Positions 1 to 44,728 of a DNA stretch of 44,728 nucleotides are shown one piece after another. The stretch is from an uncultured Sphingomonadaceae bacterium (GTDB lineage Bacteria; Pseudomonadota; Alphaproteobacteria; Sphingomonadales; Sphingomonadaceae), in contig CAXTHU010000001.1 in the NCBI GenBank assembly GCA_964244125.1, positions 1 through 44,728 on the forward strand, given 5' to 3'. The first letter of the stretch is position 1; each line of letters begins with the position of its first letter. The notes under the pieces are model-generated. The model did not search any database. It saw nothing but the letters and a program-made list of their open reading frames with translations, and was not told where the DNA came from. Made by a program: the position numbers and the translations under genes.

Positions 1-795
1 GAGGCCGGGCCGGCGCGCGAGACCCCGCCGGAGGCGATGTTCGGGCGCGAGCCGGTGACCGTCATCCTGTCCCAGCGCGGCTGGATCAGGGCGATGTCCG
101 GCCATCGCGACCTGGCCGCCGCCGATCTCGCCAGATTCAAGGAAGGCGACGGGCCGGCCTTCGCCTTCCACGCCCAGAACACCGACAAGCTGCTGCTCGT
201 CACCGCCGCCGGCCGCGCCTACACGCTGGCGGCCGACCGGCTGCCCGGCGGGCGCGGCTTCGGCGAGCCGGTGCGGCTGATGGCCGACCTGGAGGGCGAG
301 CAGCCGGTGGTGGCGCTGTTCGCCGCCGCATCGGCCGGGCGGCTGCTGCTGGCGTCGTCCGACGGGCGCGGCTTCCTCGCCCGCCCGGCCGAGATCGTCG
401 CCGAGACGCGCAAGGGACGCCAGGTGGTGAACCTGCGGGACGGCGCGACGCTGAAGGTGGTGCGGCCGGTGCCGCCCGCGGCCGACTATGTCGCGGCGAT
501 CGGCGACAACCGCAAGCTCGTCGTCTTCCCGCTGGCCGAACTGCCCGAGATGGCGCGCGGCGCCGGCGTGCAGCTGCAACGCTATCGCGACGGCGGCCTC
601 GCCGACGCGATCGCCTTCGCCTTCGCCGACGGCCTGTCCTGGCCGATGGGCGGAGGCAGCGGGCGGATGCGGACCGAGGCCGACCTGTCGCAATGGCGCA
701 CCGCGCGGGGTGCGGCCGGACGGATGCCGCCCCAGGGCTTTCCCCGCGACAACCGCTTCGCCGCCGACGGTCCGCCCGCGCCGCCAAGTGCCTGA
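1..795 (+). CDS. parC: DNA topoisomerase IV subunit A, C-terminal part (5'-truncated by the window edge)
   Basis: The frame is open from base 1. 'REPVTVILSQRGWIRAM', 'FKEGD', 'LPGGRGFGEP', 'ETRKGRQVVNL' and 'ELPEMARGAGVQLQRY' are typical of the alphaproteobacterial ParC C-terminal domain. Confidence 0.9.
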   Translation, partial: EAGPARETPPEAMFGREPVTVILSQRGWIRAMSGHRDLAAADLARFKEGDGPAFAFHAQNTDKLLLVTAAGRAYTLAADRLPGGRGFGEPVRLMADLEGEQPVVALFAAASAGRLLLASSDGRGFLARPAEIVAETRKGRQVVNLRDGATLKVVRPVPPAADYVAAIGDNRKLVVFPLAELPEMARGAGVQLQRYRDGGLADAIAFAFADGLSWPMGGGSGRMRTEADLSQWRTARGAAGRMPPQGFPRDNRFAADGPPAPPSA

Positions 796-841
796 TCCGG
801 CAGCGGTCGAAAGCAAGAATTAACCCTCGGCCTGTAGAGCG

Positions 842-2596
842 ATGGTCATGCGAGCGGCTTCAGCCAGGCATGGCGCGACTTGCGCCGACACGGCTCCGCC
901 CGGCGCGGCCGAGGTGTATGCGGGCGACATGTCCGGTCCGGGGGTCGACTGGTGGATCGCCGGACGCGCCCGCCAGAGCTTCCTGAACGCGCTGCCGATC
1001 GCCGCCGCCGTCGTCTCCGATCATGACGGCCGCATCCAGCTGGCCGCGGCCAACCCCGCTTTCGATCGCATGGAGGCTTCGTTCGGGGCGCCCGAGGCGG
1101 TGCCCTTCGGCGACGTCGTCGGCCGCTTCCTGTCGTCCCCCGACGAAAGCCACCAGTTCGACTGGACCACCGACGACACCGCCGGCGCGCGCCATTTCTG
1201 CGTCCGGCTGGCGCGGCTGGAACCGCTGGCCGACCAGCCGCTGCGCTGCCTCGTCTCGCTGGTCGATCGCACCGCCGAGGTGGAGAACGAACGCTCGCTC
1301 AGGGCCGAGATGCTGCACGACAGCCTCACCGGCCTGCCCAACCGGGTTGCCTTCGACGAGGCGCTGGAGGCGGTGACGGCGGCGACGGGGACCGGGACGG
1401 CCGATGCCGCCATCCTGGTGGTGAACCTGGCCCGGTTCAGCCGGATCAACGAATGCATGGGGTCGATCGCCGGCGACGAACTCATCATCACCGTCGCGCG
1501 CCGCCTGGTCTCGACATTGCGCGCCGGCGACGTGCTGGCGCGGATCGGCGGGGACGAGTTCGGCGTGCTGATGCGCGTGACCGCGGATGCCGCGGAGGCG
1601 CGCGAGGCGGCGAAGCGGATCGTCGCGACGCTCAGCCCGCCCTACCGCCTGTCCGACCTGGAGATCCGCATCGACTGCGCGGTCGGCTGCGCGATGGTGC
1701 GCGACGGCACCGGCTTCGCCGAGGACGTGGTGCGCAACGCCCAGTTCGCCTGCAAGCGCGCCAAGATGACCGGCGGGGTCGAGGTCTACCAGCCCGGCCA
1801 GGCGAGCGGCGTGCGCCGGCGCTTCTCGATCGAGACCGAGCTGCGCCGCGCGATCGAGGGCGAGAAGCTGGCGCTGGCCTTCCAGCCGCTGATCGACCTG
1901 ACCACCGGCCGCGTCACCGGCTTCGAATCGCTCGCCCGCTGGACGCATGAGGAGGAGGGGCCGATCTCGCCGGCCGAGTTCATCCCGGTGGCCGAGGAAT
2001 GCGGCCTGATCGTGCCGCTCGGCCGCTGGGCGCTGGATACGGCGCTGGCGACGCTGGCGCGGTGGGACCGGGCCGCCGGCGCGCCGCTGCCGCTGTCGGT
2101 CGCGGTGAACCTGTCGGCGATCCAGCTGATCCGCGACGACGTCGCCGCGATGGTCGAAGGCGCGCTGGCGGTCCACGGCATCGGCGGCCGGCGCCTGACC
2201 ATCGAGCTGACCGAGAGCGCCATCGTCCACGATCCCGAACGCGCCGCCTCCGTGTTGCAGGCGCTGAAGTCGCTCGACTGCTCGATCGCGATGGACGATT
2301 TCGGCACCGGCTATTCCAACCTCGCCTATCTCCAGAAACTGCCGATCGACGTGCTGAAGATCGACCGCAGCTTCGTGACCGGCATGCTGGCCGACCGCGA
2401 CAAGGTGTCGATCGTCCGCGCGATCCTGGGCCTGGCCGACGCACTCGGCATGCGGACCACGGCAGAGGGGATCGAGACGGTGGAACTGGGCCAGACGCTG
2501 TCGGCGCTCGGCTGCAACCTGGGCCAGGGCTACGTCTACGGCGCACCGATGCCGCCCGCCGACGCGCTGGCATGCTTTCGCGCGAGGGCGGGTTAG
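842..2596 (+). CDS. GGDEF-EAL c-di-GMP signalling protein, probably a phosphodiesterase; start uncertain
   Basis: HDSLTGLPNR, RIGGDEF, FQP..GFESLARW, IELTES, MDDFGTGYSNL, LKIDRSFV, AEGIET and GQGY motifs. Confidence 0.9.
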   Translation: MVMRAASARHGATCADTAPPGAAEVYAGDMSGPGVDWWIAGRARQSFLNALPIAAAVVSDHDGRIQLAAANPAFDRMEASFGAPEAVPFGDVVGRFLSSPDESHQFDWTTDDTAGARHFCVRLARLEPLADQPLRCLVSLVDRTAEVENERSLRAEMLHDSLTGLPNRVAFDEALEAVTAATGTGTADAAILVVNLARFSRINECMGSIAGDELIITVARRLVSTLRAGDVLARIGGDEFGVLMRVTADAAEAREAAKRIVATLSPPYRLSDLEIRIDCAVGCAMVRDGTGFAEDVVRNAQFACKRAKMTGGVEVYQPGQASGVRRRFSIETELRRAIEGEKLALAFQPLIDLTTGRVTGFESLARWTHEEEGPISPAEFIPVAEECGLIVPLGRWALDTALATLARWDRAAGAPLPLSVAVNLSAIQLIRDDVAAMVEGALAVHGIGGRRLTIELTESAIVHDPERAASVLQALKSLDCSIAMDDFGTGYSNLAYLQKLPIDVLKIDRSFVTGMLADRDKVSIVRAILGLADALGMRTTAEGIETVELGQTLSALGCNLGQGYVYGAPMPPADALACFRARAG

Positions 2597-2630
2597 GGTG
2601 GCCGTGACGGGCAGGCCGCTCGAACTTCAA

Positions 2631-2667
2631 GGCTTTCCCAGGTGAGCCCCGGCCTGCGCCCGGGAAC
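2631..2667. repeat. Single degenerate arm of REP-like family A
   Basis: 32/37 match to the reverse complement of 31247-31283. It lies between two convergent genes. Confidence 0.7.
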
Positions 2668-2670
2668 AGC

Positions 2671-3879
2671 CTAACGTCCCGCCAGCGCCCGCCCCGCCTC
2701 CTCGGCCGCGATCGCCTCCGCCCGCGCGGCATCCGGGAACCCCTCCGCCACCCAGCGCCGCTCCACCGCCCGCAACGTTGCCGCCACCACCGGCCCCGCC
2801 GCCAGCCCCAGCGCGATGAGGTGGCCGCCGCTTATCGACAGGCGGGGGCGGGTCCAGCGGGTGAGCGCGGCGAGGTCGGCGGCGTCGCCCTCGCCCAGCA
2901 GCAGCCGGTCCACCGCCGCGTCGCGGCCGAGACGATAGGCGAGCGCCGGGGCGGGGAGCGGCTCGATCGGGGTCGCCGCCGCCGCCATCCGGTCGCGCGC
3001 GGCGCGTGACAGGCGCAGGCGGGCGGCGACGTCCGCCGCGACTGCGGGATCGGCGGGCAGCAGCGCCGCCAGCCGGCGGAGCGCGGCGGGGGCGATATCG
3101 AACGCCACCTCGCGCGCGACCAGCCGCCCGAGCCGCTCCACCCCGCGCGCGTCGATCTCGGGCAGGACCGGCCGCCAGATGCCGCGATCGAGCATGAGCC
3201 GGACGGTGGCGGCCGGATCGGGCAGGCCGAGCAGCTTGCATGTCTCGTCGGCGATGCGTTCGCGCGACAGCGCCATCAGGTCGTTGGCGCGGCCGGCGCA
3301 GGCGGTCAGGCCCGCCGCGTCCGGCGCGCCGGCGCCGAAGCGGGCGTGGAAGCGGAAGAAGCGCAGGATGCGCAGATGATCCTCGGCGATGCGGGTCAGC
3401 GGATCGCCGATGAAGCGCACCAGCCGCCGGTCGAGATCGCCGAGGCCGCCGAAATAATCATGGACCCCCGCCGCCCCGGCCAGCCCGAACGCCGGCCCGG
3501 CGGACAGCGCGTTGATGGTGAAATCCCGCCGCGCCGCATCCTCCCGCCAGTCGTCGGTGAAGGCGACGGTCGCATGGCGGCCGTCGGTCGCGACGTCGCG
3601 GCGCAGCGTCGTCACCTCCACCGGCCCGTCCGGCAGCACGGCGGTGACGGTGCCGTGGGCGAGGCCGGTCGGCACCGCCTTCAGCCCGGCGCCGCCGATC
3701 CGCGCGACGACGTCGGCCGGCGCCAGCCGGGTGGCGAGATCGACGTCGGCCACGGGCAGGCCCAGCAGCGTGTCGCGCACCACCCCGCCGACGAAGCGGG
3801 TCTCGCCGACGCCCGCGTCGAGCGCGTCGAGCAGCCGGTCGAGCCCCGGCCGCCGCCGCCACGCCGCGTCAGCCGGCAA
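2671..3879 (-). CDS. cca: CCA tRNA nucleotidyltransferase
   Basis: FVGGVVRDTLLG..DVDLAT, EVTTLR, DAARRDFTINAL and EDHLRILRFFRF motifs. Confidence 0.9.
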   Translation of the reverse strand: MPADAAWRRRPGLDRLLDALDAGVGETRFVGGVVRDTLLGLPVADVDLATRLAPADVVARIGGAGLKAVPTGLAHGTVTAVLPDGPVEVTTLRRDVATDGRHATVAFTDDWREDAARRDFTINALSAGPAFGLAGAAGVHDYFGGLGDLDRRLVRFIGDPLTRIAEDHLRILRFFRFHARFGAGAPDAAGLTACAGRANDLMALSRERIADETCKLLGLPDPAATVRLMLDRGIWRPVLPEIDARGVERLGRLVAREVAFDIAPAALRRLAALLPADPAVAADVAARLRLSRAARDRMAAAATPIEPLPAPALAYRLGRDAAVDRLLLGEGDAADLAALTRWTRPRLSISGGHLIALGLAAGPVVAATLRAVERRWVAEGFPDAARAEAIAAEEAGRALAGR

Positions 3880-4447
3880 GGCGCGCGCCGAGGTTGACGA
3901 TCATCGCCGCCGTCGCCCCCCAGATGCGCCGGTCGCCCCAGACGATCTCGTAATAGCGCCGCTCCCGCCCGCGCCATTGGCCGGTCCGCTCGACCCGGTT
4001 GGCGATGTCGAGGACGAAGCCGAGCGGCACCTCGAACAAGGCCGCCACCTCGCGGTCGTGCGGCTTGAGCGGCAGGTCGGGCGGGACGAGGCCCAGGACC
4101 GGCGTGATGCTGAAGCCGCTGCCGGTGCGATAGACGTCGGTCGCGCCGATCACGTCGACCCGGGGGCCGGGCAGCCCGATCTCCTCCTCCGCCTCGCGCA
4201 GCGCCGCGGCGATCGGGCCGTCGTCGCCCGGATCGACACGGCCGCCGGGAAAGGCGACCTGGCCGGGATGGTGGCTCAGCGTCTCGGTGCGCAGCGTCAG
4301 CAGCAGCGTCGGCGCGGGCCGGTCGACCACCGCCATCAGGACGGCGGCGGGGGTCTCCGCATCCGGCGTGTCGTCGCCAAAGTCGCCCTCCAGCAGCGCC
4401 GGGCCGGCGTGCGCGAGACCGGCGGCCAACCGGGCGCGCAGGGTCAT
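3869..4447 (-). CDS. Nudix CoA pyrophosphatase
   Basis: HPGQVAFPGGRVD..AALREAEEEIG Nudix box and IWGATA. ATG at 4447 overlaps the DUF1285 stop (ATGA). Confidence 0.88.
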   Translation of the reverse strand: MTLRARLAAGLAHAGPALLEGDFGDDTPDAETPAAVLMAVVDRPAPTLLLTLRTETLSHHPGQVAFPGGRVDPGDDGPIAAALREAEEEIGLPGPRVDVIGATDVYRTGSGFSITPVLGLVPPDLPLKPHDREVAALFEVPLGFVLDIANRVERTGQWRGRERRYYEIVWGDRRIWGATAAMIVNLGARLAG

Positions 4448-5013
4448 GCGGCCGGCCCCAGCGGCATGAACGCGCCGTCGCTCCACAGGCCCGGCGGATC
4501 GGCCTCCTCGTCGAGCGCGAGGGCGGCCAGCTCGTAATAGACCGGCCGCGCGATCAGCGCGTCGAGGCCGCCGCGGACGTGGAGATAGGGGTGCGGGCCG
4601 TCGTCCCGCGTCTCGATCCGCAGGGGATGCGCCGCCGACGCCACGACCAGGTCGCCGGTGTTGAGGCGGAAGGCCAGGCGGCGGCCGCGCCCTTCCCCCT
4701 CGCTCGTCAGCTCGACCGCGACGAAGGGCGCGTCGTCCACCGCGATGTCGAGCTTCTCGGCCGGGGTCACCAGCACGAAGCGGCCGTCCGCCTCGCGCCT
4801 GAGGATGGTGGAGAACAGCCGCACCATCGCCGGCCGGCCGATCGGCGCGCCTTCGTGGAACCAGGTGCCGTCGGCGGCGATGCGCATCGCGCTGTCGCCG
4901 CAATGGCTCGGGTTCCATTGCCCGACAGGCGGCAGCCGCCGCTCGTCGGCCATGCGGGCGATCTCGACGAGCGACAGCCCGCTGAGGTCGGGCAGGGGTT
5001 CGGGGGAGGGCAT
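4444..5013 (-). CDS. DUF1285 family protein
   Basis: LPPVGQWNPSHCGD..MRIAADGTWFHEG.PI.R..MVRLFSTILR, LVTPAEK and DAPFVAV. It occupies the usual position upstream of the Nudix gene and cca. Confidence 0.85.
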   Translation of the reverse strand: MPSPEPLPDLSGLSLVEIARMADERRLPPVGQWNPSHCGDSAMRIAADGTWFHEGAPIGRPAMVRLFSTILRREADGRFVLVTPAEKLDIAVDDAPFVAVELTSEGEGRGRRLAFRLNTGDLVVASAAHPLRIETRDDGPHPYLHVRGGLDALIARPVYYELAALALDEEADPPGLWSDGAFMPLGPAA

Positions 5014-5017
5014 CGCG

Positions 5018-5506
5018 CTAGGTAGGCCGCGACGGCCGCGCGCGCAAAGCGCCGTGCGCCGGAAGCCGCGCCTCCGGCGACAGCCGCGCCAGCAGCCGCC
5101 GCCGCTCGACCGGGCCGGGCAGGCGCCAGCCGGCGGTGGCGGCGGCGTCGAAGCCGAAGCGGCCGTAATATTCCGGGTCGCCGATCAGCACCGTCGCGCC
5201 GATCCCGCCGGCGTCGATGGCGGCGAGCGTGCGCGTCGTGATCGCCCGGCCCAGGCCGCCGCGCTGGCGATCGGGGCGGACGGCGATCGGCCCGAGCAGG
5301 AGCAGCGGCGCGATCGTGCCGTCGTCGCCGGCCAGCGCCACCTCCCAGCTCTGGGTCGAGGCGAGCAGCGCGCCCGCCTCGTCGATCGCCGCCAGCGACA
5401 GCCGCGGCACCGCCGCCAGCCCCGCGCGCAGGCGATAGGCCGTGCGGCCCCGCCGGTCGGCGCCGAAGGCGGCGTCGAGCAGCGCCTCCACCTCATGCGC
5501 GGGCAC
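5018..5506 (-). CDS. GNAT family N-acetyltransferase; true start possibly further upstream (about 5542)
   Basis: LLGPIAVRPDRQRGGLG (acetyl-CoA motif A) and LIGDPEYYGRFGF. Confidence 0.82.
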   Translation of the reverse strand: MPAHEVEALLDAAFGADRRGRTAYRLRAGLAAVPRLSLAAIDEAGALLASTQSWEVALAGDDGTIAPLLLLGPIAVRPDRQRGGLGRAITTRTLAAIDAGGIGATVLIGDPEYYGRFGFDAAATAGWRLPGPVERRRLLARLSPEARLPAHGALRARPSRPT

Positions 5507-5651
5507 GTCCGAGAGCGGCTGGAAGGCGACGGTGGCGATGATGGCGAGGCTCCGACAGCGCGGTTGGATGGCGCCACGTAGCTATGCCGGGCGAAACGGC
5601 AAGGGGAGCGCCGGCCTTGCCCCGCCGGCCGGCCCCGATTAACCGGCGGCG

Positions 5652-6023
5652 ATGGAAGACAGCCTCCAGCTCCAGGTCGACGACATCGAGGTGGCGGTGC
5701 TGACCGGCATCTATTCGGAGGAGACGCACCTGCCGCAGCCGCTGCGCATCTCGATCGAGGCGGAGCTGGATTGCCCGGACAGGTTCGATGCCGTCACACC
5801 GCTGTCGGCGTCGAAGAACTATCTCGACCTGAAGCGCGCGGCGACCGAGGCGCTGCCGGCGGGGTGCCACTTCACCCTGATCGAGGCGGTGGCGGACCAT
5901 ATCTGCGAGACCCTGTTCGTCGGCGATGCCCGCGTGCGGCGGGTGGCGGTGAAGATCGTCAAGCTCGCCATCTCGCGGAACGGCGAGTCCATCGGCATGC
6001 GTCTCGTGCGGCACCGGCCGTGA
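5652..6023 (+). CDS. folB: Dihydroneopterin aldolase
   Basis: TGIYSEE...PQPLRI, NYLDL, HFTLIEAVA and VKIVK motifs. Translationally coupled to a pteridine-reductase-like SDR. Confidence 0.8.
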   Translation: MEDSLQLQVDDIEVAVLTGIYSEETHLPQPLRISIEAELDCPDRFDAVTPLSASKNYLDLKRAATEALPAGCHFTLIEAVADHICETLFVGDARVRRVAVKIVKLAISRNGESIGMRLVRHRP

Positions 6024-6787
6024 CGCTCGCGCTCGTCACCGGCGGGTGCCGTCGCATCGGGGCGGCGATCGCGGCACGGCTGGCGGCGGCCGGCCATGAT
6101 CTGGCGCTCCATGCCCACAGCGCCGATGCCGCGCCGGAGGAGGCGCTGGCCGCCGCGATCGCGGCGGGCGGCGTTTCCTCGCAGGTCTTCCCTGCGGACC
6201 TTGCCGACGCGCGGGCGGTGGAGGCGCTGGTCGGCCAGGTGGCCACTCATTTCGGCCGCGCGCCCGACATACTGGTCAACAACGCCTCGCGCTTCGGCTT
6301 CGACACGCCCGAAAGCGTCACCCAGCCCGGCATGCTGGACTATTACACGGTGAATTGCGCGGCGCCGGCGGTGCTGGCCCGCGCCGTGGCGGCGGCGGCC
6401 GGGCCGGAGCGGACGGCGACGATCGTCAACATCCTCGACCAGCGGATCGCCCAGCCCAACGGAGACCAGCTGAGCTACACGCTGTCGAAGCTCGCCCTCT
6501 CCGAGCTGACCGGCATCCTCGCCCACCATCTGGCGCCGCATGTCCGCGTGGTCGGGGTGGCGCCGGGGCTGACGCTGCCGACGGAGGATTATTCGGCCGG
6601 GCAGATGGCGCGGCTGGCGGCCGCCATGCCGCTCGCCCGCCTGCCGACGCCGGCGGACATCGCCGATGCGGTCATGTATCTCCTGTCGGCCGGCGCGGTG
6701 ACCGGCCAGACGCTGTTCGTCGACGGCGGCGCGCATCTCCGCCGCTACGATCGGGACTTCATGTTTCTGGAGCGGGACGGAGGTTAG
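6020..6787 (+). CDS. SDR oxidoreductase, pteridine/dihydromonapterin reductase-like
   Basis: TGGCRRIG, LVNNAS, catalytic YTLSK and TGQTLFVDGG. The GTG start overlaps the folB TGA. Confidence 0.85.
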   Translation: MTLALVTGGCRRIGAAIAARLAAAGHDLALHAHSADAAPEEALAAAIAAGGVSSQVFPADLADARAVEALVGQVATHFGRAPDILVNNASRFGFDTPESVTQPGMLDYYTVNCAAPAVLARAVAAAAGPERTATIVNILDQRIAQPNGDQLSYTLSKLALSELTGILAHHLAPHVRVVGVAPGLTLPTEDYSAGQMARLAAAMPLARLPTPADIADAVMYLLSAGAVTGQTLFVDGGAHLRRYDRDFMFLERDGG

Positions 6788-6833
6788 CGATCCCGGCCTC
6801 GAACATCCTGCAATGGCGTGCTAATCATTTCGG

Positions 6834-8711
6834 ATGCGATCGAATCTCTTCGGCCTGAACCGCTCGCTGGGCCTCGCCATCCTGGCCATCGCGCTGGTGT
6901 CGGCGATCGGCAGCGGGCTGGCGCTGGCGGCGCTGGGCGACCTCCAGGCGGCGACGGCGGCGCGGGGCCGGTCCAACGAGATCATCGCCGAGCTGAACGG
7001 CTTCGAGGCGGCGATGCTGAACCAGGAGACCGGCGTCAGGGGCTATCTGCTCACCGGCCGTGGCGCCAGCCTGGACCCCTATGTCGCCGGGCGGCTGTCG
7101 CTCGACGGATCGATCGCGCGGCTGGCGCGGCTGGTCGCCGCCGATCCGGTCCAGCGCGACCTCCTCGCCCGGTCGGTCCGCGCCGCGCGCGACTGGCAGG
7201 CGACGGTCGGCGCGCCGATCGTCGGGCTGATGGTCGATCCGGCGACGCGGGCGCGGGCGCGGGCGCTGGAGGCGAAGGGAGAGGGCAAGGCCAGGTTCGA
7301 TGCCTTCCGCGCGCGGCTCGCCCGGATCGAGGCGCGGGAAAGGCGGTCGCTGGAGATCCAGGGCGCCGTCGTCCGGCGGGCCAGCGGCATGGCCACCTTC
7401 GTGCTGCGGACGGCGGCGATCGTCACGATCCTGATCTGCATGGGCGTCGGCCTGGCGATCGGCCGCGTGGTGGTGCGGCCGCTGGTCGCGCTGGCCGACG
7501 TGATGGGCCGGCTGGTGCTGCGCGACACCGACGTCGCCATCCCCAGCATCCGCCAGCGCAACGAGGTCGGCGCGATGGCCCGCGCGGTACAGGTGTTCAA
7601 GAACAGCCTGATCGAGCTGGACCGGACCTCGGTGCTGCGCGTCACCGCCGACACGCTGCCGGCGATGGTCGGCTATGTCGATGCCGACCGGCGAGTCGGT
7701 TTCCTGAACGGCGAGTTCGCCCGCTGGTTCGATTTCGCCGAGGGCGAGGTGGCCCGGGTGCAGGGCCAGCCGCTGGAGCGGGTCTTCCCCAAGGGCGTAT
7801 TCCCCGGCGTCGGCGCGGAGCTGACGGCGGCGCTGGCGGGCGAGGAAGCGCGCTTCGCCGGCCGGCTGGCGCCGAAGGGCGGGCCCCCGCGCGACATCGA
7901 GGCCTATTACCGGCCGCATCTGGCGCCCGACGGCCGGGTGCTGGGGGCGGTGACGCTGCTGACCGACGTCACCGACCGCAAGGATATCGACCGGCGCCTG
8001 CGCCACCAGGCGCACGACCTGCAACGTTCCAACGAGGAGCTGGAGCAGTTCGCCTATGTCGCCTCGCACGACCTGAAGGCGCCGCTGCGCGGGATCGAGA
8101 ATCTGGCGAGCTGGATCGAGGAGGACCTGGCCGAGGCGCTGACCGGCGCCACGCGCACCAACATGGACCTGCTGAAGAGCCGGGTGCGGCGGCTGGAAAG
8201 CCTGCTCGACGATCTCCTCGCCTATTCGCGCGCCGGGCGCGACGACACGGTGGTGCGGACGGTGGATGCCCGCGCGCTGGTGGACGAGCTGGCGCTGCTC
8301 ATCAGCCCGCCGACGGGCTTCGCCATCGTCGCCGGCGACACGCTGCCGACGCTGTCGGCGGCGCAGGCGGCGCTGGCGCAAGTGTTGCAGAACCTGATCG
8401 GCAATGCGGTGAAGCATCATCCGGCGCCCGCCGGCGGCCATGTCTGGGTCGATGCCGCGCCCCCGGCGGACGGCATGATCGCGTTCCGCGTCGCCGACGA
8501 CGGCCCCGGCATTCCGGAGAAGTTCCGCGACCGCGTGTTCGGCATGTTCCAGACATTGCGCCCGCGCGACGAGGTGGAGGGTAGCGGCATGGGCCTCGCG
8601 ATCGTAAGAAAGCTCGTCGAGCGGCAGGGCGGCAAGGTGTGGCTGGCGGCACGCGACGGCGGCGGCCTGGCGGTGCATTTTACGTGGCCCGCCATCGCAG
8701 GGGAGATGTGA
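6834..8711 (+). CDS. Membrane sensor histidine kinase (CHASE3-HAMP-PAS-HisKA-HATPase)
   Basis: Two TM segments around NQETGVRGYLLTG (CHASE3), HAMP 'NEVGAMARA', a PAS region, H-box FAYVASHDLKAPLR, and N/G boxes NLIGNAVKH, DDGPGI and GSGMGLAI. Confidence 0.9.
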   Translation: MRSNLFGLNRSLGLAILAIALVSAIGSGLALAALGDLQAATAARGRSNEIIAELNGFEAAMLNQETGVRGYLLTGRGASLDPYVAGRLSLDGSIARLARLVAADPVQRDLLARSVRAARDWQATVGAPIVGLMVDPATRARARALEAKGEGKARFDAFRARLARIEARERRSLEIQGAVVRRASGMATFVLRTAAIVTILICMGVGLAIGRVVVRPLVALADVMGRLVLRDTDVAIPSIRQRNEVGAMARAVQVFKNSLIELDRTSVLRVTADTLPAMVGYVDADRRVGFLNGEFARWFDFAEGEVARVQGQPLERVFPKGVFPGVGAELTAALAGEEARFAGRLAPKGGPPRDIEAYYRPHLAPDGRVLGAVTLLTDVTDRKDIDRRLRHQAHDLQRSNEELEQFAYVASHDLKAPLRGIENLASWIEEDLAEALTGATRTNMDLLKSRVRRLESLLDDLLAYSRAGRDDTVVRTVDARALVDELALLISPPTGFAIVAGDTLPTLSAAQAALAQVLQNLIGNAVKHHPAPAGGHVWVDAAPPADGMIAFRVADDGPGIPEKFRDRVFGMFQTLRPRDEVEGSGMGLAIVRKLVERQGGKVWLAARDGGGLAVHFTWPAIAGEM

Positions 8712-8712
8712 G

Positions 8713-9141
8713 ATGGCGACACCGACGGTCAACCTGCTGCTGGTCGAGGACGACGAGGTCGACGTCCAGGGGCTGAAGCGCGCCTTCATGAAGAGCCGCA
8801 TCGGCAATCCGATCGCGGTCGCCCGCGACGGGATCGAGGCGCTGGAGATCCTGCGCGGGGAAAACGGCCGCGACAAGCTGCCCAAGCCGCATCTGGTGCT
8901 GCTCGACCTCAACATGCCGCGCATGAACGGCATCGAGTTCCTGGAGGTGATCCGCGCCGACGAGGATCTGAAGAACACGGTGGTGTTCATGATAACCACC
9001 TCCAAGGCCGACGAGGACAAGGCCCGCGCCTACGGCCACAACGTCGCCGGCTATATCGTGAAGCAGGATCCGGCGAATACCTTCATGGAGGCGGTGTCGC
9101 TCCTGGAGCATTACTGGAAAATCGTCGAGTTCCCGCAGTAG
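8713..9141 (+). CDS. Single-domain response regulator (Rcp1-like)
   Basis: LLVEDD, LLDLNMPRMNG, TTS and YIVK motifs. Confidence 0.9.
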   Translation: MATPTVNLLLVEDDEVDVQGLKRAFMKSRIGNPIAVARDGIEALEILRGENGRDKLPKPHLVLLDLNMPRMNGIEFLEVIRADEDLKNTVVFMITTSKADEDKARAYGHNVAGYIVKQDPANTFMEAVSLLEHYWKIVEFPQ

Positions 9142-9142
9142 C

Positions 9143-10276
9143 GTGCCGACACCGATCCGCATCCTGCTGATCGACGACGACGAGGTGGACCGGATGACGG
9201 TCCGCCGCGCCCTGTCGGCGGCCGATCTGCATCACGAACTGGTCGAGGCGGCCGACGGCGCGACCGGCTTCGGCCTGGCGCAGGCCGGCGAGTATGACTG
9301 CGTCCTGCTCGACTATCGCCTGCCCGACGTCGATGCGTTCGACCTGCTGCGCGATCTCCAGTCGCCGGAGGGCGGGCGCAAGGCCGTGCTGATGCTGACC
9401 GGGGAGGCGGACCCGGAAGTGGCGGTGAAGCTGATGCGGGCGGGGGCGCTCGATCACCTCGCCAAGTCCGAGCTGAGCCCGTCCGGGCTGGCGCGGGCGA
9501 TCCGCTATGCCAAGGCGCGACGCGGCTTCGTCGCCGAGCTGGAGACGGCGCGCCGCGACGCCGAGGAGAAATCGGCCGCGCTGGCCATGCTCGATCGGCA
9601 GAAGTCGCTGCTGTTCTCGATCATCGCCCACGATCTGCGCAATCCGTTCCAGGTGCTGCTGGGCCTTTCCGACGTGCTGAGCCGCGCGGTCGCCGATCGC
9701 GACCACGCCGCGATCGAGCGGCGCGCCCAGGGCATCCACCAGGCGGCGCGCGACGCCTACGAACTGATGGAGGGGCTGTTCAACTGGGCCAGCATCCAGA
9801 TGGACAGCGTCGACGTCGCGCTGGAGAGCCTGGCCGTCGCCGACGTCGTCGCCGCCGCGACCGGCAGCTGTCGCGAGGCGGCGAGCGCCAAGGGGGTGGC
9901 GATCGTCGTCGAGGATCGCGGCCTGAAAGTGATGGCGCATCGCGACATGCTGGCGACGATCATCCGCAACCTGGTCGGCAACGCGATCAAGTTCACGCCG
10001 GCGGGCGGCAACATCGTCGTCGCGGCGGAGGGGCGGGGGGACGGGACGGTGGCGCTCGGCATCGCCGACACCGGCGTCGGCATGTCGCCGGACCTCCTGG
10101 CCGGGCTGTTCCGGCTGGACCGCCGCACGACGACGCCCGGAACGGCGGGCGAGCGCGGCAGCGGCCTGGGGCTGCTGCTGTGCCGCGACCTGGCCGAGCG
10201 GCTGGGCACCGCGCTGGAGGTGGAGAGCGCGGCCGGCGAGGGCACGACGTTCCGCTTCGCGCTGGCGCGGGGATAG
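9143..10276 (+). CDS. Hybrid REC-histidine kinase
   Basis: N-terminal receiver (LLIDDD, LLDYRLPD), H-box IAHDLRNP, NLVGNAIKFT, DTGVG and GSGLGL. Confidence 0.9.
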   Translation: MPTPIRILLIDDDEVDRMTVRRALSAADLHHELVEAADGATGFGLAQAGEYDCVLLDYRLPDVDAFDLLRDLQSPEGGRKAVLMLTGEADPEVAVKLMRAGALDHLAKSELSPSGLARAIRYAKARRGFVAELETARRDAEEKSAALAMLDRQKSLLFSIIAHDLRNPFQVLLGLSDVLSRAVADRDHAAIERRAQGIHQAARDAYELMEGLFNWASIQMDSVDVALESLAVADVVAAATGSCREAASAKGVAIVVEDRGLKVMAHRDMLATIIRNLVGNAIKFTPAGGNIVVAAEGRGDGTVALGIADTGVGMSPDLLAGLFRLDRRTTTPGTAGERGSGLGLLLCRDLAERLGTALEVESAAGEGTTFRFALARG

Positions 10277-10303
10277 ATGGCTCCGATCGCCTTTGACCCG
10301 CAT

Positions 10304-10424
10304 CGTTCGTCCTGAGTAGCCGCTGAGCTTGTCGAAGCGGCGTATCGAAGGACCAGCGCTTCGGTCCTTCGATACGGGTCTTCGACTTCGCTACGCTTCG
10401 CTCAGCCCCTACTCAGGACGAACG
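10304..10424. repeat. Palindromic MITE/REPIN-like element, family B, copy 1
   Basis: Perfect 16-bp terminal inverted repeat (IR) cgttcgtcctgagtag/ctactcaggacgaacg and a 14-bp inner IR at 10341-10354/10363-10376. An inverted homolog lies at 37414-37528. Confidence 0.85.
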
Positions 10425-10448
10425 GTGGTGGTGGTCCGTGGGGTGGCA

Positions 10449-13088
10449 CTACCCCCCGTCCTCCCCCCGCACCACCAGCCCGGCCGGCACCGACAGGGTG
10501 AAGGCGCCGCCGCCGTCCGCGTGGTTCGCCGCGGCGACGGCGATGCCCATGGCGTCGGCGAAGCCCTTGACGATGGCGAGGCCCAGGCCGCTGTCGCCGC
10601 CCTGGCCCTGGACGAAGGTCTCGAAGATATGGCCCGCCGTGGCCTCGGCGATGCCCGGTCCCTGGTCGCGGACCGTCAGCGCGACGCCGCCGGCGGCCGC
10701 CCGGCCCTCGATCGTGATCGTCCCCGCGCCGCCGTGCTGGGCGGCGTTGGCCAGCAGGTTGATGAGGACGTGGTGGAGCAGGCGCGCATCGGCGCGGATC
10801 AGCGGCAGGTCGGGCGGCAGCGCCAGCGCGACCGGGTTGAACTGGACGAGATCGTGGACGTCGATGAGCGCGCTGTCGACCGCGTCGGCCAGGTCGACGA
10901 CCTCGGGCGACGGGCGCAGCGCCCCCGAATCGAGCCGGACCATGTCGACCAGATTGTCGAGGAAGCGCCGCAGCCGCGCCACCTCGGCGCGGGCCAGCGG
11001 CAGCGCGGCGAGGTTCCCATGCTCGGCGGCGATGGCGTCGATCGCGGCGCTGACCCCGGTCAGCGGGGTGCGCAGGTCGTGGCCGATCGAGGAGAGCAGC
11101 GCCACGCGCAGCCGGTCGCGCTCCTTCAGCACCGAGGCGCTCCGCACCTCGCCCTCCAGATGCAGCCGCTCATGCGCCAGCGCCGCCTGGCCGACCAGGA
11201 TCGACAGCAGCACGGCGCGGTCGGCCGGCACCGGATCGCCGCCGTCGTCGCGCGACACGCCCAGCACCGCCAGCACGCCGAGCGAGGTCTTGAGCGGGTG
11301 GAACTGCCAGTCGGCCGCGTTCAGCGTCTGGGTATCGTGGCCGGCGGCCTCGCCGCGCGTCCAGCTCCACTCCGCCGCCGCCTGGTCGACCGGGCCGAGG
11401 GGGGCGGGCGTCGGGTCCCCGTCCACGGGTTTCAGCAGCCCGTCGCGCGGGCTCAGCAGGATCGCGTCGACGCCGAGCAGCCGGCCGACGTCGCGGCAGA
11501 TCAGCGCCGCCGTCGCGCCTTCGTCCGACGCGCCGGCCAGCGTCTGGGCGAAGGCGGCCAGCGCCGCGCTCTCCTGCGCGCCGCGCACGCCGAGCTGCGC
11601 CTGCGAGCGCAGCCGCCCGGCGAGCCGGCTGGTCACCGCCGCCACGCCGAGCAGCGCGAGCATGGTCAGCACGCTCTGCGGGTCGGCGATGGTGAAGGTG
11701 TAGAGCGGCGGCAGGAAGAAGAAGTTGAACGCCAGCGCCGCGCCGATGCCGGCGACCAGCGCGTGGCGCAGGCCATAGGCCGCCGCCGCGAACATCACCG
11801 GCAGCAGGTAGAGCATGTCCACCGGGCCGGTGCCGATCCACGGCTGGGCGACCCGCGCCAGCATCGTCGCCGCCGCCACCAGCAGCGCGACCACCGCATG
11901 GTCGCGCGGCGAGCCCCAGGTCGACGCGCGGCGCGGCGCGGCGCGGCGCGGCGGCGCGACGGTCGGCGCGGGGATGACGTGGACCGCCAGCCCCTCGGTG
12001 CCGCGCAGCAGCGATTCGACGACCGAGCCGTGGCGCAGCGCGAACCACCAGCTCCGCTGCGACTTGCCGACGACGAGCTGCGTCGCGCGCATCGCCGCCA
12101 CCTGCGCCAGCAGCCCGGAGACGACGCTTTCGGCCGGGATGGTGGAGATCGTCGCGCCGAGGCCGGTGGCCAGCCGCAGCGCATCGGCGATGCGGCGGCG
12201 CTGCGCCGCGTCGAAGCCGGCGTCGCGCGCGGTTTCGATATGCACCGCCGTCCACGGCGCGCGCAGCGCGTCGGCCAGCCGCTTGGCCGCGCGGACGAGG
12301 ACCTCCGTCCCCTCCTGGTCATGCACCGCCACCAGCACCCGCTCGGCCCCGAAGGTGCCGGCGAGCGCGCCGGCGTCCAGTTCCTCCACCATCCGCCGGT
12401 CGACGCTCTGCGCGGCGCGGGTCAGCGCCATCTCGCGCAGCGCCGACAGGTTCTGGCGGGAAAAGAAATTGTCCAGCGCGCGCGTCGCTTCTGCGGGCAC
12501 GTAGACCTTGCCCGCCTTCAGCCGGTCGATCAGCTCGGCCGGCGGGATGTCGACGATCTCGATCTCGGCATGCTCGAACACGCTGTCGGGCACCGTCTCG
12601 CGCACGCGGACGTGGGTGAAGCTGGCGACGACGTCGTTGAGGCTCTCGACATGCTGGATGTTGAGCGTGGTGTAGACGTCGATGCCGGCGTCGAGCAGCT
12701 CGGCGACATCCTGCCAGCGCTTGGGATGGCGGCTGCCGGCGGCGTTGGTGTGGGCATATTCGTCGACCAGCGCCAGCGCCGGCCGGCGGGCGAGCACGGC
12801 GTCGAGGTCCATCTCCTCCAGCGTCCGGCCGCGATAGTCGATCGTCCGGCGCGGGACGACCGGCAAAGGCGCCACCAGCGCCTGCGTCTCGGCGCGGCCG
12901 TGCGTCTCGACGATGGCGACGACCACGTCGGCGCCGGCGGCGAGCCGCGCGGCGCCTTCCGACAGCATCTCGAACGTCTTGCCGACGCCGGGGGCCGCGC
13001 CGAGGAAGATCTTCAGCCGCCCCTTCCCCTCGCGCGCGGCACTGCGCAGGAGCGCGTCGGGCGAGGGGCGTGGGGTGCGGTCGGGCAT
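10449..13088 (-). CDS. kdpD: K+-sensing histidine kinase KdpD
   Basis: GRLKIFLGAAPGVGKTF, LVDEYAHTN..GSRHPKRWQDV, a USP domain, a four-TM domain, GAF and H-box SIGHDLRTPL. Confidence 0.93.
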   Translation of the reverse strand: MPDRTPRPSPDALLRSAAREGKGRLKIFLGAAPGVGKTFEMLSEGAARLAAGADVVVAIVETHGRAETQALVAPLPVVPRRTIDYRGRTLEEMDLDAVLARRPALALVDEYAHTNAAGSRHPKRWQDVAELLDAGIDVYTTLNIQHVESLNDVVASFTHVRVRETVPDSVFEHAEIEIVDIPPAELIDRLKAGKVYVPAEATRALDNFFSRQNLSALREMALTRAAQSVDRRMVEELDAGALAGTFGAERVLVAVHDQEGTEVLVRAAKRLADALRAPWTAVHIETARDAGFDAAQRRRIADALRLATGLGATISTIPAESVVSGLLAQVAAMRATQLVVGKSQRSWWFALRHGSVVESLLRGTEGLAVHVIPAPTVAPPRRAAPRRASTWGSPRDHAVVALLVAAATMLARVAQPWIGTGPVDMLYLLPVMFAAAAYGLRHALVAGIGAALAFNFFFLPPLYTFTIADPQSVLTMLALLGVAAVTSRLAGRLRSQAQLGVRGAQESAALAAFAQTLAGASDEGATAALICRDVGRLLGVDAILLSPRDGLLKPVDGDPTPAPLGPVDQAAAEWSWTRGEAAGHDTQTLNAADWQFHPLKTSLGVLAVLGVSRDDGGDPVPADRAVLLSILVGQAALAHERLHLEGEVRSASVLKERDRLRVALLSSIGHDLRTPLTGVSAAIDAIAAEHGNLAALPLARAEVARLRRFLDNLVDMVRLDSGALRPSPEVVDLADAVDSALIDVHDLVQFNPVALALPPDLPLIRADARLLHHVLINLLANAAQHGGAGTITIEGRAAAGGVALTVRDQGPGIAEATAGHIFETFVQGQGGDSGLGLAIVKGFADAMGIAVAAANHADGGGAFTLSVPAGLVVRGEDGG

Positions 13089-13222
13089 GGTCCGATCCTA
13101 AGGCGGAAGGCCGGAGAAACCCACCACCGTTCGTCCCGGGTCGCGACCGCCCGCCGATCCGCTCCAGCTTCGCGTTCGTCTCCGGCAAATCCCGTAAGGG
13201 GAGCGGTCGTTGGAGCGGGAAG

Positions 13223-13807
13223 TCACTTGGAAACGACCGGGCCGATCCGCTCCGGCGACTCTATCCGCCTCACCAGACCGTCGATCGCCGCCCAGCCATG
13301 CGCGCCGAGCGCCGCCATCCCCCGGGTGCTACGCTTCGTCATCCCGCCCAGCGCCACGACCGGCACCGGCGCCCCCCGCGCGGCCAGCCCGAACCGCACC
13401 CGTCCCAGCGTCGCCGCGCCGGGATGCGAGCGGGTGGGGAAGACGGGGGAGAGGAATACCACGTCCGCCGCCGCCCGCGCCGCCGCCGTCAGCTCGCGCC
13501 GACCATGCGCCGACATGCCGTGGAGGCCCCGGCCCCCCACTCCACCCCCATGCCACCCGTCCGCCCGCCACGCCGCCGCCAGCCCCGGCGGCCCGGCGAG
13601 CAGCAGCAGCAGCCCGCGCCGCCGCGCCGCCGCCCGCACCCGGTCGAACAGCAGGCGGCGGACGGGCGCGGGGGTCGCGTGGTGGCGGAACACGACGCCG
13701 GACCCGCGGGGCAGGGCATTCAGCGCCGGCCACAGCGCCTCGCCCGCCCGCTCGTCGGTCATCAGCCACAGACGGGGGACGGGGGAGCGGGCGCGGCGCG
13801 GCGGCAT
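13223..13807 (-). CDS. Thiamine phosphate synthase / TenI-like protein
   Basis: LWLMTDER, SAH, FLSPVFPTRSHPG and VVALGGM. Divergent from yggS. Confidence 0.8.
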   Translation of the reverse strand: MPPRRARSPVPRLWLMTDERAGEALWPALNALPRGSGVVFRHHATPAPVRRLLFDRVRAAARRRGLLLLLAGPPGLAAAWRADGWHGGGVGGRGLHGMSAHGRRELTAAARAAADVVFLSPVFPTRSHPGAATLGRVRFGLAARGAPVPVVALGGMTKRSTRGMAALGAHGWAAIDGLVRRIESPERIGPVVSK

Positions 13808-13813
13808 GGCGCT

Positions 13814-13841
13814 CCCTATAGCACCGGCCCTATAGCACCGG
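13814..13841. repeat. Perfect 14-bp tandem duplication (ccctatagcaccgg)x2 in the divergent promoter gap
   Basis: Read directly at 13814-13827 and 13828-13841. Confidence 0.9.
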
Positions 13842-13843
13842 CG

Positions 13844-14497
13844 ATGACCGACGCCCTCTCCGCCGTCCATGCCCGCATCGCCCGCGCCGCGCGTCCCGCC
13901 CGCCGCGATCCGGGCGACGTCACCCTCGTCGCCGTGTCCAAGACCCGCAGCGAAGGGGAGATCGCTCCGCTGATCGCCGCCGGCCAGCGCGTCTTCGGGG
14001 AGAACCGGGTGCAGGAGGCGGCGGCGAAATGGCCGGCGCTGAAGGCCATGACGCCCGGGCTGCGCCTCCACCTCGTCGGCCAGCTCCAGTCCAACAAGGC
14101 CGCCGCGGCCGTCGCGCTGTTCGACGCGATCCATTCGGTCGACCGGCCGTCGCTGGTGACGGCGCTGGCCACCGCGATGGACGCCACGGGCCGCCGCCCG
14201 GACTGTTTCGTCCAGGTGAACATCGGCGAGGAGCCGCAGAAGGCCGGCTGCGCGATCACCGACCTGCCCGCGCTTCTCGACATCGCGCACGCCGCGGGAC
14301 TGCCGGTGGCGGGGCTGATGGCGGTGCCGCCGGCCGGGGTCGCCGCCGCGCCCTATTTCGCGTTGCTGGCCAAGCTCGCCCGCGACCACGGGCTGGCCGG
14401 CCTCAGCATGGGCATGTCGGACGATCTGGAGGAGGCGGTGATGCTGGGCGCGACCCATGTCCGGGTCGGCACCGCGCTGTTCGGCGCGCGCGGATGA
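13844..14497 (+). CDS. yggS: PLP homeostasis protein YggS
   Basis: LVAVSKT, FGENRVQE, HLVGQLQSNK, LSMGMS.D and HVRVGTALFG motifs. Confidence 0.92.
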   Translation: MTDALSAVHARIARAARPARRDPGDVTLVAVSKTRSEGEIAPLIAAGQRVFGENRVQEAAAKWPALKAMTPGLRLHLVGQLQSNKAAAAVALFDAIHSVDRPSLVTALATAMDATGRRPDCFVQVNIGEEPQKAGCAITDLPALLDIAHAAGLPVAGLMAVPPAGVAAAPYFALLAKLARDHGLAGLSMGMSDDLEEAVMLGATHVRVGTALFGARG

Positions 14498-14509
14498 CGC
14501 CGCCCCGGA

Positions 14510-15733
14510 TCAGTTGTTCTTCAGCGCCAGCGCCGTCGCGGTCACCGAGAAGATCGGCGAGATCAGGAGGTTGATGATCTGGACCAGCTTGCTCGTCGTG
14601 TTCGACGGCGAATTGGCGAGATAGACCACGTCCTTGTCCTGCATCGCGAAACGCTGCGACAGGAAGTAGCTGGCGGGATCGGTGAGATCGAGGCGGTAGA
14701 TGATCGGCGTGCCGTCCGGCCCGCCGCCGCCCTGCGCGGGCGCATAGCGGAAGACGAACACGGCACGCGGATCGGCCGACGTGTCGCTCGGGCCGCCGGC
14801 GCGGGCGACCGCTTCGGCGAGCGACACGCCGACGGCGTTGAACGGCGCCTGCGCCACGCGGCCGGCGGCGCCCAGCACGACGTAGCTGCGCTCGCGCCGG
14901 AGCAGCTCGATGCGGTCGCGCGGCAGCAGGACGAGGTCGTCGGCCGAGCGCGAGCGGATCGCCGACAGCGGTGCCTCGACGGTGCGGCCGTCGCGGGTGA
15001 AGCGGACGCGGATGTCCTCGGGCTGGTCGGCGCCGCCGGTCGAGCTGCCGCCGGCGATGCCGCCGGCGTCGGCGATGGCGTCGAGCAAGGTCTCGCGCGC
15101 GCCGGTCAGGCGATAGCGGCCGGGCGTGCGCGCCTGCCCCGTCACCAGCACGGTGCTGGCGACCGTCTGGCCCAGCGTCACGATCACCTGCGGGCTCTGC
15201 GACTTGCCGGCCAGCCCCGCCTCGATCATGCGGCCGACCTGCGTCGTCGTCTTGCCGGCGACCTGGAGGCGGCCGACGTAGGGCACGCTGATCGCGCCGT
15301 CCTCGTCGACCGACAGCCCCGTCACCTGGCCGCGCCGGGCGGTGTCGGTCTGCGGGAGCGCGCCGCTCTCGCTCAGGGTCGCCTGGCCGCCGCCCGAGAA
15401 GAGCGAGGCGCCGACCTCGAACACCGAGATCTGGAGCACGTCGCCCGGCCCGATCACGTCGACCCGGCCCGGACGCGCGAGGCCGGCGAGCGCCGTGGTC
15501 GAAACCGCGGCCGTCGTCGCCATCGCCGGCAGGGTCGGCTCGACGCCGAGGCCGGCGATGTTGGCCGGCGCGACATCGACGATGCGGAAACCCATCAGGT
15601 TCCGGTCGGCCTCGGCGCCGCGGACGATCTGCCTGGCGGTCGGGCCGCTGGACGGCAGGCTGGCGCAACCCGACAGCAGCAGCGCGCCGGAGGAGGCGAA
15701 AGCCACCGCGCGGCTCACGGCCCGCTTCGTCAT
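14510..15733 (-). CDS. Outer-membrane polysaccharide export lipoprotein (Wza/KpsD/BexD-type)
   Basis: Lipobox LLLSGC followed by SLPSSGP, PES motif 'IGPGDVLQISVFE...VDEDGAISVPYVG', SLBB repeats and the C-terminal 'F.MQDKDVVY.AN'. Confidence 0.88.
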   Translation of the reverse strand: MTKRAVSRAVAFASSGALLLSGCASLPSSGPTARQIVRGAEADRNLMGFRIVDVAPANIAGLGVEPTLPAMATTAAVSTTALAGLARPGRVDVIGPGDVLQISVFEVGASLFSGGGQATLSESGALPQTDTARRGQVTGLSVDEDGAISVPYVGRLQVAGKTTTQVGRMIEAGLAGKSQSPQVIVTLGQTVASTVLVTGQARTPGRYRLTGARETLLDAIADAGGIAGGSSTGGADQPEDIRVRFTRDGRTVEAPLSAIRSRSADDLVLLPRDRIELLRRERSYVVLGAAGRVAQAPFNAVGVSLAEAVARAGGPSDTSADPRAVFVFRYAPAQGGGGPDGTPIIYRLDLTDPASYFLSQRFAMQDKDVVYLANSPSNTTSKLVQIINLLISPIFSVTATALALKNN

Positions 15734-15779
15734 ACCGCCGTCCCTTGAACCCATGCCCGCCAGATCCTGCCCCGAACGC

Positions 15780-17090
15780 TCAGACGCGGGCACCGCCGAC
15801 CACCTGCCGGTAGAGCGCCGCGACCCTGTCCCGGTAGCGGCTGGACGAGAAATTGCCAGCCTGAATCGGCCCCGCCGCCGCCAGCCGCCGGCGCAGGCCC
15901 TCGTCGCCGTCGAGCCGGCGGATGCCGGCGGCGATCGCCGCCACGTCGTAGGGATCGACCGTCAGCGCCGCCTCCCCCACCACCTCCGGCAGCGCGCCGG
16001 TATCGCCGGTGAGCAGCGGGACGCCGAGCGCCAGCGTCTCCAGCGCCGGCAGGCCGAAGCCCTCGTGGAGCGAGGGGAACAGGACGGCGCGCGCCCCCCG
16101 GATCAGCTCGACCAGCAGCGGCCGGGGGAGATAATCGACCACCCGCACCCGCTCGGCCGCCGCCAGCCGCTTGCCGTGGCCGCCGTTGAGCAGGCGGAGC
16201 GCGTCCTCCGACCGCCAGCCGCCGGCGCCGACGATGACCAGCGGGGCCGCGACGTCGGCCGACAGATACGCCTCGATCAGCCGGCCGACATTCTTCTTCG
16301 GCTCGATCGCGCCGAAGAACAGGAAATAGCCGTCGCGCGCCAGATCGAACAGCCGCGCCAGCCGCCGGTCGAGATCGTCGCCTTCCACTGCGGCGGCGGG
16401 CAGGTCGACGGGCTGGAAGGTGTTGACGACGCGCGCCGGATCGGTCGGGAACAGCTCCAGTATGTCGCGGCGCGACGCCTCCGACACGGTGCAGATCGCC
16501 GCGGCTTGCGCCACGCAGCGGCCGATCAGCGCGTCGTGATAGCGCTTGTCCTCCAGGCTGGTATGCGGCAGCCGCAGCGGCACGAGATCGTGGATGGTGT
16601 AGATGTTGGCCGCCCCCGCCAGCGTCACCGGCACCGGATAGGTCCAGTGCATCACCGCCGGGGGATCGGGCACGCGCACCGTCATGAACCGGCCGTAGCG
16701 GCGGAAATGCCGCACCGAGATGGTGAACAGCGAGCCGAGGCTGAACAGCCGGTCGAAGCGCGGCAGGCTGGCGAAATCGGCGTTCACCACCCGGCCGCTC
16801 ACCGGCACCGGCACCATGTCGCGCGGGAAGGGCGAGGTGAAGGCGCGCTTGATTGCCCGGCGGAGCGTCGGCTTGAGCTTGACGGCGGCCGGATCGCCCT
16901 CGGCCAGACGGGCGTAGAACAGCGTCTCGCGCAGTTCGGGCCGGGCCTTGGGCGGGATGTCCAGCCCGAAGAGCAGGTCGATCGGGTGGCCCAGTTCGTC
17001 GACCGCCCGCGCGAGCGTCCGGCCATAGGTGGCGACCCCGGTGCCGCGGGTCATGGCGAGGTTGTAGCCGTCGATGCCGACCCGGTTCAT
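15780..17090 (-). CDS. Glycosyltransferase family 4
   Basis: GTGVATY, TIHDLVPL, GAIEPKKN, and FPSLHEGFGLPALE (EX7E). Confidence 0.9.
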   Translation of the reverse strand: MNRVGIDGYNLAMTRGTGVATYGRTLARAVDELGHPIDLLFGLDIPPKARPELRETLFYARLAEGDPAAVKLKPTLRRAIKRAFTSPFPRDMVPVPVSGRVVNADFASLPRFDRLFSLGSLFTISVRHFRRYGRFMTVRVPDPPAVMHWTYPVPVTLAGAANIYTIHDLVPLRLPHTSLEDKRYHDALIGRCVAQAAAICTVSEASRRDILELFPTDPARVVNTFQPVDLPAAAVEGDDLDRRLARLFDLARDGYFLFFGAIEPKKNVGRLIEAYLSADVAAPLVIVGAGGWRSEDALRLLNGGHGKRLAAAERVRVVDYLPRPLLVELIRGARAVLFPSLHEGFGLPALETLALGVPLLTGDTGALPEVVGEAALTVDPYDVAAIAAGIRRLDGDEGLRRRLAAAGPIQAGNFSSSRYRDRVAALYRQVVGGARV

Positions 17091-18199
17091 GCCGCCGCCC
17101 CGGCGTAGAAGGCGTCGAGCCGCGCGGCATAGGCGGCGGGCGCGAAGAAGGCGGCGCGCGCGCGCCCCGCCGCCGACAGGCCGGCGGCGAGCGCGTCGTC
17201 GGCGTCCAGCCGGGCGATGGCGGCGGCCATCGCGGCGGTGTCGCGCGGATCGACCGCGAGGGCCGCGCCGCCCGCCACTTCCGCCTGTGCGCCAAGATCG
17301 GATGTCATCACCGGCGTGCCTAGCATCATCGCCTCGGCGATCGGTAGCCCGAAACCCTCGGCGAGCGACGGGAAGAGGAGCGCGCGGGCATCGCGCATCC
17401 AGGCGAACAGGGTGGCCGGCGCCTGCCAGGGCAGGCGGACGACCAGCGGCCGCGCGTCCAGCATCGCCTCCAGCGCGGCGTCCGCCGCCGGCCCGACGAC
17501 GACCAGCGGGCGCCGCGTGCCGGACAGCGCATGCGCCTCGGCCAGCCGGGCGATGTTCTTGCGCGGCTCCACCGTGCCGCAGAACAGGTAGAAGCCGCCC
17601 GGCGGCAGCAGCGACTGGGTGCCGGGCAGCGGGTCCGCCGCCTGCCAGCAGTTGCCGATCCTCGCCGGATCGATCCCCAGGGTCGCGACCAGCTCCGCCC
17701 GCCCCGCTTCCGATACCGCCAGCAGCCGGTGGGCGTGCGCCAGGATGGCGGCGAGCAGGCGGCGGTGGCGCCGCCCGGAAATCGTGGTGAGATCGGGCCG
17801 GGTGAGCGGGATGAGATCATGGACGGTATAGATATTGCGCCAGCCGTCGAGCCGGAGCGGCACCGGATAGGTCCAGTGCATCAGCCCGGGCGGACCGTCC
17901 ACCGTCAGCCGCAGCGGCCGGCCATGGAGATCGAAATGGGCCTGCGCCTCGGCGAAGAGGCCCGGCGGGGCGACCAGCCGCTCGCCCCGCCGCACCAGCG
18001 CCCGCGCGCCGGGGCGCAGCGCGGCGAGGCGGCGGCGCCAGCGGCCGGGCCGTTCGCCCGCCGCCTCCGCCAGGATCAGCGGCGGACGGCCCGCCCGGGC
18101 GAGCGTCGCCACCAGCCGGTCGGCATAGCTGCCGACCCCGGTGGCGCCGGCGTCCAGCATCCGGCCATCGACGCACAAGGGAATATTCATGTCGGCCAT
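17087..18199 (-). CDS. Glycosyltransferase family 4, paralog of the downstream gene
   Basis: TGVGSY, MHWTYPVP, TVHDLIPL, GTVEPRKN and FPSLAEGFGLPIAE motifs. Confidence 0.9.
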   Translation of the reverse strand: MADMNIPLCVDGRMLDAGATGVGSYADRLVATLARAGRPPLILAEAAGERPGRWRRRLAALRPGARALVRRGERLVAPPGLFAEAQAHFDLHGRPLRLTVDGPPGLMHWTYPVPLRLDGWRNIYTVHDLIPLTRPDLTTISGRRHRRLLAAILAHAHRLLAVSEAGRAELVATLGIDPARIGNCWQAADPLPGTQSLLPPGGFYLFCGTVEPRKNIARLAEAHALSGTRRPLVVVGPAADAALEAMLDARPLVVRLPWQAPATLFAWMRDARALLFPSLAEGFGLPIAEAMMLGTPVMTSDLGAQAEVAGGAALAVDPRDTAAMAAAIARLDADDALAAGLSAAGRARAAFFAPAAYAARLDAFYAGAAA

Positions 18200-18299
18200 G
18201 CGACAGGCGGAGCGGTTGGGGCGACCGATGGTTGTCCCTGCCTAGCGATTGCCGCGATTAGACGCCACATGACGGCGGCCAAGCAAATACGGGACTGCC

Positions 18300-18962
18300 A
18301 TGATCGTCTTTGACCATGTGTCGAAAAAATATAACATCCGGCGATTCGAGAAGCAGGTCCTGCGGGATATCAGCTTCACCATCAACCGGGGCGACAGCAT
18401 CGGCATATGCGGCGCGAACGGGGCGGGCAAGTCCACCCTGATGCGCCTGATCGCCGGCGTCGAGGCGCCGACGTCCGGCACGGTCAGCCGCAGCATGTCG
18501 ACCTCCTGGCCGATCGGCTATACCAGCTGCTTCCAGTCGAGCCTGACGGGCGCCGACAACACCCGCTTCATCGCCCGCATCTACGGCCAGAATGTCGACG
18601 AGCTGCTCGGCTTCGTGGAGGATTTCGCCCAGCTGGGGGCCTATTTCCACCAGCCGATCAGCACCTATTCGGCCGGCATGACGGCACGTCTCGCCTTCGG
18701 CATCAGCCTGGCGGTGAACTTCGAATGCTATCTGGTGGACGAGGTGACGGCGGCGGGCGACCAGCGCTTCGCCGAACGCTGCCACGAGGCGCTGGTGACG
18801 CGGCGGCGGAACGGCACGCTGGTGATGATCTCGCACAGCTTCGCCACGCTGGAGCAATATTGCGATCGCGGCGCCGTGCTGCACGATGGCCACCTCACCT
18901 TCTTCGACACCGTCGCCGAGGCGGTGGAGGTGCACAACCACAATCAGCGGATCGCGGCGTAG
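18300..18962 (+). CDS. kpsT: Capsular polysaccharide ABC exporter ATP-binding subunit (KpsT/BexA-like)
   Basis: Walker A GANGAGKST, SWPIG, signature YSAGM..RLAFG.S and Walker B YLVDE. Confidence 0.85.
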   Translation: MIVFDHVSKKYNIRRFEKQVLRDISFTINRGDSIGICGANGAGKSTLMRLIAGVEAPTSGTVSRSMSTSWPIGYTSCFQSSLTGADNTRFIARIYGQNVDELLGFVEDFAQLGAYFHQPISTYSAGMTARLAFGISLAVNFECYLVDEVTAAGDQRFAERCHEALVTRRRNGTLVMISHSFATLEQYCDRGAVLHDGHLTFFDTVAEAVEVHNHNQRIAA

Positions 18963-19051
18963 GGATCGTTCCGGCCCCGATCGCCGCGGGCAGCCGGCCG
19001 GTGCATGTCGCGACGCTTCCGCGCGGGCGGAAAAGACCGTAAACAGGGCGC

Positions 19052-20215
19052 ATGGCACTCCTCGGCCTCGGCTCGAAACCCTTCTTCGACGACAAGAACC
19101 GCGCCTTCTGGTTATTGCAGTCGCTCGGCTGGGGGGGGTATTTCCTGCTGCGCGCGCTGGGTGGCCTGGCCAACAACATGGGCTGGCTGTTCGTCGTGCC
19201 CTCGGCGCTCTCCACCGCCACCGGCTATTCGCTGACGCTGCTGATGGCCGCCGCCTTCCGCCGGCTCATCAACGCCCGGCCGATCGTGACGTGGAGCGTG
19301 TCGATCCTGCTGCTCGTCGTCGCCTCCTTCGCTTTCTCGACGATCGAGGTGTGGGCGCACGCCACCTTCTACCGCCCCGGCTCGCGGCCCGAGGGGGTGC
19401 AGTTCTTCGGCGCGATCCTGCTCGATTTCGCCCTGCTCGCGGCCTGGTCCGGCCTCTATTACGCGATCAACTTCTTCCTCCAGCTGGAGCGGCAGTCGGT
19501 CCAGCTGCTGCGGCTGGAAACGCAGGCCTCGACCGCGCAGCTGGCCATGCTGCGCTACCAGCTGAACCCGCATTTCCTGTTCAACACGCTCAATTCGATC
19601 TCGACGCTGGTGCTGCTGAAGCAGACCGACCGGGCGAATGCGATGCTGTCGCGCCTCTCGTCCTTCCTGCGCTACACCATCGCCAACGAGCCTTCGGCCG
19701 AGGTGACGCTGGCGCAGGAGGTGGAGACGCTGAAGCTCTATCTCGAAATCGAGAAGATGCGCTTCGAGGACCGGCTGCGCACCCATTTCGACATCGATCC
19801 GGCGACGGCGCGCGCGCGCCTGCCCTCGCTCCTCCTCCAGCCGCTGGTCGAGAATGCGATCAAATACGCCGTGACCCCGCGCGAGGAGGGGGCCGACATC
19901 TCGGTCGCCGCGCGGCTGGCCGGGGGCCGCGTCCAGATCACCGTGTCCGACACCGGGCCGGGGTTGAACGGCGGCGCGCCACCGCCCAACTTCACCCCCG
20001 CGCAGATCGATTCGGCGCCGGGCGCGGCGGTGCAGTCCACGGGGGTGGGGCTGGCCAACATCCGCGACCGGCTGGCCCAAGCCTATGGCCCGGACCACCG
20101 TTTCGATGTCCGCGCCGCCGCCGGCGGGGGCTTCGGCGTCGTCATCGAGATACCGCATAGCGAAGTGCCCCGATCCCCCGAGCCCAGGGCCGACCCCGTC
20201 AAGGAAACCGCATGA
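19052..20215 (+). CDS. LytS-type sensor histidine kinase
   Basis: N-terminal TM helices, LRYQLNPHFLFNTLN, YLEIEKMRF, LQPLVENAIK and GVGLANIRDRL. Confidence 0.92.
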   Translation: MALLGLGSKPFFDDKNRAFWLLQSLGWGGYFLLRALGGLANNMGWLFVVPSALSTATGYSLTLLMAAAFRRLINARPIVTWSVSILLLVVASFAFSTIEVWAHATFYRPGSRPEGVQFFGAILLDFALLAAWSGLYYAINFFLQLERQSVQLLRLETQASTAQLAMLRYQLNPHFLFNTLNSISTLVLLKQTDRANAMLSRLSSFLRYTIANEPSAEVTLAQEVETLKLYLEIEKMRFEDRLRTHFDIDPATARARLPSLLLQPLVENAIKYAVTPREEGADISVAARLAGGRVQITVSDTGPGLNGGAPPPNFTPAQIDSAPGAAVQSTGVGLANIRDRLAQAYGPDHRFDVRAAAGGGFGVVIEIPHSEVPRSPEPRADPVKETA

Positions 20216-21018
20216 CCATCCGCACCATCCTGGTCGACGACGAGTCGCTGGCCGTCCAGGGCCTCCAGCTGCGCCTCGCCGCCCACGAGGACGTCGAGAT
20301 CGTCGAGACCTGCACCAACGGCCGCGAGGCGATCCGCGCGATCAAGACGCAGAAGCCCGATCTCGTCTTCCTCGACGTGCAGATGCCGGGCTTCGACGGC
20401 TTCTCGGTGGTGCAGGGGCTGATGGAGGTGGAGCCGCCGCTGATCGTCTTCGTCACCGCCTATTCCGACCACGCGCTGCGCGCGTTCGAGGCCGACGCGC
20501 TCGACTATCTGATGAAGCCGGTCGACGTGGACCGGCTGGCCGACACGATCGAGCGGGTGCGCCAGCGCCTGGCCGAGAAGCGCGGGTCGGAGGAGGCGGA
20601 GAAGCTGAAGGGGGTGCTGGCCGAGCATGCGCCCGAGGCCGCCGCCGAGGCGCTGGCCGACGCCGCCGCCGACGGCCCCTCGGCCAACCGCTTCGAAAAG
20701 CTCATCAACATCAAGGATCGCGGCCAGATCTTCCGCGTCGACGTCGACACGATCGAGCGGATCGACGCCGCCGGCGACTATATGTGCATCTATACCGGCG
20801 ACAACACGCTGATCCTGCGCGAGACGATGAAGGACCTCGAAAAGCGCCTCGACCCCCGCCGCTTCCAGCGCATCCACCGCTCCACCATCGTCAACCTGGA
20901 CCTGGTCAAGGAGGTGAAGCCCCACACCAACGGCGAATGTTTCCTGGTGCTGGGCTCGGGCGCGTCGGTGAAGGTGTCGCGCAGCTATCGCGAGGTGGTG
21001 GCGCGCTTCGTGCATTGA
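20212..21018 (+). CDS. LytTR response regulator
   Basis: Receiver domain (VDDE, FLDVQMPG, DYLMKP) plus LytTR domain (FQRIHRSTIVN, VKVSRSY). Confidence 0.92.
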   Translation: MTIRTILVDDESLAVQGLQLRLAAHEDVEIVETCTNGREAIRAIKTQKPDLVFLDVQMPGFDGFSVVQGLMEVEPPLIVFVTAYSDHALRAFEADALDYLMKPVDVDRLADTIERVRQRLAEKRGSEEAEKLKGVLAEHAPEAAAEALADAAADGPSANRFEKLINIKDRGQIFRVDVDTIERIDAAGDYMCIYTGDNTLILRETMKDLEKRLDPRRFQRIHRSTIVNLDLVKEVKPHTNGECFLVLGSGASVKVSRSYREVVARFVH

Positions 21019-21162
21019 GTGGCGGCGTTCGGTTGGACCGAAGCGTGAAGCCGCCGCGAGAGGAGGGAGCTTTCCCGCCTCACTGTGGCCCCCCTGCACC
21101 GCCCGCCTCCAATCGCCCCGCCGCATCTGGCGACCGTCCGGCCGCTCGCGTAGACGGGGGCG

Positions 21163-22650
21163 ATGGCGTCCGCCGCTCCTCCCGACAACACCGATATCGC
21201 GGCGCTGGCCAGGGGCGGGCGGACCAATTTCTTCGGCTTCCTGCTGCGCCTCGCCGCGCGGCTGCCGTTCCTGTTCATCGCCGGCCGGGTCTATGGCGCC
21301 GACGCGCTCGGCCGCTTCGCCTATGCGGTCATCATCGTCGAGTTCGCCGGGCAGCTCGCCACCCTGGGGCTGAAGCGCGGCCTGGCGCAGCAACTGGCGA
21401 AGACGAGCCGGCCGCACGGCCATGTCGTGTGGGACGCGATGCTGCTGGGCGGGATCGCGGCGGCGGCGACGGCGGCGGTGCTCGCCATGGTGCCGCAGAT
21501 CATGTTCCCCAACAGCCGGCTGAACGGGCTGGACTGGCTGCTGCCGCTCACCGTCTTCGGGCTGGTCTGGTCCGACATCGCGCTCGCCGCGCTGGCCTAT
21601 CGGCTGGACATCGCCGCGACGGTGAAGGCGCGGTCGATCGTCGAGCCGTGGACCATCTCGATCGCCGCCTTCGCGCTCCAGTGGTATTCGCTGCGCGACG
21701 GGCTCATCCTGTCCTATGTCCTCTCGATCATCGCCGCCTTCGTCGCCTCGATCGTGCCGCTGGTGCGGAGCTACGGCGCCCCCGGCCGCTGGCAGCCCGA
21801 GCCGCACCGGCTGGCCAGCCTCACCCGGCGCAACCTGCCGCTGGCCGCCGCCGATGCGATCGAATGGGGCTCGCGCCGGCTCGACATCGCCATCCTCGGG
21901 CTGCTCTTCCCGCCGGCGACGGTCGGCATCTATTACGTCGCGCAGCAGGTCGCCTCGCTGCCGCAGAAGCTGAAGACCAGCTTCGATCCGATCCTGGGGC
22001 CGGTCATCACCCAGAAGCTGGAGGAAGGCGACAGGCGCGCCGTCGCCCGCCAGGTGCGGCAGGTCGGCTTCTGGATCATCGCCGCGCAGACCGCCATCGC
22101 GCTGGCGCTGGGCATCCCGGGCGAAGCGGTGATGGGGCTGGTCGGGCCGGATTATGTCGGCGGCGCCTGGGCGCTGGGCTTCCTGCTGGCGGCCGAGGTG
22201 GTGGCGGCGACGGCGGTGGTGGCGGAAGCGGCGCTGATCTACGTCGCGAGGCAGCGCAACCTCCTCGTCTCGCTGCTCATGGTGGCGGTGCAGGTCGCCT
22301 TGAGCTTCGCCGTCGTCCACGCCATGCGCGCGCTCCACTGGCCGCTGCTGGTCCAGGCCGCCGGGCCGGCGCTGGCGATGACCTGCGCGCTGGGCCTCGC
22401 CTCGATCCTGAAGGCGCGGCTGCTCGGACGATTGCTCGGCGCCGGGGTATCGGGCTGGCGCTGGGCGCTCGTTTGGGCGGCGGCGCCGGCGGTGGTGGCC
22501 GGCGCCGTCGCCACGCGGCTGCCCGAGTGGCTGGAACTGGTCGTCGGCATCCCGGCGATCCTCGCCGGCTATGGCGCGGTCATCTGGTACAAGGGCTTCG
22601 GCGCGGAGGATCGCGAGCTGTTCCGGATGAAAGGCGCGGCGGCGGCGTAA
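21163..22650 (+). CDS. Oligosaccharide flippase (Wzx/MOP family)
   Basis: Polytopic membrane protein with 'RVYGADALGRFAYA', 'DIAILGLL..PATVGIYYVAQQ' and a MOP-like layout. Confidence 0.78.
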   Translation: MASAAPPDNTDIAALARGGRTNFFGFLLRLAARLPFLFIAGRVYGADALGRFAYAVIIVEFAGQLATLGLKRGLAQQLAKTSRPHGHVVWDAMLLGGIAAAATAAVLAMVPQIMFPNSRLNGLDWLLPLTVFGLVWSDIALAALAYRLDIAATVKARSIVEPWTISIAAFALQWYSLRDGLILSYVLSIIAAFVASIVPLVRSYGAPGRWQPEPHRLASLTRRNLPLAAADAIEWGSRRLDIAILGLLFPPATVGIYYVAQQVASLPQKLKTSFDPILGPVITQKLEEGDRRAVARQVRQVGFWIIAAQTAIALALGIPGEAVMGLVGPDYVGGAWALGFLLAAEVVAATAVVAEAALIYVARQRNLLVSLLMVAVQVALSFAVVHAMRALHWPLLVQAAGPALAMTCALGLASILKARLLGRLLGAGVSGWRWALVWAAAPAVVAGAVATRLPEWLELVVGIPAILAGYGAVIWYKGFGAEDRELFRMKGAAAA

Positions 22651-22651
22651 G

Positions 22652-22677
22652 CTAACCCCCCGTTAACCGCCCCTTAG
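22652..22677 (+). promoter_or_regulatory. Candidate CtrA-binding array CTAA-N7-TTAA-N7-TTAG
   Basis: Half-sites at 22652, 22663 and 22674, spaced exactly 11 bp apart, in the 40-bp gap before the next gene. The CtrA consensus is TTAA-N7-TTAA(C). Confidence 0.5.
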
Positions 22678-22690
22678 AACCTTTGCCGCC

Positions 22691-24235
22691 ATGAACGACG
22701 TCATGAGCGAAGATCATATCCGCGCCGACGTGGCGATCGTGGGCGCCGGTCCGGCGGGTCTGACGGCGGCGTATCTGCTGACGAAGGCGGGGGTATCCTG
22801 CGTGGTGATCGAGCGCGATCCGCATGCGGTCGGCGGGATCAGCCGGACGGTGGAGCATGGCGGCTTCCGCTTCGACATCGGCGGGCACCGCTTCTTCTCG
22901 AAATCGAGACAGGTGGTGGAGCTGTGGGACGAGCTGCTGCCGGACGACTTCATCGACCGGCCGCGGATGAGCCGCATCTATTACGAGGGCAGGTTCTACA
23001 GCTACCCCTTGCGCGCCTTCGAGGCGCTGGCGAACCTCGGCCTGTGGCGCTCGACGCTGTGCATGGCGAGCTTCGCCTGGGCCAGGCTGTTTCCCCGCCG
23101 CGATCCGCGGAGCTTCCGCGACTGGACGGTGAACCAGTTCGGCCACCGGCTCTTCTCGATCTTCTTCCGCACCTATACCGAAAAGGTGTGGGGCATGGCC
23201 TGCGAGGACATCTCGGCCGACTGGGCGGCGCAGCGGATCAAGGGCCTGAGCCTGGGCGGCGCCGTGTGGGACGGGCTGAAACGCTCGCTCGGCCTCAACC
23301 GCCGGCCCAACGACGGCATGGCGGCGAAGTCGCTGCTGGAGACCTTCCGCTATCCGAGACGCGGCCCCGGGATGATGTGGGAGGCGGCGCGCGACCGCGT
23401 CGTCGAAGGCGGCAACCGCGTGCTGATGGGCACCGCGCTCGGCCGGCTGCGGCATGACGGGACGCGCTGGCGGGTGACGGCGAGCGGCCCCGGGGGGCCG
23501 GTCGCGATCGCCGCCGACCATGTGATCTCCTCGGCGCCGCTGCGCGAGCTGGTCGGGCGCATCCACCCGCTGCCCGAATCGGCCGGGCGCGCGCTCGACC
23601 TGCGCTATCGCGACTTCCTGACGGTGGCGCTGAAGATCAGGAGCGCGGACATCTTCCCCGACAACTGGATCTACATCCACGATCCGGCGGTGAAGGTCGG
23701 CCGCATCCAGAACTTTCGTTCCTGGTCGCCCGAGATGGTGCCCGATCCGGCGCTGGCCTGCGTCGGGCTGGAATATTTCTGCTTCGAGGGGGATGGTCTC
23801 TGGGCCTCGTCCGACGACGATCTGGTGGCGCTGGCGACGCGCGAGATGGCGCAGCTTGGTCTCTGCGATCCGGCCGCCGTCGAGGGCGGCGTCGTCGTCC
23901 GCCAGGAGAAAGCCTATCCGGTCTACGACGCCGGCTATGCGCAGGCGGTGGCGGCGATCCGCGACGAGCTGGAGGGCCGCTATCCGGGCCTCCACCTGGT
24001 CGGGCGCAACGGCATGCACCGCTACAACAACCAGGATCACGCGATGATGACCGCGATGCTGGCGGTGCGCAACATCCTGGCCGGCGCGCGCGTCCACGAC
24101 CTGTGGAGCGTCAACGAGGACGCCGAATACCACGAGGCCGGCACCTCCGGCGCCGAGGACGACGCCGACATCGCCGCCGCGCTGTCGTCGGTCAGGGCGG
24201 TGCCCGAACGGGTCGCGCATCGCGCGGCGGCGTGA
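22691..24235 (+). CDS. FAD-dependent protein, UDP-galactopyranose mutase-like (eukaryotic-type motifs)
   Basis: GAGPAG and GG(I)S dinucleotide-binding motifs, FDIGGHRFFSK, YTEKVWG, W..QRI, FRYPRRGPG..W, AYPVY and GRNG..RYNNQDH. Confidence 0.7.
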   Translation: MNDVMSEDHIRADVAIVGAGPAGLTAAYLLTKAGVSCVVIERDPHAVGGISRTVEHGGFRFDIGGHRFFSKSRQVVELWDELLPDDFIDRPRMSRIYYEGRFYSYPLRAFEALANLGLWRSTLCMASFAWARLFPRRDPRSFRDWTVNQFGHRLFSIFFRTYTEKVWGMACEDISADWAAQRIKGLSLGGAVWDGLKRSLGLNRRPNDGMAAKSLLETFRYPRRGPGMMWEAARDRVVEGGNRVLMGTALGRLRHDGTRWRVTASGPGGPVAIAADHVISSAPLRELVGRIHPLPESAGRALDLRYRDFLTVALKIRSADIFPDNWIYIHDPAVKVGRIQNFRSWSPEMVPDPALACVGLEYFCFEGDGLWASSDDDLVALATREMAQLGLCDPAAVEGGVVVRQEKAYPVYDAGYAQAVAAIRDELEGRYPGLHLVGRNGMHRYNNQDHAMMTAMLAVRNILAGARVHDLWSVNEDAEYHEAGTSGAEDDADIAAALSSVRAVPERVAHRAAA

Positions 24236-26019
24236 TCCACCACAGCTTCCCGGCGGCGGCCGCGCCGCGCGTCGCGGCGCCTCCACCGGCCGCGAAAGGC
24301 CGGTGGACGATGATCGCGGTCTGGCTGGCGATCGCGGCGGTCATGGTCCGGTTCGACCGGGCCGCGATCGTCGCGGGCGACTATGGCGACACCGACGACT
24401 GGCTCCGTCTCCAGGAGATGCGCGACTGGCTGGGCGGGCAGGGCTGGTTCGACGTCCACCAGCACCGCATCGGCATCGGCGAGGGGCTCGCGATGCACTG
24501 GTCGCGGCTGGTGGACGTGCCGATCGCGCTGTTCGCCGCCCCGCTGGGGCCGCTGATCGGGCGCCATGCGGCCGAGGCGGTGGCGGTCACCGCGGTGCCG
24601 CTGCTGACGCTGGCGGTGATGCTCGCGGCGCTGACGCGCGTCGTCCGGCGGCTTTTCCCCGCTTCCCCGGCCGCGCCGGCGATCGGCGCCTTCCTGGTGG
24701 CGGTGGCGCCGCCGGTGCTGACCCAGATCCACCCGACCCGGATCGATCACCATGGCTGGCAGATCGCACTGGCGACGATCGCGCTCGCCGCGCTGGTCGG
24801 GCCGGCGCGCCGGCGCGCCGGCATCGTCGCCGGCCTCGCCACCGCGCTCTACCTCAACATCTCGCTGGAGGGGCTGCCGTTCGCGGTCGCGACGGCCGGC
24901 GTCCTCGCGCTCGGCTGGGCCTTCGGGATGGAGCGGCAGGAACGGTTGCTCGGCTTCCTGGCGGCGCTCGCCCTCGGCTCGGCGGTGCTGCTGGCGGCCA
25001 CCGCGCCGCTCTCGCGCTTCGGGCTGCCCTGGTGCGACGTGATCCTGCCGGCGCATGTCCTCGCGCTCGGCGTCGCGACGCTCGGCTGCGCCGCGATCGC
25101 GCGGCTGTCGGCGCCGGCGGCGCGGATCGGCGGGCTTGTCGTCGTCGGCGCCGGGGCGGCGGCGGCGCTCTGCCTGGCGGCGCCGATCTGCGCCACCGGG
25201 CCGTTCGGGATGCTCGATCCGCTGTCCCGGCTCTACTGGTACGACAACGTCGTCGAGGGGCTGCCGATCTGGCGCCAGCGGATCGCGGTGGCGCCGATCA
25301 TGGTCGGCTTCCCGCTGATCGGCCTCGTCGGCGCGCTGCGCGCCTGGCGCGGCGCGGCGGAACCCGAACAGCGGCGGCGGTGGCTGATGCTGCTGATGCT
25401 GGGGCTGGCCACGCTGGTCACCGGCATGCTGGTGCGCCGGGCGGGCGGGATCGCGCATGTCGTCGCGGTGCCCGGCGCGCTGGCGCTGATCCTGTCGCTG
25501 AAGGCGCGGATCGGGCTCAGCCGGGTGCCGCCGGTCCGCGTCGTCGGCACGACGGCGGCGATCCTGCTGCTGTCGCCGCTGATGCCGGCATGCCTCGGCG
25601 TCCTGCTGGATCGCGCGCCGCCCGCGCGGCCGGCGCCGAAGCTCCGCTGCGGCCTGGACTGCGCGCTGGCCCAGCTCGCCGCCATGCCGCCCGCATCGAT
25701 CCTCGCCGGCCTCGACATGGGGCCGGAACTGATCGCGCGGACGCCGCACCGGGTCTATTCCGCCGGCTATCATCGCAGCGGCCGGCCGATGACGGAGACG
25801 GTGCGCGCCTTCCTGATGCCGCCCGGTGTCGCCCACCGACTCGTCGCCGCCCGCCGCCTGGACCATGTCCTGATCGATCCGCGATCGGGCGAGGCGGAGA
25901 TCTACCGCAAGGCGGCGCCCGACGGCCTCATGGCGCGACTGCTGGCCGGGCGTGCGCCATCCTGGCTGCGCCCGGTGGCGATCGGCGGTCCGCTGAAGCT
26001 CTGGCGCGTGGTCGGCTGA
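24232..26019 (+). CDS. Polytopic GT-C glycosyltransferase, STT3/oligosaccharyltransferase-like (paralog 1)
   Basis: The GTG start overlaps the upstream TGA. Many TM helices and a soluble C-terminal domain. Motifs DTDD, HWSRLVD, RIDHH, NVVE, GLDMG and YHR. Confidence 0.65.
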   Translation: MIHHSFPAAAAPRVAAPPPAAKGRWTMIAVWLAIAAVMVRFDRAAIVAGDYGDTDDWLRLQEMRDWLGGQGWFDVHQHRIGIGEGLAMHWSRLVDVPIALFAAPLGPLIGRHAAEAVAVTAVPLLTLAVMLAALTRVVRRLFPASPAAPAIGAFLVAVAPPVLTQIHPTRIDHHGWQIALATIALAALVGPARRRAGIVAGLATALYLNISLEGLPFAVATAGVLALGWAFGMERQERLLGFLAALALGSAVLLAATAPLSRFGLPWCDVILPAHVLALGVATLGCAAIARLSAPAARIGGLVVVGAGAAAALCLAAPICATGPFGMLDPLSRLYWYDNVVEGLPIWRQRIAVAPIMVGFPLIGLVGALRAWRGAAEPEQRRRWLMLLMLGLATLVTGMLVRRAGGIAHVVAVPGALALILSLKARIGLSRVPPVRVVGTTAAILLLSPLMPACLGVLLDRAPPARPAPKLRCGLDCALAQLAAMPPASILAGLDMGPELIARTPHRVYSAGYHRSGRPMTETVRAFLMPPGVAHRLVAARRLDHVLIDPRSGEAEIYRKAAPDGLMARLLAGRAPSWLRPVAIGGPLKLWRVVG

Positions 26020-26059
26020 CGCCCTTGCCCTGAACCATGCCGCCGCATAGCAGGCGGCG

Positions 26060-27658
26060 ATGACCGCGCCCCCGCCAGGCCCCCGTGAAGCGCGCGCCTG
26101 GTGGGAAGGGCGGGCCTATGCGCTCATCCTGATCCTGCTCTCCGCCGTGCCGCTCGTCTGGCCGCCGGTGCCGCCGCTGGTCGATCTGCTCGGCCATATG
26201 GGCCGCTACCGCGTGCAGCTCGATCTGGCGACCTCGCCCTGGCTCGGGCAGTATTTCGGCTTCCACTGGGGGATCATCGCCAATCTCGGCGTCGACCTGC
26301 TGATGCAGGCGCTGGGGCCGGTGCTGGGGCTGGAGCCGGCGGCCAAGCTGATCGTCATGCTGATCCCGCCGCTGACCGTCGCGGGGCTGATCGGCATCGT
26401 GCGCGAGACGCATGGCCGGGTGCCCGCCACCGCCGGCTTCGCCCTGCCGCTCGCCTGGGGCTATCCGTTCCAGTTCGGCTTCGTCAATTTCGCCCTGTCG
26501 ATGGCGCTCGCCTTCTGCGCCTTCGCCTTGTGGCTGCGGCTCGGGCGGCTGGGCTGGCGGCGGCTGCGCGTCGTGCTGTTCGTGCCGATCGGCCTCGTCA
26601 TCTGGATCGCCCATATCTTCGGCTGGGGGGTGCTGGGTCTCTGCGTCTTTTCCGCCGAGCTGGTCGGGCATCGCCGGCGCGGCGACGCGCTGCCGCACGC
26701 GGTCTGGCGCGCGGGGCTCGCCTGCTGGCCGCTCTGGCCGCCGGTCCTGCCGATGGTGGCCTGGCGCGAGCAGGCCAGCGGCATCACCGGCGACTGGTTC
26801 ACCTGGACCGTGAAGCTCGCCTGGATGGCGTCGATCTTCCGCGAGCGGTTCCGCGCCTGGGACCTGGCAGGCGCGATCGGCCTCTACACGCTGGCGCTGA
26901 CCGCGCTGTTCGAGCGGCGCTTCCGCTTCGATCCGGTGCTGGGGCTGGCGGGGCTGGTGCTGGCGGCGACCTTCGTACTGCTGCCGCGCATCCTGCTCGG
27001 CTCGGCCTATGCCGACATGCGGCTGATGCCGACGACCGCGGCCTTCGTCGTGCTGGCGATCATCCCGGCGGGTTTCCCGATGCGCGGCCAGTGGTGGATC
27101 GCCGCGGCGGCGACCGGCTTCTTCGTCGCCCGCGTCGCGACCAGCACGGCGGCGCTGGCGCTCTACGGCGCCGGCTGGGCGGCGCAGCTGCCGGCGATCG
27201 ACCATATCCGTCCCGGATCGCGCGTGTTCGTCCAGGCCGCGATCCTATGCCAGCGCGAATGGCATACCTCGCGCATGGAGCATCTCTCCAGCTTCGCCAC
27301 CATCCGCGCCCAGGCCTTCGTCAACGACCAGTGGGTGATGCCGGGCGCGCAGCTCCTCACCATCCGCCAGGACCGGGCCGACGGCTTCTCGCGCGATCCG
27401 TCGCAGATCGCCCGGCCGACCGACCGCTGCCGCTCGCGGGGGGAGAAGCTGCTCGGCCCGGCGCTGGCGACCTTCCCGCGCGACGCCTTCGACTATGTCT
27501 GGCTGATCGACGTGCCGCGCGCCGGCCTGCCGCGCGATCCGGGGCTGGTGCCGCTGTGGGTGGGGGAACGGTCCGGGGCGCTATACCGGATCGTGCGCGG
27601 GACTATCGGAACACCCACACCCGGTTCAGGACGAACACCAGCGCCGGCGTCGCCGTGA
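26060..27658 (+). CDS. Polytopic membrane protein, probable GT-C glycosyltransferase of a different family
   Basis: An acidic/His motif follows TM1 (PPLVDLLGHMGRY), then NLGVD, FGFVNF, many TM segments and a C-terminal soluble domain ending FDYVWL. Confidence 0.55.
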   Translation: MTAPPPGPREARAWWEGRAYALILILLSAVPLVWPPVPPLVDLLGHMGRYRVQLDLATSPWLGQYFGFHWGIIANLGVDLLMQALGPVLGLEPAAKLIVMLIPPLTVAGLIGIVRETHGRVPATAGFALPLAWGYPFQFGFVNFALSMALAFCAFALWLRLGRLGWRRLRVVLFVPIGLVIWIAHIFGWGVLGLCVFSAELVGHRRRGDALPHAVWRAGLACWPLWPPVLPMVAWREQASGITGDWFTWTVKLAWMASIFRERFRAWDLAGAIGLYTLALTALFERRFRFDPVLGLAGLVLAATFVLLPRILLGSAYADMRLMPTTAAFVVLAIIPAGFPMRGQWWIAAAATGFFVARVATSTAALALYGAGWAAQLPAIDHIRPGSRVFVQAAILCQREWHTSRMEHLSSFATIRAQAFVNDQWVMPGAQLLTIRQDRADGFSRDPSQIARPTDRCRSRGEKLLGPALATFPRDAFDYVWLIDVPRAGLPRDPGLVPLWVGERSGALYRIVRGTIGTPTPGSGRTPAPASP

Positions 27659-28019
27659 CCATCAGCGGCGTCGGCGTCCAGGCGGGCAGGCCGAGGCGCG
27701 CGGTCAGCAGCCACACCCAGCCGGCGTTCAGCCCCAGGCTCACCAGCGAGACGCCGACGAACCGGCCGGTGGTGGCGAGCGGATCGTCCCGGCTGCCATG
27801 GCCGCGAAAGCTGTAGCGGCTGTGGGCGACATAGCCGATCGTGACGCCGACGACATAGCCGACCAGATTGGCGATCTGCGGCGCGAGGCCCGCGAGATAA
27901 TGCGCGGCGAAATAGGTCGAGATGGAACAGGCGGTCACCGCCAGGCCGGTCACGCCGTAGCGCGCCGCCTGGGCGAGGAGCGCGCGCCGTTCCGGCGACC
28001 AGCCGTCCAGAACACCCAT
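27603..28019 (-). CDS. GtrA family lipid-P-sugar flippase
   Basis: About 138 aa with four TMs. Motifs RYGVTG, AN..GY, Y..H.RYSF and C-terminal LNRVWVFR. Confidence 0.85.
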   Translation of the reverse strand: MGVLDGWSPERRALLAQAARYGVTGLAVTACSISTYFAAHYLAGLAPQIANLVGYVVGVTIGYVAHSRYSFRGHGSRDDPLATTGRFVGVSLVSLGLNAGWVWLLTARLGLPAWTPTPLMVTATPALVFVLNRVWVFR

Positions 28020-28150
28020 CGCACGCATCCCCGTTGCCGCCTTCCCTTGGCCGTCCGTCTTCCGCCGGCTAGAGCGGCTTCGTTAATTCGCCGTCGCCGG
28101 CAGGCGGGATCGGGCATGTAATGCGCCACGGCGCCGGGGGAAAGCGCGCG

Positions 28151-29926
28151 ATGGCGACCACGAGCGGCAGGGATCGGCGCTGGATCGGCTGGCTGCTGCT
28201 GGCCTGGGCCGCCGCCGCCGCCGCGATGCTGTGGTACAGATGGGGCGCGATCCACTGGTTCGCGCTGCCCGATACCGACGACAACATCCGCTTCGCCCAG
28301 GTGCGCGACTGGCTGAACGGCCAGCGCTGGTACGACCTGCGCCAATATCGTCTCGATCCGCCGCGCGGGGCCAGCATCCACTGGTCGCGGCTGGTCGACC
28401 TGCCGATCGCCGGGCTGATCCTGGCCGTCCGCCCGTTCGCCGGCACGCTGGTCGCGAACAAGGCGGCGGTGGCGCTGGCGCCGCTGATCCCGATGGCGCT
28501 GGCGCTGTTCGGCGGGGCGCTGGCGGTGCGGCGGCTGGTCGCGCCGGCGGCCTGGCCGCTGGCGGTGGCGCTGACGCTCGGCGGCCAGGCGGCGCTCTGG
28601 ATGTGGATGCCGCTGCGCATCGACCATCATGGCTGGCAGCTCGCGCTCCTGATCCTCACCGTCGCCGGCGCGGCCGATCCGAGGGGCACGCGCGGCGGGC
28701 CGACGATGGGGCTGGCGACCGCCGCGTCGCTGACCGTCGGGCTGGAGATGCTGCCCTATTTCGCGATCGCCGCCGTCGTGCTGGTGGCGCGCTGGGTGGC
28801 CGACGGCACCGAGGCGCGGCGGCTGGCGACGTTCGGCGCGAGTCTCGCCGCCGGGGCCGCGCTCGGCTATGCCGGCTTCGCCTCCTATGACAACCGGCAG
28901 GCATTGTGCGACGCATTGTCGCCGGTGTGGCTGTCGGACGCGCTGCTCGGTGGCGCGTTGGCGGTCGGGCTGGCGGCGTTGCCCCTGCGGAACTGGCGGA
29001 CGCGCGGCCTGCTGGCGCTGTTGGCGGGGGCGGCGGTCGCGGGCTTCCACGTCGCCGCCTGGCCGCAATGCCTCGGCCGGCCGGAGAACGTGTCGCCCGA
29101 ACTGGTCCGGCTGTGGCTCGGCAACGTCAAGGAGGCGCGGCCGATCTACCTCCATCCCTGGCGCACCGCGCTGCAGGTCGCCGCGCTCCCGGTGGCGGGG
29201 CTGGTCGGCGCGGCCTGGGCGACGTGGTCCGCGTGGCGGACGCCGCGCTTCGCCGCCTGGGCCTCCGCGCTGCTGTTCGTCGCGGCGGCCTGCGCGCTGC
29301 TGCTGTGGCAGATGCGCGCCGGGCCGGCGGCGCAGGTCCTCGCCGTGCCGGGCGCCGCCGCGCCGGCTTACGCGCTGTGGCGGCGGCTGGACGGCCACCG
29401 CCATGCCTGGGCGCAGGTGCTGGGCGGGGCGGCCGGCTTCCTGGCGATCTCGGGTCTGTGGACCAACATCGTGGTGCGCCTCCTGCCGGCGCCGCCCGCG
29501 CCGCCGCCGCGCGGCCTGAAGTCGGTGAAGCAGGATCGCAGCCGCTTCTGCCCGACGCTGCGCTCGCTCCGCCCGATCGCGCGGTTGCCGGCGGCGACCT
29601 TCCTGACCTTCGTGGATTTCGGCCCGCGCCTGATCGCCACCACCCGTCACGGCGCCATCGCCGGCCCGTATCACCGCAACGGCGCCGCGATCCTCGACGT
29701 CCACCACGCCTGGCGCGGGACGGCGGCGGCGGCGCACGACATCGTCCGGCGGCACGGCGTCGGCTACGTCATGACCTGCCCCGGCATGGCCGAATCGACC
29801 ATCTACGCGGCGCAGGCCCCGCGCGGCTTCTACATGGCGCTGACCCGGGGACAGGCGCCCGACTGGCTCCGGCCGGTGCCGCTGCCCGAGGGCAGCCCGC
29901 TCAGGCTGTGGCGGGTGACGGGTTGA
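28151..29926 (+). CDS. Polytopic GT-C glycosyltransferase, STT3/oligosaccharyltransferase-like (paralog 2)
   Basis: Same motif series as 24232..26019: [40 protein letters not shown] and C-terminal LWRV. Confidence 0.65.
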
Positions 29927-31190
29927 GCGCCCTGGCCAGCATGTCCCGGTCGAGGGCGTTTTCCCACCGCGCCACCACCACCGTCGCCACCGCGTTGCCG
30001 ATGAAGTTGGTGAGCGAGCGGCATTCCGACATGAAGCGGTCCACCCCCAGGATCAGCGCCATCCCCGCCACCGGCACCGTCGGCACGATCGACAGGGTGG
30101 CGGCCAGCGTGACGAAGCCGGCGCCGGTGACGCCGGCCGCCCCCTTGGACGACAGCATCGCGACCGACAGCAGCAGCGCCTGCTGGCCCAGCGTCAGATC
30201 GACGTCGCACGCCTGGGCGATGAACAGGCTCGCCAGCGTCATGTAGATGTTGGTGCCGTCGAGGTTGAAGGAATAGCCGGTCGGGACCACCAGCCCGACG
30301 ACCGGCTTGGCGCAGCCCGCCGCCTCCATCCGGGCGATCAGGCTGGGCAGCGCCGCCTCGGAGGAGGAGGTGCCCAGCACCAGCAGCAGCTCGGCCTTCA
30401 GATAGCGAACGAGCGCCAGGATCGAGAAGCCGTTCAGCCGCGCGATGATCCCCAGCACCACCAGCACGAACAGGATCGAGGTGGCGTAGAAGGTCGCGAC
30501 GAGCGCGGCGAGATTGGCGAGGCTGCCGATGCCGTAGCGCCCGATGGTGAAGGCGATCGCCCCGAAGGCGCCGACCGGCGCGGCGCGCATCAGGATGCCG
30601 ACCATGCGGAAGACGACGGTGGCGGCGCGCTCCATCAGGTCGAGCAGCGGCCGCGCCGGCGCGCCCGTCAGCGCGATCGCGACGCCGGACAGGATGGCGA
30701 CGAACAGCACCTGGAGGACGTTGCCGTCGACCAGCGCCGAGACCAGCGTGTCGGGGATGATGCCGGTGAGGAAGCCGACCGGCGTCTGGTCGTGGGCGTG
30801 CGCGGCGTAGGTCGCGACGGCGCCGGTGTCGAGCGTCGCCGGGTCGATATGCAGCCCCGCCCCCGGCCGGACGACGTTGGCGACGGCGAGCCCGACGAGC
30901 AGCGCGAGCGTCGAGACGGCGAGGAAATAGGCGAACGCCTTCAGCGCCACCCGCCCCACCGCGCGCAGCTCCGCCATGCCGGCGATGCCGGTCGCGACGG
31001 TCAGGAAGATCACCGGCGCGACGATCATCCTGACCAGCTTGATGAACGCATCGCCCAGCGGCTTCAGCGCCGTGCCGACATCGGGCCAGAGGTGGCCGAC
31101 GACGGCGCCGAGGAGGATGGCGACGAGCACCTGGACGTAGAGCTGGCGGTACAGGGGGATGCGGGCGGGTGGGGCGGTGCTGACGATCAT
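29901..31190 (-). CDS. dctA: C4-dicarboxylate:cation symporter
   Basis: [49 protein letters not shown] and DRFMSE motifs. Confidence 0.93.
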
Positions 31191-31246
31191 GGCGGCCTCT
31201 TTAAGAGGTCTATACTGTGGTCACCAAGCTGTCGCCCGTGAAGACA

Positions 31247-31349
31247 GTTCCCCGGCGCAGGCCGGGGCCCAGTTGGGAAGGCCGAGGTAACGGAGCGCCG
31301 CGCCCATCACCGACGTCTCCCAACTGGACCCCGGCCTTCGCCGGGGAAC
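31247..31349. repeat. REPIN-like doublet, family A (two inverted GC-rich hairpin arms)
   Basis: Sequence gttccccggcgcaggccggggcccagttggga...tcccaactggaccccggccttcgccggggaac. Each arm is itself a hairpin. Confidence 0.85.
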
Positions 31350-31396
31350 CACCTCTTCCATGTCAGAATGGGATAAGCGCCGACTCGCTTCACAAT

Positions 31397-31483
31397 CTGC
31401 CCCGGACCGATCCGGGGGCCATCTCTCCGCTTGGACGGAGCGACGTGTGGACGGATGGATGCTGAAACAGGTTCAGAATGACG
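31397..31483. repeat. Degenerate REP-like element, family C
   Basis: Left hairpin ccccggaccgatccgggg and right arm ggatgctgaaacaggttcagaatgacg. Only one copy is in the window, so the family assignment is by resemblance. Confidence 0.45.
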
Positions 31484-31522
31484 AGTTGAATCAAACAAAC
31501 CTGCTGCCAAAAGGCCTCATCC

Positions 31523-33292
<1,770 letters not shown>

Positions 33293-33345
33293 GGGTCTGG
33301 CGGCTCGCGGTTCGGCAGGAGGGCATCGGGCGATCCCCGAGCGGC

Positions 33346-33365
33346 ATTCAGGGCCTATTCAAGGC
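33346..33365 (+). promoter_or_regulatory. Direct repeat ATTCAGGGC/ATTCAAGGC with 11-bp period; candidate OmpR-family operator
   Basis: Copies start at 33346 and 33357, about 30 bp upstream of the PepSY-like gene. Confidence 0.4.
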
Positions 33366-33396
33366 TTTGGGGCCATGCCACAGACCGATGCCGGAA

Positions 33397-33711
33397 ATGA
33401 AGCCCTCTCTCCTCGCCGCCGCGCTTCCGGGCGCGCTGATGCTGGGCGCGCTGATCCTGGCGCCGCCGGCCGGGGCGGAGCATCGCCGCGATGCCGATGC
33501 CGCCTATCACGCCTCGCGCGCCGGCGAGATCAGGCCGCTGCGCGAGATCGAGCTGCGCGTCCTGCCGCGCATGGCGGGCGCGGTCTATCTCGGCCCCGAG
33601 TTCGATCCCGCCTCGGCCACCTATCGGCTGAAGTTCATGCGCGGCGGATCGGTGATCTGGATCGACATCGACGCGCGCACCGGGCGCGAGATCGGCCGCT
33701 CGGGGGATTGA
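33397..33711 (+). CDS. Small secreted PepSY-like protein
   Basis: Signal peptide followed by 'GEIRPLREIE..V', 'YRLKF..G.VIWIDIDARTG.EIG'. Confidence 0.75.
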   Translation: MKPSLLAAALPGALMLGALILAPPAGAEHRRDADAAYHASRAGEIRPLREIELRVLPRMAGAVYLGPEFDPASATYRLKFMRGGSVIWIDIDARTGREIGRSGD

Positions 33712-33935
33712 GGGGCCTCACCCCAACCCGCACCGCCTGCCGGGCGAACTGCTCGACCTCCAGCTTCAGGTCCTGCGGCGCCTGTGCGATCCGTGGAACC
33801 GACCGTCGCCCGCCTTGCGGCCGCCGAGCCCGAACCGGCAAACCGCGCCGTTGCGGATCGGCGCCGATGCGGAAGCTCCGGAAACCGCCCGCGCCATCGC
33901 TTGATCTAACCCCGTCCATGCCCCATCTGCCGGAC

Positions 33936-34523
33936 ATGCTGATCGAGACCGAGACCACGCCGAACCCGGCGACGCTGAAGTTCCTGCCGGGACGGGCCGT
34001 GATGACCGCCGGCACGCGCGACTTCGCCACGCCCGAGGAGGCGGAGGCCTCGCCGCTGGCGCAGGCGCTGTTCGATCTCGGCGACGTCGGCGGCGTGTTC
34101 TTCGGCCGCGACTTCGTCTCCGTCACCGCCGGCGAGGGGGTGGAGTGGCGCCGGCTGAAGCCCGAGGTGCTGGGCGTGCTGCTCGATCATTTCGCCGCCG
34201 ACGCGCCGCTGTTCCGGCCCGGCAGCGCCGGCGACATCGCCGTCGCCGCCGATGGGAACCCAGGCTATGGGGGCGTCGGCGACGACCCGGCCGACGCCGA
34301 GATCGTCGACCAGATCCGCGACCTGATCGACACCCGCGTCCGCCCCGCCGTCGCCAACGACGGCGGCGACATCGTCTATCGCGGCTTCCGCGAGGGCACG
34401 GTCTACCTGGCCATGCACGGCGCCTGCGCCGGCTGCCCGTCCTCCACCGCGACGCTGAAGAACGGCATCGAGCAGCTGCTGAAACATTATGTCCCCGAAG
34501 TGACCGAGGTTCGCGCGGTCTGA
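33936..34523 (+). CDS. NifU/Nfu family Fe-S carrier
   Basis: ETETTPNPATLKFLPG, RVRPAVANDGGDI and GACAGCPSS (CxxC). Confidence 0.92.
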   Translation: MLIETETTPNPATLKFLPGRAVMTAGTRDFATPEEAEASPLAQALFDLGDVGGVFFGRDFVSVTAGEGVEWRRLKPEVLGVLLDHFAADAPLFRPGSAGDIAVAADGNPGYGGVGDDPADAEIVDQIRDLIDTRVRPAVANDGGDIVYRGFREGTVYLAMHGACAGCPSSTATLKNGIEQLLKHYVPEVTEVRAV

Positions 34524-34543
34524 TCCATCAAGAAAGGTTTCCG

Positions 34544-35134
34544 ATGGCGGCAAGGCTGTCCGACGACGCAATCGACACGATCTTCCGCCTGGCCCGGAGC
34601 TATAACGGCTATACCGACCGGCCGGTCGACGAGGCCGCGCTGCGCGAGATCTGGGACGTGATGAAATGGGGGCCGACCTCGGCCAACCAGCTGCCGGCGC
34701 GCATCGTCTGGGTGACGAGCGCGGCGGGCAAGGAAACGCTCGCCGCGTGCATGTCCGACGCCAACAAGCCCAAGGTGCTGTCGGCGCCGGTCACCGCCAT
34801 CATCGGCATGGACATGGAATTCCACGAACAGCTCCCCAAGCTGTTCCCCCATGCCGACGCGCGCAGCTGGTTCGCCGGCAACGACGCGCTGATCGCCCAG
34901 TCGGCGATGCGCAACTCGACGCTCCAGGGCGCTTATCTCATCATCGCCGCGCGCGCGCTCGGCCTGGATACGGGGCCGATGTCGGGCTTCGACGGCGATG
35001 CGGTGGACGCCGCCTTCTTCGCCGGCACGACGGTCCGCACCAACTTCATCTCGACGCTCGGCCATGGCGACCCCGCCGGCGTGTTCGGGCGGCTGCCGCG
35101 CCCGGATTTCGAGGCGTTCAACCGGATCGCCTGA
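34544..35134 (+). CDS. rutE: Malonic semialdehyde reductase (RutE-like nitroreductase)
   Basis: KWGPTSAN..PAR, LPKLFPH.DARSWF, RNSTLQGAY.I.AARALGLD.GPMSGF and RLPR..F motifs. Confidence 0.82.
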   Translation: MAARLSDDAIDTIFRLARSYNGYTDRPVDEAALREIWDVMKWGPTSANQLPARIVWVTSAAGKETLAACMSDANKPKVLSAPVTAIIGMDMEFHEQLPKLFPHADARSWFAGNDALIAQSAMRNSTLQGAYLIIAARALGLDTGPMSGFDGDAVDAAFFAGTTVRTNFISTLGHGDPAGVFGRLPRPDFEAFNRIA

Positions 35135-35140
35135 GAGTAG

Positions 35141-35770
35141 GTGCGGACGCTCGCCATCGAGACCGCGACCGCCGCCTGCTCGGTCGCCCTGGTCGAGGAC
35201 GGCACGGTCGTGGCGGCGCTGCACGAGGTGGTCGGGCGCGGCCATGCCGAGCGGCTGGTGCCGATGATCGCCGCGCTGCCGGACGGCGGTCGGGCGGACG
35301 CGATCCTGGTCGATTGCGGGCCGGGCAGCTTCACCGGGGTGCGCGTCGGGCTGGCGGCGGCGCGGGGGCTGGCGATCGGCTGGGGCGTGCCGGTGACGGG
35401 CTGCTCCTCGCTGGCGCTGATCGCGGCGGCCGCCTTCGCCGCCGAGCCGGGCGCGGCGCGGCTGACGGTCGCCATCCCCGGCGGCCATGGCGAGTTGTTC
35501 GTCCAGACGTTCGACCGCGGACCCGTCGCGCGCGCACCGCTCGCGTCCCTTGCGCCCGAACGGGCGGCCCTGGCCGGCGAGGCGCTGGTCGTCGGCGGAG
35601 GGAGCGCAACGCTCGTCGCGATCCGGGGCCATGGCCGCGCGCTGGACGCGCTTCCCGCCGCGGCCGACATGGCGCTGCTGCCGCCGGCGCTCGCCGCGCT
35701 GCCGCCGGTCCCGATCTACGGCCGCGCGCCCGACGCGCTGCCCCGGATGGCGACGGGGCCGGCGGCGTGA
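35141..35770 (+). CDS. tsaB: tRNA t6A biosynthesis protein TsaB
   Basis: LAIETAT..CSVA, GHAERL.P and GPGSFTGVRVG motifs. Confidence 0.92.
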   Translation: MRTLAIETATAACSVALVEDGTVVAALHEVVGRGHAERLVPMIAALPDGGRADAILVDCGPGSFTGVRVGLAAARGLAIGWGVPVTGCSSLALIAAAAFAAEPGAARLTVAIPGGHGELFVQTFDRGPVARAPLASLAPERAALAGEALVVGGGSATLVAIRGHGRALDALPAAADMALLPPALAALPPVPIYGRAPDALPRMATGPAA

Positions 35771-36240
35771 GCGGGCCGCCGCCGCTGCTGCGCCGGGGGG
35801 CGATCGGCGACCTGGACGAGGCGATGGCGGTCATGGCGGTCGCCTTCGATCCCGAATATGGCGAGGCGTGGACCCGCGCCCAATGCGGCGGGATGATGGC
35901 GCTGCCCGGCGTCTGGCTGACGCTGGCGCGGATCGGGGACGTGCCCGCCGGCTTCTCGCTCGCCCGCATCGTCGCCGACGAGGCGGAGCTGCTGCTGCTC
36001 GGCGTCCACCCGGCCTGCCGGCGGCACGGCGTCGCGACCGCGCTGCTCGCCGCCGCCGAGGCCGACGCCGCCGCGCGCGGCGCGGTGCGCTTCCACCTGG
36101 AAGTCAGGGCCGACAATCCGGCCGGCGCGCTTTACGACGCGGCGGGCTTCGCGATCTGCGGGCGTCGGCCCGGCTATTATGTCGGTGCCGGCGGCCAGTT
36201 GTTCGACGCGCTGACCTTGAGCAAGCCCGTCGCGGGCTGA
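35767..36240 (+). CDS. rimI: RimI-like N-acetyltransferase
   Basis: DEAELLLLGV.P..RRHGVA, LEVRADNPA..LY...GF...GRR.GYY. Follows tsaB with a GTGA overlap. Confidence 0.82.
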   Translation: MSGPPPLLRRGAIGDLDEAMAVMAVAFDPEYGEAWTRAQCGGMMALPGVWLTLARIGDVPAGFSLARIVADEAELLLLGVHPACRRHGVATALLAAAEADAAARGAVRFHLEVRADNPAGALYDAAGFAICGRRPGYYVGAGGQLFDALTLSKPVAG

Positions 36241-36349
36241 TTCCATGCCCGTCGCTACTTCATTCTTTCTTGCAAACATCGCGTGCGTCGACCATCAGGA
36301 CGCACCGCCTTGTTCGGCGGCTCTTCCTCCCAAGCGTAAGGTTTCATCC

Positions 36350-36763
36350 ATGAACGACCACGACGACGTCGCCGAGACGTTGATTACCCTGACCGCCGAC
36401 ATCGTCGCCGCCCATCTCAGCAACAACAACATCGCCGCCGACGAGGTGCCGCAGCTCATCACCAGCATCCACCAGGCGCTGGCCGGCCTGGGCGGCGCGG
36501 CGCCGGCCCCGGCGACCAAGCAGGAGCCGGCGGTGTCGGTCCGCGCCTCGATCAAGCCCGACTATGTCGTGTGCCTGGAGGACGGCAAGAAGCTGAAGAT
36601 GCTGAAACGCCACCTGATGACCCATTACCAGATGACCCCCGACCAGTATCGCCAGAAGTGGAGCCTGCCGGCCGACTATCCGATGGTCGCGCCGAACTAT
36701 GCCGAGCAGCGCCGCAGCCTGGCCAAGAAGATCGGTCTCGGCACCAAGCGCCGCAAGGCGTGA
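36350..36763 (+). CDS. mucR: MucR/Ros zinc-finger regulator
   Basis: LTADIV.AH.SNN, PAVS...S, CLEDGKKLKMLKRHL...Y and YPMVAPNYA..R..LAKKIGLG. Confidence 0.93.
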   Translation: MNDHDDVAETLITLTADIVAAHLSNNNIAADEVPQLITSIHQALAGLGGAAPAPATKQEPAVSVRASIKPDYVVCLEDGKKLKMLKRHLMTHYQMTPDQYRQKWSLPADYPMVAPNYAEQRRSLAKKIGLGTKRRKA

Positions 36764-36772
36764 GGTGGCGGG

Positions 36773-36814
36773 CGGGCGCGCGTTCCCCCGGACGCGCGCC
36801 CGTGTTGGCATTTT
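36773..36814 (+). terminator. Possible intrinsic terminator after mucR
   Basis: 11-bp stem cgggcgcgcgt/acgcgcgcccg followed by a weak T-rich tract (tgttggcatttt). Confidence 0.4.
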
Positions 36815-36949
36815 CACGTAGGCAAGTCCGCTGGAAAGCGCTCTTCCGCGCTTTCCGGCCCCCGCAAACGACTCGCAAATGGCCATCGCCCCTATGCGCC
36901 GTGACGCCGACCGCCTAGATTGCCGCCGTTCACTCGTGACGGGCGGCCC

Positions 36950-37369
36950 ATGCGGAAAATCGATGTCGAGGCACTGTGCGCCGAAAAGGGCCTCAGGATC
37001 ACCGAGCAGCGGCGGGTGATCGCCCGCGTGCTGTCCGAGGCGCAGGATCATCCGGACGTCGAATCGGTCCACCAGCGCGCCGCTTCCATCGATCCCGGCA
37101 TCTCCATCGCCACCGTCTACCGTACCGTCCGCCTGTTCGAGGAGGCCGGCATCCTGGAACGCCATGATTTCGGCGACGGCCGCGCCCGCTACGAGGCGGC
37201 GGCCGAGGCGCATCACGATCACCTGATCGACGTCGAGAGCGGCCGGGTGATCGAGTTCGTCGACGCCGAGCTGGAGGCGATGCAGAAGCGCATCGCCGAG
37301 AAGCTCGGCTTCCGCCTGGTCGATCACCGGATGGAGCTGTTCGGCGTATCGCTGTCGCGCAAGGAGTAG
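36950..37369 (+). CDS. fur: Fur family regulator (Fur/Mur)
   Basis: GLRITEQR, DHPD, ISIATVYRT and HHDHLID motifs. Confidence 0.9.
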   Translation: MRKIDVEALCAEKGLRITEQRRVIARVLSEAQDHPDVESVHQRAASIDPGISIATVYRTVRLFEEAGILERHDFGDGRARYEAAAEAHHDHLIDVESGRVIEFVDAELEAMQKRIAEKLGFRLVDHRMELFGVSLSRKE

Positions 37370-37413
37370 GACGGGATGAGGTTCGATCGCCTCTTCCCTT
37401 TCACCCGACCACA

Positions 37414-37528
37414 CCGTTCGTCCTGAGTAGGGGCTGAGCTTGCCGAAGACCCGTATCGAAGGACCTGTGGCCGGCTGGTCCTTCAATACGCCACTTCGAC
37501 AGGCTCAGTGGCTCCTCAGGACGAACGG
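37414..37528. repeat. Palindromic MITE/REPIN-like element, family B, copy 2 (inverted relative to copy 1)
   Basis: Sequence ccgttcgtcctgagtag...cgtatcgaaggacc..ggtccttcaatacg...ctcctcaggacgaacgg. Confidence 0.85.
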
Positions 37529-37550
37529 AGCTTTTTGACGTCAACGGGAG

Positions 37551-38309
37551 GTGCCTACCTTCCGCGCCGCGATCCGCATCCTCCTCATCGTCGCCCTTCT
37601 CGCCGCCCTGCTCCCCCTCCACTACGTCACCCGCGCCCTCGCCGGCCGCTCGCCCTGGCCGCGCCGCTTCCTCGCGGGCACGGCGCGGATCGCCGGGGCG
37701 CGGGTACGGACGGCGGGGGAGCCGGTTCCCGCCCCTGTGCTGCTCGCCGCCAACCACCTGAGCTGGCTCGACATCCTCGTCCTCGCGGCCGCCTCCGGCT
37801 GCGCCTTCGTCGCCAAGGCGGAGATCGCGCGCTGGCCGACGATAGGCCGGCTCGCCGGGCTGAACCGCACGATCTATGTCGAGCGCGCGCGGCGCGCGGC
37901 GGTGGGCGGGCAGGCCGACACGCTGCGCCGGGCGCTGGCCGGGGCGCAGCCGGTGGCGTTGTTCCCGGAGGGGACGACCGGGGCGGGCACCGAGTTGCTG
38001 CCCTTCCGCCCCAGCCTGTTCGCCGCCGTCGCGCCGCCGCCGCCGGGGGTGCGGGTGCAGCCGGTGCTGATCGACTATGGCCCGGCCACCGCCGCGCTGG
38101 CCTGGGGCGCCGAGGAGGGCGCCGCCGCCAATGCGCTGCGCCTGCTCGGCCGGCGCGGCGGCTTCATCGCCACCGTCCGCTTCCTCGATCCGGTCGACCC
38201 GGCGGCCTGTGGCGACCGCAAGGCCGTCGCCGCCGCGGTCGAGGCGGCGATCGGGCGGGCGTGGCGCGATGGCGCGGCGGGCCGCCTTCCGCTAAGCGCG
38301 CCGCGATGA
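37551..38309 (+). CDS. plsC: 1-acyl-sn-glycerol-3-phosphate acyltransferase family protein
   Basis: ANHLSWLD (HX4D), FVAKAE and LFPEGT motifs. Confidence 0.82.
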
Positions 38310-39598
38310 CCCGCCCGCGCTCCTTCCACGTCAAGTCCTTCGGCTGCCAGATGAACGTCTATGACGGCGAGCGCATGGCCGAACTGCTCGCCGCCGACGG
38401 CATGACCGCCGCCGACGCCGCCACCGCCGACCTCGTCGTCCTCAACACCTGCCACATCCGCGAGCGCGCGGCGGAGAAGGTCTATTCGGACATCGGCCGG
38501 CTGGTCCGCGACGACGGCGGCCGCCCGATGATCGCGGTGGCCGGCTGCGTCGCGCAGGCCGAGGGCGCCGAGATCCCGCGCCGTGCCAAGTCGGTCGACA
38601 TCGTCGTCGGCCCGCAGGCCTATCACCGCCTGCCCGCGCTCGTCGCCGCCGCGGGGCGGGGCGAGCCGGCGATCGACACCGACATGCCGGCCGCGTCCAA
38701 GTTCGCCGCGCTGCCGGCCCGCCGCCGGGTCGGCCCCGCCGCCTTCCTGACGGTACAGGAGGGGTGCGACAAGTTCTGCACCTATTGCGTCGTCCCCTAC
38801 ACGCGCGGCGCCGAGGTCTCGCGGCCCTGGCAAGCGGTGCTGGACGAGGCGAAGGCGCTGGTCGACGCCGGCGCGCGCGAGATCACGCTGCTGGGCCAGA
38901 ACGTGAATGCGTGGGAGGACGGCGGGCGCGGCCTGCACGACCTGATCGAGGCGCTGGCCGCCATGCCGGCGCTGGCCCGCATCCGCTACACCACCAGCCA
39001 CCCCGACGACATGGCCGACGGGCTGATCGCGGCGCATCGCGACGTCGCCAAGCTGATGCCCTTCCTCCACCTGCCGGTGCAGGCCGGCAGCGACCGCATC
39101 CTGCGCGCCATGAATCGCGGCCACGACACCGCCGCCTATCGCCGCCTGATCGATCGCGTGCGCGCCGCCCGGCCCGACATCGCCGTCTCGGGGGACTTCA
39201 TCGTCGGCTTCCCCGGCGAGACCGAGGCCGATTTCGCCGCGACCCTGGCGCTGGTCGACGCGGTCGGCCATGCCCAGGCGTTCAGCTTCAAATACTCCCC
39301 CCGCCCCGGCACGCCGGCGGCGACGATGGCGGCCCAGGTCCCGCCGGAGGTCATGGACGACCGGCTGCAACGGCTCCAGGCGCTCATCAACCGCCAGCAG
39401 CACGACTTCAACCGCGCCACCGTCGGCCGGCGGACGGAGGTGCTGGTGGAACGGCGGGGAAAGCTGCCGGGGCAGATGCTCGGCAAGTCGCCATGGCTGC
39501 AATCCGTCCACCTGACGACCGACGCGCCGGTGGGCACGCTGGTGCCGGTGGAGATCGTCAGCGCGGGGCCGAACTCGGTGGGTGGGATGACGGCCTGA
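38306..39598 (+). CDS. miaB: tRNA methylthiotransferase MiaB
   Basis: GCQMN.YD, NTCHIRE, radical-SAM [23 protein letters not shown] and a TRAM domain. Confidence 0.95.
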
Positions 39599-39669
39599 CA
39601 AAGCCGCTGGCTTTCCGCCCGCCCCCGCCCCATCTTCGCCGCCACCAACCCGTGGCCGAAAGGTGGAGT

Positions 39670-40662
39670 TTGAGTCGCAAACCCGTGATCGCGCAGGCCG
39701 GCGAGCGTGCCCGCCTGGAGGTGCAGTTCGACAGGCCGCAATTGCTGGGGCGACTCTTCGGCGAATACGACCAGAACCTGATCGCGGTCGAAAGCCGGCT
39801 GGGCGTCTACATCTCCGCGCGCGGCAACAAGATCCAGATCGAGGGCGTGGCCGAGCAGGCGGCCCGCGCGCGCGACGTGCTGATGGGGCTCTACCACCGC
39901 ATCGTCCAGGGGCAGGAGCTGGAGCCGGGCGCGGTCGAGGCGGTGATCGCCATGTCGGCCGAGCCGATGCTCGACGGCATCGTCCGCGACGTCTCCGAAC
40001 TGCCCGCGGTGACGATCCGCACCCGCAAGAAGACGATCGCCCCCCGCTCGCGCACCCAGATCGCCTATATGGAGGCGCTGGGCCGCGACGACATCATCTT
40101 CGCGCTCGGCCCCGCCGGCACCGGCAAGACCTATCTGGCCGTCGCCCAGGCGGTGCAGCAGCTCATCACCGGATCGGTCAGCCGGCTGATCCTGTCGCGC
40201 CCGGCGGTGGAGGCCGGCGAGCGGCTGGGCTTCCTGCCGGGCGACATGAAGGAGAAGGTCGATCCTTATCTCCGCCCGCTCTACGACGCGCTCTACGACA
40301 TGCTGCCGACCGAGCAGGTCGAGCGGCGGCTGGCGAGCGGAGAGATCGAGATCGCGCCGATCGCCTTCATGCGCGGCCGCACCCTGTCGGAGGCCTTCAT
40401 CATCCTGGACGAGGCGCAGAACACCACGCCGGCGCAGATGAAGATGTTCCTCACCCGCTTCGGCCAGAACAGCCGCATGGTCGTCTGCGGCGACCCGCGC
40501 CAGATCGACCTGCCCGACATCGGCAAGTCGGGCCTCGCCGACGCGGTCGGCCGGCTGGAGAGCGTGCCCGGCATGTCGATGATCCGCTTCGGCGCGGCCG
40601 ACGTGGTCCGCCATCCCATCGTCGGGCGGATCGTCGAGGCGTATGAGGGGCCGGATGCTTGA
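39670..40662 (+). CDS. phoH: PhoH-like ATPase (YbeZ)
   Basis: TTG start after a purine-rich SD-like stretch. GPAGTGKT, RPAVEAGE.LGFLPG, MRGRTL, DEAQN and VVRH motifs. Confidence 0.93.
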   Translation: MSRKPVIAQAGERARLEVQFDRPQLLGRLFGEYDQNLIAVESRLGVYISARGNKIQIEGVAEQAARARDVLMGLYHRIVQGQELEPGAVEAVIAMSAEPMLDGIVRDVSELPAVTIRTRKKTIAPRSRTQIAYMEALGRDDIIFALGPAGTGKTYLAVAQAVQQLITGSVSRLILSRPAVEAGERLGFLPGDMKEKVDPYLRPLYDALYDMLPTEQVERRLASGEIEIAPIAFMRGRTLSEAFIILDEAQNTTPAQMKMFLTRFGQNSRMVVCGDPRQIDLPDIGKSGLADAVGRLESVPGMSMIRFGAADVVRHPIVGRIVEAYEGPDA

Positions 40663-41164
40663 GGTCGCCACCGACGCCGGCGAGCTGTGGGACGCCGCCG
40701 TCGACTGGGACGATCTGTGCGCGCGCGCGGGCCACGCGGCGGTGGCGCATTCGCCCTACAAGCTGCTGCTCGACAAGGCGGTGACAGCGGAGATTTCCGT
40801 CCGTCTGGGGGAGGACGAGGAGGTCCGTGCGCTGAACGCGCGATATCGCGGCAAGGACGCGGCCACCAACGTCCTGTCCTTCCCGATGGTCCAGCCGGAC
40901 CTGATCGAGGGCCTCGCCAATTCGGACGACGGCGAGGTGCTGCTCGGCGACATCATCCTGGCGCGCGGGGTGTGCCTGGCCGAGGCGGCGGACAAGGGGG
41001 TGGCACCGGCCGACCATGCCGCGCATCTCGTCGTCCACGGGACGCTGCACCTGCTCGGCTACGATCACCGGGACGACCCGGCGGGCGAGCGGATGGAGGC
41101 GCTGGAACGCGACGCGCTCGCCAGCCTCGGCATCGCCGATCCCTACGCGATCCGCAAGGACTGA
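40655..41164 (+). CDS. ybeY: rRNA maturation RNase YbeY
   Basis: LN..YRGKD..TNVLSF, LGDI and HGTLHLLGYDH motifs. Confidence 0.95.
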   Translation: MLEVATDAGELWDAAVDWDDLCARAGHAAVAHSPYKLLLDKAVTAEISVRLGEDEEVRALNARYRGKDAATNVLSFPMVQPDLIEGLANSDDGEVLLGDIILARGVCLAEAADKGVAPADHAAHLVVHGTLHLLGYDHRDDPAGERMEALERDALASLGIADPYAIRKD

Positions 41165-41245
41165 GGGCCGGCACAAGAGGGTTGCGCCGCTCCCGCGAAA
41201 GGCATAGCCGACCCGTCAGGGGATCACGCCTTCTAGGGATCGGGC

Positions 41246-42031
41246 ATGGCCGAGTTCTTGCTGCCGAAAAACTCGACGATCAGGAAGGGCGGCCGCGTCC
41301 ACAAGGCCGCCCCGCAAGCCAAGAACGTCAAGGCGTTCCGCGTCTACCGCTACGATCCCGACAGCGGCGAGAACCCGCGCTACGACCAGTTCGAGATCGA
41401 CCTGGACGAATGCGGCCCGATGGTGCTCGACGCGCTCATCAAGATGAAGTCGGAGCAGGACCCCTCGCTCACCTTCCGCCGCTCCTGCCGGGAGGGCATC
41501 TGCGGCTCCTGCTCGATGAACATCGACGGCACCAACACGCTCGCCTGCACCCAGGCGATCGACGACATCAAGGGCGAGGTTCGCATCACCCCCCTGCCGC
41601 ATATGGACGTCGTCAAGGATCTGGTGCCCGACTTCAGCCGCTTCTACGCGCAATATGCCTCGATCCAGCCATGGCTGAAGACGGTGACGACGACGCCCTC
41701 GGGCAAGGAGCGGCTGCAATCGCCGGACGATCGCGCGAAGCTCGACGGCCTTTACGAATGCATCCTGTGCGCCTGCTGCTCGACCTCGTGCCCCAGCTAC
41801 TGGTGGAACAGCGACAAGTTCCTGGGGCCGGCGATCCTGCTCCAGGCCTATCGCTGGCTGGCCGACAGCCGCGACGAGATGACGGGCGAGCGGCTCGACG
41901 AGCTGGAGGACCCGTTCCGCCTCTATCGCTGCCACACCATCATGAACTGCGCCAACGTCTGTCCCAAGGGGCTGAACCCGGCCAAGGCGATCGCCGAGAT
42001 CAAGAAGATGGTGGTCGAGCGCGCCGTCTGA
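41246..42031 (+). CDS. sdhB: Succinate dehydrogenase iron-sulfur subunit
   Basis: [23 protein letters not shown] and [14 protein letters not shown] motifs. Confidence 0.97.
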
Positions 42032-42035
42032 ACCG

Positions 42036-42512
42036 ATGGCCATGCGATTCGACGAAACGACCGATGCCGAGGGCTTCCGCGTCTGGCGGTTGCCGGAGAC
42101 GGGGCGCTTCGTCGACAGCTACGGCGAGACCCGCGTGCGCGCCGAGCCCCACGGCCGGGTCCGCTGCCGGGTGGCCGTCGGCGAGCCCCAGGCGAACGGC
42201 GGCGGCGCCATCCACGGCGGCTTCATCCTGGCCTATGTCGATCACGTCGCCTTCTGCGGCCTCGCCCTCCTCGGCCGGCTGCCGCCCGGCGGGGCGGTGA
42301 CGCTGGCGGCGAACACCTCGTTCATCTCCGCCGGCTCGATCGACGAGCCGCTCGACGCGATCGTCGAGGTCGTCGGCGAGACGGGGCGGATGATGTTCGT
42401 GCGCGGCCTGATGGAACAGTCCGGGCGGACGGTGGCGAGCTTCGAGGTGACGCTGCGCAAGACGCCGGTGCGCGGCGCCCCCGCCCCCGCCCCTGCCCCT
42501 GCCGGCGCGTGA
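42036..42512 (+). CDS. PaaI family thioesterase
   Basis: Hotdog-fold motif N..G.IHGG...YVD and 'TGRMMFVRG'. Confidence 0.82.
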   Translation: MAMRFDETTDAEGFRVWRLPETGRFVDSYGETRVRAEPHGRVRCRVAVGEPQANGGGAIHGGFILAYVDHVAFCGLALLGRLPPGGAVTLAANTSFISAGSIDEPLDAIVEVVGETGRMMFVRGLMEQSGRTVASFEVTLRKTPVRGAPAPAPAPAGA

Positions 42513-43618
42513 CCGTCCTCGCCCGCTACCGCGCGCTGGTGGCGGCGGGGGAGCTTCGCGCCGATCCGGACCAGGCCGCCACCGTCGCGCGGCTGGATGC
42601 GCTCGCCGCCGCGCTCGCCCGTCCGGACCGGGCCGGCATCCTCGGCCGCCTGCGCCGCCGTAACCCGCCGCGCCCGCCCGGTATCTACATGTGGGGCGGC
42701 GTCGGGCGCGGCAAGTCGATGCTGATGGACCTGTTCTACGGCGAGGCGGACGTCGCCCCCAAGCGCCGCGTCCACTTCCACGCGTTCATGCTGGAGGTGC
42801 ACGAGCGGCTCAGGGCCGAGCGCGCGCGCGAGCTGGGCGATCCGATCCCGCCGGTCGCCGCCGCGCTCGCCGCCGGCGCGCGGCTGCTCGCCTTCGACGA
42901 GATGGTGGTCAACAACATGGCCGATGCCGCCATCCTGTCGCGGCTGTTCACCGCGCTGCTCGACGCCGGCACCACGATCGTCACCACCTCCAACCGCCCG
43001 CCGGCCGACCTCTACAAGGACGGGCTGAACCGCGCGCTGTTCCTGCCGTTCATCGCGCTGCTCGAACGGCGGCTCGACGTGCTGCCGCTGAACGGCCCGA
43101 CGGACTATCGGCTGGAGCGGCTGGGGGGTGCGCCGACCTGGCATGTGCCGAACGGGCCGGCGGCGACGGCGGCGCTGCGCGACGTCTTCTTCCGCCTGAC
43201 CGACTATCCGCCGGAGGATGGCGAGCATGTCCCGTCCGAGGAACTGGTCGTGCAGGGCGGCCGGACGCTGCATGTGCCGAAGGCGCTGAAGGGCGTCGCC
43301 GTCTTCTCCTTCAGGCGGCTGTGCGGCGAGCCGCGCGGGGCGGCCGACTATCTCGCCGTCGCGCGCCGGTTCCACACCGTGATCGTCGTCGGCGTGCCCG
43401 TCATGACCGCCGACCGCCGCAACGAGGCGGCGCGTTTCAGGACGATGATCGACGCCTTCTACGAATATCGCGTGAAGCTCCTCGCCGCGGCCGATGCCGA
43501 GCCGGCGGCGCTCTACCGCCAGGGCGACGGCGCCTTCGAGTTCGAACGCACCGTGTCGCGGCTGATCGAGATGCGCAGCCGGGACTATCTCGCCGCCGGC
43601 CACGGCACGGCGGCGTGA
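42509..43618 (+). CDS. zapE: Cell division ATPase ZapE (AFG1 family)
   Basis: YMWGGVGRGKSMLMD, RVHFHAFM, FDE, TTSNR.P.DLY..GL.R and RT.SRL.EM motifs. Confidence 0.93.
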   Translation: MTVLARYRALVAAGELRADPDQAATVARLDALAAALARPDRAGILGRLRRRNPPRPPGIYMWGGVGRGKSMLMDLFYGEADVAPKRRVHFHAFMLEVHERLRAERARELGDPIPPVAAALAAGARLLAFDEMVVNNMADAAILSRLFTALLDAGTTIVTTSNRPPADLYKDGLNRALFLPFIALLERRLDVLPLNGPTDYRLERLGGAPTWHVPNGPAATAALRDVFFRLTDYPPEDGEHVPSEELVVQGGRTLHVPKALKGVAVFSFRRLCGEPRGAADYLAVARRFHTVIVVGVPVMTADRRNEAARFRTMIDAFYEYRVKLLAAADAEPAALYRQGDGAFEFERTVSRLIEMRSRDYLAAGHGTAA

Positions 43619-43721
43619 GCGCCAAAGCGGTTGAACCTGCTGCGCCGCAGCGTTAAGCGGGCCACGTCAACGCCGGGCCGCCCGCGGCCTTCGTCTCGCG
43701 CGTGGCGTCGCGTCGTTATGA

Positions 43722-44693
<972 letters not shown>

Positions 44694-44699
44694 GTACCA

Positions 44700-44723
44700 C
44701 CCCGGCGAAGGCCGGGGTCCAGT
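44700..44723. repeat. First arm of a REP family A element, cut by the window end
   Basis: ccccggcgaaggccggggtccagt is the exact reverse complement of the right arm at 31323-31346. Confidence 0.8.
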
Positions 44724-44728
44724 AGCGG

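Follow-up and report, generated by a model that had tools for sequence, protein, structure and literature searches.

The catalytic subunits of oligosaccharyltransferases (OSTs) are defined by their WWDYG pocket, and the STT3/AglB family carries the CAZy label GT66. The catalytic residues published for these enzymes are D56, R147, D154, D156, E319 and R375 in PglB, with a His in AglB in place of D156 (PMC6801728). AglB binds its metal with D47, D161 and H163, and E360 acts through water; WWDYG together with the DK/MI motif makes up the Ser/Thr pocket, and the same report gives a monophosphate lipid as the donor of euryarchaeal AglB (PMC8342417). Two PglB residues, Y462 and D475, were proposed to bind the N-acetyl group that the sugar carries, and single changes at W457, W458, Y460 or D475 inactivated the enzyme (PMC3527161). 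The fold has also been put to other uses. For example, the eukaryotic DPY19 C-mannosyltransferase is STT3-related and moves one sugar, taken from a monophosphate lipid, onto a protein acceptor other than Asn. In three-component Gtr systems, such as those of Shigella and Salmonella O-antigen glucosylation and the GT136 system, GtrA, a polyprenyl-phosphate-sugar synthase and a GT-C transferase handle a single sugar on polyprenyl monophosphate, and the classical cassettes are described as decorating glycans (PMC11127046). There are also precedents for GT-C enzymes that work with a GtrA or GtrB partner and O-glycosylate proteins, drawing the sugar from a monosaccharide-phosphate lipid, in the reports on the P. 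aeruginosa pilin arabinosyltransferase TfpW (bioRxiv 2020.04.19.049825) and on streptococcal GtrB/PgtC2 (PMC12041528).

The gene considered here lies at 28151-29926 on the forward strand of a 44,728-nt stretch (the window) of the source contig CAXTHU010000001.1. It is an uninterrupted ORF of 591 aa with a purine-rich stretch immediately 5' of its ATG. Translation placed each motif listed in a preliminary description of this DNA at the residue given there: DTDD at 41-44, WYD at 60, PPRG at 70, SIHW at 75, RIDHH at 156-160, NVKEARP at 325-331, LTFVDFG at 485-491 and [10 protein letters not shown] at 531. Judging from residue counts in 139 full-length homologs, these are not chance matches. The description had read the product as an STT3/PglB/AglB-like GT-C protein and proposed, among other checks, a structure prediction searched with Foldseek and an HMM comparison with STT3 (PF02516). 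The structure prediction agreed with it. An AlphaFold model built on the alignment of the 139 homologs (identity down to 27%) had a mean pLDDT of 96.3 and a pTM of 0.94, and Foldseek returned AglB at the top (E 3.5e-10), then STT3, DPY19, PglB, AftA and ArnT. VIA Z-scores were 28.7 for A. fulgidus AglB (PDB 3WAJ, 7E9S, 3VGP; rmsd 3.2, 507 aligned), 27.2 for STT3, 21.9 for DPY19 (PDB 7ZLH), 21.4 for C. lari PglB (PDB 3RCE, 5OGL), 20.8 for ArnT and 15.4 for AftD. The model matched AglB, STT3, DPY19 and PglB along its whole length, whereas the Aft/Emb/Alg enzymes stayed at Z 11-19. The best fold matches are all enzymes modifying proteins. The model is that of a polytopic GT-C protein in which TM1 is followed, on the outer face, by an acidic residue; it has a membrane domain in which we count 13 helices, and a C-terminal alpha/beta domain.

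Profile comparisons placed the target in the same way. A broad profile of 118 sequences matched AfAglB-S1 (E 3.6e-6) and STT3A (E 1e-5; profile positions 104-548, covering both domains), and DPY19 weakly (E 0.11). Profile-profile comparison with 10 PglB-like proteins, which were picked from 16 loci and of which 2 were checked against solved PglB, gave 97.1% (E 1.4e-10) with D43, DHH, E328, R389 and D489 in register. PglB-like proteins are found in other classes of the phylum (L059-L068), and because four of them show a WWD motif (e.g., L061 and L062), canonical-looking N-OSTs are taken to occur there sporadically. By language-model features, the nearest named clusters to the target were STT3, AglB-core and Dpy19. 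The HMM check turned out differently: PF02516 gave no match above cut-off for the target, or for any protein of the source genome. One relative scored 19.4 bits, below the cut-off of 24.5, and the domain was precomputed in 2 of 116 distant homologs. Pfam and NCBIfam scans gave no family for the target or for its paralog in the window, a single-sequence search of solved structures with the target gave no match, and a viral fold library gave nothing below E 0.001. The KcsA matches of the first profile were artefacts of hydrophobic composition and were gone with the broader profile. Many homologs are named 'AcrB/AcrD/AcrF family protein' in databases; an efflux (RND) identity was rejected for the target on the lack of a Pfam/NCBIfam match and on a model that is confidently GT-C over its whole length.

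The preliminary description also held that the catalytic set of an N-OST-like enzyme was kept, and both alignment and conservation in 137-139 of the 139 homologs support this. With the broad profile and hhalign, D43, D158, H160, E328 and R389 aligned with the OST catalytic set, giving the target an EL1 Asp, an EL2 DxD/DxH, an EL5 Glu and an EL6 Arg; the order and register of D56, D154/D156, E319, R375 and D465 in PglB are likewise preserved. D43 (28277..28279; 138/139) aligned with PglB D56 by hhalign and in the PglB segment register. The description had named D43/44, and D43 is the relevant catalytic-type Asp because it is present in 118/118 sequences of the broad alignment against 45/118 for D44, which was rejected as a catalytic residue. 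D158-H159-H160 (28622..28630; D158 139/139, H160 137/139) forms an AglB-type DHH motif by alignment and conservation, at the place of D167/E169 as described for STT3A (PMC8342417). NVKE328 (29123..29134) may be a degenerate TIxE/SVSE motif, with Glu in 138/139 and Thr/Ser in 14/139 homologs, and R389 (29315..29317; 139/139) aligned with STT3A R405 and PglB R375. D489 was kept in 126/139 and, in the broad alignment, in 76/118. Two further near-invariant residues, D254 and E199, are particular to the family, the latter (28745..28747; 139/139 and 118/118) standing where STT3 has its SWGG motif. R47, R80, H508 and R509 are also invariant in the family. The position of PglB R147, seven residues before the DxD Asp, is not Arg in the target, and the invariant R47 or R156 might substitute for it; H77, from its position, would be the counterpart of AglB H81. 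When the 13 helices were read from the model, the invariant polar residues all fell in loops of one face and short Arg-rich loops on the opposite face, so we infer that these residues share one side of the membrane. C253 and C307 co-varied perfectly (both in 45, neither in 73 of 118 sequences), a pattern that fits a periplasmic disulfide.

The target shares with AglB and STT3 the EL1 Asp, the DHH motif, the EL5 Glu, the EL6 Arg and the Asp and Gly of WWDYG; it differs from them in the acceptor pocket and in the donor loop. FVDFGP (487-492; 29609..29626) replaces WWDYGY. The loss of the two Trp, already pointed out in the preliminary description, extends through the family, WW being found in 0/139 full-length and 0/118 broad homologs. 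The region that we take as the DK helix reads ExxxY, with Lys in 13/139 homologs and none conserved, and an MI-like hydrophobic residue may be present at 551. GPYHR (505-509; 29663..29677) stands in place of the DGGKH/DNxT loop. In the ungapped register that sets D459 on D489, PglB Y462 falls on P492 and D475 on G505, and neither Tyr at 492 nor Asp at 505 occurred in any of the 139 homologs. The equivalents of C. lari W463/W464, Y468 and D481 (C. jejuni D475) are all replaced. On these alignments, the donor side is rewritten as well as the acceptor side, a point absent from the earlier description, and the target is without the residues that read the usual sequon and the usual N-acetyl sugar. 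Lacking WWDYG, DGGK and a Pfam match, it was therefore not filed as an N-OST.

Two N-glycosylation readings were weighed against these data. An N-glycosyltransferase with a changed sequon, in which D43 and E328 would activate the amide of Asn (or Gln) and a different +2 residue would be read, agrees with the near-invariance of the amide-activating acidic pair of OSTs (EL1 Asp, EL5 Glu), with the retained D489 and with nearest folds that are all N-OSTs. However, the positions reported as essential in PglB, W457, W458, Y460 and D475 (PMC3527161), all differ in the target, and both the conserved Lys of the DK-helix region and the Arg before the DxD Asp are missing, and we consider this reading unlikely. 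Less credit still is given to a canonical PglB/AglB-type N-OST that uses a preassembled oligosaccharide on polyprenyl diphosphate, or to a non-catalytic lipid-binding protein. The overall fold and a flippase-type gene at 21163-22650 would suit the canonical enzyme, but the WW pair is absent throughout the family, the source genome is without an STT3 Pfam match and no pgl-like operon recurred in the examined loci. The near-invariance of the catalytic residues argues against an inactive protein.

The target belongs to a large family in Alphaproteobacteria, of which the same window encodes a second paralog. Homologs made up 4825 of 7997 scored candidates, and clustering at 50% left 1102 representatives better than 1e-30. 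The family was present in 29 of the 301 genomes scanned across the phylum, a single one of them from another class, and in 37/60 Sphingomonadaceae genomes (39 matches minus 2 weak ones). All 37 family-positive Sphingomonadaceae genomes had gtrA, in 32 of them no more than 5 kb from the family gene (the chance of gtrA within 5 kb is about 0.4% in the source genome), and the 7 Sphingomonadaceae genomes without gtrA all lacked the family. Among 47 loci, scanned with models built partly from those same loci, 26 had gtrA, 21 a GT2 and 8 a mutase gene within 5 kb; any of the three was found in 34, and GT2 and mutase together in 1. Of the 13 loci with none of them, 1 had no family match at cut-off. 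A further 20 fresh loci lay outside model building; their 24 family genes comprised 13 of target type, 7 of paralog type and 4 left unassigned. Within 5 kb of the target-type genes, gtrA was found in 12/13, GT2 in 9/13 and the mutase in 0/13, whereas the mutase lay no more than 700 bp from each of the 7 paralog-type genes; it was accordingly rejected as the target's own donor source. Furthermore, a SAM methyltransferase gene followed gtrB (within about 6 kb) in 8/13 target-type loci. A 48-row tree grouped the target within a sphingomonad clade linked to gtrA/GT2 (100/100), and the paralog within one linked to the mutase (100/99). Two homologs, P0252 and P0383, combine a GtrA domain and an STT3-like domain in one polypeptide. 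At another locus (L007:2661-4256), a family copy with degenerate motifs (no DHH, altered EL5 and altered YHR loop) stands beside an intact copy and is possibly decaying. We found no paper on the family in a search of the openly accessible literature by terms other than the name 'AcrB/AcrD/AcrF', although supplementary gene tables could mention members, and a term check of PMC7950203 and PMC12871550 turned up nothing relevant. On this coverage, the family is a real, previously undescribed variant of a known enzyme class.

In the window itself, a GtrA-family membrane protein (27603..28028, reverse strand; PF04138, E 1.9e-19) is encoded next to the target and divergently from it, and is the sole GtrA match in the source genome. 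Upstream of the target, 26060..27658 (+) encodes a second, unrelated GT-C-fold protein of 532 aa without a Pfam family (pLDDT 92; Z 17.3 against Pmt4 and about 15 against STT3 and AftD) and with 3781 homologs. This second family, to which Pmt and STT3 folds are about equally near, has invariant D42, H46 and R49 after TM1 and recurs alongside target orthologs. The target paralog of the mutase-linked clade (24103..26019, +; 35% identity, likely start near 24310) is preceded by a gene for a FAD enzyme of the PRK07208 family (22691..24235, +), whose closest solved structure is a fungal UDP-galactopyranose mutase (E 2e-22). In three separate clades, flavoenzymes of this family stand next to STT3-like genes of paralog type, in nearly all cases where a GT2 is absent, and may make a furanose donor, on either a nucleotide sugar or a lipid-linked sugar. 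The flippase-type gene 5' of the FAD gene encodes a Polysacc_synt_3 membrane protein (21163..22650, +; PF13440, E 9e-11) and may be linked to the system. Directly upstream of this flippase-mutase-GT-C run, translations of 19052-21018 (+) gave a LytS-like histidine kinase and a LytTR-type response regulator, and 14510-18962, 9-14 kb upstream of the target, held a Wza/KpsD-type export protein, two GT4 glycosyltransferases and a KpsT/Wzt-type ABC ATPase in a capsule-export-like set.

No gtrB was found within the window. A GtrB-like GT2, for which the best NCBIfam match is PgfS-type (E 3e-80) but falls short of the model's cut-off, is encoded on another contig of the source genome (C74:8149-9108), accompanied by a SAM methyltransferase, and in a congener (G394) the GT2, the methyltransferase and gtrA directly adjoin the target's ortholog. 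On contig C74 (L075:6584-9836), the GT2 and methyltransferase genes follow one for an unannotated polytopic protein of 522 aa with DTTSY after its first helix, which is probably a further GT-C using the same donor. Because gtrA is near the family gene in 32/37 genomes, often with gtrB, the target is likely the terminal enzyme of a Gtr-type three-component pathway that takes one sugar off polyprenyl-phosphate, and not an N-OST of PglB type. Both the gene context and the missing N-acetyl-binding residues point to a donor in which polyprenyl monophosphate carries one non-acetamido sugar, and this donor route through GtrB and GtrA is well supported. The DHH motif, common to the target and euryarchaeal AglB, would be consistent with a monophosphate donor, though it is no proof. 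The fold part of the name given in the preliminary description, STT3/AglB, stands, and 'oligosaccharyltransferase' probably does not on the donor side.

In the pathway we propose, the GtrB-like GT2, encoded on contig C74 here and beside gtrA in relatives, would charge polyprenyl monophosphate with a sugar that bears no N-acetyl group, and the neighbouring GtrA would carry the lipid-linked sugar to the periplasmic face. By alignment with AglB and PglB, the target would then hold a divalent metal with D43, D158 and H160 and with E328 in the second shell, bind the lipid phosphate through H77, H159 and R389, and pass the sugar to the acceptor. The target would thus likely work like a Gtr-type terminal transferase on an AglB chassis. 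It has in common with the Gtr systems a GtrA, a polyprenyl-phosphate-sugar synthase and a GT-C enzyme, but its GT-C is of AglB/STT3 type; unlike AglB and STT3 it is encoded with gtrA/gtrB, and unlike PglB it has no pgl operon and likely uses a monosaccharide monophosphate. DPY19 would be the closest functional analogue of such a repurposed STT3, although its ExE and LRE motifs, as reported in PMC6801728, differ from the DxD/DHH of the target.

The choice of acceptor is the weak step of this explanation, and the preliminary description was right to leave open an atypical sequon, a hydroxyl, a glycan or a glyco(sphingo)lipid. Our best explanation, to which we give a probability of roughly 0.4, is that this AglB/STT3-fold, Gtr-type last enzyme acts free of a sequon on Ser/Thr hydroxyls of proteins; the outcome would be a single sugar on exported proteins without reading of Asn-x-Ser/Thr. 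A protein hydroxyl is a narrow favourite over a glycan or glycolipid. TfpW and PgtC2 offer the precedents mentioned above, and the TPR-bearing TfpW and the YfhO-family PgtC2 are, going by their descriptions, other GT-C types than the target. A possible link to proteins was seen in a distant clade, which shares 84% identity with a protein of Dongia rigui and whose genes stand head-to-head with flp-cpaA-cpaB-cpaC in 11/13 loci of one genus (L058:4747-8925 and L079-L089). The N-x-S/T sequon occurred in 0/12 linked Flp pilins versus 5/8 unlinked pilins of the same genus, and Ser/Thr counts in the linked tails (2-9) overlapped those of unlinked pilins (2-6). The link was absent from the other 5/16 strong loci of that order, and 2/5 pilin-linked genomes had no GtrA match; confined to one genus, it is therefore likely one event. 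In the 60 Sphingomonadaceae genomes, which are related so that co-occurrence tests are not independent, the family was associated neither with Flp pilins (34/37 with the family, 21/23 without) nor with PEP-CTERM proteins (25/37 and 19/23). In the source genome, 24 matches to PEP-CTERM proteins and two to Flp pilins (contig C151) are possible acceptors, and no acceptor gene was found near the target.

A serious competitor, to which we give somewhat over a third of the weight, keeps the same donor route and takes a glycan or glycolipid as the acceptor, possibly a different one in each lineage, such as a capsule/EPS side chain, an extended glycosphingolipid or a growing lipid- or protein-linked glycan. 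Against a protein acceptor it can be held that classical Gtr systems are described as modifying glycans (PMC11127046), that for the target model the lipid A modifier ArnT differs from PglB and DPY19 by no more than about 1 Z unit, and that EmbC, with a weakly STT3-like C-terminal subdomain, is reported to act on a glycan (PMC3044687). Several GT-C genes share one gtrA/gtrB at family loci, the methyltransferase often follows gtrB, the capsule-export and GT4 genes lie in the same window, and the invariant R47, R80, H508 and R509 could serve to bind an anionic sugar. However, the fold is clearly closer to AglB/STT3 than to the Aft/Emb/Alg enzymes, and neither lipid A nor sphingolipid can be a universal acceptor. 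LpxC was found neither in the source genome (90% complete) nor in 5/5 complete family-positive relatives, with positive controls. Lipid A was thus excluded in the sphingomonads tested, and O-antigen on LPS is therefore not the target of the enzyme there. For Spt, four of four family-positive genomes of another family gave 34-36% identity to the Spt fragment of the source genome, against 76% in a sphingomonad; on this identity contrast, which carries the reading as no control genome, Caulobacter included, passed the Spt cut-off, the four have no Spt ortholog and a sphingolipid acceptor is unlikely in them. Furthermore, the family occurs in only 37/60 Sphingomonadaceae genomes and is therefore not part of core glycosphingolipid synthesis.

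Returning to the favoured protein acceptor, a wider reading, held tentatively and at odds well below even, is that a widespread AglB/STT3 offshoot in Alphaproteobacteria has left N-glycosylation, as DPY19 did in animals, and now hands single sugars, without a sequon, to proteins, Flp pilins being an example. Sphingomonads and rhizobia-like bacteria would then possess an unrecognised form of protein glycosylation, in which paralogs use a hexopyranose (gtrB-linked) or a furanose (mutase-linked) donor. The WWDYG pocket is what defines an OST catalytic subunit; in this family, thousands of bacterial proteins keep the catalytic core and rewrite the acceptor pocket as well as the loop for the donor. 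The family corrects a common database misannotation as AcrB efflux pump and is a natural experiment in how the AglB/STT3 fold shifts its specificity. It could supply a transferase free of the N-acetyl donor restriction of PglB, and it is a candidate for an undescribed periplasmic glycosylation in Alphaproteobacteria.
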